In this document: in pieces, positions 1 to 64,000 of the stretch
Position numbering within the stretch: position 1 is the stretch's first letter
Layout of the letters: each line of letters opens with the position of its first letter
Assembly (NCBI GenBank): GCA_963754945.1
Contig: CAVWIG010000029.1
Span: 1-64,000 of the forward strand
Reading direction: 5' to 3'
Length of the DNA stretch: 64,000 nt
Source of the DNA: Methanotrichaceae archaeon
Lineage (GTDB): Archaea > Halobacteriota > Methanosarcinia > Methanotrichales > Methanotrichaceae
The notes under the pieces: model-generated
Database searches by the model: none
What the model saw: only the letters and a program-made list of their open reading frames with translations
Told to the model about the DNA's origin: nothing
Translations under genes and position numbers: made by a program

Positions 1-241
1 TAATCACGATGTCAATGTTCGGACGACCTCCGCGGCTAGTTTTATTTTTGTATATCAATGGTTCCAAAAATCTGAAACGCTCCCAATTGATCAACGATCC
101 GATCTCGGATAGATCATCTCCGAGGGCTTTTACTCGAGCATATTCTGCTCGAATGGCAAAATCAATGAGAGTCCTCATGCATTATATTATAGTATTAATA
201 GTATATAAGTATTTCGATTGATTAGTTTTTCGAAACTCTCA
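1..241 (-). mobile_element. IS5-family element, partial copy (left end and 5' part of transposase), runs off window edge
   Basis: Reverse complement of the start of the IS at 12320-13606; terminal repeat TCGAAACTCTCA ends at 241. Confidence 0.9.
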
Positions 242-545
242 TGAGATGTAGAGCCTGCTTGGCGCTTTAGGCCTTTGCGAACACCTGCGCCGCGCTGCTG
301 TTCCGTAGATCTCGCTAAACGACGGCTTGCTACGCCAATGACGGCGTGCACCTCTCTTGCCGCCTCCACCCATCACTATTGAAGGCGGGCGACCGAAGAC
401 TACGCAAGATTGCATGGCGCTCTTCCAGCCCCCTTTGAGATCCGCCACCGTACAATGAAGATGGCGGTCGACGCCCTTAGTCGCGTTTAGATCTCAGGCC
501 AACAGAGCTTAATCGGCGCTCCAGCGAGACTTGTGGCACAAAGCA
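242..545 (-). ncRNA. Candidate large structured ncRNA (copy A), 3' part cut by the IS5 insertion
   Basis: GC-rich non-coding stretch with about 10 collinear motif matches to 41377-41710, including TGCACGCCGTCATTGGCGTAGCAA (327-350), 22/24 identical to 41598-41621. Confidence 0.55.
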
Positions 546-755
546 CGGCAAACTACTACTATAATCGTTATGATTATATCTAGTTTTCGACTCGACGTGC
601 AAGTTCGAACAATTGCATTTCCCGGTATCTTAATCTATGAATCTGTAAATCCGTGACTCCACAGCAACCTTCAATAGTCATTAACTCTATATCAATCGTG
701 AATGGAGATCTTCTTCATCTACCATTTTTCCAGTTTTCCATCAAGGAGGTTCTAG

Positions 756-1082
756 ATGGCAGAAGGAATTATCCAGTTCGAGGTAGAGATCACTGACATG
801 GCCCGAATAAGATCTCGGGTGAGCTGGCCGGACTCGTCGGGACCGTGGATAGAAGGAGGGTTAGAAGATCTGATGGTGCATTTCACATATGCATGCTGGA
901 ACGCCCACATGCTTGGACACGCCGTCTCCCTGGCCTTGGCGAGTGGCGATGACCAATTGGGCCAGGCCGTGTCAAGCATGCTCTCCAAGACGATTGAGGC
1001 CATGGGAGCGGTTCAGATGGCTGAGATAAGGTTGAACCGGCAGGCAATGGACGACATGCGAAAGGACGGAACGCCTCCTTGA
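756..1082 (+). CDS. Hypothetical protein
   Basis: 108-aa ORF preceded by AAGGAGG ribosome-binding site. Confidence 0.6.
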   Translation: MAEGIIQFEVEITDMARIRSRVSWPDSSGPWIEGGLEDLMVHFTYACWNAHMLGHAVSLALASGDDQLGQAVSSMLSKTIEAMGAVQMAEIRLNRQAMDDMRKDGTPP

Positions 1083-1144
1083 ATAGTGGTTCTTTCTATT
1101 TTATCTTCCTTGCTTAACACCTGGCACAGAAAATAGATAATTAG

Positions 1145-1217
1145 TAGCCCGGCCAGGATTCGAACCTAGGTGAGGAGGTCCAGAGCCTCCAGTGATTGAC
1201 CGCTACACTACCGGGCT
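1145..1217 (-). tRNA. tRNA-Gln(CTG)
   Basis: Cloverleaf AGCCCGG...CCGGGCT-A; anticodon arm GGAGG-CTCTGGA-CCTCC; T-loop GGTTCGAATCC. Confidence 0.95.
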
Positions 1218-1534
1218 TCGAACATAATCCATATCAAAGGAGGTTATTAATCTATCGATCCCTGACTACATCTGAACTCCATTTCACTAATCCCTTCAGA
1301 ATGGGTTTCAGCCAAGGATCTCAACATTCGACCCTCGGAATGCGCTTCATCGTTATCTTTATCGTTATCTTTATCCAAGCGGACAATGATGCGGGGAAGC
1401 ATCAAACGACCTCGATCTCGGAATCCGTGCCCATCAAGCCCACCCTAGAGAGATTTTGGTTGGCGACTTCGCGTCTTTATGCGATGGAACCGTGACAGCA
1501 ATCAACGCTATTTGTCTATAGATATATAAAGTAC

Positions 1535-2587
1535 CTAATAATCATTTCCGATGCGAGCATCGACCACTGCGTGGACGACTCCAGGGGAATATTTTTTCAC
1601 CCTGGAAAAGCTCATGACCTCCACCCTCTTGCCCAGCTTCTCTGCTGCTTCTACCACGTCCTTTATGGCATCGTCCGGATACTTCCTGGAAGGGATTGTC
1701 TGGTGATAGTGTAGCACTCCTCCGGGGCGCAGTGCTTGAACTCCAGTTCTAAGATATCGATCTGTTGAGCCCACGTAACCCATCACAACCCTGTCGGCAA
1801 CGTCTTGTGGAGTCGCCTCCTGGCAGTCGCCAAGGATAGGCTCGACGATGGATTCGGCGTGATTGAGGCGCACATTCTCTATCAGGTATCTGTAAGCCAC
1901 AGGATTTATCTCGATGGCCAGAACTTTTTTGGGCTTGGCATGGACTGCCATGGGAAGGGCAAAATAGCCGATTCCTGCAAACATGTCCACTACAATCTCG
2001 TCGCGGCCTAGAAAGCTCATGCGCATGCGTTCGCGAAGGTTGCCCTGGGAGAACATCACCTTGAGGGCATCAAGTTTGAACAGAACACCGTTCTCTCGAT
2101 GGACAGTTTCTGATGACTCTCCAACTATGATCTCTCGGACGGGCTCCCTGAGCGGCCCTTCGATCCCGAAGTCTCGTAGCACTGATCTACAACGGGGGTA
2201 GATGGATAGAAGAGCATTTCCTATCAGGTCTTTAAACCTCTCCAGTTGAGGCTGAATCTTGACAATTATGATGTCACCCAGGATGAACCATCCACGCGGC
2301 AATAGATCGAGCTGATCTTGGTTCATCTGGCTTTTCATGAGGTCCGCCAGTTCGAGTGATCTCTTAAAAAACTCTGGATGCTCCTGGACAATCGTCTGAT
2401 AGGCTAACGGGGGCTCTTTAACCGGTATCTCAACCAAGCTCTGCCTTGTCAGGACTTTTCTACGTGAATCGAGCAAACCGCTTGAAGAGATCTCCTCAAT
2501 GGCAACCTTTGCCTCGCCTCGACTGACTAGAGCAGCCAGGAAGCTCTGCTGATGTTCGTCATCTCTTTGGACTGTAGCTCTGCTCAA
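1535..2587 (-). CDS. Trm5/Tyw2-family SAM-dependent tRNA modification enzyme (Taw2-like aminocarboxypropyltransferase)
   Basis: Motifs VVDMFAGIGYF, EINP, ADRVVMG, VKKYSPG. Confidence 0.85.
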   Translation of the reverse strand: MSRATVQRDDEHQQSFLAALVSRGEAKVAIEEISSSGLLDSRRKVLTRQSLVEIPVKEPPLAYQTIVQEHPEFFKRSLELADLMKSQMNQDQLDLLPRGWFILGDIIIVKIQPQLERFKDLIGNALLSIYPRCRSVLRDFGIEGPLREPVREIIVGESSETVHRENGVLFKLDALKVMFSQGNLRERMRMSFLGRDEIVVDMFAGIGYFALPMAVHAKPKKVLAIEINPVAYRYLIENVRLNHAESIVEPILGDCQEATPQDVADRVVMGYVGSTDRYLRTGVQALRPGGVLHYHQTIPSRKYPDDAIKDVVEAAEKLGKRVEVMSFSRVKKYSPGVVHAVVDARIGNDY

Positions 2588-3833
2588 AGCTGACCCCTTC
2601 TCGGGTGCAGTTGAACCTGAGGATTATACTGTTGTCTCTGCGTTTGACATCATAATCCTTGCCGTGAACAACCAGTCCGGAGTCGTACCCTTTTGGAACT
2701 GCCAGGCTGAGGATGACAGGAACCGCCGTCCAGTTCCTGGACAGGTACAACCGTACACTCGCATCGCTGCTGGTGTTCAACCTGATGGAAGTATTGCCTG
2801 CATGAGATATGGTAATAACTCCGCCTCGAGAGCTTATGCTTTTGTCGATGTCTGGAGGCAGCACCATCTCTATTTCGTCGCTAAACCCATCATGGTTCGT
2901 TATATCCAAGCCAAGGAAATTGCCTTGGCTGGTGTTGGAGAGAAACGAGGAGTAGTACACAGTCTTAGAAGGACCAGATGGGACTAGACCGAAGAAGTAC
3001 GATCCTGCCGCTAAAACGACGATCAGGGCGATCAGTCCCAGAGAAGCGATCTTGATCTTGCTTCTATTGCCCTCATCTTTTCCCGAAGTTGCTGGCATCT
3101 TTGTCTCGGGCGATGATGTTGCCGCTTCGTGGAGGGGTTGGTCGGGCCTAGTAAAATTCTCCTCGGCTCCAGCCATGCCCTGGGCGGGCTCTTCCGCGAC
3201 ATCTACAAACAGCTCTGGCGCATGATCTGGATAAGCAGAGATGCTCTGTTGTGTATCGGCAGGTATCTTCTTCTCGCTCAGAGATTCCTTCTCTCCAGAG
3301 GAAGCTTCAGAGGCAACTTCAATAGCTGATGGCCCTACAGTCTTGGTTGTCTTCTCATCGATGGAAGCTTTGGATTCCTGCCGTTGGTCAGCTTTCTCGG
3401 GTTCCGGCGTAGCGACCTCTAACTGGACGGGTACCTTTCTTCTAGTGGGAAGTACTACCGTGCCCTCATCGAAGTTGAACGCGAGCTCGGTGTAGGTGCC
3501 TGATGAATCTACGAACATCTTCGCTCTGGGCACTAGGTAGGACACACCCGAGATCTTGACCTCCTCAAAGAACTCGGTGTTCTTGGTGAGACGATCCTTG
3601 AATGCGTAGACTGCGCCGCTCTCCATCTTGGCGTCTATCTCACTTAAGCTGGGGAACCGGTCCTCCTGAGCTGCTAGCACTTTGGTGGCCCTGACATAAG
3701 CCTCGAAGAAAACCCTGCTCATCCGGTTGAGCCTGTTCGTGTATCGCCGGTCGAAGAGAAAGGAGAAGCTTTCGCCTTTAAGCGTCAACCTCTCTTCGGT
3801 CAACTGTCGCCAGGCAGAGTAGGAAACATCCAT
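2559..3833 (-). CDS. Hypothetical membrane-anchored protein
   Basis: 424-aa ORF with low-complexity linker and one TM helix (IASLGLIALIVVLAAGSYFF). Confidence 0.7.
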   Translation of the reverse strand: MDVSYSAWRQLTEERLTLKGESFSFLFDRRYTNRLNRMSRVFFEAYVRATKVLAAQEDRFPSLSEIDAKMESGAVYAFKDRLTKNTEFFEEVKISGVSYLVPRAKMFVDSSGTYTELAFNFDEGTVVLPTRRKVPVQLEVATPEPEKADQRQESKASIDEKTTKTVGPSAIEVASEASSGEKESLSEKKIPADTQQSISAYPDHAPELFVDVAEEPAQGMAGAEENFTRPDQPLHEAATSSPETKMPATSGKDEGNRSKIKIASLGLIALIVVLAAGSYFFGLVPSGPSKTVYYSSFLSNTSQGNFLGLDITNHDGFSDEIEMVLPPDIDKSISSRGGVITISHAGNTSIRLNTSSDASVRLYLSRNWTAVPVILSLAVPKGYDSGLVVHGKDYDVKRRDNSIILRFNCTREGVSFEQSYSPKR

Positions 3834-3923
3834 CGCTCGGACAATCTCTCTGGGGCCACATAAGTATTTTATGTATGGACCTTGGGCGTTACGTCCCGCC
3901 TGTAGGCCTCATATCGATCTCGT

Positions 3924-4601
3924 ATGAGAGGTACCTTTAAATCTGGACCGATGAAGAATAAGAAGCTGATGAAGCAATTGGGAATATCGGTGCCCATTCT
4001 TCTGCTCTTTGGGATCTGGATCATTGGTGGCCTTTGTGCGGCGTCCGAGTTAACGGCCGACCAACAGGTACAACCTTCAACCGCAGCGGTTGGGGAGACT
4101 GCAATGGTGACCCTCATGCTTTCCTACGGCGGAAACAACGGCACCCAGGTCACAGTTACGCCTGACTTTACTCCAGGGGTCCTGGCAGATTCGGGCCCTC
4201 AGACTGACCTCCTGTCCCCAGGAAGCCAACAGATGATCAGCTACCCCATCAGAGCTGAGAGGAGTGGGTCGTATTGGATAAACACTCTTATCTCCTACAC
4301 AGATGGCGGAGCCTTGAGACAGCTAAGCAAAGAATCGCCATTTACAGCAACGGGTGGGCCCATCCAGCCTGAGCAGCAGCCCGGAAGTGGGCCAATCCCA
4401 TCTCAACCAGCACCAGAGCCTGCGCCTGTACACGTTGACCCGGCCCCTATTGACAGTGGTCCTAATGGCAACGGCCCTATCGACAACGGATCGGTGCCTC
4501 CAGAACACTCTCCTGCGCCATCAGAACAATCTCCTGTGTCACCAGGGCCTACAGAGCCGCCCGCAGATAAACCGGCACCCTCCGGCAATGCGTCTGTCTA
4601 G
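3924..4601 (+). CDS. Secreted protein with Ig-like (BatD/CARDB-like) domain and Pro-rich tail; start probably nearer 3951-3969
   Basis: Signal-peptide-like N-terminus, beta-rich domain, PQ/PA-rich C-terminus. Confidence 0.65.
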   Translation: MRGTFKSGPMKNKKLMKQLGISVPILLLFGIWIIGGLCAASELTADQQVQPSTAAVGETAMVTLMLSYGGNNGTQVTVTPDFTPGVLADSGPQTDLLSPGSQQMISYPIRAERSGSYWINTLISYTDGGALRQLSKESPFTATGGPIQPEQQPGSGPIPSQPAPEPAPVHVDPAPIDSGPNGNGPIDNGSVPPEHSPAPSEQSPVSPGPTEPPADKPAPSGNASV

Positions 4602-4695
4602 ACCATATTTCAGCGAAAATATTTTTTTGAGATTTATTCCTGGAAATATGGAATATTCAATTTAGGGTTGTTATTACTGTTGTTATCGGCCAATA

Positions 4696-5241
4696 TTACA
4701 GTTTTATTTTCAGGTCATCTCTGGTGAAGATTGTTTCTAATCGATATCCTGCTCCCTCGATGGCCTCTCTTCCGCCCTCCTGCCGATCCAGTACGGCCAG
4801 GGCTTGAACAGGCTCGAAGCCAGCAGCGACAATACGCTCGATGGATTTCAGCAGCGATGCTCCTGAGGTCACAACGTCGTCCACAACAGCAACCTTTGAG
4901 CCCGGATCCTGGACAGGCCCTTCGATGAAGCTCATGGTCCCGTGCTTCTTTGGCTCCTTTCTGATTATCATTGCAGGAAGATTCCTACCCTCGATGTGGC
5001 TCAGCACGGCAATGGAGGCCACTATGGGGTCAGCTCCAAGGGTCAGCCCTCCCACGGCCGACACGTCTTCATCGATCATCCCAAGCATCAGCTTCGCAGT
5101 TAGGTATGCGCCCTCTGGGCTCAAAGTCACCCGTTTGCAGTCGATGTAATAGTCGCTGATTCGGCCCGAAGAGAGGGTGACCCTTCTTACCTCCAGGGCT
5201 TCGGTCTGTAGCAAGTTCAGCAATTGCTCTCTATCGCTCAA
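4696..5241 (-). CDS. pyrE: Orotate phosphoribosyltransferase
   Basis: LSSGRISDYYIDC, RKEPKKHG, VVDDVVTSGAS PRPP-binding motif. Confidence 0.95.
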   Translation of the reverse strand: MSDREQLLNLLQTEALEVRRVTLSSGRISDYYIDCKRVTLSPEGAYLTAKLMLGMIDEDVSAVGGLTLGADPIVASIAVLSHIEGRNLPAMIIRKEPKKHGTMSFIEGPVQDPGSKVAVVDDVVTSGASLLKSIERIVAAGFEPVQALAVLDRQEGGREAIEGAGYRLETIFTRDDLKIKL

Positions 5242-5282
5242 TCTGTTCAGCTCTCCTTGGATTTAGTCCGTCTCCTGGAGAT

Positions 5283-6080
5283 TTACGTTTTCCGCCCTCG
5301 AGGTTGATTTTCCGGAGCTTTTATTGCGCCTAGGACCCCCAGGTCGGTTCCGTCCAGAAGATATATCCTAGCTCTGTCCAGGTCGGCCATGGTCAGAATG
5401 GGTCCGCGCTCATCCTCTATAGATTCGTTGAGCGAAAGGCCGCCGAAGAGGTCGTTATAAGCTGGTACGATCAAGATCTCGGGAAGAGGCAGCAACTGCC
5501 TGTACTGGGCCTCCACGACTTCGGCTCGGAGAGGTGCCCTGACCCAAACAGGCCTATTGACGGAGTGGCCCAGTGAATCGCGAAGCTTTATGGCCGGATG
5601 GATGTGCCCTGCCACTAGAATTTCGGAACTGAACAGTTTCGGGTCGGGCCAGGTGTGGCCATGGAAGTATCCGACTCCGTCCAGGACGTAACCCGAGGAA
5701 GGCATAACCCTGGTCCCAGGAGGAGCGAGGTCCGTGAGTCCTCCGTCGTGGTTGCCGGGAACAAGGTCAACTTCGACCTCTTGGGATAACGATTCTAAAA
5801 AAGAGGGTACCTCTTTCTGTTCTTGCCAGCTTGTCCGGGGGACATTGTGCTTTGTGTCGCCCAGAAGCACCAGGCGGTCAGGATCGACCTCTTTCAAATA
5901 GCCCTTCAGTCGCTCCAGAAGTCTATGCGTCTGGCTCGGGATGCTAACTCCACAGAGCCACAGCTCATGCTCCAGCCCCAGATGAATATCTGCCGCCACC
6001 AGGACCTTAAGTTCTCTCTCCACTACCAGCAGCGGTGCGCCAAAAACAGGATTGACCTGGACATTGACCTGATCGATCAA
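5283..6080 (-). CDS. Metallophosphoesterase (ICC/calcineurin-like)
   Basis: ADIHLG, LGD, GNHD, HGH, GHIHP motifs. Confidence 0.9.
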   Translation of the reverse strand: MIDQVNVQVNPVFGAPLLVVERELKVLVAADIHLGLEHELWLCGVSIPSQTHRLLERLKGYLKEVDPDRLVLLGDTKHNVPRTSWQEQKEVPSFLESLSQEVEVDLVPGNHDGGLTDLAPPGTRVMPSSGYVLDGVGYFHGHTWPDPKLFSSEILVAGHIHPAIKLRDSLGHSVNRPVWVRAPLRAEVVEAQYRQLLPLPEILIVPAYNDLFGGLSLNESIEDERGPILTMADLDRARIYLLDGTDLGVLGAIKAPENQPRGRKT

Positions 6081-6493
6081 GAATCTAGGATCTCCAACAG
6101 CCTTGATACAAGGAGATCAAGGCTGCTTACAATGTCCATGCACGAACCCTCAACCATGGCGTTGACCTTGGATGAAGCGGCTTCGCCGGCTTTTCGAAAG
6201 TCCGTCCTGATGCCAATGACCTTTCCTCCCCTTGCATAATGGTAACCGACTTCCCAGGCAGTACCATCGTCCACCTGAGGCCCGTCAAGAATAGCCACCA
6301 TGATATTGCATTCATCCAGGGCTTTGATATTTGACTGGAAGATCTTCTTAGGCGAACCTGTTGTGATCTCGTGAGGCCAGATGACCACTATCCTGTCACC
6401 AAGCTCTTCGAGAATGCAAGTCTTTATCCGACTGCCGTACTCGATCTCAGCCCAGCTGAAGAGCGGTCCGGAGAGGTAAACCTTCTTTTTCAT
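6077..6493 (-). CDS. Nucleoside 2-deoxyribosyltransferase family protein
   Basis: VYLSGPLF and [10 protein letters not shown] motifs; ATG overlaps lysS stop (ATGA). Confidence 0.88.
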
Positions 6494-8001
6494 TTGGGGA
6501 TCGAAGCCTGCATCAGTCTGCTCTTTACGAAATCTCGATCCATGCTGGCCAGGAACCATCCCACCTTGGGCCCCTGCCGGTCGCCCAAGAAGGCGATGTA
6601 GATGGCCTGGAAGAACTTCTTTGAGTCGAGGCCAAGCTCCTTAGCAACCACGTAAACCAGGTCGTGAATCTCGGCTGCGGTCTTGCTTTCGATTCTATCG
6701 GCCAGGATTCCCATGCCTTTTCTTTCTTCCGGGCTCAGGTTGTTGACTGCTGCAGGAAGCGTCTCTTGAACCTGGAACTTCACGAAGCTGGGAGCGTACT
6801 TATCCAACCACTTCTCAACGTTTGCCGCCCTTCCCATAATTTCGTCCATGCGGGATGTGTCGTACCCGGACCTCTGAAGGGCCTTGATCAAAAGATCATG
6901 ATCTCCCCGGGCGATCTGAACAGCTGTGACCATGTGCCTGAAGGGAACCTCGAAGGGCCCGCTCCCGCTTACTGCTGAAAGCTCCAACGCCCTCGAATCG
7001 CCCTTTCTTTGATCGTACTCGTCAACAAGGTTTAGCAGGGGCAGCGCCGGGTCGAACTCAATGTGCTTCTCGGGCTTGTTTCTGATGATCAGATATCGTA
7101 GCACCTCAGGTGGCACAACATCCAGCATCTCCTTTATGGTCACCACGATGCCTGTAGAACTGTGCATAGCACCCACGCCCTTCAGGTGGATCCACTCGTA
7201 CACTATTGGGAAAGGTGCAGGATAGCCGTAGATCTCCTCACTGATCCTCTTGCCCGTGTCGTAGGAGCCACCTGCCGTGGCGTGATCTTTGCCGAAGGGC
7301 TCGACGGTGACTTTGAATATCGGCCAGCGAGCAGGCCAATCCACCCGCCAGACAAGCTTGCCGCCGCCGCGCATTGAAACAGTTCCTCTGGAGCCGCACT
7401 CGCACTCGTAATCCACAGTCTCAGTCTCCGGGTTGAAGCCGACGACTTTGGTGGTGTTGGTCCTGCCGCAGCACTCGCAGATGGCCTGGAAGGGGCTCCA
7501 GTTCAGAGGAACGTCCCGGCCCGAAACCTCCTTCAGGATTCGGGCGATGTCGTCCCTCCGGGTCAGGGCGGTCTTGATCGCTTCCACGAACTTCCCTTCC
7601 TTGTACATTACATCGGCCCTGTAGACTTCCGGCTCGATTCCAAGCTTTTCCAGGGACTCAAGGAAGGGCATTAAAAAGTGATCGGCGTAGCTCCCGCAGC
7701 AACCCGTGGGACACGGTATCTCCGAGAGGGGCTTGCCTATGTGCTCCGTGAAGCTCTCCGGCAAGAAGGGGTAGAGCCTACGCAGACGATCGAAATTATC
7801 GGCTATGTAGATGAGGCGGGCCTTGACCCCTCTGTCCAGCAGGGCGCGGTAGACAGCGTCGGCGGTCATGACTTCGCGCATGTTTCCGATGTGAACAGGG
7901 CCAGAGGGCGTGATGCCAGTGGCGATGGTGTGAGGGCCGCTATCCTCCAGCTTTTGGGCGATAACGTCAGCCCAGTGAACAGTGATGCCCGGATCCGTCA
8001 T
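6490..8001 (-). CDS. lysS: Class I lysyl-tRNA synthetase
   Basis: [35 protein letters not shown] (KMSKS-like). Confidence 0.96.
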
Positions 8002-8069
8002 GCTTAGATCCGGTGCTGAAACGGAATATTAAGCTTCCGACGACGGAGAGGCTTTTTAAGTAAAGGGCA

Positions 8070-8540
8070 ATGTCAGGATCTGAAATGTCCACCATCGATC
8101 GGCCCGACCTGGATGAATACTTCATGGAGATCGCCTCAGTGGTCGCCAAGCGGTCCACCTGCCTTCGAAACCAGGTGGGAGCACTCTTCGTCAAGAACAA
8201 GAGGCTGCTGACAACAGGATACAACGGCGCGCCCGCAGGCCTCCAGCACTGCGACGAGGCCGGATGTGCCCGCGAAGGAGTGGCCAGCGGCACTCGCCAC
8301 GAGCTCTGTCGGGCCGTTCACGCCGAGCAAAACGCCATAATCCAGGCTGCCCTTCACGGTGTGAGCATAGAAGGAGCCACCCTCTACTGCACACACCAGC
8401 CCTGCGTCCTGTGCGCCAAGATGCTGATCAACACCAAGGTCACCCGTGTGGTGTACAACCAAAGCTATCCAGACGATACTGCTCTTCGATTTCTTGCCCA
8501 GGCTGGGGTTGAAGTAACCAGGCTGACAGAAAGGGTTTAG
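8070..8540 (+). CDS. dCMP deaminase (ComEB-like)
   Basis: TGYNG, HAEQNA and PCVLC zinc motifs. Confidence 0.92.
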   Translation: MSGSEMSTIDRPDLDEYFMEIASVVAKRSTCLRNQVGALFVKNKRLLTTGYNGAPAGLQHCDEAGCAREGVASGTRHELCRAVHAEQNAIIQAALHGVSIEGATLYCTHQPCVLCAKMLINTKVTRVVYNQSYPDDTALRFLAQAGVEVTRLTERV

Positions 8541-8565
8541 TAAAGTCCGGTCCTTCTCAGAGAAC

Positions 8566-9849
8566 ATGTTTGGGACCAAGGCACACCTCACAGCCCATGA
8601 CGATCACCTGTTCATAGAAGATGTTGACTCGTTTGATCTTGCCAAAGAATTCGGCACTCCACTGTACGTCACCAGCGAGGCCAGGCTGCGGCAGAACATT
8701 CACGCCTACCACAGCGCTTTTCCTGATGCTGATAAGTACTTTGCAGTCAAGGCCAATGGTAACCTGACAGTCCTATGCATCCTTGCCCAGGAGGGAGCCG
8801 GAGCTGACGTCTTCTCAATCGGCGAGCTGAACCTGGCAGGGCTCGCTGGTATACCAAAAGACAAGATCCTCTTCAACGGCAACTCCAAGAGCGAGCGGGA
8901 CCACAGGACAGCCCTGGAGGCGGGGGTCAGGATCTCAGTAGACTCTCGGGAGGAGCTGGAATCACTCTCCAGTGTCGCTTCAGAGCTGGGCGCTTGGGCA
9001 GAGGTCATGTTCAGGATAAATCCGGACGTTTCTGTAAAGACCCATCCGAAGATAGCAACGGGCTTGAAGACCTCCAAGTTTGGCATTCCTGCAGAACAGG
9101 TAGCTGAGACCTACCAGGCTGCTATGGACATGCCGAGCATCGAGCCTGTTGGCCTTCACTGCCACATTGGATCCCAGATCCTGGACATCTCTTCCTTCGC
9201 CGAGGCCGTTGCAAGGATGATGGACGTGACGCAAGAAGTGTCATCCGCTGGCGGAGAGGTCAAGCGTATAGACATCGGCGGAGGTCTAGGAATACAGTAC
9301 GCACCAGATACTCCAGCGCCCAAACCAGCAGACTTGGCCCAGGGCATCATCCCGATTTTCAGGGATCGCTGCCAGGAGATGGGCATCAAACCCAAGCTGA
9401 TTCTAGAGCCAGGACGTTCCATCGTGGCGGATACTACCATCATGCTGACCAGAGTTAACGTTGTCAAGAGGGCCCACGTCAACTTCGCGGCCGTGGATGC
9501 TGGATTCAACGTCCTTGCAAGGCCAATGCTGTACGACTCCTACCACCATGTCGTGGTGGCCAACAAGGCAGGGCGGCCAGCGGTGGAGAAGTACACCGTG
9601 GTGGGGCCCATCTGCGAGACTGGCGACATCCTGGCCAAGGACAGACTTCTGCCCAATGTGGAACGCGGCGACGTCCTGGCCTTCTTCGACGCCGGAGCCT
9701 ATGGATTTTCCATGGCATCCCAGTACAACGGCCAGCCTAGGCCAGCGGAGGTGCTGGTAAGCGGCGACAAGGCCGAATTGACACGCAGGGCAGAGGATAA
9801 CAGCGCGCTCTTGGCTGGGCAGCGGATACCATCCAGGCTGATGTGGTGA
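8566..9849 (+). CDS. lysA: Diaminopimelate decarboxylase
   Basis: FAVKAN, HIGSQ, DIGGG, EPGRS, GPICETGD, GAYG. Confidence 0.96.
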   Translation: MFGTKAHLTAHDDHLFIEDVDSFDLAKEFGTPLYVTSEARLRQNIHAYHSAFPDADKYFAVKANGNLTVLCILAQEGAGADVFSIGELNLAGLAGIPKDKILFNGNSKSERDHRTALEAGVRISVDSREELESLSSVASELGAWAEVMFRINPDVSVKTHPKIATGLKTSKFGIPAEQVAETYQAAMDMPSIEPVGLHCHIGSQILDISSFAEAVARMMDVTQEVSSAGGEVKRIDIGGGLGIQYAPDTPAPKPADLAQGIIPIFRDRCQEMGIKPKLILEPGRSIVADTTIMLTRVNVVKRAHVNFAAVDAGFNVLARPMLYDSYHHVVVANKAGRPAVEKYTVVGPICETGDILAKDRLLPNVERGDVLAFFDAGAYGFSMASQYNGQPRPAEVLVSGDKAELTRRAEDNSALLAGQRIPSRLMW

Positions 9850-9925
9850 GGCATATACCCTGATTTACGTTTCTGTCAGGAAAATCAGTTCCAATTTGCC
9901 GCAGTTTCTCCAGGTGGCTAAAATA

Positions 9926-10588
9926 ATGAGCGATCCAGGCAATTTGCAAGAATCACTAGAGAACGTATTGAACATCCTATTTCCCCTGAAGGCGAGCGAG
10001 TTCTCCGAGAAGCTCAACAAAGTCTCCGTTTACATCGGCACCATCGGAAAGAGCTTTGATTCGTATAATTCGGCCCTGGAATCGATCAAACAGCAGTCAG
10101 GCGGCGATCAAGACAAATACGGTAAGGAAGTCGCTTCCAGGACCGCCGCGCTTAAGGTATCTCTCGTAAGCTCCCTAAAATTCGCCAGGATGAACCTGGA
10201 TACGGCCATGATCCAGGCGCTGGATAAGCTAATTCGACGGCCTAAGAGCGCGAATAAAATAGACGAGCTGAAGAAGATAAGATCGCTTCAGGACTGGTTT
10301 GATCAGCTCCCTGATCCGGCTACTGCCATGCTGGAGCACTTCAAAGCATCATCAAGTCCTCTGGACAAGTGGCTGGTTGCAGGGCAATGGGGACACGAGT
10401 ATCTCCGGAAGCGGCAGATCAACCCGGAGGCATTCGATAGCCAGCTTTGTGAGCTGATATCCTGCTCGGATTCGGCGGCGTTAGGCGTGGTTTTGAACTA
10501 TGGCGAGTTAACCAAGGCAATCGAAGCGGTAGAAGAAAGGGCCCTGAAAATGATTGGGACGATGGAAGACGATGCGCTTACAAAATAA
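9926..10588 (+). CDS. Hypothetical alpha-helical protein
   Basis: Long ORF with host-like codon usage; start uncertain. Confidence 0.65.
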   Translation: MSDPGNLQESLENVLNILFPLKASEFSEKLNKVSVYIGTIGKSFDSYNSALESIKQQSGGDQDKYGKEVASRTAALKVSLVSSLKFARMNLDTAMIQALDKLIRRPKSANKIDELKKIRSLQDWFDQLPDPATAMLEHFKASSSPLDKWLVAGQWGHEYLRKRQINPEAFDSQLCELISCSDSAALGVVLNYGELTKAIEAVEERALKMIGTMEDDALTK

Positions 10589-11035
10589 GTTGGTGAAAAA
10601 GAAATAGTATCGAATGGCGTTCGGCTAGATCTGCGGTATGTTATTCACGAATAGATATTTTCCGCGACTTCTTCAAGCATATATTATCGATGTTCAAGAT
10701 ATCGATAGGCTATGTCCCAGTGGCATAGCCTAGAGATTGGCTATTAAGTTGGCAACTACCCAAGCCTTTCAAGAAGCTCGGATTACTTTTATAAACCCAG
10801 CTTCATGGGTTTGGATACGAATGAAACAATCCCAAGATTATTATAATTTTATAATCCGCATGTTTTCGACGGAGTGCATTGGGGAGCTGCACCGACAAAC
10901 ACGCACATGATCGCAATCAGTGCCAATTGCATCAAATACGATTGAGTATCGTTTCCCAATTTCAGAACATATAATTTTTATTCCCCTCAAAGACCGCAAA
11001 GTCTATCCGTTCATCGTCGATAACTAACATCTCCC

Positions 11036-12064
11036 ATGACCGATAGCTTGCTGATGATAAAGGCAGAGGAGATCCTGGAGAAGATCGAAGATGGCAAGCC
11101 GGTGGAGTACGAGAACGTCATCATCTTCGGAGATCTGGACCTGTCCAGGCTGGATCTGGCATTTAACAAAAATAATAGAAAGATTATTAAATCAACAATA
11201 AAAATTGAATATTCTGTGATCAAAGGAGACGTCTTCTTCGATCGCTCGGTCTTTACCAAACTTGTCGATTTTGATGGCAGCACCTTCAACAAGGCGGCCG
11301 ACTTCTCGGACTCACTGTTTATGGAAGATGCTGGATTCTCATCGGCTCAGTTCCAGGAAGAGGCCAAATTCTCGCGGGCCAATTTCATGACCGAGGCCAA
11401 CTTCTCCCGAGCCAGATTCGACGGAGATGCGGAGTTCGGAAACGCAAGATTCCACAAACATCTCAACCTTGACAGTGCAAAGATCTACACCATGCGATTG
11501 ACGGATGCCGCGTTTGAAGATGGATCGAGCCTCAACCTGACCAATCTGGACTTCAACCGGATTGTTGTTCGCTGGGAAACCATCAAGGACCACTTTCCCT
11601 ACAACGGCTCAGTGTACCTGGCGTTGACCAAGAACTTCAGGAACCTGGAGCAGTTTGAAGACGGGGACGACTGCTACTACCAGTATCGAAGGGGGAAGCA
11701 GTCTCGTTCGGCCTCAGTGGTCTCTAAACTGCTTGATCGTCTGGCCTTCATCTCCTGCGGGTACGGAGTTCGCCCCTCTCATACAATACTCTTGAGCTTC
11801 ACGATAATACTTCTGTTCACTGGCATCTTCTGGTCCGGCAATGTCATAAGAATCGACAGCCCTGCCCTCCAGGCGAATCAAACACACGCTATATCGGCAA
11901 AGGACGCATTCTATTTCAGCAGTATGGAGTTCCTGGGCAGAGCCCCACCGCAGAATTTGCACATCCTTGGAAGTTACGAATATCTAACTGTGATAGAGGC
12001 GCTGACAGGATGGATACTGATGGCTCTATTCCTAGTAACATTGAGCAAGGTGATGTTAAGGTAA
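11036..12064 (+). CDS. Pentapeptide-repeat protein with C-terminal two-TM ion-channel-like domain
   Basis: A(D/N)FxxAxF repeats; CGYGVRP, TM helix, DAFYFSSMEFLG pore-like helix, second TM. Confidence 0.85.
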   Translation: MTDSLLMIKAEEILEKIEDGKPVEYENVIIFGDLDLSRLDLAFNKNNRKIIKSTIKIEYSVIKGDVFFDRSVFTKLVDFDGSTFNKAADFSDSLFMEDAGFSSAQFQEEAKFSRANFMTEANFSRARFDGDAEFGNARFHKHLNLDSAKIYTMRLTDAAFEDGSSLNLTNLDFNRIVVRWETIKDHFPYNGSVYLALTKNFRNLEQFEDGDDCYYQYRRGKQSRSASVVSKLLDRLAFISCGYGVRPSHTILLSFTIILLFTGIFWSGNVIRIDSPALQANQTHAISAKDAFYFSSMEFLGRAPPQNLHILGSYEYLTVIEALTGWILMALFLVTLSKVMLR

Positions 12065-12319
12065 AATAGTACCGTACAAAGCGATACGAGAATCGATAAA
12101 CGCGAGATAATTTTAATCCTTTCGCGGTGCCAATTCCCTATGCTTGCCTTGCTAACTAGCTCTTAATCTGTCTTCCTTCTAACCTACCCCATTAAGCTAC
12201 CTTAAATTTAGCAGTTGCACTCTTTTAGAAACTCTTATATTTATTTAATACTTATTTTAATACTATATGGGCTAAGAAGCAAGGTAAGACCATATTATTT
12301 TTGAAATTCTTAAGATATG

Positions 12320-13606
12320 TGAGAGTTTCGAAAAACTAATCAATCGAAATACTTATATACTATTAATACTATAATATAATGCATGAGGACTCTCATTGAT
12401 TTTGCCATTCGAGCAGAATATGCTCGAGTAAAAGCCCTCGGAGATGATCTATCCGAGATCGGATCGTTGATCAATTGGGAGCGTTTCAGATTTTTGGAAC
12501 CATTGATATACAAAAATAAAACTAGCCGCGGAGGTCGTCCGAACATTGACATCGTGATTATGGTGAAAGCTCTCGTAATTCAGCATTGGTTTGGTCTAAC
12601 AGATCCAGAACTGGAGCGACAGGTTGCGGATAGGATCTCTTTTCGTATTTTCCTTGGCACCACTGAAGTAATTCCTGATTTCAGCACAGTTTGGCTATTC
12701 CGTGAACGTTTGATTAAGTGCGACGTATACGATGATCTTTGGAATGAGCTTCAAAGGCAGCTCGATGAGATGGGGTTTACTGTAAAGAATGGCACTATCC
12801 AGGATGCAACCTTCATAACTTCGGACCCAGGTCGGAAGAGGAACAAGAAAGACGAGCAAGGCGGGGACAAAAAGGAAGGTCAAGATTCCGAAGCCACCAG
12901 TACGAGCCTGAATCAGGAGTTTGATAAAGAGCTAATTGGTATTTCAAATAATATTATTGATGACAAGGCCAAACCACAGAGACTCGAAGAAGAGCCAATA
13001 AATGAGGGAAGTTGGGCAAAAAAGGGTGTCAAATCCTTTTTCGGATATAAAGGTCATATCTCAATCGATACCAATTACCACCTTATCAGATATTTTGAGA
13101 CTACAACTGCTTCTGTACACGATAGTCAGGTAGATCTTGGAATTGAAGGGCTACCACGTTACGCCGATAAGGGATATGATGGTGCAAAAACTCGAGGATA
13201 TGATGCAGCCATGAAAAAAGCTACAAGAGGTCACAAGCTTGGAATCATAGATCTTCTGAGGAATAAGAGAATCAGTAAAACGCGATCGCACATCGAAAGA
13301 TGCTTCGCTGTTATGAAGCGGGGGCATAAGGGAGCACATGTTTATGTAACAACTGTCGCAAGAGCTGGAGTAAAATTCATGATGAATTCGGTCGTTTACA
13401 ACCTGGAACAGTTGAAATATTTAGTGCATAAACAAACAGCCTAGCGGAAGCTCTCTAAAAAAGCGCAAAAATTAGAAACAACAAGGTAAATTGAAATCTA
13501 ATAAGCCAATTTAGGGGTGAAATATGCTAAAAAACCACTATAAAGATTGAAAATATTAACGCAAGAATTTAAGGCTTCATTAACCAACACTAAATCGAAA
13601 CCCTCA
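12320..13606 (+). mobile_element. IS5-family insertion sequence
   Basis: TIRs TGAGAGTTTCGA / TCGAAACCCTCA flanked by a 3-bp ATG duplication (12317-12319, 13607-13609). Confidence 0.92.
12383..13444 (+). CDS. IS5-family transposase
   Basis: GGRP, PDFSTVWLFRE, QDAT, FGYKGH, ADKGY, RSHIERCF. Confidence 0.93.
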   Translation: MRTLIDFAIRAEYARVKALGDDLSEIGSLINWERFRFLEPLIYKNKTSRGGRPNIDIVIMVKALVIQHWFGLTDPELERQVADRISFRIFLGTTEVIPDFSTVWLFRERLIKCDVYDDLWNELQRQLDEMGFTVKNGTIQDATFITSDPGRKRNKKDEQGGDKKEGQDSEATSTSLNQEFDKELIGISNNIIDDKAKPQRLEEEPINEGSWAKKGVKSFFGYKGHISIDTNYHLIRYFETTTASVHDSQVDLGIEGLPRYADKGYDGAKTRGYDAAMKKATRGHKLGIIDLLRNKRISKTRSHIERCFAVMKRGHKGAHVYVTTVARAGVKFMMNSVVYNLEQLKYLVHKQTA

Positions 13607-13715
13607 ATGGTTGTCATGTAACTCCTTTAAGGTATCTTGTTCATCTATAATTGGCAATTAAACTTAAACATTCTCTCACATCTCGTTCTCTACCGGCAAG
13701 GATTATTTCCAACTA

Positions 13716-14927
13716 GTGTCGCGTCAATATTGAAGTGACATAAAGTTTAAGATATATTATCTTCATATCCAACTTGGGGTAATAGCAATGAAGAAATATA
13801 TCGTAACGCTTACTGAGGACGAGCGCAAAGCTCTTAGCGACCTTACAGTCAAGGGAAAGCAAAAATCACAGAAGATTCTTAATGCATTAATTTTGCTCGG
13901 GTGTGATGAAGGCGAGTACCAAACAGAGGGCTCAACGAATGAAGAAATCGCCCGTGTGCTCAATATAAGCATGAGAAAGATAGACCGTGTAAAAAAGCGA
14001 TTTGTAGAGGGAGGTCTTGATTCAGCTCTTGAAAAAAGATTGGGAACCCGCATCTATGTCAAGAAGACCGATGGAGATTTTGAAGCCCATTTAATTGCAT
14101 TGAGTTGCAGCGAACCACCAGATGGTTTTGCGCGGTGGTCTTTGAGGCTTTTGGCCGATAAGGTCGTCGAACTAAAGTACATCGACAGCATTTCTCATGA
14201 AGCCGTGCGCCAAATTTTAAAAAAACGAGATCAAGCCGTGGCAACGCAAAGGATGGGTAATTCCACCAAATCAAAACGGTAGGTTCGTTGCAAATATGGA
14301 AATGGTATTGGATGTCTATAAGCTCCCATTTGATTCACATCATCCGGTTGTATGCATGGACGAATCTCCAAAACAGCTGATATCCGAGACAAGAGTACCT
14401 ATCGCAGTATCTCCATGGCGTGCTGCCAAATACGACTATGAATACAAACGCTGCGGCTTATCCAATATTTTCATTGCATGCGAACCGTTGGCCGGGAAGC
14501 GTATGGTAAAGGTCACTGAAAGAAAAACTGCGCTGGATTGGGCTTGCTTTATGGAAGATGTCGCCGCCCAATACGAACATGCAGAAAAGATAACATTGGT
14601 GATGGACAATTTCAGCACACATAACGCAGGATCGTTTTATGAGAAATTTACGCCAGATAAGGCAAAGGCGTTAATGGATAGGTTTGAATTTGTGTACACG
14701 CCTAAACATGGCAGTTGGCTGAATATGGCTGAGATAGAGCTGAATGTCCTTACAGGACAATGTCTGGATAGACGGATCGATAAAATCGAGATTGTTAAGG
14801 ATGAAGTAGCGGCATGGCAGGAGTTCAGAAATAATAAAAATGCAAAGGTAAATTGGCAATTCACTACAACGGATGCAAGAGTTAAACTATCTCGGCTTTA
14901 TCCGACACTAGATCGCTGACGCGACAC
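13716..14927 (+). mobile_element. IS630-family insertion sequence
   Basis: TIRs GTGTCGCGTCA / TGACGCGACAC flanked by TA duplication. Confidence 0.93.
13788..14919 (+). CDS. IS630 transposase, OrfA (HTH) and OrfB (DDE) joined by a -1 frameshift
   Basis: Slippery TTAAAAAAAC at about 14217-14226; the -1 frame reads KNEIKPWQRKGWVIPP into VCMDESP...MDN...SWLNMAEIE. Confidence 0.9.
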
Positions 14928-15290
14928 TAGCACCAATTGCCATTTTGGACATACTAGCTCACAGGCTTCGTATTTATTAAAGCCTTATTTTGAGGTGAAT
15001 CTCATATAGGGATTGGCTAAGTGGCTTTCAGGCCATTAGAATTTCGTAATTAGATTGTTTTTCAAGATTTCTCTTGACAATCGTTGACTTATCATGTCGT
15101 CTATATGCACTTAATGCAAATCAATAGTTTGATCGCAGGATCGCCCATATCGTATCCAGGAATTGATGAGATTGATATGAGCAAGCTATTGATCAGCAGA
15201 AGGGCACAGCTTAAAAGTTCAAGAAGAGCGCAAAAGCTTAAGCTGGCATGCCACAAGCTATATTTGATTTGCAATCTTTACAAGATAACC

Positions 15291-15476
15291 ATGCTTGCAA
15301 CTAAGCGTGTTGCTGTGACTGAGCCCGTATGGGCCGAGCTATCCGATCTCAGGAGGCCGGGAGAGACCTTCATCCAGCTACTCGGAGAAATGATCGAACG
15401 AGAGAAGAAGGCTCGTTTGATAGAGCATCTGAAGCAGATAGCCGACGAGGGCGATTTCGTGGAGCTGACTCCTTGA
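15291..15476 (+). CDS. Putative antitoxin (small DNA-binding protein)
   Basis: MLATKRVAV...GETFIQLL; its stop overlaps the toxin start. Confidence 0.75.
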   Translation: MLATKRVAVTEPVWAELSDLRRPGETFIQLLGEMIEREKKARLIEHLKQIADEGDFVELTP

Positions 15477-15769
15477 GCTTCAAGGTGGTGATCGATAGAA
15501 AGGACCTGGCTTACCTGTCAGAGCTACCGGAGAAGAGCCAGCGGCTTGTTAAAGAGAAGTGCCATGCCCTTGCGGAGAACCCTTTCCCTGGCCAGGGAGG
15601 TGATAAGGAGCTGTTGCATCTGGAATTCAAGCTATATCGATTGCATTTTGGGCGATCGTTCACCATGTTCTATCAAGTCTGCGAGAAGGATGGGCTGGTA
15701 AAAATCCTTGAAATTGCGACTGTCGACAAGGAGCACAAGCTCTACAAGTATTCGAAGGTGATGCATTAA
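15473..15769 (+). CDS. RelE/ParE-family toxin
   Basis: TTG start; LAENPFPG, YRLHFGRSFTMFYQV RelE-like pattern. Confidence 0.8.
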   Translation: MSFKVVIDRKDLAYLSELPEKSQRLVKEKCHALAENPFPGQGGDKELLHLEFKLYRLHFGRSFTMFYQVCEKDGLVKILEIATVDKEHKLYKYSKVMH

Positions 15770-16404
15770 CATAAAGCTGCAGAACCAGTCCTGGCACCAA
15801 CTCCAGCCGTGGGTCCAATAACCTCAGAGGTCCACGTTACCCAACCTAACGCGGCGCAGGATAATCAGGCCACGAAGGGTGGAGTCAAGGACGTAACGCA
15901 AATGGCAGGGAGAATTAATCCCAATGTATTGCCTTGGTCGTTTCGGCTCTGAATCTATGAAATTGCAGCCCGAAGCGGGATGGGATTCAGACTGGGTCCT
16001 CTGGTCCTGAGGGCGGATGGTTGGAACGCTTGTACCGACTTCACTAATCTCTGTCGTACACATCCATGCTGTCGAGATGACTACATCTAAAGGGGGCTCC
16101 TGAGTGAATTGGGTTGTCCATGGAAGGCGCAATAGGCCGATGTGTGAGGTAAAAATCTATCCAATTGGAATGCTGGTCCTGAATCCCACCAGAAGATAAT
16201 GAACTGTTTCCTGGCGGACTATCGCCTCCAGATTTCCCTACCTACGCGCCAAATTGCGAGCCAAAAGGTCTACATGGCTACATCTAACTTCTACCCAGGA
16301 AGGGTTGAAGACTGTATTAGTGGTATTTACCTGATTATCCATTATCAAACCAAAAGCCTTAAATGCAATAATAGCATCATATTGACAGCAGAAATGATAG
16401 CATA

Positions 16405-16638
16405 ATGGAGGAGAATGTAATGGAAATCGATGATCCAAAAAAGAAACAATATACGATAAGGCTTCCACCTGAAGCAAGTGGAGCACTTAAGGAAATGGCT
16501 AAAGATGAAGGAGTATCAGTAGCTGAACTAATTAGAAGGGCCATAAACTTCTATGATGTCAAATTGGAGGCCAAGAAAAATGAAAAGAAAATAGTGCTTG
16601 AGGATAAGGAGGGAAAGAGAGAATGGGTGATGGTATAG
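16405..16638 (+). CDS. Ribbon-helix-helix (CopG-like) DNA-binding protein
   Basis: YTIRLPPE...LKEMAKDEGVSVAELIRRAI. Confidence 0.85.
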   Translation: MEENVMEIDDPKKKQYTIRLPPEASGALKEMAKDEGVSVAELIRRAINFYDVKLEAKKNEKKIVLEDKEGKREWVMV

Positions 16639-16937
16639 ATCCGCAATTGATTAATGGTGTATTATCAGCGTTACTCGCTCTTTTAATTCTTTGGTTGAAA
16701 AATTCTATGGACGATAAAACCAGCGAAATAAAAGAGCGTATCTCAGTCATAGATGCAAACGTGAGTCATATAGATAATACTATCAATATATACAATCTGC
16801 AAACCCAATTGATGGCTCAACAAACACAAACCAAGATCAATATGCAACAAGTACAAGAGCCTGGCATCGCCCGTATCCCAGAACGCATTAAAGAAGAAGA
16901 CATGGAAGTAACGGAAGATGATCCCGAGATGAAGTAA
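16623..16937 (+). CDS. Small single-TM protein with coiled-coil tail
   Basis: LINGVLSALLALLILWL hydrophobic helix; overlaps or abuts neighbouring genes. Confidence 0.65.
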   Translation: MGDGIDPQLINGVLSALLALLILWLKNSMDDKTSEIKERISVIDANVSHIDNTINIYNLQTQLMAQQTQTKINMQQVQEPGIARIPERIKEEDMEVTEDDPEMK

Positions 16938-16939
16938 TT

Positions 16940-18997
16940 ATGAACATTACAGAATCTATCAACCCCGGACTAAATCCATCTCCAACACACATTGGGGAAA
17001 ACATAGGACCTGATGAAGCAGATTTAGATCAGAATCAGGCCTCAAGGGTTGCAGAAATGGGAAAGTTATTGGAGAATTATCCTGAAACCTTACTCAAGTA
17101 TGTTGTTGGTTTTGGTGTCAATAGAGGATGGACTCCATTTCACATAAATAAAGTAGCTCTGTCTCTTTTTTACGAGCTAAGGATACTTATTCCTAATTCA
17201 GTCGGCAAAGACCCTATTATTTCACCAACACAGACTATGCTTCATAGGCTTTATGATGTAGGAAAATTGGCCAAACCACCAGAATGGATCTATGAATCTA
17301 CAAAAGGCTCAGAGCCCATAGATCTTAAGGATTATGAAGAAGATCTTGATTTTCTTTACAGTGAACTAAAAGATTTAGCAAAGGATAATTTTCCTTACCT
17401 AAGAGATACTAAAAGGATAAGAAACAGACTTGGAGAAATCGGAGACCCAAAATTAGGGAAGACAAGATCAATTATTAGAGCGAAAGGAGATATCTTAGCA
17501 ATCAGTATTGACGAAAAATATTTTGCCAGATATGATTCTAATAGATATGATTATTACCACCCCGCTATCATCAGAGATTTAGGTAACCTGCAACAATTAG
17601 AAGATTTAGATTCCCTATTTGATTTATTTGTAGAATCAAAAAAGAATACCAATTATTCTGATAACCCCATAATGAGTATGAAATATCTAGAGAGCAAAAT
17701 CCAGACAATTTTTAGACAAAGGGAGAAATTATTTGACTTGCCCCTAAAATACGAAAAAGACCTAAATGACGAATCACCAGGAATGGAGCTAAAGGAGGCT
17801 TTCAGAAAGAATAGACACCCACTCTCAGATCACTCAATAATAAATAGAGGAGTGGAAATTATCGATAAAAATAGGGTTTATCCTATAATATATGAGCAAA
17901 ATAAAATCTGTATATATGAAAAAATTAAAAATTCTAGGATGACTTTTTTCCCAAAATCTGTAATGAAAAATGGTAAAGTACCTTTTGTTGTGAACTATTA
18001 TTATCTTGAATTTTTAAGAGACGCAGAAAATAATGAACCGTTTATATTTGAAAAGAATGGCGAGAAATTTATCTTGGCTCTTGGAAAAATGGGAAGGAAA
18101 AGTGTACATCCGTCTTGGGTGGAGATCTGTATCTTCAACGTAAATAAAAAAGATGATCGCGAGATACGAGAATTATCCAGCCGTCTTGAGCAGTTCATGG
18201 TTGGCATAATTGCAGGAAGATTTGAATTACCACTTGAGTGGATGGAGAATATATTACGTGGAAAGAGAAACCTTAAATATCGGCTTTATCCGCTCAACGA
18301 TGAGGCCACCATCGAATGCTTTGGAAAATATGGTTGCGAGGTGTATTCTGCAGTTTCATGTGAAATAAAAGATTATTTAAATTTTCCCATGAAAGAAGAA
18401 GACATCTGCCTAAATTTGAAGAGGTTTGTCGTTCAATCAATTAGTTCTTTGCTTGATCCAGAAGTATCCTTCAAAATTACGAATCACGAAGAATTCAGAA
18501 AATTGATACAAGACATTATTGTAAGTAAAGATATAAAAAAAATGGAATTAGATCTATTAGAGACAAAATTATATGAAATCTGTAAAGAGAAATTTACTCC
18601 TCAAAAAGATAATAAAAGACCATTATTGCTTTCGAAAGCATTTGAAGACGGATTTAATTGCGAACAGATTACATCATTATCTCTTTACATTATGACACAT
18701 TTTAGAGAATCGTTTCCTGAAATAAAGGAAATTAAAGTTTGTTATCTACCTATAGACTTTATGCAAGATTACTTTAGAGATATTCTCATAAAAGATTCAC
18801 ATTTAGTTTTGATAATTGAATTTGTAGAGGAAGAAAAGAAACTCCTTCTTTTTGACCCAACTGGATTGATTCAGAAATCCGATAAAGCGCAAATTATAAA
18901 TTATATTTTAAATGGATATATCAATAAGGAGCTATCACAGCCTTTTTATGTGCCATACAAACTTGCAGAATTAGAGGGGGTAAAGAGAACATGGTAG
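16940..18997 (+). CDS. Large hypothetical protein with C-terminal transglutaminase/papain-like Cys-His-Asp domain
   Basis: GFNCEQ ... SHLVLIIE ... LLFDPTG in the canonical order and spacing. Confidence 0.6.
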   Translation: MNITESINPGLNPSPTHIGENIGPDEADLDQNQASRVAEMGKLLENYPETLLKYVVGFGVNRGWTPFHINKVALSLFYELRILIPNSVGKDPIISPTQTMLHRLYDVGKLAKPPEWIYESTKGSEPIDLKDYEEDLDFLYSELKDLAKDNFPYLRDTKRIRNRLGEIGDPKLGKTRSIIRAKGDILAISIDEKYFARYDSNRYDYYHPAIIRDLGNLQQLEDLDSLFDLFVESKKNTNYSDNPIMSMKYLESKIQTIFRQREKLFDLPLKYEKDLNDESPGMELKEAFRKNRHPLSDHSIINRGVEIIDKNRVYPIIYEQNKICIYEKIKNSRMTFFPKSVMKNGKVPFVVNYYYLEFLRDAENNEPFIFEKNGEKFILALGKMGRKSVHPSWVEICIFNVNKKDDREIRELSSRLEQFMVGIIAGRFELPLEWMENILRGKRNLKYRLYPLNDEATIECFGKYGCEVYSAVSCEIKDYLNFPMKEEDICLNLKRFVVQSISSLLDPEVSFKITNHEEFRKLIQDIIVSKDIKKMELDLLETKLYEICKEKFTPQKDNKRPLLLSKAFEDGFNCEQITSLSLYIMTHFRESFPEIKEIKVCYLPIDFMQDYFRDILIKDSHLVLIIEFVEEEKKLLLFDPTGLIQKSDKAQIINYILNGYINKELSQPFYVPYKLAELEGVKRTW

Positions 18998-20328
18998 AAT
19001 CAACCAAACCGATAACTATCAACGAGCCAGTTATCACCCGTAAAAATGAAGATATGTTATTGTTGAACGAACTCTTCTCAGAATGCAATCTTTCGTCCCC
19101 ATATTGCCTTATAACCCCCATTGAACATAAGGCAAAAATCGAAGATCTAAGAGGTCTAATAGGTGGATTTGTCATAATAATAGAAAAGCGGGTTAATGCT
19201 GGACTTCCAAGTGATTCGCTACTAGATAGCATAAGAAGGTTGCTAATTATATTATCCAGAAACCAAAATATATCTAAAATAGTTCTTATTAGAAGTGGCA
19301 ACGAAAAAGAGCTTGGACAGATATATAAAACCATAGGAAACCTAAAAAATTTTGATGATCGAGATTGGGAGAAAATATATCTGCGAAGTAGAATGCAATC
19401 CTATGGAATTAAAAAGGACGTTGCAAAAAAAATTTTCTCTAGAATAGAATCAATTGAGAGTTTTGAGATAGATCGATTGCATATTTCCGATTTGGAAGAA
19501 AAAATTGTTGAAGAAATTTATAGTAGAAATCTTAGAAAAGTAAAACTATTAGATTTGGATAGATCTAATTCTTTCAAACCATATCCCATTCGCAAGATTG
19601 ACTGCAAATTGCTTGGAAATGGAGAATTCAGCGGATTTGCAGATCTATTTAATTATGCTGAGGGAGTATTAATGTGCTCGGGAGAAATAGGAAAAGACCT
19701 CAACGAATTGCCACGAATTCAACTCAAGGAACAATTTTATGGAAAAATAAAGCGATCTGAAAATCCCAAAAAAACTTCAAAGGAATTGGAGAAATTTTTA
19801 AAAAATCAAGGAATAATGAATTCTTCTGAGATTTATGAAAATTGTATACATCTAAAAGGTTTTTTTAGCTCAAGAATTTATGGCCCAAGAAAAACCGAAA
19901 AAAATAATATATACATTAATTATGAGCATTTCATCACGAGACTTAAAGACGCGATTAAGAATTGCCAATCTTGCTATTCTCAAACGCTTCATTTAGTAAC
20001 CGAAGAAGATGGATTACTAATTGAAACACAAATTGGATGGGAAAGCATAACTCCGCATTTGAGCATTATAGACGGAGATTTTATTATCTCTTTTACTCAC
20101 ACGCTCCGGTCAGTTGATCTCTACGACGGCATGCCTTTTAATCTATATTTTAGTTACGATTTTTCCAAAGAAATAGTAAAAAATTTGGAGAGCCAATTAG
20201 TTGAAGAGGGATTAAGAATTAATATAAAACTAGGCTATATTGAATTTGCAATAAAACATCTACATGCGTATCTTGATAGTGTTCCTATCGAAGTTATCAA
20301 AAGCAGAGGAGGATGGACGAGAAAATGA
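18991..20328 (+). CDS. Degenerate MtrA-like + thymidylate-synthase-like fusion protein lacking the catalytic Cys
   Basis: SIRRLLIILSRNQNISKIVL (MtrA-like); IYGPR, LRSVDLYDGMPFN, KHLHAY (TS motifs); QIGW where PC is expected. Confidence 0.65.
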   Translation: MVESTKPITINEPVITRKNEDMLLLNELFSECNLSSPYCLITPIEHKAKIEDLRGLIGGFVIIIEKRVNAGLPSDSLLDSIRRLLIILSRNQNISKIVLIRSGNEKELGQIYKTIGNLKNFDDRDWEKIYLRSRMQSYGIKKDVAKKIFSRIESIESFEIDRLHISDLEEKIVEEIYSRNLRKVKLLDLDRSNSFKPYPIRKIDCKLLGNGEFSGFADLFNYAEGVLMCSGEIGKDLNELPRIQLKEQFYGKIKRSENPKKTSKELEKFLKNQGIMNSSEIYENCIHLKGFFSSRIYGPRKTEKNNIYINYEHFITRLKDAIKNCQSCYSQTLHLVTEEDGLLIETQIGWESITPHLSIIDGDFIISFTHTLRSVDLYDGMPFNLYFSYDFSKEIVKNLESQLVEEGLRINIKLGYIEFAIKHLHAYLDSVPIEVIKSRGGWTRK

Positions 20329-21710
20329 CTTATAAAGATATAAATTTCCGAAAAAATCCTCAAACCACTAAAGTCCCATGTAGGAAGATGCCCGCACCAG
20401 ATTTCCCCGTTGAAAAAGGAGCCTATATTCTTGGAAATGCATATAGCCCTGTTGCCGTCCTGATTCCAATGCCGAATCATTTTCTCGCTGAAATCGCTAT
20501 TGAAGCTGGTGCGGCGATTGCTGGGCATCTAGTTACGGCAAATATAGGAATCGAAAAAATCATCGCCAACATAATATCCAATCCAAATATACGATATTTG
20601 ATTATATGTGGCCGCGAATCAAAAGGACACCTTTCAGCACAATCGCTTATTTCTTTGTTTATGAAAGGAATTAATGAAAGCGGAAGGATCTGTGGCTCGT
20701 TGGGCTTGACGCCTTATCTAAAGAATATACCAAGAGAAGCCGTAGACAGATTCAGAGAACAGATAATATATCTTATAGATCTTCTCGGCACAGACGACCC
20801 AGAAATAGTAAAAAAAGTAATAAGAGGTTGCATACAAGAGCCCGAAAATGCTGTCGAATTGAATATAGATAATAGAAATTATCTTTTATATGATCCAGGA
20901 GCACTCGATAAAGAGCCAATGATCGTTAGAATCTATCAAAAATTAATGGAGTGCGGTTTATATGAGACTCTATCTCCATATTCGACAGTGATACATGTTG
21001 AGACTATACCCAATGGATACACCCTACTAATAGACGCTATTCTCTCTGCTGGAAATGAAGTACGAGATGAGAGAGGAGCTGTTACAAGAGAATTACTTAA
21101 TGTACAGATCACGATAAGTCACCCAGAAACGAACCCTATACCCAGAGACTATCGCCCTGAATCATGGATAGAGGATGATGAAATGGCTAAGGAATATCTG
21201 GAAAGGTATGCTGAAACCTATTTTAGCCCCGATATTGTCGTGGATTTTGATGGAAATAGATGCAACTTAGTCTCTCGAATCAATTCTGGAGTTTCAGATG
21301 ATGAAAATCTCGCATACACCTATGGAACTAGGCTTAGAAAGTACCAATTTAAAGGAGTCGTCGTTGATCAATTGGCAATAATTACTCGCGCCATTCAAAA
21401 AGCTATTGAAAAAGGGCAAGCTTCGAGACGATTTGTTCTTTCACTTGTCAATCCTTTTATTGATCTGAATGAGGAAACAGAACGATTAGAAATACCTTGT
21501 TTTACTCAGTTTTGGCTATATAACCGGTTTGAGGAGAAAAAATGGAAATTATATGGCACAATGTTTTTCAGATCTCATGATGCTCAATTTGCTTTCCCAG
21601 CAAATTGTTATGCTGGTATGAAAATTCTGAGCTGTTTATGCAAAAGAACGGGATGCGAAATGGGTAATTTAACAATGTTCTTTGGGAGTGCTCATATATA
21701 TGTATATTAG
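20325..21710 (+). CDS. MtrA (corrinoid-binding) domain fused to archaeal-type thymidylate synthase
   Basis: N-term TANIGIEKIIANIISNPNIRYLIICGRESKGH; C-term YTYGTRLR, IPCF, FRSHD..AFPAN, SAHIY; ATGA overlap with the upstream gene. Confidence 0.88.
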   Translation: MTYKDINFRKNPQTTKVPCRKMPAPDFPVEKGAYILGNAYSPVAVLIPMPNHFLAEIAIEAGAAIAGHLVTANIGIEKIIANIISNPNIRYLIICGRESKGHLSAQSLISLFMKGINESGRICGSLGLTPYLKNIPREAVDRFREQIIYLIDLLGTDDPEIVKKVIRGCIQEPENAVELNIDNRNYLLYDPGALDKEPMIVRIYQKLMECGLYETLSPYSTVIHVETIPNGYTLLIDAILSAGNEVRDERGAVTRELLNVQITISHPETNPIPRDYRPESWIEDDEMAKEYLERYAETYFSPDIVVDFDGNRCNLVSRINSGVSDDENLAYTYGTRLRKYQFKGVVVDQLAIITRAIQKAIEKGQASRRFVLSLVNPFIDLNEETERLEIPCFTQFWLYNRFEEKKWKLYGTMFFRSHDAQFAFPANCYAGMKILSCLCKRTGCEMGNLTMFFGSAHIYVY

Positions 21711-22067
21711 CATGATAATTCTTTGCATTTTGTCCTACTGCATAACCGAATAATAGATACTTGAGAAACGACAAAAAAATTTCCCATGTAAATCTCATAT
21801 AGCATATTGATTCGCATCCACCAGCATGAGCCCCATCCGAGGCACGTGAAATTTTTCATATAGATTTTTCTCATCAAATCCATTTCTGCTGAGAAATTGC
21901 GATCACTTATATCCGAAACCCGAAAATCTCTGCAGCAATTTGTTTCAAAGGAAAGGTCGTACCAGTATTTTCATTGCGGATATGTTGATATACCCTGACG
22001 ATATTTCTCCTGCCACAGTGTGGCATGACGGTTTTATGCCCCACCTCAAACTCATCAGGGTATCAAC

Positions 22068-23369
22068 ATGAACTATTGGCAACCCAAGCTAGAGCTGATG
22101 GACAGGGCCGAGCTGGAAGAACTGCAGCTTAGAAGGCTCAAAAGCACCGTAGAGTCTGTTTACAAGAGCGTCCCCTTCTACCACGAGAGTATGTTGCAGG
22201 CGGGAGTCTCACCTGGGGACATCCGGAGCCTGAGGGATCTGAAGAAGCTTCCCACCACTCGCAAGGCAAACCTGCGTGAGAACTATCCCTTCGGCCTTTT
22301 TGCCGTTCCAAGGGACCTTGTTGTCAGGGTGCACGCCTCATCGGGAACCACCGGCAAGCCTACGGTTGTCGGCTATACCGCCAGGGACATCGAAACCTGG
22401 TCGGACATGATGGCCAGGGACTTCGTGATGGTCGGCGTGACCAAGCAGGACGTCTTCCAAAACGCAGTGAACTACGGATTCTTCACGGGTGGTTTAGGCG
22501 TTCACTACGGCATCGAGCGCCTGGGGGCTATGGCTGTTCCATCCGGAGTTGGCAGCACCGAGCGCCAGCTTGAGATAATGCAGGACTTCGGCGTCACTGT
22601 TCTTCACTGCACGCCGTCATATGCCCTGTATCTGGCGGAGACGGCCAAGACCAACGGCGTCATAGAAAAGCTGAAGCTCAAGATAGGCTGTTTCGGGGCT
22701 GAGCCCTGGTCCGACGAGGCCCGGAGAGACCTCGAAGGGACTCTTGGCATCAAGGCCTACGATTCCTACGGGCTCTCAGAGATGTATGGCCCCGGAGTTG
22801 CATTCGAGTGCCAGGAGCAGAACGGACTGCACATCTGGGAAGATCATTTCCTTGTGGAGATCCTAGACAAGGACGAGGTGCCCTGCGCTCCGGGCGAGGC
22901 CGGCGAGCTGGTTCTCACATCTCTGACCAAGGAGGCCATGCCGCTCTTAAGGTACCACACAGGGGACGTGACCTACTTCATCGAAGAAGACGGCTGCAAC
23001 TGCGGCCGGGTGAGCAGAAGGCTTCACAGGTTCCTGGGCAGAGCTGATGACATGCTAGTCGTTCGCGGCATCAACGTCTTCCCGAGCCAGATCGAGGACG
23101 TGCTCGTGTCCATTCCGGAGATCGGAAACTACTTCCAGGTCATCGTTGATCGGCCGAAACACGGCCTAGACGAGCTGTCCATCAAGGTTGAGCTGAAGGA
23201 CGAGGCCTTTACAGGTGAACTCGGAGACCTGACCAAGGTCCAGAAGAAGGTCGAGGAGAAGCTAAAGGCTGTGCTCAACCTGCGCAGCAGGATTGAGCTG
23301 GTCGAGAAGGGCAGCATCCCCAGGACGGCAGGGAAATCCCAGAAGATAGTCGACCTGCGGAAGATCTAA
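22068..23369 (+). CDS. paaK: Phenylacetate-CoA ligase family protein
   Basis: HASSGTTGKP, YGLSE, GRADDML..RGINVFPSQIE. Confidence 0.9.
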   Translation: MNYWQPKLELMDRAELEELQLRRLKSTVESVYKSVPFYHESMLQAGVSPGDIRSLRDLKKLPTTRKANLRENYPFGLFAVPRDLVVRVHASSGTTGKPTVVGYTARDIETWSDMMARDFVMVGVTKQDVFQNAVNYGFFTGGLGVHYGIERLGAMAVPSGVGSTERQLEIMQDFGVTVLHCTPSYALYLAETAKTNGVIEKLKLKIGCFGAEPWSDEARRDLEGTLGIKAYDSYGLSEMYGPGVAFECQEQNGLHIWEDHFLVEILDKDEVPCAPGEAGELVLTSLTKEAMPLLRYHTGDVTYFIEEDGCNCGRVSRRLHRFLGRADDMLVVRGINVFPSQIEDVLVSIPEIGNYFQVIVDRPKHGLDELSIKVELKDEAFTGELGDLTKVQKKVEEKLKAVLNLRSRIELVEKGSIPRTAGKSQKIVDLRKI

Positions 23370-23485
23370 AATCAAAATCTAATCAAGAAACTCAAAAACT
23401 AATGGCCTGGAGGTGCTCCAGGCCTTGGGATCCGCCCGGCAGACCCGAGTAGGGTAAAGCCGATTCGACATGGGAATGAGAAAAC

Positions 23486-24001
23486 TCAACAGTCCTTTAT
23501 CAATTTCAGGTAGCAGTCATAGGCCGTCTGGTTGAAGCAGACGAAGACAACTTTTTCAATCGATTCATTTCTTTCCAAGATGTCCTTCACCTCTCGGACG
23601 GCTATCCTCGATGCCGGCTCGACAGGAAATCCGTACGCTCCTGTGCTTATCGACGGAAAGGCAATGATCTTTATACCGTGCCGAAGGGCAACCTCAAGGC
23701 AGTTCCTGTAGCACATAGCTAAAGACTCAGCCTCACCGTCATCTCCGCCATGCCAAACAGGGCCGACGGTGTGTATAACCCAACGAGCCGGGAGTTTGTG
23801 CCCTCCTGTTATCCTGGCCTCGCCAGTCGGGCATCCGTTCATCCTCCTGCACTCCTCCAATAGGCCTGGCCCAGCAGCTTTGTGGATAGCGCCGTCCACT
23901 CCACCGCCGCCGAGAAGTGAGTTGTTAGCGGCATTGACAATGGCATCGACCTTCAGCAAGGTGATGTCTCCCTTAATTACAGATATTTTACCAGAGGACA
24001 T
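23486..24001 (-). CDS. Macro-domain O-acetyl-ADP-ribose deacetylase
   Basis: [33 protein letters not shown]. Confidence 0.93.
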
Positions 24002-24094
24002 GAGATCATGCTGTAATGATGTCTCGAATTAAAAAATGCATGGTCTGGTTGCTGAAAGGATTGATATCCTAATGCATTTCAATCGGGGACTGAT

Positions 24095-24337
24095 ATGTTC
24101 TGCGAATATATCCAGGCGGCAATGTCCAAAGCGGTCTATGAAGTCATCGATGATGATGGTGAACCCTATTACGGCGAAGTTCCAGAACTGAAGGGCGTTT
24201 GGGCAACGGGAAAGGCTTCGGAAGAGTGTCGCGAGAACCTGCAAATGGCTATAGAGGATTGGATAGCCTTTAGTTTACGATCCAACCTGGCCATACCAAC
24301 AATCGAAGGCCTTAGGATAGAGGCTGCAGTGGAATAG
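24095..24337 (+). CDS. HicB-family antitoxin-like protein (no hicA seen)
   Basis: YYGEVPELKGVWATG.....CRENLQMAIEDW. Confidence 0.8.
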   Translation: MFCEYIQAAMSKAVYEVIDDDGEPYYGEVPELKGVWATGKASEECRENLQMAIEDWIAFSLRSNLAIPTIEGLRIEAAVE

Positions 24338-24349
24338 GTCAAGATCGAA

Positions 24350-24422
24350 GATCACCGAGCGAGCGTTAGGCCTTAAGATCCAATCTCGCAGGAGTTCGCG
24401 GGTTCAAATCCCGTACCCAGCA
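24350..24422 (+). pseudogene. Degenerate tRNA-Leu(TAA) remnant
   Basis: CTTAAGA anticodon loop, long variable arm CTCGCAGGAG, T-arm GCGGG-TTCAAAT-CCCGT, 3' ACCCAGCA; no matching 5' acceptor strand. Confidence 0.7.
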
Positions 24423-24716
24423 TAAAACCTTTTCTGATATCGATTTTTCTTAGACTACCTTTTTGCGATACCATATTTCCGAGACCTATTTCGGAATCCT
24501 GTCACCTTCCGAATCCATTAATTTTTGAACAGCGTATTCGAATCCATGAGATCGATTAGCAAATCGTTTCTTTTTTATCTGTTCATCTATCCATTCCAAA
24601 TACTTCTGATCAACTGTTATGGTTACACGCGGCTTTACTATCATCAATGCCTTATTCAATCATGGTATTATATATACTAGCATAAGATTAAATATGATTA
24701 GTGTGTATTAGTGCGT

Positions 24717-24866
24717 ATGATAGTAGATTTCAAATCGGCTATTACCCAGGACATCGCCGAGATTGAGTTGGCTTTAAGCGTACTGAATGGTCTTAGAAAC
24801 GTCAATGTGGCTAGACTTGAAGTGCTTAAAGAAGCCGAGAAAAGAGATGGAGAACTCATTAAATAA
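24717..24866 (+). CDS. Possible 49-aa small protein
   Basis: MIVDFKSAITQDIAEIELAL...; TTATATATA box upstream; below the ORF-track length cutoff. Confidence 0.3.
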   Translation: MIVDFKSAITQDIAEIELALSVLNGLRNVNVARLEVLKEAEKRDGELIK

Positions 24867-25090
24867 CCGATTTGCAACGAATTTAACGTCTAGTATGAAT
24901 CTCAAGAAAGGCTTTATAGTTAGATTATAAGTTTTTAAATCTAAATATTGAGAAGTAGTAAAAAGATTTTTCGTTGTGCAATCCTAATTACATCAGACTC
25001 CGGCGATCGAAATCGATAAATTCGACCGTGGGCCTGCCTGAGCGACTTGAGTTACAGTAAAATAGCCTTAAAATAAAGTGCTCTCGAAGA

Positions 25091-26644
25091 ATGATCGACC
25101 TCGAAACCATCCCTCACCTTCCCGGCTGCTACCTTTACCTTGACGCCGAGGGAAAAGTCCTCTATGTCGGAAAGGCCAAGGACCTGAAGAAGCGGGTGAG
25201 CAACTACTTCCAGAAACGTGACCATGACTCGAAGACCGAGAGCCTGATCCATATGGCGTCGAGCCTGGACTTCATAGTTACAAACAACGAAGTCGAGGCC
25301 CTTCTCCTCGAAAATACTCTGATCAAAAAACACTGGCCCAGGTACAACATCAAGCTCAAGGACTCTTCCAGATACGCCTGCATCCACCTGACGGATGAGA
25401 ACCTGCCCCGCATCCGCATCAGCCGGAGCAGACTCGGCCGTGGCACGTTCTTTGGCCCCTTCACCTCCGCCAGAGAGCGAGACTATGTCTTTGCCGTCGT
25501 CCGGAAGACATTTCAACTCCGCACCTGCCGCAGGCTTCCCAAACGTGCCTGCCTGCGCTACCACCTGGGAGCGTGCAGCGGTCCGTGCATCGGAAAGATC
25601 ACCGAGGGCGAGTACCTGGAAAAGGTGAGGCGGGCCGAAGCCGCCCTGAAAGGAGACATCGTCGATCTGATCGCATCCTTGAGAAAGGAGATGATCGACT
25701 CTTCGGCCAGGCAGGAGTACGAGCGGGCAAAGGACCTCCGGGATGAGATCGTCGCCCTGGAAGGCCTGCAAGAAAGACAGAACATGGATCGGAAGAGGAA
25801 GTTCGACCAGGACATCCTCGGCTACCTGGTGGATGAGGGCAACGTCTATCTCATGCTCTTCAAGGTTTACAAAGGCACTCTGGAGGGCAAGGAAGACTTC
25901 GTCTTTGCATACAACGAAAACTTCCTGGAGGAATTCCTGGTTCAGTACTACTCGGAAAACGTCCCACCTGAAGAGCTGATCGTGCCGGAGGCCTTAGAAG
26001 ATTCCATTGAGGAGTTTCTGTCGCACGTTAAGGGAAAATCAGTAAAGGTCACAGTCCCAAAGCAGGGAGAGAAAAAAGTGCTTCTAGAGCTGGCTAAGAA
26101 GAACGTCGAGATCGGCTTTTTCGGTGACCGGAAAAAGGTCCAGGCCCTACAGGAAGCCCTCAAGCTTCCCAAGCCTCCGAACGTCATCGAGTGCTTCGAT
26201 GTTTCCCACCTCTCCGGAACATCGATGGTCGGCTCCATGGTACAGTTCAGGGGCGGCAGGCCTGACAAAAGCAACTATCGTCGTTTCAAGATCAAGAGCG
26301 TTGAAGGGATAGACGATCCGGCGTCCATTGCCGAGGTAGTCCGGAGGCGCTACACCAGGCTGAGAGACGGAAAGTTGGAACTGCCTGATCTGGTCATCAT
26401 CGACGGCGGGGTGGGGCAGCTCTCTAGCGCCTTTCAAGAGCTTCGCAATTTGAGGGTTCGGGTTCCGGTAATCTCCATCGCCAAGAGGGAGGAAGAGATC
26501 TACATGCCCGGGCTGGATAAGCCCCTGCCCATAAAAAAAGATGACAAGGCTTCGCTCTATGTCCAGGAGATCAGGGATGAAGCCCACAGGTTTGCTATCA
26601 GCTACAATCGGCTCCTGAGGCAGAAGGCAGTGATCTCGGCATGA
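25091..26644 (+). CDS. uvrC: Excinuclease ABC subunit C
   Basis: GIY-YIG (PGCY..LYVGKAK), IECFDVSH, IIDGGVGQ, RDEAHRFA. Confidence 0.96.
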   Translation: MIDLETIPHLPGCYLYLDAEGKVLYVGKAKDLKKRVSNYFQKRDHDSKTESLIHMASSLDFIVTNNEVEALLLENTLIKKHWPRYNIKLKDSSRYACIHLTDENLPRIRISRSRLGRGTFFGPFTSARERDYVFAVVRKTFQLRTCRRLPKRACLRYHLGACSGPCIGKITEGEYLEKVRRAEAALKGDIVDLIASLRKEMIDSSARQEYERAKDLRDEIVALEGLQERQNMDRKRKFDQDILGYLVDEGNVYLMLFKVYKGTLEGKEDFVFAYNENFLEEFLVQYYSENVPPEELIVPEALEDSIEEFLSHVKGKSVKVTVPKQGEKKVLLELAKKNVEIGFFGDRKKVQALQEALKLPKPPNVIECFDVSHLSGTSMVGSMVQFRGGRPDKSNYRRFKIKSVEGIDDPASIAEVVRRRYTRLRDGKLELPDLVIIDGGVGQLSSAFQELRNLRVRVPVISIAKREEEIYMPGLDKPLPIKKDDKASLYVQEIRDEAHRFAISYNRLLRQKAVISA

Positions 26645-26723
26645 ACTCTTTCCTCCATAAATTCTTGCCAGACATTCCCTTCTCTCATCATAAATCCACT
26701 CATCATAACTGCTCTCAACATCC

Positions 26724-27797
26724 CTAAACCAGAACCTCCTTCAGAGGTCTTCTTGGCGTAAGTTCCGTCTCAGGTGGTGCATACCCCAGGCGGAAGGTCT
26801 GCTGCAGGTAGCTGCCCTTGTCAGGAACCAGTTTCGCCATCTCTGCTCTGGTTTCATTTACCTCGAGGGCTTGGCTCATTGGCTGAATCTGGATGTTTGA
26901 AGCGGTAGCCGTTAGCCAGACCCTCTCAAGGAGCTGACCAGCTTTGACTTGGCTAGTCCTGTCATTTTCGCTTGAGGTGATGAAGCCCAGCGCTGGAGTG
27001 TTGTTCAAGAGGTCGCTGTCTTTCCTGGTCTGCTCCTTTCCAACGTCGAGGAATAGCACTTCGAACTGAGCGATCTTGGCCTGAATGCCTGTAGGTCCCA
27101 TCACACCTTGACCCAGCCAATAACCAAGCTCACTCTTGTACTCTATGTTATCGTATTGAATCGTGTCAGCCCGTACTTCAAGACCCCGAAATTCACTCTT
27201 GATCTTTGGATCCGACGCCACATTGAGCCAGAATCCGTTCTCAGTGGTATTGTTGAGAAGCCGCAGATCGCTATCTGGAATGGTTCGATTTTCGTAAGGC
27301 TGGCGGTTGGTATGCCTTTCCAAAATAGACTGGAAGAGCCCGGGACCTTCGTTTTCTAACTTTCCTTCAGGGATCAGCCTGACCATGGCCACGAGGTCGG
27401 TCCTATTATGCTCTGGAAAATACTGCACTTCGCTTACGTAGCCGAAATGTCCAGCAGCTATCAAGAGGTTCTCCAGGGCGCAGCCTATGCTGATATAAAA
27501 CTCCCTTTGATCGGCGTCCGCAACCGTAAGCCATCTGGTCTTGTCAGAGAATACCTCGATCTCATTGGCTGAGACATTGAACTTCCATGGCTGGGTATTA
27601 TGGCTAGACGGCGCAAGTACGGCATAGTTCAGCAGGAACTTCAGTTTTTCCTCGTTGCTGCTATTTACTGGAAAATCGCTTTCCTTGACCTGCCAAGCAT
27701 CGACTGAAGCTTTTGGTTGAAATAAGAGTCCCGCTAGAAGAAATCCCACAAGTAAGAAGACAGCTATAACAACTGCTGTGCCCGTCGATAGTCCCAT
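26724..27797 (-). CDS. Acg-type nitroreductase / FMN-binding oxidoreductase with N-terminal membrane anchor
   Basis: APSSHNTQPW, SIGCALENL, RHTNR, FRLGY. Confidence 0.88.
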   Translation of the reverse strand: MGLSTGTAVVIAVFLLVGFLLAGLLFQPKASVDAWQVKESDFPVNSSNEEKLKFLLNYAVLAPSSHNTQPWKFNVSANEIEVFSDKTRWLTVADADQREFYISIGCALENLLIAAGHFGYVSEVQYFPEHNRTDLVAMVRLIPEGKLENEGPGLFQSILERHTNRQPYENRTIPDSDLRLLNNTTENGFWLNVASDPKIKSEFRGLEVRADTIQYDNIEYKSELGYWLGQGVMGPTGIQAKIAQFEVLFLDVGKEQTRKDSDLLNNTPALGFITSSENDRTSQVKAGQLLERVWLTATASNIQIQPMSQALEVNETRAEMAKLVPDKGSYLQQTFRLGYAPPETELTPRRPLKEVLV

Positions 27798-27949
27798 GTT
27801 TTTCCGACTCCATGAATCTTGAGGTTTGGGTTTCCTTTCCGGGGAAATCAGATAAACTTATGCAAGGTCCTCGGCTGTCACGATCCGTTTAGTTACGCCT
27901 GAAAGTTAATCGTAGAATCTATTTAGATGCAGGTTACAACACTCAATAA

Positions 27950-29986
27950 ATGCCCAGAACAAGCCAGATCTGCGAAGCGGAGAACCATACTCCTAAAAGA
28001 AGGGAAGCAGCTTGCAACCCGGATTCGACCATCCAGAACTCGATCGTCTCCTCAGGACAGCGGTTCAATCTAGTCTCAGATTTCGAGCCCAAGGGCTCCC
28101 AACCGCAGGCTATCGAAAAGCTTGTTTCGGGCCTGAAGGAAAGCCAGCAGTTTCAGACCCTGCTTGGCGTCACCGGATCGGGCAAGACCTTTACCGTTGC
28201 CAATGTCATACAGCAGGCCCAGAAGCCAACCCTTGTCATCGCTCACAACAAGACCCTTGCCGCCCAGCTCTATGACGAGTTCAGAGAGTTCTTTCCCGAG
28301 AACAGGGTGGAATATTTCGTCTCCTACTACGACTTCTACCAGCCCGAGTCGTACATACCTTCAAAGGACCAGTACATAGAGAAGGATTCCCACATCAACC
28401 CCAAGATCGAACAGATGAGGCTTGCAGCCACAGCGTCTCTCATGTCCCGAAAGGATGTGATTGTCGTGGCATCCGTTTCCTGTATATACGGTCTGGGCAA
28501 CCCTGAGAATTTCCAGAAGATGGGTTTTGAGCTGAAGGCCAAAGAGAGGATGTCGAGACGAGAGATCCTGGGAAAGCTGATCGACATCCAGTACGAGAGA
28601 AACGATCTAGATCTCTCTCCCGGTCACTTTAGGGTGAAGGGCGACACTATTGACCTGATCCCTGGATATTTCAACAACATCATCAGAATTGAGCTCTTTG
28701 GAGACGAGATAGAACGAATTTACGAGATCGACAAGCAAACCGGCCAACGGAAGGAATGCCTCGACTATTTCTACGTTTACCCAGCCAGGCATTTTGTCAT
28801 CCCTGAAGAAGACCAGAAAAGCGCAATCAAGACAATTTTAGCAGAGCTGGACGAAAGGCTTCCTGATCTAGGCATGATCGAGTCTCACCGTCTTAAGCAG
28901 CGAACTCTGCACGATGTGGAGATGATAGAAGAGACAGGCGGCTGCAAAGGGATCGAGAACTACTCTCGTCATTTCGACCACCGCAGGCCAGGAGAGAAGC
29001 CCTACTGTCTTCTGGACTACTTCCCCGACGACTTCCTTCTCGTCATAGACGAGAGCCACCAGACCCTCCCCCAGATCCACGGCATGTACAAGGGAGATCT
29101 CTCAAGGAAGAAGAGCCTGGTGGACTACGGATTCCGTCTACCCAGCGCCTACGATAACCGGCCTCTCCGTTTCGAAGAGTTCGAGATGTACATGAAGAAT
29201 GTGATCTTCGTGTCGGCCACCCCGGGGGACTACGAGTTTAAGCGCTCAGCTCAGGTCGTCGAACAGATCATTCGCCCCACAGGCCTGGTGGACCCTGTTG
29301 TAGAGGTTCGTCCTATCGATGGCCAGGTCAGAGATGCCATGCTGGAGATCGGAAAGACGGTGGAGCGAAAAGAGCGCGCTCTGGTGACCACCATGACCAA
29401 GAGGCTGGCTGAGGAGCTGACAGACTATCTGGCCGAGAACGGCGTCAAAGCGCGTTACCTGCATTCTGAGATCCAGACCATCGAGAGGACTGAGATCATC
29501 AGGGAGCTGCGCCTGGGGAAGTTCGATGTCCTTGTTGGGATCAACCTTCTCCGTGAGGGTCTCGATATCCCGGAGGTAAGCTTCATCGGGATCCTGGATG
29601 CGGACAAAGAAGGCTTCTTGCGGGATGCCAAAAGCCTGATCCAGACTATCGGCCGTGCCTCAAGAAACGCCAACTCGAAGGTGGTCCTCTATGCTGACAA
29701 CATGACCGAATCTTTGAAGGAGGCGGTCCGAACAACCGAAGAGAGGCGCGCGCTCCAGATAGCCTACAACCAGGAGCACGGCATCGTTCCGAAGACCATC
29801 CAGAAGCCCATCAGGGAAAAGGTCGTCGACATCACCGAGACGAGGCACATTCCAAAGTCCGATATCCCGAACGTGATTATAGAGCTTGAGGCGGAGATGA
29901 ACGTAGCGGCGGAGAGGCTTGAGTTTGAGAGGGCAATTCAGCTCAGGGATACTATTAGGACCCTGCAGAAAAAAATCGAAGCTTAA
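27950..29986 (+). CDS. uvrB: Excinuclease ABC subunit B
   Basis: LGVTGSGKT, YYDFYQPE, DESH, GINLLREGLD, C-terminal UVR domain. Confidence 0.97.
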   Translation: MPRTSQICEAENHTPKRREAACNPDSTIQNSIVSSGQRFNLVSDFEPKGSQPQAIEKLVSGLKESQQFQTLLGVTGSGKTFTVANVIQQAQKPTLVIAHNKTLAAQLYDEFREFFPENRVEYFVSYYDFYQPESYIPSKDQYIEKDSHINPKIEQMRLAATASLMSRKDVIVVASVSCIYGLGNPENFQKMGFELKAKERMSRREILGKLIDIQYERNDLDLSPGHFRVKGDTIDLIPGYFNNIIRIELFGDEIERIYEIDKQTGQRKECLDYFYVYPARHFVIPEEDQKSAIKTILAELDERLPDLGMIESHRLKQRTLHDVEMIEETGGCKGIENYSRHFDHRRPGEKPYCLLDYFPDDFLLVIDESHQTLPQIHGMYKGDLSRKKSLVDYGFRLPSAYDNRPLRFEEFEMYMKNVIFVSATPGDYEFKRSAQVVEQIIRPTGLVDPVVEVRPIDGQVRDAMLEIGKTVERKERALVTTMTKRLAEELTDYLAENGVKARYLHSEIQTIERTEIIRELRLGKFDVLVGINLLREGLDIPEVSFIGILDADKEGFLRDAKSLIQTIGRASRNANSKVVLYADNMTESLKEAVRTTEERRALQIAYNQEHGIVPKTIQKPIREKVVDITETRHIPKSDIPNVIIELEAEMNVAAERLEFERAIQLRDTIRTLQKKIEA

Positions 29987-29999
29987 ATCTAAAATTAAG

Positions 30000-30215
30000 T
30001 CAACCTACTTTCTTGTAGGGATAACCTGCCAGTTTAATGTAATGGTGGAAGTATGAGCCTTTTGATTCCGCTTTCATTAAACCCACATAGACGTGTCTAG
30101 GCACTCCGTAATACCGATACACACCTCCGTGATGGAATTCAATTTCTAAAGTGGAGGTAGCCGGATCATATCCGACCGATGAAATGTTGCTTGATTGAAC
30201 TGATACTCGCTTCAT
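30000..30215 (-). CDS. KTSC domain protein
   Basis: VQSSNISSVGYD..LEIEFHHGGVYRY..VP..AESKGSYF. Confidence 0.88.
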   Translation of the reverse strand: MKRVSVQSSNISSVGYDPATSTLEIEFHHGGVYRYYGVPRHVYVGLMKAESKGSYFHHYIKLAGYPYKKVG

Positions 30216-31565
30216 TTCCAAGACACTCGGTTTCATGCTTTTTTTGTTTTTGTAGTTCAAAGGTTATAGCGTTATAGCTTATTCAAACTTCTCGCTATTT
30301 ATTTTCAATCCCATCTATACCAAATGTGATAGCACACAAGTCCCTGCAGAAGAAAATGAAGGTAGGGATGAAGATTTGATTGATATGCCAAATGAAGTTT
30401 TATCGAAATTCATATAAAGTCGTAATTCAATCTGGTCTTCTGATGACGGCCTTGCTTGTTACAAATTAACTGTGGGAGGGAGAATACATGATTAAAAAGA
30501 TCATATCTATAAAATCCGTTGGCTTATTTAATAATAATTCTCAAGACGTAGATCTTAAAAAATTTAATATTATCTATGGGGAGAATGGAAGAGGTAAGAG
30601 TACCCTATCGATTATTTTACGTTCTCTCTGTTCTGGTGAACCCAGTCATATTTTGGAGCGCCGAACTATAGATTCCGCCAATCAACCAGAAGTTCGGTTA
30701 TTATTAGAACCTTCAATCTTCACGACCTTTAAAGATGGCAAGTGGAATAGAATTTTATCCAATCTAGAAATATTCGATAGTTATTTTATAAGTAACAACA
30801 TATATTCAGGAAACACTATAGACATTGACCAAAGAAGAAACCTTCATCAATTTGTAATAGGTCAAGACGGAGTTAAAAATGCTAATGCAGTAAGTCATTG
30901 CGATAAAGTATTAAAATCTATAAATAATTTGATTTCAAAGTATGAAGGAAAGATCCAACAGAATATATCTGGGACAAGCGTAAATGTTTCCAAGTTCGTT
31001 GGGCTTAAGCATGATTCTACTTCATCTGTTAATATTGATGACGAAATTATCGCTAAAAGGAATGAAGTGGATGCTCTAAAAAAAGGGAAAGAAATCATTG
31101 CAAGGCCACCTTTGGAATATTTGTCAATGCCAACAATACCGAGAGACCGCTTAGAAGAATTATTGTCTAAAACCCTCGATGATATATCTAAGGATGCCGA
31201 AAGAATCACACACGAACATATTCATGGGTACTTGGATCAGGAGGGAGTGAATTGGATACAGACGGGATTCAATTACATCAGAAACGATACATGTCCGTTC
31301 TGTGGTCAACGCATTTTAGAAAATCCACTAATTAGCGCATATCAAAATTATTTCGACGCGACATACGTTTCATTTAAAAAAGAGATTTGTGATTTTTCCG
31401 ATGAGATAAGAAACAATTTTTCGGATGATAAGCTATTAACCATTCAGAAGACTCTTACGTCAAACGATCTCATGATCGAGTTTTGGAAAGATTATATTCC
31501 TTTGGAGTATAATTCTTTAGCCTTCACAGATATACAAGATATCTGGAATAATGTTCTTTCCCTAA

Positions 31566-33838
31566 TAGAACTTACGCAGTTGAATCTTTCGACAATGAAT
31601 AATAAGGATATTTTATATATTCGCGAATTGACTCGCGAATAATTCTTCGCTTAGATTCGAACCAACTTATTCCTATTCTAAGCCTTTCTACTTCTAATCT
31701 GAGAAACGCTCTCAGGGAGAACATTATGTGTGCTCTCTGGGACTGACTTTTTCTTGCTTGACAGCTTTCGACTCCACAGAATTGCTTTATGCCTCTGTGA
31801 TATTCCTCAATCTTCCAGGAATATCCACCAAATTTTTCGCGTTTAGCTTCGTCTATCTCCAGCACGTCAGTTGCCCAGTATCCTATGTCACCGTCATTAG
31901 AGACTATTCGGAATACTTTTATAAAACCATAAGCTTTTAAATGCACTTCCCTGCCTTGCAACGGTATCTCTATCTCCTGAATTTGCATATTTTTGGTGTT
32001 ATTCGGATTCACTAGTGCACCATAACATTAATTTTGCAAATTAATATAATGCCTGTTTAGCTTTAATCTTGCATCATTCTTCGTGAATTTCCATCTTACA
32101 GTAGTTTTTTTTGCGTTACGTTCTTGTGCCCACACCGAAGCCTCTTTGGTTAAAGTATCGATGTCTCCAATCCGACGATCGAGGCATTGCTTCGATAGGG
32201 CTGAGAGTTCTATCTCAGCCATGTTGAGCCAGCTACCTTTCTTTGGCGTATAATAATATTCGAACTCCTTAGCCAGCTCAAACGCCTCTTCAGGCGCAAA
32301 AGCATTATAAAATGAGCCTGAAGTATGCGTATTGAGATTATCCTGGACCAATCGAATGGATTCTACACCTGGATATTGCTGGGTAAGTTCTTTCATGAAA
32401 TGGGCGTAGTCCACCCTTGTCCTGTGCTCCATGACACGAATCATTCTTTTTCCTGCATGAAGATCAAAAGCAATAAGGATGCAACATGTCCCGTTACGGA
32501 CGTATTCATAATGCACCTTCTTCGGACTGCCTGGTTTCATGGGTATAGGCACTAAGACATCGCCTATCAGTTGGCATGGCCTCTCGTCGAAACAAACCAC
32601 AGGATGCCTCGGATCATATGGTTGCTCGTACAGAGTTAATACATTTTCCATGTTCCAGATATATTCGCTCGTCATGCTCCCTATGCACCATCGCTGTTTG
32701 AGCCATGGCTTTATTTCATTTTTTTTAACGCTCTGCAAACGCTCATTCCTGAGATCGAGTCCACTTCCCCCAGCTCAACAAGCTTGTCGGCCAATAGATT
32801 CAGCGTCCATCTCGATCTGCCTTCAGGCGGATCTGAGCAAGCAATGCCGGTCAGTTTAGCCTCAACTCGTGCATCTATCTTCGGAGGCGCTCCACTGCGA
32901 GATCTTTCATTCAATGCAGATTCCAGGCCACCCTCGAAATATCTCTTTCTTATCCTCACTATTGTCGTTCTGCTCGCCTTCAATGCATCAATGATCTCCG
33001 CATCGGATTGCCCTCCATCGGCCAGGAGCAGTATTCTTGCGCGAGTTAAACTCCTTGCAGACGACTTCCCACGACGGATGTACTGGTTCAACTCTTCTCG
33101 TTCTTTCTCTTCCAGTTTCACACAGAATTTTGTTTTTCTTGCCACGATCTATATTCTAGACCTTTTATAAGATTTAAAACTTGCGTTATGGTGCACTAGC
33201 CTATTTTTCTTCAATCGGGTCAGCCAGTGCCATCCAGACTTTCGTATGGTTTTGAGATTATCTACACTGGCATACCAGCTATCGAAGAGAACAATACAGG
33301 GCTGAAAACGCCGTTCTTTTGCTTTGGCAAGCATATCTCGAAAATGATCATTTTTTGTCTTGCCGTCGACATCTATATCGTAGATTCGGAAATCAACGGG
33401 AATTATAGCGTTTCCATCTGTCCACAGCAACGTACAAATATTGATTCCATTCACCAATCGATGCTGTTTTCCACTCCATTGATGATAGACTAGGCTCATA
33501 TTTTTAGCATATGGCTTGTCCAACGTCGTATCGTCAATAACCAAGAAACCATTTTGAGGCTGAACAATATCCTTTACCTCATTCCACAACGTATCCGTAT
33601 CTGGAGGCTGTCTTTGTAGAAGACGGGTAAATGCATCATGCGATGGACTATTTTCTCCTACTGGCTGGCACCTTGCAGCCTCAGTACAGGTAAAAACATC
33701 TACTGATGCTATCAGAAAGTGAATATAATCAAGATCATCGCACTTGGAAGGATTCAAGTTCAGCCCTATCCCATTTATTTGTTGGTATTAATATAGCATA
33801 TGCAATATAAGAAGATTCTGCCAAGTGCGTAAGTCCTA
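31566..33838 (-). mobile_element. IS701-family element (transposase about 33757-31572), itself interrupted by an IS630
   Basis: TIRs TAGAACTTACGCAGTTG / CAAGTGCGTAAGTCCTA; 5-bp TSD CCTAA; DDTTLDK, FDSWY, WKIEEYHRGIKQ. Confidence 0.9.
32015..33196 (-). mobile_element. IS630-family element nested in the IS701 transposase (OrfA 33145-32711, OrfB to 32028, A-run frameshift)
   Basis: TIRs GTGCACCATAAC / GTTATGGTGCAC, TA duplication; VCFDE, QDN, SWLNMAEIE. Confidence 0.92.
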
Positions 33839-34592
33839 CCTAATTAAGGGCCATCTGAGGAAAAAGGAACTCAATCCACTTGAACGCGCAGAATTAGAAT
33901 CAAATTTGGCGGTCAAATTTCGATCCTATAAGTTTACTTTGGAATCCATCAAAAATTATAATAAAACTATAGTGGATGTAAATATAAAAATCGATGATAA
34001 AAAGAAGTCAATTAAAGATGGAGATCTCAATAGAGCAGAAATGGATCTCGAAATTATGCGGAATAAAAAAATAAGATTGAAACCTGAAGTGGATGCACTT
34101 TGTACTCGTTATAACCAATTGCTAAAAAGCAGATCTAAATTAACAGATAAAAAGATGAAGGCAAAAGCATTTCTTGACTCATATACCTCCACAGTTTTTA
34201 GCGAATATGAATCCAGTATTAATGAATACCTTGAAACGTGTGGCGCGGGTTTTGGAATTGAAGAGGTCAAGACTACTTATGTAGGCGGTCCAGCTAGTGT
34301 AATTTATAGACTTTCAATTAGAGGGACAACAGTTGATCTATCAACGCCAAAGAGTTCTAAGTGTAGTCCTAGTTTCAAAAATACCCTTAGTGAAGGTGAT
34401 AAAAGTACTTTGGCTTTTATCTTCTTCCTTTCCAAACTTGATCGTGACTCAAATATATCAAATAAAATAGTCATATTCGATGATCCGGTATCAAGCTTGG
34501 ACGGTCATAGGAGAAGTTTTACTCAGCAACAAATCATAAGATTAAGTCAATGCTGTGAACAAGTAATAATCTTAACTCACGATCTTTATTTT

Positions 34593-36460
34593 TAAGTGAA
34601 TACCCCGCAGCTTGCTGCGGGGATGAGCATGAAAACCGACTTAAGGGTAGTTGCATATTCGGCTTATGGTTAAATTAGGAAGGGCGAATCATTGCGTGTA
34701 CAAAATTAGGTATCACATGGTTCTATGTATAAAGTATAGAAAGAAATTACTTTCTGGAAATAATAAGATTGAATATTTCAAGTATATTTGCTCAGAATTG
34801 GGAGAACGATATCAATTTGTATTTGATGCCATTGGGACTGATGGAGATCACATACATATTTTCGTTGGAGCAGCTCCAAAGCATTCGCCATCAAGGATTA
34901 TGCAAATAATAAAAAGCATAACCGCAAGAGAAATTTTCAAAAGATTTCCTGAAATCAAAAAAGCACTTTGGGGCAGCGAATTTTGGAGCGATGGGGGATA
35001 TATTGGGACGGTAGGTGATGGGATATTATGGTAGTGTGCCGAGATTTCTGTAATTTGGAGTTGCCCTGTATCCCAACATACTCAATCAGCATCCATAGAT
35101 AAATACTTTTTAGCGGTCAGCCATTCTTCGTTGATATCGATGAGGATCGAAACCCCTAACCTCATGAACGAGCTCTCACTTGGGAAGGCACCGACTACCC
35201 TGGATCTTCTTTTCAGCTCCTTGTTGATCCTCTCCAGCCCGTTTGTAGTCCGAATCCTTCTCCAGTGACCTCTGGGGAATGCCCTGTAATTCCACAGACT
35301 GAATCTGAAGCGGTCGATAGTGTCAGCAGATTTCGCATAACCTCTTTCCCTCAATTCTTTCGCTAAGTCCTGTATCTTGATTTCGTCTTCCAGAGCGATC
35401 TTGATCTTATCGGCGATCTCCTTATGATACTTCTTGGCAACGTTTCTCAAGACCGCTCTTGAAAAGTGAACGTGACACATTTGCCATGAAGCACCAAGAA
35501 ATGATTTCTCAACCGCTTTCTGGATTCCCTTATGACCATCTGATATCACGAGCTTTACTCCGGACAACCCACGATCCGCCAGATCTTGAAATAATCCCGA
35601 CCAGAAGAGTTCATCTTCACTGTCAGCTATTCTTGCGCCAAGTATCTCGCGATAACCGTCATCTCTAACACCTGTGACGATCATGAAAGCTTTGGTAACA
35701 TATCTTGATTCTGTTCTTACTTTGAAGTAGCTTGCATCTACATAAAGATAAGGAATAGGACGTTCGATAGGTTTCTTCAGGAATTCTTCTACCTTCTCGT
35801 CAAGCTCTTTGGATATCCTGGAAACGCTAGAGGCAGATAAATTCTCGATGCCAAATCGAGAGACAATATCTTGGATTCTCCTGGTTGAAACCCCCTGGAG
35901 ATACGATTCGAGTACAGCGTTGACCAAAGCCTTCTCTACGCGCGAAAATCTGTCGAACACCTTGGTTTCGAAGGAAATTTCACGGAATTGAGGTTTCTTG
36001 AGTCGGAGCTCTCCAACTCGCGTCTTCAGAGATCTTTCCTTGTAGCCATTCCTATGTGCCTTTCGGGATTCGACTCTCTGATACGGTTCTGCATCTGCCT
36101 GTTGCGCCGCTTCTAGCTGCATTACAAGGTTCAAGAACCAGGTCAGAAGCTTCTTTAGTCCATCTTCCTGATCGATAAGGTAATCTTCCAAGAGTGCTAT
36201 GGGTATCATGGTCCTGTGTCCTCCTTTTCTCAAGATTGGATAGGATACAGGGCCGATAATCATTCTTATTATCAAAGTACAGAAAAATCGTTACACTGCC
36301 GATATTATCGGACATAATTCGCAATTATGTCGAAATGCAAGGAACAACGGAAGAAAAAGAAGGATTTATGCAAATGAGTTTGCTTGAATTCGATTAACTT
36401 GGCGGCGGCGGGAACATGCCCCGCCTGCTTGCAGCGGGGTCCGCCGCCGCAACGTTTGAC
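34593..36460 (+). mobile_element. tnpA: IS200/IS605-family element with tnpA only, interrupted by an IS256
   Basis: End hairpins CCCCGCAGCTTGCTGCGGGG and CCCCGCCTGCTTGCAGCGGGG; HUH motif DHIHIF; catalytic YVEMQ recovered after 36308; no TSD. Confidence 0.9.
35030..36300 (-). mobile_element. IS256-family element with intact transposase (about 36209-35082)
   Basis: Imperfect TIRs GGTAGTGT.../...TTACACTGCC; 8-bp TSD GATATTAT; RNGY, YLYVDA, ISDGH, RTTNGLER. Confidence 0.93.
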
Positions 36461-36922
36461 TTAGCCCGCCAGATTTTTAACAATGCACGAGAAGAAATAT
36501 GTACCCTGCAAATTAAAAGAAAAGGAGATACTAGCGTTATTGAAAAATGGGATATCGAAAAGGATATACGTAGTGATTATTTTAAAAATTACGATATCAT
36601 TTCGGAATATCTTGAGAAAGGTTCCAGGGATAGTAGTCATCTAATTCAAGTTGCGAGATGTATTCGTCCACTTTTAGAGGGCTACTTACGAATTAAATTC
36701 CCAAAGGAATTTAACCCATCGGAATGGTTAGGTAATTTCCTGCATAAAATCGGACAAGCAAAAAGCGACGACCCTCTATTCAGCATGCAATCCAAGCTTG
36801 CCGAACTTGGATGCATAAACGACTACTCGAAGAAATATCATCACGATCAAAATCCCGGAGCTGATACAGAACATGTTAGCGATACTGAGCTTCAATCCTA
36901 TTCTAAAAGGGCCTTAAAGGTA

Positions 36923-38332
36923 CTGTACTTTCCAACTTTTTCGTATATTTATAATATCATCAGATTAAATTAGAATATAAATTTAATAAAAAAAATAAAA
37001 AGTAAGGGTTTTATACTAGGATCAAATTCTCTCTTTTGGGAGTAGAATGATCAAAATAATAAAGGTACCATTACAATTAGAGCCGTTCTTGAATGAATTT
37101 CAGGATCTTTTTACGAAACCGAGTTATGGATCGTTTCGAGATTTGTGTGGAGCGTTAAGCGTGTGTGATAAATCCAAGACCGTTTCCAACCTTTGTGATA
37201 CTATGGCCGAATGTAGGAAAGGAAAAAAAGCACGCTCTTCGTACAATTGGTTCTTTAGCGATGCGAATTGGGACGAGGATGAAGTTGCTCAACGCAAAGT
37301 GGACCTTTTTATTGAGAAATTATGTTTAAAAGAAAATGATAGAATGTTGTTAATAATTGATGACACATACAATGAGAAGGAAGGAACTCAAACGGAAGGT
37401 GTAGGAAAATTTTATGATCATAGTAAAGAAACCTACATTTGGGGTAACAATTTTGTTACCTCTGTTATCCAATCCAAAGGATTATTCATACCACATAAAG
37501 CTAAGATGTATATCAAGAATGATGACGAAAATGAGAATTTTAGAACAAAAATGGAGATTGCCTTGGACGAGATCATTGAACCATTAGAAGTACCAAAAAG
37601 CATGGACCTTTATATCGTTTTCGATAGCTGGTGGTTTTCTTCTGATCTCTTTAACAAGTGTCTCAAATTAGGGCATAATATAGTCTGCCAAATCAAATCT
37701 GATAAGAAAATCAGGATAAATAAGGACATGTGTTTTCAGGTTAGAGACTTAGCAAACCAAATTGAGGATAAGTATTTTATTAAGACAACTATTAGTGTTC
37801 GGGGCAAAAAGAAGACCTACTATGCATTTGAAAAGAAGGTAGTCATAGACAAGGTAGGCGAAGTTAAACTTGTAGTCTCAAAGAGAAAAAAGGAGAGCAC
37901 TACAAAATATTTTATAAGCACTAATGAATCGCTTTCGTCGAAAGAAATACTCTCAATTTACGAGGATAGATGGGATATCGAGACGGCCCACAGAGAGACA
38001 AATCAAAAATTAGGATTCAAAGATTACCAATTAAGAGAAAAACAATCAAATGAAAGATTTATTCAGCTAGTCTTCTCAGTATGGACTGCGATTCTCTTAT
38101 GGGAAATAGACAATCCGCCATCTGGGGACGGTTCAAATCCAAGAACTATGGGCGACATGATCGACCTAGTAAAAATGCAAGCATTAGGTGAAACATTTGA
38201 ATATGTGCTGATGTATTTTAATATACCCGTACCGGAAGGCGGATTGCTTTATATACTCAGAAGCATGGGATTGAAAATATAATTTGATATAATTTAGAAA
38301 ATATAAATAAAGGAGAAACTTGGAAAGTACAG
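36923..38332 (+). mobile_element. IS4/IS701-like DDE element (transposase 37047-38282)
   Basis: TIRs CTGTACTTTCCAA / TTGGAAAGTACAG; 8-bp TSD TAAAGGTA; IDDT, FDSWW, RWDIETAHR. Confidence 0.9.
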
Positions 38333-38516
38333 TAAAGGTAATACAAAGTTATTAGATGATGTTTATCATAATATTAACATTGTATTATGGCTAGTTGTTT
38401 AATCTTGGGCATACTTTTTTTAGGACAACGGAGTACCAACAAAGATTGTACCAATTCTTATCAACTCTCTTCGGATGACCGGAGAAATTAATAGGCAAGA
38501 AATCGAGATAGTAATC

Positions 38517-39125
38517 ATGGATAGCAAGATAGTCTATTTCGAGGATATCGGGCCTGAGAACACCGAGGCCACCTTCAGGCTGGTTTTAGAGAGGCAGAAG
38601 GCTCTAGGGATCAAGAAGCTGGTGCTGGCATCTACAACAGGAGCCACGGCCAAGAGGGCATCGGAGTTCTTCAAAGACGCGGGCGTCAAATTGATCGTGG
38701 TGCCTCACCAACACGATTTTCACAGGGATAAGAATGCCTTTCCGGATGGGCTGGTCAAAGCCTTAAGGGAATCCGGGCACGATGTGCACTTCGGTACCAT
38801 GCTCTTCCATACCAACGAACTGTACGAATCCACAACTCCCACGGTGATGGCCAACTTGCTCCGCTGCTTTTGCCAGGGAGTAAAGGTGTGCTTTGAAATC
38901 GTTCTCATGGTCACGGATGCGGGCCTAGCGACAAGCGGCGAGAAGGTTATAGCCATAGCCGGAACCGGCCGGGGATCTGATACCGCGCTGGTGATGCAAG
39001 CTGCTTCGTCCCAGCATCCGAAGAGACTTAGAGTTAACGAAATAATCTGCAAGCCGCTCAATCCGCTGAATATAGATGAGCTGCGAGAGATGCGGGAAGC
39101 AATTGCTCAGGAGAAAACTAAATAA
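38517..39125 (+). CDS. Pyruvate-kinase C-terminal alpha/beta-domain protein (conserved archaeal)
   Basis: YFEDIGPENT, LASTTGATA, QGVKVCFEI, AGTGRGSDTA. Confidence 0.85.
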   Translation: MDSKIVYFEDIGPENTEATFRLVLERQKALGIKKLVLASTTGATAKRASEFFKDAGVKLIVVPHQHDFHRDKNAFPDGLVKALRESGHDVHFGTMLFHTNELYESTTPTVMANLLRCFCQGVKVCFEIVLMVTDAGLATSGEKVIAIAGTGRGSDTALVMQAASSQHPKRLRVNEIICKPLNPLNIDELREMREAIAQEKTK

Positions 39126-39497
39126 GAATATTATTTTTTTTAGTATCATTAGAATATGTTGGTCGATACCGCCATCCACTGGATGTGCAGAGAAGCTAAG
39201 AGGGCGATGATAAGATGAAGGGTTATCCAGACTACTCTAGCTCATCGGTTAGTTCCACGTTCTTCTTTGTTCATTGCGCCTCATTGTACTGACGCGACTG
39301 TAGGTATCCTGGTAACGATCGAATCGCCCTACCAGCTCTGCAATCACCATTGGGGCCGCCAGTTTCATCCCACCACGCGCACCCATCACCTTGGTACATG
39401 AAAATGTTTATGCAGGAAGCTCCTGAGTTTCTGTTCTAGTCGCCTCAGCATCCAAGGAAACCATTGATATTTATCCTTTCAAATTCCTTCTATCTGT

Positions 39498-40331
39498 ATG
39501 CCTAAGTTGAAGCCTCCTGAAGAAGTACAAAGAGGCAGTGAAGAAGAAAGCCTGGAACCCATACCGGGCCATCCAACCTGGTCCGGCAGCATCAGCATGG
39601 GACTGGTCAACATTCCGGTCCGGGCAATCCCAATCACATTAGAGAGGAAGATCAGCTTTCGGATGCTGCACCAGAAGTGCAAAACGCCCATCTCATACAA
39701 GCTTTTCTGCGAAGAGGGAGACGAGGTTTCCAAGAGCGAGATAGCTTACGGCTACAAGCTGAAAGGACACGACTATCTGGTCTTCGACAAAAGAGAGATA
39801 GCTTCAGCAAAACCCGTGTCCAGCAAGTTGATCGAGCTTGATATGTTCATTGAATTCTTCCAGGTGGACCCGCACTACTTCGAGAGGACTTTCCTCCTCA
39901 TACCTGACAACTCGGAGAAGCCCTATGCCTTACTCAGGAAAGTCCTGGAGAAGACCGGCCTGGCAGCTATAGGTAAGGTGACCATGAGCACCAAGGAGAG
40001 AGTCGTCCTCATCCATTACTACCATAATGCCATCGTCGCAACCACCCTGCGATACCCGGACGAGGTGACGGACCCCGCGCACTATGCGGAGATAAGGGAT
40101 CTGCCGGAGGCTAACGAGGAGGAGCTAGCCCTGATGACGAAGATAGTGGATAAGCTCACGGTGGACCTGGACCTCAGCATATTCCATGACGGCTACAAGG
40201 AACGGATCGAGGCCCTGATCAAATCCAAGATGAAAGGCGAGGTTGCACAGGTGCATGAGAAGAGGCCGAAGAAGCCTGTGGCCAAGAGCATGATGGAGGC
40301 GCTGAGGGAGACGGCGGAATCCTTGAAGTGA
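39498..40331 (+). CDS. ku: Prokaryotic Ku (NHEJ DNA-end-binding) protein
   Basis: WSGSISMGLVNIPV, YFERTFLL, KPYALLR, TLRYPDEV, MMEALRET. Confidence 0.93.
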   Translation: MPKLKPPEEVQRGSEEESLEPIPGHPTWSGSISMGLVNIPVRAIPITLERKISFRMLHQKCKTPISYKLFCEEGDEVSKSEIAYGYKLKGHDYLVFDKREIASAKPVSSKLIELDMFIEFFQVDPHYFERTFLLIPDNSEKPYALLRKVLEKTGLAAIGKVTMSTKERVVLIHYYHNAIVATTLRYPDEVTDPAHYAEIRDLPEANEEELALMTKIVDKLTVDLDLSIFHDGYKERIEALIKSKMKGEVAQVHEKRPKKPVAKSMMEALRETAESLK

Positions 40332-40848
40332 CTTCGGAGTGTCGCTAAAGCTTATATCTGGTGCCTCTTATTATGAGTCTGACTTTGCATAGGCCGAGTC
40401 ACTTAGGCCGATTCACTTTTTTCGTATTTCTCTCGTAATTCTCGTCTCGCCATTTTTGACAATCCTCCAGGTTCTTCTTGGAGAATTCGGTAAGGGGAAG
40501 TAGATCCATACTCATAACATAGTCACTCCTTATTATGTCCCAGTAATGGAAGATCTGATTTAAAACCTTTTTGGTATCTGTCTTAATATTTTTATTGATT
40601 CCCTCGACGAAGCTAGCGTCCTATCCAATAGGAAACTCGCCTCCGATACCGTTAATCCTCCAGTGTCCTTCGAAATTCCGTTCCAAGAAGCCCTATTTTC
40701 TAGAATTTTGTATGATACTATATTTAAATTTTATTTATTAAAACGTATCCTGGTTGCGTAGATAAGCGTAAGATGGGTTGCCCGGACCATTAAGAAAAGG
40801 AGGTAGGATGATGACGAGACTAATAGTCCAGGCGGGAGGTGTGTCATG

Positions 40849-41172
40849 CTAACTGATGGTTGACAGGTCGGCTAGTCCGGGTTTGACGCCGTTGGGCACG
40901 ACCTTATAGATTGTACCATAGATCTTTACTTGGACGTAGCCGTCCTTGACCGATGCATCGTAGTCGTGAGTGGCCAGGAAGAAGGCCAGATCATTTGGCG
41001 TCATGTGGGTATCTTCGTTCTGCGAGATTAACTTCGAGTGTTCAGTGCTCTCGGTTACCCCAGATGCATAGCGCGCAAGTCCGAATGCAATGCAGATCAA
41101 GACGGCAAGTAAGGACGGTACAATCTGTCTCGCATCATGGTAGTTAGATAGAGCTTCAGCTAATATATACAC
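40849..41172 (-). CDS. Hypothetical small protein, possibly secreted; start uncertain
   Basis: Hydrophobic stretch followed by DLAFFLATH..DGYVQV. Confidence 0.45.
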   Translation of the reverse strand: MYILAEALSNYHDARQIVPSLLAVLICIAFGLARYASGVTESTEHSKLISQNEDTHMTPNDLAFFLATHDYDASVKDGYVQVKIYGTIYKVVPNGVKPGLADLSTIS

Positions 41173-41257
41173 ACAAGAAAAAAGTCTTCTAAGTGTTAAG
41201 TAGAATCATTGCTAAGGTATCAGTAATACGAATTCACCTCGTATAATTTATTCCAAG

Positions 41258-41292
41258 TGAAGCAACCCTGGGGCTTCAGCCCCCGAGCTTGC
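41258..41292 (-). mobile_element. IS200/IS605-type end hairpin remnant
   Basis: Minus strand reads a CTCGGGG..GAAG..CCCCAGGG hairpin ending in TTGCTTCAC, typical of IS605/tnpB right ends. Confidence 0.5.
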
Positions 41293-41399
41293 TATTCATT
41301 TGAGGGTTAGCCGTCTTTCATTTGTCCTAAAATCGGTTTCCTATCGACAACTACAAATACCTATAACGAGTATATAAGTAGTTTGCCGCTTCATGCATA

Positions 41400-41866
41400 G
41401 GGTGGCGGGTGTACCGTGGGCTTAACGTACCGATAATGCTCTGAACGCAAGGGAAAAGGTGTTTGCTCCTGAGCGGGGCAGCATACGGTGGCTCCTAGGG
41501 CTGACCGATCAAGAAATTCCTTGATGAAGAGGTGCATGCCTTCGTGGCAGTGCATTCGGCTACGAGCCTGTTGGGCTGAAATTCGGCAGAGGAAAGTTGC
41601 ACGCCGTAATTTGCGTAGCAATCTGCCGACAGGCTTAACGCTAATACACGGTCGGGGCATGACGCGGCACATGCCAAAGGCAGAAGTCGAGCACGAGGCC
41701 CTGCATCTTGCGATGATTGGGTCCCTATGAAAGGGGCGCTGTGTGAAATTCCAGTGCTGTGCCGCCTTCTAGCCCAGGCGTATAATCGAACTCTGAGCTG
41801 GGTCTGGCCTGCACACTGACAGGTTCCTTCTACAAGGGCGCTGTGGATCGGCGTTGGCCCCGCCTG
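41400..41866 (+). ncRNA. Candidate large (~470 nt) structured ncRNA (copy B)
   Basis: TATATAA box at 41371; near-continuous hairpins with G-U pairs favouring the + strand; 5' GGCGGG pairs with 3' CCCGCC; homologous to 242-557 on the minus strand. Confidence 0.65.
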
Positions 41867-42194
41867 AGTCTTCGATTTAGCTATTTTCTGGTTATCCATC
41901 TATAACCTCATTGCTCCAAAGCTCCAAAGCGAAAACCTTAAATATCGGCCATAGACGTATGATATATTGGCAAAAGTCGATACTCTGTTTTCTTGCATAG
42001 GCTTTTGCCTCCCTCCTTATTACGACACATAGCCCTTTCACGGCGCTATAAAGTCTCTTCACGGGCTTTCCGCCCCAGGTATGCGCTGTGTTTCTTGCAT
42101 TCAATCATCCAGGAAGCGTGTCATATTGGTGCTTCTTGCCTTTCTGAGGTCTCCCAAATAGCAAAAGTTGTTATCCTTTGAATTCCTCTATCAG

Positions 42195-42500
42195 TATCCC
42201 AAACTAAGCTTACCGACGAAGTGAAAAAGGCGACTAAGAAGAAACCATAGGATACATACCAGGCAAGCCAAATAGGTCAGACCAATATCAGCACGGGCCT
42301 GGTCAACATTTCTGCGAGGGCGATCCCAATATTTAGAGCGGAAGATCCGCTTTCGAATCCTGCAAATGAAGTGCAGTACACCATTTCTATCTTACAGGCC
42401 ATTTTGTGAAGAAGGGGACAAGGTTCTCAAGAGCGAGATGGCCTACTCTTGCAAACTGAAAAGGCACGGTTACCTGGTCTTCGATAAAACCCAAGAGAGA
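42195..42500 (+). pseudogene. Decayed copy of the 5' third of ku
   Basis: Aligns to 39498-39800, e.g. ATCAGCACGGGCCTGGTCAACATT and AAGAGCGAGATGGCCTAC..CTGGTCTTCGATAAA; frameshifted. Confidence 0.8.
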
Positions 42501-42512
42501 TAACAAGGCCTG

Positions 42513-43883
42513 TTAGACTATAGGAGTTAGACTTATCTTGTTCTGGTTTTCAAAAAGCAGATTGTAGGGCTCAGTCCTGGGTATAATCCCGTAAAGGCAT
42601 AAGCCGCCGTTTAGTTCGTTGACAAGGAAGTATGTATCGGCTGTGTGGATGGCCATGTTGATGCTCTCCTGGCCAGTTTTCACTACCAGAACATTTATGT
42701 CGTTGGTCTCCTTCCACTTGCGGATCATCCGGTTGGCCATCATGTTCAGGAGCTTCTTGTAGCCGAATGCAAACTCCATTGCATCCATGCCGATTATGTT
42801 GAGGATGGGCCTTCCAGTCCTCTCCCTTAGGCCATCCCATTTTTCCAACAGCTCTTTACCCCAAGCCACTAGGTCTTCGTCTTCTTCTGGTTGGGAGATC
42901 ACTACATTGGTCGGAACGAATATGTCCCGAGAGCTGAGCTGATACCCGATGCTTGGAAGTATAAAGACGCCTCTGCCGTTCTTTAGGGCGTTGGAGGCCA
43001 AAGCAGTCAGGATCTGGTAATACCTCTTGCCAACTCCGTGATCGATTTCGATTACGTTGCAGGAGCCGTATTTTAATCCGCCAGTCAGTATGTCGAGGTC
43101 GGGAATACCGGTGGAGATCCTGGACTCTCCCGGATCCGGAACCCTGACGACATCGCTGGCAATCCTTGCATCCTGATGTTCGCGGTAGGGCTCGAAGTAT
43201 CTGAATCGACCGCCGTGTAAGGTTGTAGTGTAGTTCTTCTGCCTGATCTCAACGCCTCTGAGCTTGTCCAGTCTGATCTGCCTGGCATACCTGGTTCTCA
43301 TGCCATTAGGGCTTTCTGTGCCCGAGCTTCCCATCAGCTTGAACTGATCCATGGTCACCACACCGTCGACGATGTAGTCCAAGGGCATGATGTCGGCGAA
43401 CTCACTGACAAGAATCAGGTGAATCCCGGTGTCTCGACCAAACTCGCACATGTTCTGCTCAAAGCTGTGCTGGGTATCCTCTATGAAGTGAGCTGTATAA
43501 TTCAGAACGGCGTCCCAGCTGTCGATGACAATCATTGGATTGTCCATCTCCTCAGCCTCATCGAAGAAGACCCTGAAGAAATCCAGTACCGCATCGTATT
43601 CAGAGAGCTCTCGGCTGGCGCCTTTCAGGCTCTTGAGGAGCCTGTTTTGTGTTGCGTTGATCACATTCTTCGGCGGGATTATATCGCTTATCCACGGGGT
43701 AGTGGCATAGAGACGTTGTGGATCGACTCGAGTTGAGATGTATACGCCATTCTTCTTCTCACACAATGTGTTTAAGATCTCCAGGGCTAGAGTTGTCTTC
43801 CCAGTTCCCGGCAACCCCTTTATCAAGAGTGCCTGGCCATCTTCAATCCCGAAGAAGTCTTTGATTTCCTTGGGAATGTGCAT
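42513..43883 (-). CDS. GvpD/KaiC-like RecA-superfamily P-loop ATPase (two domains)
   Basis: KGLPGTGKTT, IVIDSWD, LDYIVDGVV, KLRG, second domain ISTGIPDLD. Confidence 0.85.
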   Translation of the reverse strand: MHIPKEIKDFFGIEDGQALLIKGLPGTGKTTLALEILNTLCEKKNGVYISTRVDPQRLYATTPWISDIIPPKNVINATQNRLLKSLKGASRELSEYDAVLDFFRVFFDEAEEMDNPMIVIDSWDAVLNYTAHFIEDTQHSFEQNMCEFGRDTGIHLILVSEFADIMPLDYIVDGVVTMDQFKLMGSSGTESPNGMRTRYARQIRLDKLRGVEIRQKNYTTTLHGGRFRYFEPYREHQDARIASDVVRVPDPGESRISTGIPDLDILTGGLKYGSCNVIEIDHGVGKRYYQILTALASNALKNGRGVFILPSIGYQLSSRDIFVPTNVVISQPEEDEDLVAWGKELLEKWDGLRERTGRPILNIIGMDAMEFAFGYKKLLNMMANRMIRKWKETNDINVLVVKTGQESINMAIHTADTYFLVNELNGGLCLYGIIPRTEPYNLLFENQNKISLTPIV

Positions 43884-43897
43884 CTTGACACCGTTAC

Positions 43898-44287
43898 CTA
43901 GCTATTTTTTGCGTCCGGTGAGCAACAACATTTATTTGCCATCTTCATAAGGGCACAGATCTGGTCCGGCCTTACCTTAAAGGAAAAGTAGATTGTCTTG
44001 TCGTCACCGTCGCAGAGGTCGATATCAACGACGGGCATTGCCTCAAACTCGCCTCCTGCTTCCTCGGGCACGTGATGAGCCTCCGAAACTGCAGCCGTGC
44101 CACTCGTTCTCCACAGCTTGGCAGGTCCCACCTCGACGAACTTCACTCTTCCTTCTGACCTGAGCACCGAAAGGTACTTTATCACGGTGGTTTTGCTGAT
44201 TCCGGCTTTTTTTGCTACATCCACCGTGGTTAGCCCCACATCAGATTCCTCTATAGATTTCAATATCCTTTCCTTGTAGGATTCCAT
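43898..44287 (-). CDS. Winged-helix DNA-binding protein
   Basis: GLTTVDVAKKAGISKTTVIKYLSVL..EG. Confidence 0.8.
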   Translation of the reverse strand: MESYKERILKSIEESDVGLTTVDVAKKAGISKTTVIKYLSVLRSEGRVKFVEVGPAKLWRTSGTAAVSEAHHVPEEAGGEFEAMPVVDIDLCDGDDKTIYFSFKVRPDQICALMKMANKCCCSPDAKNS

Positions 44288-44580
44288 TTATTGCCGCCAT
44301 AACGTACAGTGAGCTATCTTTGTTCTCTATCTGAATGATGGTGCATGGTTCATAAGCCTTGCCATATCTTTTATCTTCCATTCTCATATTTCTATTTTTT
44401 TAAACCACATTTTTGTGAGATATTTTTGCGGTCTCGGTCACAATCTCAGGATGGGCAATATAGTCAGCACCAGTGCCATTCGAAGAAGAAAAATTTAAAC
44501 TCTAAAGAATCTTTGCTCTCAGCACAAGACATCAATTGGCTTATGCACAATGCCATGGAGATGGTTAATGAGATTTTTCG

Positions 44581-45200
44581 ATGACCTCTGATTCCTCCTC
44601 AGATGAAAGCATTACATAGAAGGATCTTGGCCACCGCTCAGAGGGGACTATGTCGTCGGCGATCCCGAGTGTAGAGTGGCTGTAGTGACACTGGCAAGCG
44701 TTATGCGAGATTAAAATTCCGCAATCAGCGGTACTTGCAAGACAGAGAACCTGGGCGTTGAGAAGATCGTGGCCAACTTAATCTCCAACTCCAACATCCG
44801 CTTCTTGCTGATCTGCGGAGCCGAATCCAAAGGGCATATGCCTGGCAACACCATCATCGCGCTTCACAAGAATGGATTAGACGAGAAGGGCAGGATAATT
44901 GGCTCAAAGGGAGCAATTCCATTCATACAGAACCTATCCACCGAAGCAGTAAAGCGGTTTCAGGCCCAGATCCAGTTGATAGACAGGATCGGCCTGGAGG
45001 ACGAGGAGCAGATAGGAGTACTGGTTGAAGAGTACAGATGCAAGGAAATGCCATACCCAGAGGAGCCATTCCAGGCGGTAAAACTGAGATCCAGTTGAAG
45101 GGATTGTCTGCGACCACTTGGGGCCGGGGTCGGTGACGTTTTATTTGGGTCTGACGTTACCTTGGATAGCATTGTTTGGAAGGTAACGGAGGCTGAAGTT
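44581..45200 (+). pseudogene. mtrA/mtxA-like corrinoid protein pseudogene
   Basis: [21 protein letters not shown], in-frame TAA at 44712, KTENLGVEKIVAN..CGAESKGH, TGA at 45096, frameshift near the start. Confidence 0.82.
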
Positions 45201-46122
45201 GTTCAGATTTGAGAGGGAGCAAGCGGTGGTCAATATCGCGGGAGTGAAATTAGGCGGCCAACCCGGCGAGTTTCCCACAGTCTTGGCTGGTACCATATTC
45301 TACCAGGGCCACAAGATCGTCCTGGATGAAGATCAGGGCCTCTTTGACAGGTTAAAGGCTGAAAAGCTGGTTATGAGGCAGGCAGAGCTATCGGAAGAGA
45401 CTGGAAACCCTGCCGTGCTTCATGTCTACTCTAGGACGACGAAAGCCTTCGAGAGATACCTCGCATTCGTTGAAGAGGTCTGGTCTGGTCCCTTCATCAT
45501 CGACTCCGCCGATCCAGGCGTTCGGGCAGCAGCGGCCGGTCTGGTCTCTGAGCTGGGGTATGCAGATAAGGCAATTTACAACAGCATCAGCCTCGCCACT
45601 AACTCGTCGGAAGAGATGGCCATTAGAGATTCAGAGATCGATTCAGCCATCCTCCTAGCCTACAATCCGGCAGAGCCTGGCGTGGATGGCTCCATAAAGG
45701 TGCTGGAGACCGGTGGGTCGGTTCGAGAGAAGGGGCTGATTCCCTTGGCCGGGGACCTTGGCATAGTCAACCTTCTAATCGATCCCGGCGTGGTGCCCAT
45801 GGGAAGTGGCGCAGGAGCCGCGCTTAGGTTCTCGGTTGTTGCCAAGGCCAAGTTCGGCCTGCCTGTTGGATCGGGCATACACAACGCAGTGAGCTCTTGG
45901 CCTTGGCTGAAGGGCAGGGGCCTCCAGGACAAGCGGTGCTGTGATGCAGCAGCAACGGCAATGCAGCAGCTCTCGGGAGGAGACTTCTTGCTTTACGGAC
46001 CCATCGAGAACGCCGATTTCATTTTCCCGGTAGCGGCAATGGCCGATATCATGATAGCCGAGGCAGTTAGAGACCTGGACATCTGGTCCGCCGCTGAGCA
46101 TCCGGTGCACCGGCTGGTCTGA
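45199..46122 (+). CDS. MtrH-like (MtxH) methyl-pterin methyltransferase
   Basis: GGQPGEFPTVLAGTIFY, IIDS, IYNSI, GSGIHN, DFLLYGPIENA. Confidence 0.9.
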   Translation: MFRFEREQAVVNIAGVKLGGQPGEFPTVLAGTIFYQGHKIVLDEDQGLFDRLKAEKLVMRQAELSEETGNPAVLHVYSRTTKAFERYLAFVEEVWSGPFIIDSADPGVRAAAAGLVSELGYADKAIYNSISLATNSSEEMAIRDSEIDSAILLAYNPAEPGVDGSIKVLETGGSVREKGLIPLAGDLGIVNLLIDPGVVPMGSGAGAALRFSVVAKAKFGLPVGSGIHNAVSSWPWLKGRGLQDKRCCDAAATAMQQLSGGDFLLYGPIENADFIFPVAAMADIMIAEAVRDLDIWSAAEHPVHRLV

Positions 46123-46174
46123 CCTTATCTGCCGCACATAAAATTTATACCATCGCCCACCCAGAGCTACCGGC

Positions 46175-47344
46175 ATGTATCTTTCCAGGGAAGAGGAGAG
46201 CATTTACCAGGGCCATCGAGGCGAATCCCTTCGTCGAGCCATGAAGATCCTTGTGGCCCTGGGGGATATCTTCGATGCTGAGCGTCTAATACCAATCAAG
46301 AGTGTACAGATCGCAGGAGTCTCCTTCAAGAACATAGGGGATGCTGGTCTGGAGTGGATATCCGACCTGAAAGGCAATGTCGTTGTGCCAGCCATCCTTA
46401 ACCCTGCTGGGATGGATTTGTCTCGATGGCAGGAGATGGGGATAGATGAAAATTTTGCCCGCAAACAAAAAGCCACCATCGATGCCTACCGTCGGCTGGG
46501 GATCACCATCGATTGCACCTGTACCCCTTATCAGATTAATCCACAGATCGCATGCCCAGGGGATCACCTGGCCTGGAGCGAGTCGTCCGCGGTGTCTTTT
46601 GCCAATTCAGTCATAGGTGCCCGAACCAACCGCGAAGGCGGACCCTCAGCCCTGGCTGCAGCCCTGATCGGGAAAACGCCATTTTATGGATACCATCTTG
46701 ATCAGAACAGGATTCCAACGCACAGGATAGACGTGAAGGCGGACCTGAAAGGTTCTGACTTCGGGGCCCTAGGTTTTCTTGTGGGCAGAACTGTCAAGGA
46801 CGGCATTCCCCTTTTTGAACTTACCAGCAGGCCAACTCTTGATGAGCTCAAGTCTCTTGGAGCGGCAATGGCAGCCAGCGGATCGGTGGCCCTTTACTAT
46901 GTCGAAGGGGTTACTCCAACGCCTCCCGAGGAGTCCGGCAAGCCGGAGAAGATATCGGTGGACAGAAAGCAGATCGATGAAGTCTACGAGAGCCATCCTG
47001 GAATGGATGCGGATATCGTTGCACTAGGCTGCCCGCACTGTTCAAAGGCTGAGCTGAATCGCATTGCAGATCTGCTTGAGGGCAAAAAAGTAAAAAAAGA
47101 GCTGTGGGTGTGCACAGCACGGAAAATAGTTGAGACGTGTCCAGACTTTGTAACCAGGATCGAGAAGAGCGGGGCAAAAGTCATCTGCGACACATGCATG
47201 GTGGTCTCTCCAGCAAGCGAGCACTACAGGAAGATGATGGTCAACTCAGGAAAGGCCCTGACATACATTCCGGGTCTTTGCGGAATTGAGGCTGGCTTTG
47301 GCTCAACTGAAGAGTGTATCGAAGTGGCTACTAGGAGAGATTGA
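46175..47344 (+). CDS. Aconitase X large subunit (phosphomevalonate dehydratase, archaeal MVA pathway)
   Basis: CTCTPY, AWSESSAV, GARTNREGG, LGCPHCS, DTCMVV. Confidence 0.9.
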   Translation: MYLSREEESIYQGHRGESLRRAMKILVALGDIFDAERLIPIKSVQIAGVSFKNIGDAGLEWISDLKGNVVVPAILNPAGMDLSRWQEMGIDENFARKQKATIDAYRRLGITIDCTCTPYQINPQIACPGDHLAWSESSAVSFANSVIGARTNREGGPSALAAALIGKTPFYGYHLDQNRIPTHRIDVKADLKGSDFGALGFLVGRTVKDGIPLFELTSRPTLDELKSLGAAMAASGSVALYYVEGVTPTPPEESGKPEKISVDRKQIDEVYESHPGMDADIVALGCPHCSKAELNRIADLLEGKKVKKELWVCTARKIVETCPDFVTRIEKSGAKVICDTCMVVSPASEHYRKMMVNSGKALTYIPGLCGIEAGFGSTEECIEVATRRD

Positions 47345-47346
47345 GA

Positions 47347-47757
47347 ATGCAGAAAAAGTGCCACCGAGTGGCCAGCGGTTGCGCCTCCGGAGCCGCTCTC
47401 GTTACCAAGGAACCTATCTCCTTTCTGGGCAACGTCAATCCCGAGACAGGCATTGTTGTTGACCCAGACCACGAGCTTTATGGTAAGTGCATCTCAGGAA
47501 AGGTCCTTATCTTTCCTGGGGGCAAGGGCTCGACCGTTGGATCCTACGTGATCTACCAGCTAAAGAAAAGGGGCTTGGCTCCGGTCGCCATGATAAACAT
47601 CAGGTCAGAGCCCATAGTCGCTGTTGGTGCTATAATAAGCGGGATTCCGCTGGTGGACATGGTGTCAGACGACATTCTCGTTTTGAAGGACGGCGTTTTA
47701 GTAACCGTCGATGCCGACAGGGAGCTGGTTCAGATACCCGGCGATCTCACTGATTAG
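47347..47757 (+). CDS. Aconitase X swivel (DUF126) small subunit
   Basis: ISFLGNV, GKGSTVGSYV. Confidence 0.9.
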   Translation: MQKKCHRVASGCASGAALVTKEPISFLGNVNPETGIVVDPDHELYGKCISGKVLIFPGGKGSTVGSYVIYQLKKRGLAPVAMINIRSEPIVAVGAIISGIPLVDMVSDDILVLKDGVLVTVDADRELVQIPGDLTD

Positions 47758-48799
47758 AGGAATAAGCCTCCAAAAACCTCTCGTTCTGCTCAGGAGTCCC
47801 GACGGTAACCCTTATGTGATTTTCTCCTGCACCGGGCATTGGTGAGCAATCCCTGACTACAAGACCTCTTTTCAGCAGGCTCTTTGTGATATCTGTCGAA
47901 CTCTTCGGCGTCTCGATGTACAGGAAATTTCCTTGAGATGGATGTGCGACCTCAATCCTGCTTTGAATCCTATCCCTCTCTGAGCGTATTTTTGAGACCG
48001 AACGTTTCATGTACTCCACATCCTCAAGGGCTGCTACTCCTGCAGCCAGCGAGAGGCTGCTTATGCTGAACAGAGGTGAGATACGCCTGTACTGCTTGGC
48101 AACCCACTCAGGAACAACAGCGTATCCAAGCCTCAATCCGGCCAGTCCGAAGGCCTTGGACATCGTTCTGCCGATTATCAGGTTCTCGTGATCATCAACC
48201 ATCTTAATGATGCTTTTATCAGCGAACTCGGCATAAGCTTCATCCAGAAATATCATGGCGTCTGTACTCTCAGCTATCGACCTGACGGTCTCTTCTGAAA
48301 GGGTGTTACCGGTAGGATTGTTGGGCGAGCATAGGAAGATAATCTTGAAGCCTTCTGGAATCTCTAGATCTACTTCGAATCCTTTCAGCCTCTGCTGGTA
48401 AACTGGATTGGCTCCACACAGCCTCACTGCCAGGCTGTAAAGGGAGTAAGTGGGAATGGGAATTAGGGCTTTGTCTCCCTTTCCCAGAAATAGCCTGGCA
48501 ACTGTAGTAATGACCTCGTCCATTCCGGCTCCTGTCACTATGTTCTCCTCGGGATAGCCCGTGTAATCTGACAGAGCGTCTAAAAACGGCCTTGAGTCAG
48601 GATACCTGTGAAGCTGAACTCCCCTTAGAGCTTCCCAAACCTTTGGGCTGGGGCCATAGGGGTTCTCGTTGCGGCTCATCATGAGGATCTTGTCTACAGC
48701 TAAGCCGTATAGCTTGGACACCTCTGCAGGATCAATACCTGCATCATCCGGTTCGAACTCTGAAAGGAACGGCATTAAGTTGCTGGCATAATCTTTCAA
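47747..48799 (-). CDS. hisC: Histidinol-phosphate aminotransferase
   Basis: NENPY, SPNNPTG, DEAY, RTMSKAFGLAGLRLGY. Confidence 0.9.
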   Translation of the reverse strand: MKDYASNLMPFLSEFEPDDAGIDPAEVSKLYGLAVDKILMMSRNENPYGPSPKVWEALRGVQLHRYPDSRPFLDALSDYTGYPEENIVTGAGMDEVITTVARLFLGKGDKALIPIPTYSLYSLAVRLCGANPVYQQRLKGFEVDLEIPEGFKIIFLCSPNNPTGNTLSEETVRSIAESTDAMIFLDEAYAEFADKSIIKMVDDHENLIIGRTMSKAFGLAGLRLGYAVVPEWVAKQYRRISPLFSISSLSLAAGVAALEDVEYMKRSVSKIRSERDRIQSRIEVAHPSQGNFLYIETPKSSTDITKSLLKRGLVVRDCSPMPGAGENHIRVTVGTPEQNERFLEAYSSNQ

Positions 48800-48854
48800 A
48801 GAAAATCACTGCTTTATTGTGGGGTTGAATCGTATAAAAGTTATCCTTCCCCTA

Positions 48855-50067
48855 GTGTCGCGTCAATATTGAAGTGACATAAGGTTTAAGATATATTATC
48901 TTCATATCCAATGTGGGGTAATAGCAATGAAGAAATATATCGTAACGCTTACTGAGGACGAGCGCAAAGCTCTTAGCGACCTTACAGTCAAGGGAAAGCA
49001 AAAATCACAGAAGATCCTCAATGCATTAATATTGCTCGGTTGTGATGAAGGTGAGTACCAAACAGAGGGCTCGACGAATGAAGAAATAGCCCGTGTGCTC
49101 CATATAAAGCATGAGAAAGATAGACCGTTTAAAAAAGCGATTTGTAGAGGGAGGTCTTGATTCAGCTCTTGAAAGAAGAACGGGAAACCGCATCTATGCC
49201 AAGAAGACCGATGGAGATTTTGAAGCCCATTTAGTTGCATTGAGTTGCAGCGAACCACCAGATGGTTTTGCGCGGTGGTCTTTGAGGCTGTTAGCCGATA
49301 AGGTCGTCGAGCTCAACTACATTGACAGCATTTCTCATGAAGCTGTGCGTCAAATTTTAAAAAAACGAGATCAAGCCATGGCAACGCAAAGGATGGGTAA
49401 TTCCGCCAAATCAAAACGGTAGCTTCGTCGCAAATATGGAAAGGGTATTGGATGTTTATAAGCGTCCGTTTGATTCATATCATCCGGTTGTATGCATGGA
49501 CGAATCTCCAAAGCAGCTGATATCCGAGACAAGAGTACCTATTGCAATATCTCCAGGGCGGGCTGCCAAACACGACTATGAATACAAACGCTGCGGCTTA
49601 TCAAATATTTTCCTTGCATGCGAACCGTTGGCCGGGAAGCGTATGGTAAAGGTCACTGAAAGAAAAACTGCGCTGGACTGGGCTTGCTTTATGGAAGATG
49701 TCGCCGCCCAATACGAACATGCAGAAAAGATAACATTGGTGATGGACAATCTCAACACACATAATGCAGGATCGTTTTATGAGAAGTTTACGCCAGATAA
49801 GGCAAAGGCGTTAATGGATAGGTTTGAATTTGTGTACACGCCGAAGCATGGCAGTTGGCTAAATATGGCTGAGATAGAGCTGAATGTCCTTACAGGGCAA
49901 TGTCTGAATAGGCGAATCGATAAAATTGAAACTGTTAAGGATGAAGTAGCGGCATGGCAGGAGTTCAGAAATAATAAAAATGCAAAGGTAAATTGGCAAT
50001 TTACTACAGCGGATGCAAGAGTTAAACTATCTAGGCTTTATCCGACACTAGATAGCTGACGCGACAC
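48855..50067 (+). mobile_element. IS630-family element, diverged relative of 13716-14927; OrfA carries an extra-base frameshift
   Basis: Same TIRs and TA duplication; CATATAAAGC at about 49100 versus AATATAAGC in the first copy. Confidence 0.92.
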
Positions 50068-50148
50068 TAGTGTAAAGGGCTGAAGAGGGTATCTTTTTTC
50101 GATCAAGAAATCGGAACCCTTTTATCTTCTCTCTGCCTCAAGCCCTGC

Positions 50149-50973
50149 ATGTTTAAGATCGGTTTTGTCAAGCTGGGCAACATTGCCACCTCACTGGCCA
50201 TTGATCTTGCCCTGGACGAGATTGCAGAACGGAACGACATCGAGTTCAAGATCCTGAGCTTCGGTCCGAAGATGACCAAGACCGAGGGCGATGCCGCTGC
50301 ACAGCTTAGGGCCTGGAGTCCTCAACTGGTGGTAATTACCAGCCCCAATGCGGCAACCGCTGGCCCGACGGCTGCAAGGGAGACCCTAAAAGGACTGCCG
50401 ACCATTGTCATCTCCGATGGTCCGACCAAGAAGGAGTCCAGGGATGCCCTGGCCGCCGAGGGTTTTGGTTACATCATCCTTCCAGTCGATCCCCTGATAG
50501 GTGCCAAGCGCGAGTTCCTCGACCCTGCTGAGATGGCTCTCTTCAACTCAGACGCACTAAAGGTCTTGGCAGCCTGTGGTGCTGTCCGGCTGGTTCAGGA
50601 GGAGCTGGACAGGGCCATGGTCGCAATAGCCAGTGGCGAGTCCAAGCTGCCCCAAATCCTGGCCACACCGGAGAAGTGCGCCGAGAGGATGGACTTCAAG
50701 AATCCCTACGCCAGGGCCAAAGCCATCGGCGCTCTGTACGTGGCCCAGACGGTTGCCACCATCGATGCTCAGGCATGCTTCAAGCTCAAGGAGCTGGGGC
50801 CGATAGCCTTGGCGGCGGCAGCGGGCCACGAGGTCATGCGCGCTGCTGCGCGGTTGGCGGACGAGTCCAGGGAGCTGGAGAAGGCCGGGGATTCGGTATC
50901 AAGGAAACCGCACGCCAGGTCCGGCGAGCTGATGAAGAAGACGGGGCTGTTGGATAAGCCGGAGCGGGCCTGA
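50149..50973 (+). CDS. mtd: F420-dependent methylene-H4MPT dehydrogenase
   Basis: KLGNI, SPNAATAGP, IGAKREFLDPAEMALFNSD, AGHE. Confidence 0.93.
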   Translation: MFKIGFVKLGNIATSLAIDLALDEIAERNDIEFKILSFGPKMTKTEGDAAAQLRAWSPQLVVITSPNAATAGPTAARETLKGLPTIVISDGPTKKESRDALAAEGFGYIILPVDPLIGAKREFLDPAEMALFNSDALKVLAACGAVRLVQEELDRAMVAIASGESKLPQILATPEKCAERMDFKNPYARAKAIGALYVAQTVATIDAQACFKLKELGPIALAAAAGHEVMRAAARLADESRELEKAGDSVSRKPHARSGELMKKTGLLDKPERA

Positions 50974-51137
50974 AGGATTACATTCGCCCCGCTCGTGGAT
51001 CGTATATTAATAAGGCGGCGTGCTTCCTAAGCTTAGCAGAAAATCCGAAGATTGCACGAGGCCCTACACGATTCGGGACAAGGAGTGCGATCTTCCTCAC
51101 CCCCATTTATTTTTGCAACATGATAATTTGGTATGAA

Positions 51138-51557
51138 TCAACCAAGCATCGCCATCTCTTCGGCGAACCTTCTCGCGCCGTCCAGGTCCTCCTTGTTCGG
51201 GTGGCCTACGCTGAACAACAGGAATGCTTTGCCTTTGCAGTGATAGCTTCCTAGAACTGCGGCTCCTTTATGCTTTAAGGCTGCGTCCATCAACTCAACC
51301 TCCATCCCGGAGTTCCCTCCGGATGTGCCAAACACTGCAACCTTCCTGCCGCTGAAATCGTTTTCCTCAATGAACTTCATCATGTTTTCGCCCGGTTTGC
51401 TCCCGTAGCACCCAGACCCAAGAAAGATAATGTCTGCTGCCAGATCGAGGATGGAGGCGGTTTTAATGTCAGTGGCCTTAACACCAAGCTCACTTGCGAT
51501 TGCCTCGGCTAGCTTTCTGGTGTTGCCTCCCTTTGAGTAGAACAATACCTGGTGCAT
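51138..51557 (-). CDS. Flavodoxin
   Basis: YSKGGNTRKLA, LGSGCYG, VFGTSG. Confidence 0.88.
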   Translation of the reverse strand: MHQVLFYSKGGNTRKLAEAIASELGVKATDIKTASILDLAADIIFLGSGCYGSKPGENMMKFIEENDFSGRKVAVFGTSGGNSGMEVELMDAALKHKGAAVLGSYHCKGKAFLLFSVGHPNKEDLDGARRFAEEMAMLG

Positions 51558-51630
51558 TTAACATAACCATTCTAGATCTTACAAATTCACAGTCGATTAA
51601 TAAAAGACTGGAAACTTAGAGCCTATTGCC

Positions 51631-54021
51631 CTAAGTTATCCTCGCCGCGGCAGCCACTTCATCTCCGGCCTTGACGTTCATGATCCTGACTCCCTGAGTG
51701 GACCTGCCCTGGATCCTTATTTCACTGGTGGGTATGCGGATCACAACCCCGTCTTTTGTCGTCACCAGAAGCTCGTCGTCCTCAGAAACGGTGGTCGTGC
51801 AGCAGACGCCTCCCTTCCTTGCCTCGATGTTCTTGACGCCCTTGCCGCCACGCCTCTGCAACGGGTACTCGCCTAGCTCTGTCCTCTTGCCATACCCTTG
51901 GGTGGTGATGGTCAAGAGGGTTGAGCCTGTCTTGACAACATCCATGCTGATCAGCTCGTCGTTGAACTCCAGGGTGATGGCCTTCACCCCCATGGTGCCG
52001 CGGTTGCTGGCCCGGACGTTGTTCTCGTGGAACCGAATGGCTTTTCCGTACTTTGTGGCCACGAGTAGCTCCTGATTGCCGTCAGTGAGCCGCGCGGCGA
52101 CAAGGCTGTCTCCCTTGAGGTTGACGGCCTTGATTCCACCCTTTCTCGGATTGCTGAAAGCCCGGATGGGCATCCTTACGATGCTCCCGCTCTTTGTCAC
52201 AAGGACTATGAAACCATCTGCTTCAAAGCTCTTAACAGGTATCGCACCCGTCATCTTCTCGTCCTGCTCAAGTTGAAGCATGTTAACGATGGATTTTCCG
52301 CGAGACGCCTTGCCCATAGCAGGTACCTCGTAGACCTTCAGCCAGTGGGCTTTGCCCTTATCGGTGAAGAAGAGCAGGTAGTCCTTTGTGGATGCAGTGA
52401 AGACGTCTGTGACGAACTCCTCGCTCTTTGTCTCAGCGCCGATGACGCCGCGGCCGCCACGCCTCTGCATCCTGTAAACGTCAACGGGCTGGCGTTTGAT
52501 GTAGCCGGAGCTTGTAATGGTCACGGCCACCTCTTCATCCTGGATCAGATCCTCACGGCTGACCTCGCCCTCTGCCTCGATGATCTGAGTCCTGCGCTCA
52601 TCCCCGTAGGTCTCGCACAGCTCCTTCAGCTCATCTTTGATGATGTTTAGGATCTCCAGGTTGCTGGAGAGGATCTTCTTGAGCATGGCGATGGTCTTTT
52701 CCAGCTCCGCCGCCTCGGATACTATCTTCTCTTGCTCCAGGCCAGTCAGGCGCTGCAGCCTCATGTCCAGGATTGCCTTGGCCTGCTCCTCACTCAGGGC
52801 ATAGGTCAGCATCAGGGAGTCCTTTGCCTCAACTGGTGAAGGTGCTGCTTTTATCAGCCTGATCACTTCATCGATGTTCTTGAGCGCAATGAGCAGCCCG
52901 GCAAGGATGTGGGCGCGCTTCTCTGCCTGTTGCAGATCGAACCTGGTACGGCGCTCTACCACCTGTGAACGATAGAAGATGTAATGCTCCAGTGTCTGCT
53001 TCAGGGAAAGGGTCTTGGGTTCGCCGTTCACCAGGACCAGGTTGTTTATGCCAAAGCTTGTCTGGAGTGGAGTGTGCTTGTATAGCTGGTTCAAGACCAC
53101 ATGGACGTTAAACCCGCTCTTGACCTCTACTACAAAGCGTATGCCATCCTTATCCGACTCGTCCCGCAGATCTGATATTCCCTCCAGCCTGCCGGCCTTG
53201 ATCATCTCGGCCATGTCCTCGATCATCTTGGCCTTGTTCACCTGGTAGGGAAGCTCGGTGAAGATTATCTTCGTGTTCTTGGGCCCTTCCTCGATCTCCG
53301 ACTTGGACTGCATCAGGATGCTGCCCCGGCCGGTCATGTAGGCGGCCTCTATCCCTGACCGACCAACTATGTAGCCGCCAGTGGGAAAATCAGGTCCGGG
53401 CAGGTGGGCCATCAGGTCGCCCAATGTTGCATCGGGTGCGTCTATGAGGTAGATGATGGCGCTAGCAAGCTCCTTTAGGTTGTGCGGAGGAATGTTCGTG
53501 GCCATGCCTACGGCTATGCCCGTGGAACCATTGAGCAGCAGGTTGGGCAGTTTGGCTGGAAGAACCGTGGGCTCCTTGAGAGAGCCATCGTAGTTGGGTA
53601 CAAAGTCCACGGTGTCCTTCTCTATGTCGACCAGCATCTCACCTGCTATCTTAGAGAGCCGAACTTCGGTGTAACGCATGGCCGCAGCCGGGTCTCCATC
53701 GATGGACCCGAAGTTGCCCTGGCCATCGATGAGGGGATAGCGCATGGAGAAAGTCTGGGCCATCCGTACCATCGTCTCATAGATGGCAGCGTCCCCGTGA
53801 GGGTGGTACTTGCCCATTACGTCTCCGACCACGCGAGCAGACTTCTTGTAAGGCTGATCATGGGTCATGCCCTGTTCGTACATGGCGTAGAGAATGCGCC
53901 TGTGAACGGGCTTCAGACCGTCTCTGACATCGGGCAGGGCCCTGCTCACGATAACGCTCATGGCGTAATCGATGAAGGAGGACTTCATCTCCTCAGTGAT
54001 GTTAACTTGTACTTCCGTCAA
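51631..54021 (-). CDS. gyrA: DNA gyrase subunit A
   Basis: [22 protein letters not shown], GyrA box QRRGGRG, beta-pinwheel repeats. Confidence 0.97.
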
Positions 54022-54029
54022 AAGCCACC

Positions 54030-55928
<1,899 letters not shown>

Positions 55929-56258
55929 TTAAACCTCCTGAATAATTAGGACCGTAATGAAATAACTTGAGCGCATATAAGCTTTTCCCCTTTAGATATC
56001 TTAGATAATATTTACATTTAACCATATTTAACTTGTTCGGTCGAAGTTGAGCATTGTTCATTAAACGCAGAAACTGCTGATTTGGAAACCTAGGAAATCA
56101 TTTTTAATAAGTTGAATAAAGTTGTCCAAATCAGAGTTATTGTCTCAAAAAATTTATATAGATTGCGTTTGATAATTGACTTCTCAAGTTGGCATCAAGT
56201 GCTCTCAAGCACACGTGTTACACAGGAATAAAAATGAAATTCATCGTGGGGGAATTGA

Positions 56259-56540
56259 ATGGTATTTGGAATGACAATGATAAAGGTCAAACCTAGTCAA
56301 GACAGCATTGCTTATCAGACAATCCGATCAATGAAAGGAGTAAAAGAGATCTACAGGATCTTCGGTGAGTACAGCTTCTTCCTGATCATGGACGCTTACA
56401 GGAAGTGGGATCTGGACAAAATTGTCGATGAGATTCGTATGTCTGGGGATGTAGTTGAAATCCGGCCCGTCCTAGTCACGGCTAACAGTGATCTAGCTGG
56501 GTTAAGGCTTTCTGAGTCGGGAGAGCCTGCCTTCAGCTAG
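56259..56540 (+). CDS. Lrp/AsnC ligand-binding-domain protein
   Basis: GVKEIYRIFGEYSF pattern. Confidence 0.75.
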   Translation: MVFGMTMIKVKPSQDSIAYQTIRSMKGVKEIYRIFGEYSFFLIMDAYRKWDLDKIVDEIRMSGDVVEIRPVLVTANSDLAGLRLSESGEPAFS

Positions 56541-56925
56541 AATCTAATTCCTAACATAATGGCCGCCCTGAGGCAATCAAAAAGACCGCGTGCGCAAGAC
56601 AGTAATTTCAATGGGTTTGTGATGAGTGCATCATTTATCCGAAGCATTATCTACGTGAATCGCCGCCTCGGATTATAATTCGCATTACAGCCCAGCCATA
56701 GAACCAAAATGACCGCTGAGACCGAGTCCACGATCATCTCATCCATAATTATACACTCCGCACGTTTGTCTTATCACCCATGTTTATCAAATAGTTATTT
56801 ATGAACTTATCATATGATAATAAATTTGATTGTTAACGATTTGACTCCTAGGGCTGAAAGATGGTTACGATTAAGCCTGAAGCACGAAAATTGGCGCATC
56901 CTTATGAGCTAAGGACAGGACATGT

Positions 56926-57162
56926 TTATTTCTTCAATGAGATCAACAGCTTTCTGGATCCCTGTGATTCTTGTATCCCCGTTCTGGCGCAAGATCGAAC
57001 AATGCGGCCTTCATGTTCCAAATCTGAAAGAACAGGATCTAATGCTGATTGCCTCATCCCCAATCGACGGCATAGCATTCTGGGTTCTAAAGAACCATCA
57101 TAAGATGCCAACTCCTGCAAAACTCTACTGTACAGGTCCTGTTCCTGTTGAATGTGTTTCAC
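56926..57162 (-). CDS. Small winged-helix protein
   Basis: LCRRLGMRQSALDPVLSDLEHEGRI. Confidence 0.55.
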   Translation of the reverse strand: MKHIQQEQDLYSRVLQELASYDGSLEPRMLCRRLGMRQSALDPVLSDLEHEGRIVRSCARTGIQESQGSRKLLISLKK

Positions 57163-57708
57163 TTTTCTTTCACCACACGTTTCTGCTTAGCCTTGTCTCT
57201 CTAATTCAATTTCGATCTCTTAGTTTCGCATATTCATCCATAGGGGGAATGCAACAGGCGTTCGCCCTAAATACATCCTTGTATTATGCGCGTATTTCAG
57301 GTGAAGGGACGTTTCTCTCAAGACAGTCAGCCAGCCATCTGGTCCTCCTTAGTCCTTCCCCTCCAATGCTTTAGATTTGCGGCAGAGTTTAAATTGAGAG
57401 TCTGAAACTTCATGAAGGCGACGTTCTAGGCGAGGGTTAAGTTTGTTCTTTCCTGCAATGTGGACCCCCTACTCCTCCTCTATTCGTTTTCGTGTTCTTC
57501 AACGACCTAAGCTCTCAACCGTGATGATGAAATACTTCCTGGTACAATGTCCAAGTTTCAAGCGAAGGGACGTTATACGTCAGACCGTCGGCCCCATTGG
57601 TCCTCCATATTAGTTCCTTCGCTTACCAACACCGTCTGCCATGAGGATTAGAGGCCAGCAATAGCAATACTGGCACTCTCATCCGTTTATACGATAGGGC
57701 TGATAAGT

Positions 57709-58365
57709 ATGACGATAATAGAATGCCCAAGATGCAAAAGGAAAGAAGAAGTCTCAGGTTCATCGCTCTTTGGGGTAGTGATATGGAAACTAAGAGGTCA
57801 AAAATGCAGTTCATGCGGCGGAATCGGATACATCAGATTTGATTTTGTATTAAGACTAAGACCTCGGGTAGATAGTGTACATATCAACTCGAATGAAGAT
57901 ACTGTTACGAATAGGTCTTTTAATTTGCAACAAAATAGAAAAGACAACTCTGATATTTCTCGAAAGGAGTTAGATGAATCAATTGAGGATACTAAGATAA
58001 GACGCGAATATCCAGTAACGGAATATAGCTTATCAATCGACATGGGTGACATATTACTTGACAAGGGCTTATACGACCAAGCCATCGCATGTTATGAAGA
58101 GACGATCGGCCTACCAATATCCGAGGTGTATTTGGCTGTGGCCTGGAATCGTATAGGCAATGCCCTTAATCATCTAGGCAAGTACGACGAAGCTATCAAG
58201 GCATACGACAAAGCCATTGAACTGGAGCCATCAGAAGCGGCAGTCGACTGGCAAAACAGAGGCTACGCCCTTAAAGCGCTAGGCTGTGACTCAGAAGCAG
58301 AAATTGCCTTTGCTAAGGCTAAGAGAACTAGGAGATCGAGGATAGACTCTCACAATCTTTCATGA
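57709..58365 (+). CDS. Zn-ribbon + TPR-repeat protein
   Basis: CPRC/CSSC pairs; AWNRIGNAL..LGKYDEAIKAYDKAIEL. Confidence 0.75.
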   Translation: MTIIECPRCKRKEEVSGSSLFGVVIWKLRGQKCSSCGGIGYIRFDFVLRLRPRVDSVHINSNEDTVTNRSFNLQQNRKDNSDISRKELDESIEDTKIRREYPVTEYSLSIDMGDILLDKGLYDQAIACYEETIGLPISEVYLAVAWNRIGNALNHLGKYDEAIKAYDKAIELEPSEAAVDWQNRGYALKALGCDSEAEIAFAKAKRTRRSRIDSHNLS

Positions 58366-58372
58366 GGTAAGG

Positions 58373-58598
58373 CTGATAAAAACCGATGCCAATGGCCACG
58401 AGATTTGGGACGAATCCTTCGATGGATCGGGGGGGTGGAATGAAGGCAAATCGGTTCAGCAGACAAATGATGGAGGCTATATAATATCGGGCTCCGCTTA
58501 CTCCTATGGTTCAGGCGGCAAGAATAGCGTCGTCTGGCTGATCAAGACCGATCCAAATGGCAATAGAGTCTGGGATAAGACCTTCGATGGGGCTTAGG
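58373..58598 (+). pseudogene. Orphan fragment of a beta-propeller repeat protein
   Basis: LIKTDANGHEIWDESF..VQQTNDGGYIISG..VWLIKTDPNGNRVWDKTFDGA with a frameshift in a G-run; no start codon. Confidence 0.65.
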
Positions 58599-58685
58599 TA
58601 AGACGGAAAACCCCGGCAGCATAGATGCTTTCATCCTAAGACATTGCAGTGTTATAGCCTGATTGTAAATATTTAAACAGAAAAT

Positions 58686-58985
58686 TTGAGCTTAAGGGTG
58701 GTCAAGTTGACAAGCAGCAAAGAATTAGAAAACTTAGGGAAGGTTATAGCTGAAATCGGAAAAGGAAGAACCTGCTTTACTGCGCAGACAATAAAAGAGA
58801 CCAAAGAGGCTTTGTTTAAGAAGGGCTACGAAGGTGCCGAGCTGTATGGAGCACAGCTTGCGGAAGCGGACGAGAATACCGAGTTGCTTCGAGTGCTAAT
58901 GATATGCAAGAAATACGGTCTCAGTCCCGAGACAGCCGTAAGGGTACTCGATAATCTGAACAGGATTGAGTCTGGAAAGTGGTGA
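58686..58985 (+). CDS. Hypothetical small helical protein
   Basis: About 99-aa ORF, start uncertain. Confidence 0.5.
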   Translation: MSLRVVKLTSSKELENLGKVIAEIGKGRTCFTAQTIKETKEALFKKGYEGAELYGAQLAEADENTELLRVLMICKKYGLSPETAVRVLDNLNRIESGKW

Positions 58986-59259
58986 GTGTTTAGATTTGGA
59001 ATTATTCATCATACTCTTAGTTTCCCAATAGGACCTCGAGATATCACTTTCTGGCATCAGCCTCATCCCTGGGCTCATGTGGTTTCATGTCGGGGTGAAA
59101 TTTTCAAAGGTCAGCGGGTGTGAGTATACCCTGCAGCATGCCGGAATCTGAAACTACGAGCTGATTTTTCGAACCCTTCCCTATAATTTTCATGACATCG
59201 GTAAAATTGGATCTATCCCCAACTAGCTATTCCTTAAGTTGGCCAGATCCGTCAGTATT

Positions 59260-59664
59260 TCACTCCTCTGCGGGTATGAATTTAGTGCCGTAGTATATTA
59301 TGCCCCGGTCTCCTTCCTTTCCAAGAATCCTGAAGACCGGCCGAACACGCATTCCTATCTTGACTTCGTTCGCTGAGGCGACGATCTGCCCGGTGAGCCT
59401 GGGACCTTCATCCAAACGGATGATGGCCAGGTTGTAAGGCGTCTGTCTATCGAAGTCCTCAGTGGCGGTGTAAATCGTAGTAAAGGTAACGACGGTGCCA
59501 GTTCCCTTGAACTTGTGCTCCTCCATATGGGTCCCCCTTCGGCAGTTGGGACAAACGTTTCTCGGTGGGAAGTAGTACTCACCACAGGTGGTGCACTGGG
59601 TTCCTATCAGGCTGTACCTCTGGGGTATGCACCTCCAGAACCGGGGAGCTTGTGTTGTGGACAT
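59260..59664 (-). CDS. DUF35 Zn-ribbon/OB-fold scaffold of the thiolase-HMGS complex
   Basis: CTTCG..FPPR..CPNC, IIYYGTKF; adjacent to thiolase. Confidence 0.9.
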   Translation of the reverse strand: MSTTQAPRFWRCIPQRYSLIGTQCTTCGEYYFPPRNVCPNCRRGTHMEEHKFKGTGTVVTFTTIYTATEDFDRQTPYNLAIIRLDEGPRLTGQIVASANEVKIGMRVRPVFRILGKEGDRGIIYYGTKFIPAEE

Positions 59665-59665
59665 C

Positions 59666-60829
59666 TCACCTCGACATTATGTGGACGATGGCTGTTCCGC
59701 CTGAGCCTCCAACGTTATGGGCCAGCCCATACTCGGCATCCTCCACCTGGCGTTTCCCTGCCTCTCCGCGAAGCTGGAGGGCTATCTCATAAGCCTGCTT
59801 TATGCCCGTGGCTCCCACCGGGTGGCCGCATGCTTTCAGTCCTCCTGAAGTGTTTACGGGCAGTCGGCCGCCCAGGGCAGTCATGCCCTCCTCTGCGGCC
59901 TTGCCGCCGCAGCCCTTCTCCACAAAACCAAGGTCCTCGATGGCCAGAATCTCTCCAATGGTGAAGCAGTCGTGGACCTCGGCAACATCGATATCCTTTG
60001 GCTCTATTCCCGCCTGGCCAAAGGCTGAGTGGGCGGCATGAACGGTGGCATCCAAGGTGGTTATATCTCTCCGGTCGTGCAGGGCCAGGGTATCGCTAGC
60101 CTGTCCGCTGCCCACGATCCGAATGGGCGTGTCTGCGAACTTCCTGGCAATCTCGGTAGGAGCCAGGACTACAGCCGCAGCGCCATCCGATATCGGCGAG
60201 CAGTCCAGGACGTGCAGAGGGTCTGACACCATGGGCGACCTGTCCACGTCGTCGAGGGTGATTTCCATCTGGTACTGAGCTATGGGGTTGAGGCAGCCAT
60301 GGTGATGGTTCTTTACAGCCACCTGGGCCATCTGGTCGTGAGTTGTCCCGTACCTTCTCATGTGCAGCCTGGCTATCATGGCGTACAGGGCAGGGAATGT
60401 CGCACCAAAGAAACACTCCCACTCGCGGTCAGCCGCTGAGGCCAGGGCGTCGGCGGCCGTGCCGCTGGAGACATCGGTCATCTTCTCAACGCCTGCTGCT
60501 ATCACTATGTCGTGGTAGCCGCTGGCAACTGCCAGGACTCCCTGGCGCAGTGCCAGGCCGCCTGATGCACAGGCAGCTTCTACTCTGGTGCTGGGTATGT
60601 GCAGCCTTGAGAGTCCGGCACAATCGGCTATCAGGGCTCCGATGTGCTCCTGCTCGACGAAGCGTCCGCCGCTCATGTTTCCCACATACAGGGCGTCTAT
60701 TTGCTCCCCAATCAGGTTAGAGTCGTCTATAGCCAGGACTCCTGCCTCTGCTACCATATCCCGGAGAGAAACGTCCCAGCGCTCTCCGAACTTGGTACAT
60801 CCCACACCGATGATAGATACTGATCTCAT
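59666..60829 (-). CDS. Acetoacetyl-CoA thiolase
   Basis: [29 protein letters not shown]. Confidence 0.93.
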
Positions 60830-61863
60830 AGTTTCAGCTTGCCCTTGTGCTTGGCGTACATGGCATAGTCAAGGTACTGAGCCTTGGCTATGTAGTCCCT
60901 GACCGATGGGGCACCAGTCCTGATATCTTCTATCTTGTCTTTGACACTGATGCTGAAGGCGTCTGAGCCTGCACCTGAGCCAAAGCTGGTGACGAAGATC
61001 CGCTCTCCCGGTTTGGCAACGTCCAGGGTGGCGGCTAGCCCAATCAGGCATGAGCCCGAGTAGGTGTTTCCAATAAATGGGACGACCAACCCTGGTTCTA
61101 TCTGCTCTTTAGAAAATCCGAGATTGCGGGCCACTCGGACGGGGAACTTCCCATTGGGCTGGTGAAAGACAGCGTAGTCGTAGTCCTTGGGCGTTGTTCC
61201 AAGTTTCTCCATCAGGCCGTTAGCAGCGCTGGTCACATGCTTGAAGTAGGCGGGCTCGCCTGTAAACCGGCCGCCGTGCTCAGGATAGGGCATCCCCTCC
61301 CGCCTCCAGAAGTCCGGGGTGTCTGTTGTGAAGGAGTATATTGCCTCTATCTCTGCAGCCAGGTCTTTGCTGCCGATTATGTAGGCGGCGCCACCTGCTG
61401 CTGCCGTGTACTCCAGCATATCGCCTGGAGCGCCCTGGCTCACGTCCGTGCCTATCGCTATTCCCAGGTCGATCAGGTTGGAGCCGACTAATCCGAGGCA
61501 AGCATGGATAGCCGCAGTCCCGGCCTTGCAGGCAAACTCGAAGTCAGCAGCGGTAAAAGAAGAAGAAGTGCATATAGCCTCGCCAACGATCGTCCCCGTG
61601 GGCTTCACGGCATAGGGATGGCTCTCGGAGCCGGTGTAAATTGCGCCGATCCGTCTGGGATCTATGCCAGCCCTCATAACGGCGTTCCTGGCGGCCTCTA
61701 CGGCGAAAGTTACCGCATCCTCGTCCATGTCGGGCACTGACTTCTCATAGACGCGCAGGCCCTCAGCGATGTTGTCTCCATCGCCCCACACCCGGGCGAT
61801 CTCGTCCACTCGTATCCGGTACTTAGGGATGTAGACTCCATAGCTGACTATACCAGAGGGCAA
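60826..61863 (-). CDS. HMG-CoA synthase
   Basis: [37 protein letters not shown]. Confidence 0.95.
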
Positions 61864-61867
61864 GAGC

Positions 61868-62593
61868 TCACCTTTTGTTCAATGCTGTGGTAATCTCTTC
61901 TGAAGATATAGGTGTCGTTAAAAGAGGTATGTTCTCAATCTCGGCGATCCTTAACGCAACCGGGTCGACGTCCGAGGCATTGAGGCCCTGTAGGACGACT
62001 ACCCCGGGTTTGAGATTGGTCACTCTGACCGCCACCATGGAGGATTTGCCCGAGGTGACCCCAGTGAATATCAGGGCCCGAGCTGTGCTGCGGCCGTAGA
62101 TCTTCTGAAATTGATCCGGAAGAAGCTCGATTATTGCCTTTGCACTGTCTATTATGGTGTAGCCGTAGATCGAGATGTCAGTGTTGCCGAAGACGACAGT
62201 GGCTTTGATCTTGTCCATGAAGTCAGAGAGGGTTACAGGTTCCGGATACTCGCATATGCAGCAGATGGCGTCCATGCCGAAGATGTCCCCGAACATGGTT
62301 TCATAGGCCCGCATGACGGTGCAGCCACGAAGCTCGTCTATCTTCAGCAGTGCATCTATTATCTTGCTGACAATCATTATTCCTGGGGATCTTCGCCTAC
62401 CGCTCTCGTAGTCGGAGATGACCGATGGAGAGATCCCCAGATGGTTGGATAGATCGGTCTGAGTTATGCCAAAGTTTCTCCGCCATTTTCTCAAAGTTTC
62501 GCCGGGACTCGGCGATAGAGTAATCTCTCCGGCAATCTTCTCTGCTAAAAACCCTCGGGGATTGGAGATCTCTCTCCCAGAATTCATGATCAA
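61868..62593 (-). CDS. XRE-type HTH transcriptional regulator (conserved archaeal)
   Basis: [33 protein letters not shown]. Confidence 0.88.
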
Positions 62594-62670
62594 TGACTGG
62601 TCAAACTAGGATATAAAGCTAACGAAAATCGATTCGGCATTTAACGTAAGCCATTTTTGCAAAAGAAGAA

Positions 62671-62757
62671 TGCGTCGACCGGGATTCGAACCCGGGTTGT
62701 AGGCTTGCTTCGCAAACGCATGGAAGGCCCAAGTCATGGCCACTAGACCATCGACGC
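62671..62757 (-). tRNA. tRNA-Gly(TCC) with a 15-nt intron (62706-62720)
   Basis: GCGTCGA...TCGACGC-A acceptor; TGGGC-CTTCCA-[TGCGTTTGCGAAGCA]-A-GCCTA; GGTTCGAATCC. Confidence 0.93.
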
Positions 62758-62932
62758 CCGCCCCATAACTGAAACTCGTTGAACTTAACTGTTTCGATCC
62801 AGAGCAGTTATTTCCCTCTGGAGATGATACTACCTGCGGGGGGGGGCAAAACGACTACTGTTAACAAAACTACACCGAACTCATCAGATAGCTTCATATA
62901 CCGGACAGGCAGCGAGAGGGCGAAGAGAAGCG

Positions 62933-63472
62933 ATGATGAACGTCTTGATAACTGCGATCTGGCTTATGCTGCCCGCTTATCTGCCCAATAACTTCGCAGC
63001 GCTCTTCGGCGGTGGCACGCCTCTGGACTTCGGACAGAGGTTCAACGACGGCCGTCGCATCATGGGGGATGGCAAGACATACAGGGGAACAGCCGCTGGT
63101 ACAGTATGTGGGTTTCTGGTCGGACTGGCCCTGAACGCAGTCGCTTCGAGCCTCGGGTTGCCCTCGTTTGGATCAGGGCTCGAGCAGTTTCTAGTCCTTG
63201 GGAGTTTGTCCCTAGGAGCGATGCTGGGAGACATCGTGGCCAGCTTCTTCAAGCGCAGGCTGGGAATGAAGCGGGGAGCCCAGTTCTTCGTAATCGACCA
63301 GCTGGACTTCGTATTCGGGGCTTGGATACTGACGGCGATCCTTGCTCCGTCATGGTTCTGGAACAACTTCACTCCAGCTATCATCGTCGTAGTCCTGATA
63401 ATAACTCCAGTGCTCCACCGGGTTACGAACATCATAGGCTACCGGATCGGAGCCAAGAGGGAGCCCTGGTAG
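62933..63472 (+). CDS. carS: CDP-archaeol synthase
   Basis: [40 protein letters not shown]. Confidence 0.93.
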
Positions 63473-63682
63473 CGCATTCATCGGACAATGCGTCGTGGCT
63501 CTTTTCAGCAGACGGGATTTATTAGACTCTTTTTCTTACTAAGATTGCCTTTTAACCGATTATCGGTGAGCCGGAGCCTTTCACGAAAGCTTTATAAGTT
63601 TAGGTAATGGATAAGAAAACGTCATAGCCAATTTTATCGGGGAAAAAAATAAGAAATTGGCGAAAAAGAAAGGAGGAGAAAT

Positions 63683-64000
63683 ATGGACGCATTTAGCATG
63701 GGACTCGTAGGAGCCGTTGGTGCCCTTGCGACGATCTGTGGTGCCTCCGAGGATATCGATTCTGATATTGGTTCTCAGAGCAACCCCAACTCGCAGGTCC
63801 AGCTAGCTGCCCAGGTTGGAAATCCGCACAGGATTTACAACAAGGCCATCGCAGGCGAGCCCCCATCGAACGCTCTATGGTGCACATGCGCAGCGGTCGT
63901 GGCTTACGTTCTCATTACCACATACCACATGCCCGCACTTATGTCGATTGCAGCCGGTTCGACATTTGCTGCCCTAATCGATGGAGTAATGTCTACAAGC
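63683..64000 (+). CDS. mtrE: Tetrahydromethanopterin S-methyltransferase subunit E, 5' part (runs off window)
   Basis: Own translation: SEDIDSDIGSQSNPNSQVQLA..HRIYNKAIAGEP; AGGAGG RBS upstream. Confidence 0.93.
   Translation, partial: MDAFSMGLVGAVGALATICGASEDIDSDIGSQSNPNSQVQLAAQVGNPHRIYNKAIAGEPPSNALWCTCAAVVAYVLITTYHMPALMSIAAGSTFAALIDGVMSTS

Follow-up and report, generated by a model that had tools for sequence, protein, structure and literature searches.

The minus strand of positions 242-592 of the window (the whole stretch of 64,000 nt of Methanotrichaceae archaeon DNA that was analysed) most probably carries a member of a real structured-RNA gene family that was truncated by an insertion sequence (IS), a judgement that applies to both its identity and its anatomy. 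The family itself is, with the same good confidence, made up of paralogous genes for structured non-coding RNAs of ~340-540 nt specific to Methanotrichaceae, and this grading covers the truncated gene, named copy A here, as an IS-truncated member together with the anatomy of the RNA. The RNA consists of two domains, a 5' domain closed by a helix designated P1 and then a 3' domain of two similar four-way junctions. That one copy is cut by an IS5 element and has a conserved promoter-like leader is in itself ordinary. The features of copy A, of the intact copy B in the same window and of their surroundings are presented in Table 1.

Table 1 Positions of copy A, copy B and neighbouring features in the window
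Feature	Positions	Strand	Basis or remark
Left end of 1286-bp IS5-family element	1-240	-	12320-12560 and 42 further genomic sites match at 100%
IS transposase, first 59 codons	2-178	-	First codons of the 353-aa ORF (12383-13444) are identical
Insertion point, TCAT on the RNA strand	241-244	-	Abuts the IS end; orthologues uninterrupted
Copy A locus with leader	242-592	-	Diverged paralogue of copy B with its leader (41343-41888)
Truncated RNA gene, copy A	242-549	-	nhmmer, model positions 3-372 of ~530; orthologue alignment
Copy A 5' domain	289-549	-	P1 strands 549-542 (GCCGUGCU) and 296-289 (AGCGCGGC)
Putative promoter leader of copy A	550-592	-	Alignment of 52 leader copies, profile
Divergent 108-aa ORF	756-1079	+	0 Pfam families; kept beside the RNA locus in other genera
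tRNA-Gln(CTG)	1144-1217	-	Synteny common to G001 and G002
Complete IS copy	12320-13605	+	Own flanks mismatch each other; ORF 12383-13444
Copy B leader	41343-41384	+	Leader profile
Intact copy B RNA	41385-41888	+	P1 strands 41385-41396 and 41657-41668; ends before the T-run 41884-41887
Copy B 3' domain, two tandem four-way-junction modules	41695-41873	+	R1, 161.1 bits
Small hairpin RNA gene with CCUCCCUCC motifs	41969-42019	+	Downstream of copy B; model R2, 59.6 bits

Relationship of copy A to copy B and the common leader

A first-pass annotation, made from the sequence alone, had described copy A as a second copy of the structured RNA that is cut by an IS5 element and preceded by a promoter-like leader, and this description proved correct in the light of the paralogy, the IS terminus and full-length orthologues. 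The two 45-mers aligned in that annotation were correctly placed, on the minus strand at 590->546 and at 41344-41388, and are 80% identical (79.5% over 44 nt). The homology had been said to continue up to the IS end, and an nhmmer search with copy B as query bore this out, aligning 590->239 with positions 5-374 of copy B (to ~41713). The leaders of copies A and B share 80% identity and the bodies 63% (183/291). When the whole 2.97-Mb genome was searched with the single sequence of copy B, copy A was recovered with an E value of 1.2e-9, and profiles built from relatives raised this match to E = 1.5e-36 and 1.1e-39.

The local alignment scores were then set against those of 500 dinucleotide shuffles. 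The body scored 42 compared with 19.5 +/- 2.4 for the shuffles (maximum 28, z = 9.3), and the leader scored 45 compared with 14.6 +/- 2.8 (maximum 30, z = 10.9). Since both body and leader score above the shuffled controls, copy A is a true paralogue, and the chance-level similarity against which the first-pass annotation had guarded was not observed.

The ~42 bp upstream of the RNA are conserved across the paralogues more strongly than the RNA itself. The leader profile matched positions 589-545 of the window with E = 5.4e-9, and in the genome it found only the four RNA copies at E < 0.001, the next match having E = 6.4. Given that it matches only these four copies, the leader appears to be a family-specific promoter, not a general stable-RNA promoter. 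It contains a BRE-like element, CGAAAACT (~582-589), an A/T-rich box (~572-581) and a conserved stretch that runs to the start, and the whole is bracketed by the inverted repeat AAACTA...TAGTTT. Archaeal promoters consist of a BRE and a TATA box ~24-36 nt upstream of the transcription start. Relative to the start defined by P1, CGMAAACT and the A/T-rich box stand at what we take, from the general consensus, to be the right distance for an archaeal BRE/TATA pair. From the sequence we infer a BRE/TATA promoter in this leader, and the inverted repeat that flanks it is plausible as a putative site for a dimeric regulator.

The leader had further been proposed to travel with the RNA as a self-contained transcription unit. 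This idea held for the unit as such, with the family-specific leader at all four copies and metatranscriptome contigs over the body of copy B, but the last bases assigned to the leader (GCCG...) had to be reassigned, being the 5' end of the RNA within P1 and not upstream sequence. By the covariation in P1, the RNA starts no later than the G of GCCG, so that GCCG already belongs to it, and the RNA-library contigs begin at 41394-41415.

Distribution of the family and its genomic neighbours

Counting with the family profile gave four copies in the genome, so the unit is multicopy, as had been supposed. Copy C (contig 17) is 85% identical to copy B, while copy D (contig 52, 16810-17129) covers model positions 1-332 and thus only the 5' domain, with no IS beside it. 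Such 5'-domain-only genes occur naturally, as at copy D and at another locus, L018. Across the family the genes fall into length classes of ~490-540 nt, ~450 nt (by an internal deletion) and ~350-375 nt.

A covariance model of the 3' domain, R1, found between 1 and 14 matches in each of 83 out of 100 other Methanotrichaceae genomes; with this genome counted, the total is 372 matches in 84 of 101 family genomes. Four genera of the family had no R1 match (0/1, 0/3, 0/7 and 0/2 genomes). At the class level, R1 was found in 52/69 within the family versus 1/71 elsewhere, the lone match being weak (E = 3.3e-4). BLAST gave a similar kind of result, with matches in 15/24 other family genomes and in 0/16 genomes from two neighbouring families. 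A 22-nt pattern searched in named public genomes returned 31 loci, 29 of which are titled Methanothrix, Methanosaeta, Methanotrichaceae or uncultured Methanosarcinales. Two candidates from elsewhere were rejected: a full-length copy in a 'Micrarchaeota' bin lies on a 2.1-kb contig and is probably mis-binned, and the match at an Arenicella locus (L055) spans 29 nt and is due to chance. The viral contigs searched for the RNA motif gave 0 matches.

The divergent 108-aa ORF next to copy A has homologues upstream of the RNA in L034 and in G019:C5. Since the same ORF stands upstream of the RNA in two genera (g1 and g4), the family would have been inherited vertically, its sequence evolving fast and its fold being kept. 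No recurrent protein partner was found beside the RNA loci, and the flanking genes are not conserved across loci; DUF1699 occurs near the RNA in 3 loci of 2 genomes, and Ku only within a genus-specific segmental duplication.

One neighbour that does recur is the small hairpin RNA gene with CCUCCCUCC motifs, which was found 15-180 nt downstream on the same strand in 29/54 large-RNA loci and upstream in 0/54, the chance rate of such a neighbour being ~0.011 per 400 nt. This arrangement suggests another function for the large RNA, that of a base-pairing regulator or a sponge for CCUCC small RNAs or ribosome-binding sites, with the variable centre conferring specificity and the adjacent small RNA as partner, and many long forms indeed have AGGAG or GAGGUG just 5' of a conserved hairpin. 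However, the predicted duplexes between small and large RNA neighbours (21 pairs) were no stronger than those with shuffled RNA, as judged by mononucleotide shuffles and unrestricted duplex length. Only 2 of the 19 small RNA matches in this genome adjoin a large RNA, the small RNA was present in 4/4 tested genomes without the large RNA 3' domain, which means that co-occurrence is not obligate, and A-type and short forms of the large RNA have no small RNA neighbour. Regulation by base pairing is therefore considered unlikely, and the two adjacent genes are best seen as an old unit that has been duplicated as a whole.

The copy number of up to 14 matches per genome, the leader with its inverted repeat and the ~420 nt of extra downstream sequence shared by copies B and C could also be expected of a non-autonomous mobile element (MITE- or SINE-like) with the leader as one of its ends. 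The copies within the genome are nevertheless only 63-85% alike and carry compensatory changes in their helices, the A locus is syntenic in three species with its neighbouring ORF kept across genera, and neither terminal repeats nor target duplications flank the unit in the alignments. The motif is, as said, absent from the viral contigs searched, and the extension common to copies B and C is a segmental duplication, within which lie a small RNA gene and a pseudo-5' end of Ku. A mobile element is thus highly improbable.

The insertion sequence and the missing part of copy A

Both the contig and the window begin inside the IS, window base 1 being the first base of contig 29, and the homology between copies A and B stops at 240/241, which is the IS terminus. 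The assignment of this element to the IS5 family in the first-pass annotation is confirmed by the 353-aa transposase, which has DUF772 (E = 1.5e-20) and DDE_Tnp_1 (E = 3.1e-13), by the terminal inverted repeats GAGAGTTTCGA / GAGGGTTTCGA, in which 10/11 bases match, and by short target duplications. Flanks of 3-4 bp match in most of the 33 full IS copies, for example AATT/AATT and CTAT/CTAT, and TCAT is expected to be the target-site duplication at copy A, where one junction is visible. The element has the properties of IS5-family insertion sequences, namely DDE_Tnp_1 with an N-terminal DUF772, a size of ~1.3 kb, short terminal inverted repeats and 3-4-bp target duplications, and is unusual solely in its recent burst to 33 + 27 copies. 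Of these copies, 33 are full length and 27 are partial, at 99.6-100% identity, and no IS copy of >76% identity was found in four relatives; the expansion is thus recent and lineage-specific.

The A locus, comprising tRNA-Gln, the divergent 108-aa ORF, the leader and the RNA, is syntenic in two congeneric species, G001 and G002. In G002 (contig C68) it is 87% identical over 1007/1009 nt, and in G001 it is 93-94% identical and spread over two contigs. The orthologous RNAs are full length, covering model positions 3-520 in G002 and 8-520 in G001, and R1 recognized their 3' domains with 98.6 and 106.2 bits, respectively; the G001 3' domain reads GGTGTTGAGTC... Copy A in the window gave no match to R1, which, in view of its presence in the orthologues, indicates truncation. 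At the insertion point both orthologues are unbroken (...ATCTCATGGTG..., with ...ATCTCAT followed directly by GGTG...), and ~150 nt more of RNA lie beyond. Given these full-length, uninterrupted orthologues in two sister species, the IS cut the copy A gene and, judged by the alignments, has removed its last third (~150 nt). What is left of the family features in copy A is the leader directly upstream and the P1-closed 5' domain, and the 3' domain is lacking. The remnant contains the whole 5' domain and the linker and reaches the loop of the first 3'-domain hairpin, where the IS was inserted after ...ATCTCAT.

As natural 5'-domain-only genes exist, namely copy D without any IS nearby and L018, it might be argued that copy A is a short member of this kind and that the IS merely landed at its end. 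This is most improbable, for the orthologues (94% and 87%) run unbroken into the 3' domain, with R1 scores of 106 and 99 bits, and in copy A itself 47 nt of linker past P1 are kept before the IS end, homologous throughout and taking in the 5' halves of helices H2 and H3.

With copy A taken as a truncated gene, its missing part was sought in the assembly. Among 48 far IS ends that reach the last bases of the element (8 of them at contig ends), none was followed by TCAT and GGTG..., and neither the family profile run over the whole genome nor the R1 model found the remainder in this assembly. When the genome was searched by BLAST with the 3' part of the orthologues and with the 7 kb that follow the G002 orthologue, only a paralogue of 71% identity (contig C9) and a 419-bp piece (contig C28) came up, and those 7 kb have almost no counterpart in this genome. 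A weak R1 match at C54:12428-12510 (22.6 bits, module 1 only) was rejected as the missing piece, being unlike the orthologues of copy A. The completeness of the genome is 87.7%. Loss of the 3' part by recombination between IS copies (deletion or inversion) and an assembly gap are equally possible, and since the far junction was not found in the assembly, a simple insertion is indistinguishable from an insertion with IS-mediated deletion or inversion.

In copy A the promoter is directed into the IS, toward the transposase gene, which runs in the same direction and has its ATG at 178, with no T-run in 241-179. Read-through from the putative promoter into the transposase is therefore possible from the arrangement of the sequence.

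Architecture, relation to known RNAs and possible function

RNAalifold on MAFFT or HMM alignments produced only fragments of a fold, and the helices were then set by hand and counted. The covariation counts were set against slid partners and shuffles, neither of which corrects for relatedness, and related sequences inflate the shuffle controls. P1 joins the first 8-12 nt of the RNA to a strand that immediately precedes the 3' domain and lies, in copies A and B, ~245-270 nt farther downstream (~260 nt in copy A). In 52 distinct sequences, 323/355 cells of P1 were paired (91%), versus 24-56% with slid partners, and 31 cells showed changes on both sides, versus 1-7 with slid partners, this control being uncorrected for relatedness. 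Examples are GCCGCG/CGCGGC, GUCGCA/UGCGAU and ACCGCG/CGCGGU; in copy A the pair GCCGUGCU/AGCGCGGC fits the covarying columns, with GCCGUG/CGCGGC. Within the 5' domain, an inner helix CCGA/UCGG is 98.5% paired, and the outer stem of the conserved hairpin is 88% paired, with exchanges of UA to AU. The minimum-energy fold of positions 286-551 also forms P1, at -114.9 kcal/mol (z = -3.2), and 0/200 shuffles were as low.

In each module of the 3' domain, a closing helix encloses three hairpins, of which the second and third read CCYU...RRGG and GCGCUG...CRGYGC. For 7 helices with 29 pairs in 46 sequences, 94.0% of the cells were paired, versus 32-50% with slid partners. Changes on both sides affected 12 pairs and 66 cells, compared with 7.6 pairs and 26 cells in the shuffles. 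Of 500 shuffles, 0 reached the observed value on four of five measures and 3 on the fifth.

These data also bear on the idea that a cis-acting leader or the gene of a small protein, instead of a free-standing RNA, occupies this region, an idea which can practically be dismissed: open frames of 41-134 codons overlap copies A and B, but no frame is conserved between the two, the ORF clusters inside the RNA lie in differing frames and strands, substitutions are compensatory in helices and not codon-periodic, and the downstream genes vary by locus and are often convergent (e.g. the KaiC/GvpD-like gene after copy B). For the structured RNA, the truncation of copy A falls after a complete P1-closed 5' domain. 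Given this, and the natural 5'-domain-only genes (copy D and L018), the copy A remnant may still give a folded product, as far as the predicted fold goes.

Sequences like copy B, to which the RNA-library evidence refers and not to copy A, were found in environmental RNA. Among 20 public runs that contain part of copy B, 9 are RNA libraries, and contigs of four metatranscriptomes (peat and freshwater, from four studies) cover copy B from ~41401 to ~41823, with an adapter-like loose contig end at 41394. The summed word depths over copy B reached 3.2e5, 5.4e3, 1.9e5 and 1.3e3 in the four runs, in contigs that show neither strand, ends nor level. The flanks of copy B (40600-41339 and 41932-42800) had depths of 0-14 in the four runs, and its 3' domain had a summed depth 10-1000 times lower than that of the 5' domain, contig depths being unable to rank regions in either case. 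No contig covered the small RNA gene at 41969-42019, a result that is equally uninformative.

When Rfam 15 was searched, two tRNAs were the sole matches in the window at the gathering score, and no family matched the RNA; with the threshold relaxed to E <= 10, copies A and B still drew nothing beyond chance level (12-16 bits against cut-offs of 45-100). Two known archaeal RNAs were considered and rejected. The archaeal RNase P RNA (RF00373) gene of this genome lies at C10:32077-32378 (208.6 bits) and the archaeal SRP RNA (RF01857) gene at C18:123506-123821 (180.7 bits), and copies A and B were matched by neither model. An omega RNA or a bridge RNA was rejected as well, no TnpB, IscB or IS110 gene having been found within 1.5 kb in ~30 loci (by ORF clustering, and by Pfam on selected neighbours). 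The IS beside copy A is not the host of a guide RNA, since it is a later insertion that is absent from the orthologues. A full-text search of the literature, bounded by the library searched and thus not proof of absence, turned up no account of an RNA like this from Methanothrix or Methanosaeta, and the family is apparently undescribed so far.

Among RNAs of other organisms, the OLE RNA of Bacillota is comparable in general character; three reports describe it as a non-coding RNA of ~500-600 nt with an intricate conserved fold and very high expression, which acts as a ribonucleoprotein and has no known biochemical function (PMC9723947, PMC3413148, PMC12054373). Large size, an intricate conserved fold and the lack of a known biochemical function are shared with the Methanothrix RNA. 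In contrast, OLE is bacterial and single-copy, stands in an operon with the genes of its partner proteins and has no sequence or covariance-model match here, whereas the Methanothrix RNA is archaeal, occurs in multiple copies that fall into length classes, is preceded by a conserved promoter of its own and lacks a conserved protein neighbour. GOLLD, ROOL and the raiA-motif are likewise large orphan structured RNAs that came from comparative genomics; they are bacterial or phage-associated, unlike the Methanothrix RNA, which has no Rfam match and was found in 0 viral contigs. GOLLD and ROOL form RNA-only multimers, according to a preprint (10.1101/2024.12.08.627333). By analogy with them, the repeated similar modules of the Methanothrix RNA could mediate assembly.

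6S RNA and Y RNA are stable, abundant, trans-acting RNAs whose ends are paired in a closing stem and which work by binding protein; they are much shorter, usually single-copy, and have RNA polymerase and Ro as their partners. Compared with these, the Methanothrix RNA is longer and multicopy, and it matched no archaeal 6S or Y family in Rfam.

We tentatively favour, at somewhat less than even confidence, a very abundant, stable, trans-acting RNA that would work by protein binding. Protein would then probably be bound at those stems and loops that are invariant in the two 3' modules, the 5' domain would be a separable unit, and the RNA would serve as a scaffold or a sequestering RNA rather than as a base-pairing regulator or a cis element. 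What probability remains beside this and the unlikely base-pairing or sponge role goes to catalysis, RNA-only assembly or something else. A much bolder joint reading can be formulated, which we regard as rather unlikely in its entirety. It would make the RNA a new large archaeal class among the most abundant Methanothrix transcripts of peat and freshwater sediments, with the P1-closed 5' domain as an autonomous particle (ribonucleoprotein or RNA-only) that is possibly freed by processing at the domain boundary. The IS-cut copy A would still be functional, and its promoter would be very strong, read into the transposase and perhaps have fuelled the strain-specific IS burst to ~60 copies.

Methanothrix is one of the principal methane producers living on acetate in wetlands, rice fields and digesters; almost no genetics is available for it. 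To our knowledge, large highly structured RNAs of unknown function are rare, and the well-known ones (OLE, GOLLD, ROOL and raiA) are all bacterial. A lineage-specific family of ~500-nt two-domain RNAs with many paralogues and a dedicated promoter would join that short list, and it offers structural studies and pull-downs a concrete target. Metagenome-assembled genomes carry no annotation for such RNAs, which can take a sizeable share of the non-rRNA reads of a metatranscriptome. The IS-cut copy A is a natural truncation allele, in which the 5' domain stands alone as a predicted fold and the domain boundary is marked. Its value thus lies in belonging to, and helping to dissect, an apparently undescribed RNA family that is deeply covered in environmental RNA libraries.

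Neighbourhood of copy A

No Pfam families were found in the 108-aa ORF that neighbours copy A, the IS-cut copy of the large RNA, and the position of this ORF beside the large RNA is kept in another genus (L034 and G019:C5:77469-77749, the latter in a relative genome). In G001, a sister species of the same genus, copy A has an intact orthologue (L045, L041; G001:C40 and G001:C98). Synteny of this orthologue with the ORF and tRNA upstream is interrupted inside the leader, the family-specific promoter stretch, near leader position 8, and the G001 locus is split in two between separate contigs (G001:C40, G001:C98). This synteny break could be a rearrangement or a promoter repeat.

Features of the window and related loci (G000, the whole genome; C and L with a number, contig and extracted locus of the large RNA family)
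Feature	Location	Strand	Remarks
108-aa ORF	window 756-1079	+	divergent from copy A
Full IS5-family element copy	window 12320-13605		
411-aa ORF	window 37047-38282	+	AT-rich stretch just upstream of Ku region; candidate IS4/ISH-type transposase, judged by eye
B/C shared segment and Ku region	window 41880-42297 and 39470-39602; G000:C17:245008-245968; L012		
Small hairpin RNA gene	window 41969-42019	+	downstream of large RNA copy B
tRNA-Trp(CCA)	window 62671-62757	-	17-nt insertion after anticodon loop, an archaeal-type intron
Fourth large RNA family member	G000:C52:16810-17129 (= L085:511-830)		

IS5-family element

The whole genome carries 33 full-length and 27 partial copies of the IS5-family element at 99.6-100% identity, while no copy above 76% identity was found in the four relatives examined; the copy number reflects a recent burst. 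Because the flanks of the window's full copy differ from each other, recombination between IS copies is suggested at this site.

Further members of the large RNA family

The fourth family member consists of the leader and the 5' domain closed by helix P1 only, and is followed on its 3' side by a small hairpin and then a U-rich stretch; no IS was found near it. When the genome was searched with the 3'-domain model, a covariance model of the two four-way-junction modules of the large RNA, a weak match of 22.6 bits was obtained at G000:C54:12428-12510 (minus strand), covering the first module only. Either a fifth copy that has decayed or chance could account for this match.

Small hairpin RNA and the B/C duplication

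The small hairpin RNA gene, about 50-63 nt in size, has the form GGCAAAAGUC...GACUUUUGCC, with CCUCCCUCC placed in its loop and/or tail and an A/T-rich box of its own. It also occurs 3' of the large RNA in L012, L015, L017, L064 and others, and 29 of the 54 loci have it after the large RNA and in the same orientation. A whole-genome search with the model of this RNA gave 19 matches in G000, and matches are present too in genomes without the large RNA.

Homology between copy B, the intact copy, and copy C, a member on contig 17, extends about 420 nt beyond the large RNA and terminates in Ku gene sequence (PKLKPPEE...), a pseudo-5' end of that gene. An intact Ku gene lies directly downstream of one large RNA copy in G001, whereas in the window Ku (39498-40331) is upstream of copy B. 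The large RNA, the small hairpin RNA and the first part of the Ku gene were duplicated together, as a single segment.

What the first reader, a model, noticed from the sequence alone, without database searches (positions are those of the whole stretch)
41371..41866. Unannotated ~470-nt ornate structured RNA with a diverged second copy in the same window
Seen: a TATATAA box (41371) precedes a GC-rich non-coding tract built almost entirely of stems. Examples are CGGTGGCTC/GGGCTGACCG, ATCAAG/CTTGAT, GGTGCATGCC/GGCAGTGCATT, nested GAGCCTGT..TCGGCAGA..GTTGCACGC / GCGTAGCAAT..TCTGCCGA..ACAGGCTT, GGCATG/CATGCC, GCCCAG/CTGGGT and GGCCTG/CAGGTT. The ends pair (GGCGGG 41404 with CCCGCC 41859). The reverse complement of 242-557 shares motifs in the same order: AGTAGTTTGCCG, CCGATwAwGCTCTG, TACGGTGGC, GAAGAG..CATGC, TTCGG, a 22/24 match TGCACGCCGTmATTkGCGTAGCAA, CGCGGC, CAAAGGC, AGGCyCTrCATCT. 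The sequence between these blocks has diverged. Short conserved blocks with variable stems and a retained CCGA/TCGG pairing suggest structure under selection rather than a recent duplication. By eye it lacks the signatures of RNase P, SRP, tmRNA or group I/II introns. Inference: a possibly undescribed family of large archaeal ncRNAs (ribozyme, guide or mobile RNA).
Basis: partly seen in the sequence, partly recalled or inferred. Interest (0 to 1): 0.9.

Follow-up and report, generated by a model that had tools for sequence, protein, structure and literature searches.

The report
Abundant unannotated structured RNA of Methanothrix
This is a real gene for a roughly 475-base, intricately folded, very highly expressed non-coding RNA that belongs to an undescribed multi-copy family found only in the acetate-eating methanogens of the Methanothrix group, and nobody yet knows what it does.

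Summary
Window 41394-41870 (+) is a non-coding, GC-richer island behind a conserved promoter block. It matches no Rfam 15 family, even at E<=10.

It belongs to a multi-copy family. This genome has a third copy (84% identical, another contig).

BLAST finds the family in 71 of 104 other genomes of the same family and in 0 of 196 genomes of seven sister families. A core covariance model gives 66/104, and 0/76 outside. Record titles name Methanothrix, Methanosaeta or Methanotrichaceae.

Covariation supports a 22-helix structure: 95.7% of cells are paired against 36-44% for slid partners. In the core, 27 of 31 pairs show compensatory changes. There is no coding signal.

Contigs from four metatranscriptomes cover only the RNA, at summed depths up to 4x10^5, and not the equally conserved promoter. 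Paralogues are ancient lineages, not a recent burst.

Function is unknown. My best guess is a trans-acting protein-binding RNA.

The parts
41341..41393 (+). Conserved promoter block of copy A. It holds two TATA-like boxes (about 41356-41367 and 41371-41377) and the conserved TAGTTTGCCGCTTCAT stretch just before the RNA start.
   Evidence: Column identity is 0.93 from 41341 on, against 0.41-0.59 upstream, in 31 loci. No RNA contig covers 41323-41363 in any of 4 runs, although the block is as conserved as the RNA. A pattern drawn from this block occurs only 3 times in the genome, before copies A, B and C.
41394..41870 (+). Copy A of the roughly 475-nt structured RNA (ends approximate). Domain I is a long multi-branched stem with variable apical hairpins plus the conserved arm 41516-41654. 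Then comes a middle domain, then a 3' domain (about 41768-41870) made of a closing stem and a three-way junction.
   Evidence: RNA contigs cover only 41364-41896 (bins; longest pieces run 41401-41858). The 22-helix model is 95.7% paired. The core model R1 hits 41516-41654 at 137.5 bits. The 3' domain folds as a stem plus three-way junction in 5 diverse members. Strand: 95.7% paired on + against 81.7% if read on the opposite strand.
41925..41968 (+). Second promoter-like block (GCGAAAAC-CTTAAATAT..GTATGATATATT) for the small downstream unit.
   Evidence: It is conserved in position and sequence in most loci.
41969..42032 (+). Small hairpin unit ('sRNA2'): stem GGCAAAAG/CTTTTGCC followed by the tail TCCCTCCTTATTA. 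Relatives also carry CCCTCC in the loop. This is a likely anti-Shine-Dalgarno-like small RNA.
   Evidence: An inverted repeat lies at 41969-41981/41997-42009. The start motif follows 27 of 33 and 55 of 75 RNA copies at 41-103 nt. No RNA contig was laid on it, so its expression is not shown.
539..589 (-). Promoter block of copy B (ACTAGATATAATCATAACGATTATAGTAGTAGTTTGCCG).
   Evidence: It aligns with the promoter of A and C. It is also a hit to the promoter pattern.
241..538 (-). Copy B: the 5' roughly 300 nt of a diverged 'B-type' paralogue, truncated at its 3' side.
   Evidence: nhmmer places it at 589-320 with E=2.9e-10. R1 hits 295-436 at 54.3 bits. Orthologues in two sister genomes (L112, L113) run on for about 170 nt where the window switches to IS sequence.
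1..240 (-). End of a multi-copy IS element, with the start of a transposase ORF at 178-2. It interrupts copy B and ends the contig.
   Evidence: Window 1-240 matches more than 45 places in the genome at 98-100% identity.

Best explanation
Shown (about 0.95 sure): window 41394-41870 (+) is an independent gene for a non-coding RNA of about 475 nt.
- It is transcribed from its own strongly conserved archaeal promoter.
- It folds into a conserved multi-domain structure: a branched 5' domain with replaceable apical hairpins, a conserved nested hairpin arm, and a 3' stem closing a three-way junction.
- It is very abundant in natural Methanothrix populations.
- It is one of three paralogues in this genome (A intact, C intact on another contig, B broken by an IS).
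- It belongs to a family of old paralogue lineages, with 1-7 core-model matches per genome, seen only in Methanotrichaceae.

Inferred (about 0.4 sure, the best of several options): it acts in trans as the RNA core or scaffold of an abundant ribonucleoprotein, a protein-binding or protein-sequestering RNA. It would not be a cis-regulator, a mobile-element RNA or a messenger. Three features are the candidate protein or tertiary contact sites:
- invariant unpaired stretches at junctions;
- a two-hairpin module carrying GGRCGCUGUG that occurs twice in each molecule, 102 nt apart in copy A;
- hairpins that can be deleted or swapped without loss of the core.

Many gene copies with one special promoter would serve high dosage and some specialisation.
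For: - No known family: Rfam finds only two tRNAs in the window, nothing at E<=10 on 41250-42000, and nothing at E<=1 on 8 other members. RNase P RNA and SRP RNA are elsewhere in the genome.
- Family size: BLAST finds it in 72 of 105 genomes of the family, with up to 9 matches per genome. The core model R1 finds it in 67 of 105. 73 full-length copies average 79% pairwise identity, range 65-98%.
- Structure, full length: 123 pairs on 71 sequences are 95.7% paired against 36-44% for slid partners. 34 pairs show changes on both sides against 21.0+-2.9 in shuffles (0/500). 154 such cells against 48.5+-8.2.
- Structure, core, with about 20 diverged copies added: 27 of 31 pairs are compensatory, 155 cells against 43.7+-6.9, and 89.3% paired against 27-46%.
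- Whole hairpins are cleanly deleted in some copies. B-type copies rebuild the 3' closing stem from different sequence.
- Not coding: 3.5-7.3 stops per frame, only 28 of 190 gap spans are multiples of 3, and variability shows no 3-base periodicity.
- Strand: 6 conserved G.U pairs, and 95.7% against 81.7% paired on the two strands.
- Expression: 4 of 4 metatranscriptome runs from 4 studies cover only the RNA, with summed word depth up to 4.4e5. Coverage is zero over 41200-41363 and 41897-42400, although the promoter block is as conserved as the RNA.
- Trans-acting and not mobile: no conserved neighbouring ORF in 31 loci. Only 3 of 21 genomes with two or more copies have them monophyletic. No terminal inverted repeats. 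0 hits in viral contigs and in plasmids.
- Repeated module: 41720-41743 and 41822-41845 are 75% identical.
Against: - No protein partner is identified. The one recurrent upstream gene (DUF1699, in 10 of 31 loci) is present in 105 of 105 genomes, including those without the RNA, so it does not track the RNA.
- The single-sequence folding energy is ordinary (z=-1.07; 3' domains range from z=+0.69 to -2.35).
- The structure was derived from the same alignments on which it was counted. The core alignment was fitted to the model, and related sequences can beat shuffles without any structure. The counts are therefore not probabilities.
- The middle domain and the fate of the 5' tail are unresolved.
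- Logan contigs cannot show strand, exact ends or true level. The depths sum all relatives at 90% likeness or more, so they measure the family in a community, not this gene.
- No transcript was seen for the neighbouring small unit.
Confidence: 0.6

Rival explanations
1. It works through its own fold. It would be a ribozyme, or a self-assembling architectural RNA that forms homo-oligomers as reported for other ornate large RNAs, with little or no protein.
For: It is large, with many invariant unpaired nucleotides at junctions, UUCG-type loops, and a conserved core with dispensable periphery. Abundance is very high. No partner gene is conserved beside it.
Against: No substrate, cleavage-site signature or processing junction was seen. 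The few joints in RNA contigs match hairpin-length differences between copies. No similarity to any ribozyme or large-RNA model in Rfam. Many diverged paralogues are unusual for a single catalytic function.
Confidence: 0.15
2. It forms a functional pair with the small CCUCC-bearing hairpin RNA encoded 60-100 nt downstream. It could be its sponge, chaperone or co-regulated partner in a module that controls translation initiation.
For: The small unit's start motif follows 27 of 33 and 55 of 75 copies, and 55 of the 79 motif occurrences in 1.16 Mb lie right behind a copy. The small unit carries two CCCUCC motifs complementary to GGAGG-type ribosome binding sites.
Against: Similar hairpin units also occur away from the large RNA in this genome: at least 5 further CCUCC-type copies. 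6 of 33 and 20 of 75 copies lack the motif. By eye I found no clear complementarity between the two RNAs. Nothing was laid on the small unit in RNA runs.
Confidence: 0.12
3. It is the RNA of a mobile or defence-related element: a non-autonomous transposon, a guide RNA of a nuclease or recombinase encoded elsewhere, or a provirus remnant.
For: It is multi-copy, with sharp conservation boundaries. Copies sometimes cluster within 1-10 kb. The surroundings of copy A are a mosaic of repeated segments, and copy B abuts an IS.
Against: Copies are 65-88% alike, not near-identical. Paralogue lineages are shared between genomes, and only 3 of 21 multi-copy genomes are monophyletic. No terminal inverted repeats. 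No adjacent nuclease, transposase or reverse transcriptase is conserved. 0 matches in 2.9 million viral contigs and in 72,556 plasmids. The IS next to B is an unrelated insertion that broke it.
Confidence: 0.08
4. It is not an RNA gene. It would be decayed protein-coding sequence or a conserved DNA element, and the RNA reads would be read-through or DNA carry-over.
For: Stop-free stretches of 68-160 codons exist by chance in this GC-richer tract, mostly on the minus strand. Contigs cannot prove transcription on their own.
Against: All six frames carry stops (means 3.5-7.3 per frame). 162 of 190 gap spans break the frame, and variability has no codon periodicity. Compensatory changes keep helices. 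Coverage stops at the edge of an equally conserved promoter block, which DNA carry-over would not do.
Confidence: 0.02

Closest known systems
OLE RNA (ornate, large, extremophilic RNA of anaerobic Firmicutes; Rfam family, properties recalled from the literature)
   Same: It is a lineage-restricted, roughly 500-600-nt, ornately structured non-coding RNA with many conserved unpaired nucleotides. It is among the most abundant transcripts of strict anaerobes, and its function was long unknown. It is known to work as a ribonucleoprotein, which is the model I favour here.
   Different: No sequence or structure match (cmscan against all Rfam families). OLE is bacterial, single-copy and sits in a conserved operon with its partner protein genes. 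This RNA is archaeal, has several diverged paralogues per genome, each with its own promoter, and has no conserved neighbour gene.
GOLLD, ROOL and raiA-type large structured RNAs of bacteria and phages (Rfam families; properties recalled)
   Same: Large size, complex conserved folds with dispensable peripheral hairpins, unknown biochemical function, and discovery by comparative genomics.
   Different: No Rfam match. Those RNAs are often phage- or prophage-borne, whereas this one has 0 hits in viral contigs. This one is restricted to one archaeal family.
Archaeal housekeeping RNAs: RNase P RNA (RF00373) and SRP RNA (RF01857)
   Same: Stable, abundant, structured archaeal RNAs of 300-450 nt, each with its own promoter, acting in trans as RNP cores.
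   Different: Both are found elsewhere in this genome at 208.6 and 180.7 bits. The element does not match either model. It is multi-copy and confined to one family instead of universal.
Protein-sequestering regulatory RNAs with paralogues (6S RNA, CsrB/CsrC; recalled)
   Same: Abundant trans-acting RNAs whose repeated motifs bind a protein. Paralogous copies are common.
   Different: This RNA has neither the rod-like open-promoter mimic of 6S nor an array of many GGA hairpins. The only repeat seen is a two-hairpin module present twice. No archaeal counterpart is known, and no partner protein is identified.
For the downstream small unit only: small RNAs with C-rich anti-Shine-Dalgarno motifs, such as sRNA41 of Methanosarcina mazei (recalled, not checked in a paper here)
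   Same: A short hairpin RNA carrying two CCUCC-type motifs that could mask ribosome binding sites.
   Different: No homology was tested. Expression of the unit was not shown here.

Membership tests
Archaeal RNase P RNA (RF00373) | Match to the family covariance model (conserved core helices and the P4 region). | tested here: not met
   No Rfam match at the gathering score or at E<=10 on 41250-42000. The genome's RNase P RNA is at G000:C10:32077-32378, 208.6 bits.
Archaeal SRP RNA (RF01857) | Match to the family covariance model. Normally one gene per genome. | tested here: not met
   No match on the element. The SRP RNA is at G000:C18:123506-123821, 180.7 bits. The element has 3 copies in this genome.
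Group I / group II introns | Match to the intron models (catalytic core, domain V) and insertion within a host gene, with or without an intron ORF. | tested here: not met
   No Rfam match for this copy or for 8 others. The element has its own promoter and lies between genes. No flanking split gene or reverse-transcriptase ORF in 31 loci.
OLE / GOLLD / ROOL / HEARO / raiA large RNAs | Match to the respective Rfam covariance model. | tested here: not met
   cmscan against all 4227 Rfam 15 families returned nothing on the element.
Guide RNAs of transposon-encoded nucleases or recombinases (TnpB/IscB omega RNA, IS110 bridge RNA) | Encoded at the end of, or next to, the gene of the partner protein within an IS element. 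| tested here: not met
   ORFs were listed in 31 loci with 1.5-kb flanks; tblastn with four upstream ORFs found DUF1699 in 10 of 31, and by inspection no nuclease, recombinase or transposase gene recurs. The IS beside copy B is an insertion into it.
Non-autonomous transposon (MITE-like repeat) | Terminal inverted repeats and target-site duplications. | tested here: not met
   No inverted repeat joins the two ends of the conserved unit in window 41280-42120. Target-site duplications were not examined.
Non-autonomous transposon (MITE-like repeat) | Near-identical copies from recent bursts, clustering by genome. | tested here: not met
   Copies are 65-98% alike with a mean of 79%. Only 3 of 21 multi-copy genomes have monophyletic copies.
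Structured non-coding RNA gene (generic) | Base pairs kept by compensatory changes among homologues. | tested here: met
   34 of 123 pairs (full length) and 27 of 31 pairs (core, with diverged copies) show changes on both sides. Both exceed all 500 shuffles and all slid controls.
Structured non-coding RNA gene (generic) | Transcribed as a discrete unit, without coding signal. | tested here: met
   RNA contigs in 4 of 4 runs cover only 41364-41896. No open frame, frame-keeping indels or periodicity. Exact ends and strand are not shown by contigs. Strand is inferred from G.U pairs and promoter position.
Protein-binding RNP scaffold (the favoured mechanism) | A specific protein partner. | not testable with these tools
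   No conserved neighbour gene. DUF1699 does not track the RNA: it is in 105 of 105 genomes. This needs a pull-down experiment.

The most novel reading that the evidence does not exclude
The Methanothrix lineage, arguably among the largest biological sources of methane, runs on a previously unseen class of large RNA machine. This would be a roughly 475-nt catalytic or self-assembling RNA, or the core of a new RNP, made at near housekeeping-RNA levels from several specialised paralogous genes, and needed for a lineage-specific trait such as life at very low acetate, filament or sheath biology, or dormancy.
Probability: 0.2. Interest if true: 0.95.

Novelty: categorically new. Interest (0 to 1): 0.85.

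Why it matters
Large, ornate non-coding RNAs with conserved tertiary-looking architecture are rare. Almost every one that has been studied proved to be a ribozyme, a riboswitch or the core of an important RNP, and, as far as I recall, hardly any come from archaea.

This one is confined to Methanothrix/Methanosaeta, the specialist acetate-using methanogens of wetlands, rice fields, sediments and digesters. Judging from four metatranscriptomes, it is among their most abundant transcripts. Annotation pipelines do not see it, so its reads are probably discarded or left unassigned in environmental transcriptomics.

It gives a concrete, testable object for archaeal RNA biology: a defined gene, a structure model, about 190 homologues (150 listed plus 43 more core-model matches) and natural paralogue variation. 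It could also serve as a sensitive marker of active Methanothrix.

Tried and rejected
- Thermodynamic test: the MFE of copy A is no better than shuffles (z=-1.07). I did not use it as evidence for structure.
- Plain mutual information with APC correction was dominated by clade-splitting signal and was dropped in favour of pair counts with controls.
- The RNAalifold consensus missed or mis-paired several helices. For example it chose CUUG/CAGG over the covarying CAAGG/CCUUG, so I curated a manual model.
- A stretch on contig C14 that sits between the same upstream and downstream repeats as copy A is unrelated, probably coding, sequence and not a fourth copy.
- DUF1699 as partner protein: rejected. 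It lies upstream in 10 of 31 loci, which are probably orthologous, but is present in 105 of 105 genomes including those without the RNA.
- A small ORF on the opposite strand of the downstream unit (SD plus ATG in the consensus): rejected. By eye on 18 of 89 aligned units shown, the ATG is not conserved.
- Kink-turn, C/D-box-like or kissing-loop motifs sought by eye were not conserved across copies.
- Ends pairing against the 3' stem: both are about 94-99% canonical, so A3 alone does not decide. The B-type copies favour the 3' stem.
- No RNA contig was laid on 41897-42400, which includes the small downstream unit. This is no evidence of silence.
- The depth gradient along the RNA follows cross-species conservation and was not read as processing.
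- The sigma-70 promoter and intrinsic terminator scan found nothing, and it is not suited to archaea anyway.
- Two pattern hits in bacterial MAGs (Acidobacteriota, Cellulomonadaceae) are chance matches with no nhmmer hit.
- Literature: 8 full-text searches on Methanothrix or Methanosaeta with ncRNA, sRNA, structured RNA or RNA motif terms, on DUF1699, and on large archaeal noncoding RNA found nothing on this RNA. I saw only search listings and one passage of PMC11225162. Supplements are closed and could hold unannotated-transcript tables.
- The earlier-findings tool was not open.
Full report
**What is in the sequence**

A TATATAA box lies at 41371-41377. It is followed by a stretch of 0.52-0.59 GC (41400-41899) set between bins of 0.38-0.43 GC. 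No ORF in it has any support. The stop-free stretches that occur, mostly on the minus strand, are what a GC-richer tract gives by chance.

Rfam 15 finds only two tRNAs in the whole 64-kb window. It finds nothing on 41250-42000 even at E<=10. Eight other members of the family, searched at E<=1, give only one chance microRNA hit outside the element. The genome's RNase P RNA and SRP RNA are found at high scores on other contigs, so the element is not a diverged form of either.

**Copies in this genome**

BLAST and a profile search of the whole assembly (54 contigs, 2.97 Mb) find three copies:
- A: the finding itself.
- C: on contig C17 (245436-245932, minus strand), 84% identical over the full length.

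A and C are alike from 41335 to 42297, that is about 430 nt beyond the RNA.

B is not a whole gene. Window 1-240 is the end of an IS with more than 45 copies in the genome, and the contig ends in it. Orthologues of B in two sister genomes run on for about 170 nt, with recognisable 3'-domain hairpins, exactly where the window switches to IS sequence. B is therefore a diverged paralogue broken by an IS insertion.

**The family**

- BLAST with copy A finds matches in 72 of 105 genomes of the same family, this one included, with up to 9 matches per genome and 11 of 16 genera. It finds none in 196 genomes of seven other families of the class.
- A covariance model of the 143-position core (R1) finds it in 67 of 105 family genomes. 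In a class-wide sample it finds it in 40 of 74 family genomes and in 0 of 76 genomes of four other families.
- An exact 18-letter motif scan of one genome for each of 185,579 species returned 105 stretches. Of the 80 listed, 78 hold a real copy by nhmmer. 76 of the 80 record titles name Methanothrix, Methanosaeta, Methanotrichaceae or 'Methanosarcinales archaeon'. The two bacterial hits are chance matches.
- The family was not found in viral contigs or plasmids.
- In genera where BLAST found only a short conserved piece, profile hits show a promoter block plus the 3' half at a shorter spacing. Shorter, more diverged forms of the RNA therefore exist.

A tree of 71 copies shows that copies from one genome rarely group together: 3 of 21 multi-copy genomes are monophyletic. 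A groups with an orthologue in G011 and C with one in G003. These are old paralogue lineages kept in parallel, not the product of a recent burst.

**Structure**

Seventy-three full-length copies average 79% pairwise identity. I curated a model of 22 helices and 123 pairs on a 71-sequence alignment (A3).

- 95.7% of cells form standard pairs, against 36-44% when the partners are slid by 1-3 columns.
- 34 pairs carry changes on both sides, against 21.0+-2.9 in shuffles.
- 154 such cells, against 48.5+-8.2.
- No shuffle out of 500 reached any observed value.

With about twenty diverged copies added for the core (alignment A5, fitted to the model), 27 of 31 pairs are compensatory. There are 155 such cells against 43.7+-6.9, and 89.3% are paired against 27-46% for slid partners.

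These controls are not probabilities, and the structure was derived from these same sequences. The pattern is nonetheless what a conserved RNA fold gives:
- The hairpin GUUGC(R)(Y)(R)C..G(Y)(R)(Y)AGCAA shows GC to AU at two pairs, and CG, UA and GC at the pair between them.
- Whole peripheral hairpins are cleanly absent in some copies.
- B-type copies rebuild the helix that closes the 3' domain from unrelated sequence.
- The 3' domain folds on its own into a closing stem plus a three-way junction in five diverse members.

The helices fit the + strand better (95.7% against 81.7% paired, with six conserved G.U pairs), in line with the promoter position.

By contrast, the folding energy of copy A alone is ordinary (z=-1.07).

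- The H8 hairpin, the nested arm, CCGA/TCGG and GGCCTG/CAGGTT are conserved.
- ATCAAG/CTTGAT and GCCCAG/CTGGGT are peculiar to this copy or poorly kept (68% family-wide).
- The GGCGGG/CCCGCC end pairing is compatible with the sequences (99% canonical) but competes with the 3' stem, and the B-type has no counterpart to it.
- The middle domain is not resolved.

**Not coding**

All six frames carry stops (mean 3.5-7.3 per frame). Only 28 of 190 distinct gap spans are multiples of three. Column variability is flat across codon phases, at 0.563, 0.542 and 0.559.

**Expression**

Twenty public metatranscriptome runs hold part of the stretch. I laid four of them, from four studies of peat and freshwater. 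In all four, contigs cover 41364-41896 only.
- Summed word depths reach 4.4e5, 8.0e3, 3.2e5 and 2.3e3.
- Coverage is zero over 41200-41363 and over 41897-42400.

The promoter block 41341-41393 is as conserved among relatives as the RNA (0.93 column identity) yet is not covered. DNA carry-over, or recruitment of relatives' DNA, would not produce that, so the cover comes from RNA with a 5' edge near 41394-41401. One contig carries adapter-like letters directly before 41394, which is a weak hint at the 5' end.

Contigs cannot give the strand, exact ends or true level. The depths add up all relatives at 90% likeness or more, so they describe the family in a community rather than this gene. The fall in depth toward the 3' end follows cross-species conservation, and I do not read it as processing.

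**Surroundings**

The conserved unit starts sharply about 55 nt before the RNA start. This block is long for an archaeal promoter, and a pattern drawn from it occurs only before copies A, B and C in this genome.

No protein gene is conserved beside the RNA in 31 loci with 1.5-kb flanks. A DUF1699 gene lies about 85 nt upstream in 10 of 31 loci, which are probably orthologous. DUF1699 is present in 105 of 105 genomes of the family, including those without the RNA, so I reject it as a specific partner.

The one strong linkage is a second small unit 60-100 nt downstream. It has a BRE/TATA-like block, then a hairpin GGCRAAAGUC..GACUUUUGCC with CCCUCC in the loop and again in the 3' tail (window 41969 to about 42032).
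- Its start motif follows 27 of 33 and 55 of 75 copies.
- Similar hairpin units also occur elsewhere in this genome.

I noted this unit but could not show that it is expressed.

**How it most likely works**

Shown: it is an independent, highly expressed, structured non-coding RNA gene family with old paralogues.

Inferred: it most likely works in trans as the RNA core of an abundant RNP, or as a protein-binding or protein-sequestering RNA (about 0.4). The reasons:
- It has its own promoter and nothing downstream to regulate in cis.
- It has invariant unpaired stretches at junctions.
- Its peripheral hairpins can be swapped or deleted.
- A two-hairpin module with GGRCGCUGUG occurs twice per molecule (41720-41743 and 41822-41845), as expected for a repeated binding site.
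- Several gene copies share one special promoter, which suits high dosage.

Rivals: a ribozyme or self-assembling RNA (0.15); a functional pair with the downstream small unit acting on translation (0.12); a mobile or defence-related guide RNA (0.08); and not an RNA gene at all (0.02).

**Comparison and novelty**

In size, ornateness, abundance and lineage restriction, the nearest things are OLE RNA and the other large bacterial RNAs (GOLLD, ROOL). The resemblance is one of kind, recalled from the literature, not of homology: every Rfam model fails to match.

Eight full-text searches found no paper that describes this RNA. I saw search listings and one passage only, and supplements were closed. 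I therefore rate it as a new family with no assignable known mechanism. Because it sits in the globally important acetoclastic methanogens and is so abundant, I rate its interest as high.

Noticed in passing
window 41925-42032 (+); also G000:C17 about 245337 (-), C14:10597, C34:33175, C39:9851, C50:11060: A small multi-copy hairpin unit with its own BRE/TATA-like block. The stem is GGCRAAAGUC/GACUUUUGCC, with CCCUCC in the loop and again in the 3' tail, so it could act as an anti-Shine-Dalgarno-like small RNA. It follows most copies of the large RNA but also occurs alone. It has no Rfam match.
   Followed up: partly
window 1-240 (-): The end of an IS element with more than 45 near-identical copies in the genome, with the start of a transposase ORF at 178-2. 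It interrupts RNA copy B and coincides with the contig end.
   Followed up: partly
window 42171-42502 vs 39471-39800: A 330-nt stretch just downstream of the RNA locus is 72% identical to the start of the Ku gene (39498-40331, PF02735). It also matches three other contigs, and no long ORF lies on it. It looks like a decayed or repeated Ku-gene fragment.
   Followed up: no
window 40806-41263: The stretch upstream of copy A, including a 107-aa ORF with no Pfam match (40849-41172, minus strand), is a repeated segment found on contigs C14, C7, C4 and C28 at 68-83% identity. The surroundings of copy A are a mosaic of repeats.
   Followed up: partly
G000:C52:17002-17079 (+): A stand-alone element resembling only the nested hairpin arm of the large RNA (nhmmer E=0.02; core model E=8e-4, positions 73-115). 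Similar lone hits occur in G011 and G024. It could be a shared hairpin module or a related smaller RNA.
   Followed up: no
window 62671-62757 (-): A tRNA gene with a 17-nt insertion in the anticodon-loop region of the Rfam alignment. This is probably an archaeal tRNA intron.
   Followed up: no
L237, L239, L240, L242 (genera g5, g15, g3): Shorter, diverged relatives of the RNA. A promoter block and the 3' half lie only about 340-370 nt apart, so the 5' domain is reduced or replaced there. The 3' half is the most widely conserved module.
   Followed up: partly
family-wide: DUF1699 (PF08004) is a very conserved multi-copy gene family, with 1-20 copies in every one of 105 genomes and also in Methanosarcina acetivorans. 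Its function is unknown, and it sometimes sits in tandem arrays.
   Followed up: no
window 42513-43883 (-) and 43898-44287 (-): A GvpD/KaiC-like P-loop ATPase gene followed by a winged-helix regulator gene lies next to the RNA locus. This neighbourhood is not conserved in other loci.
   Followed up: no
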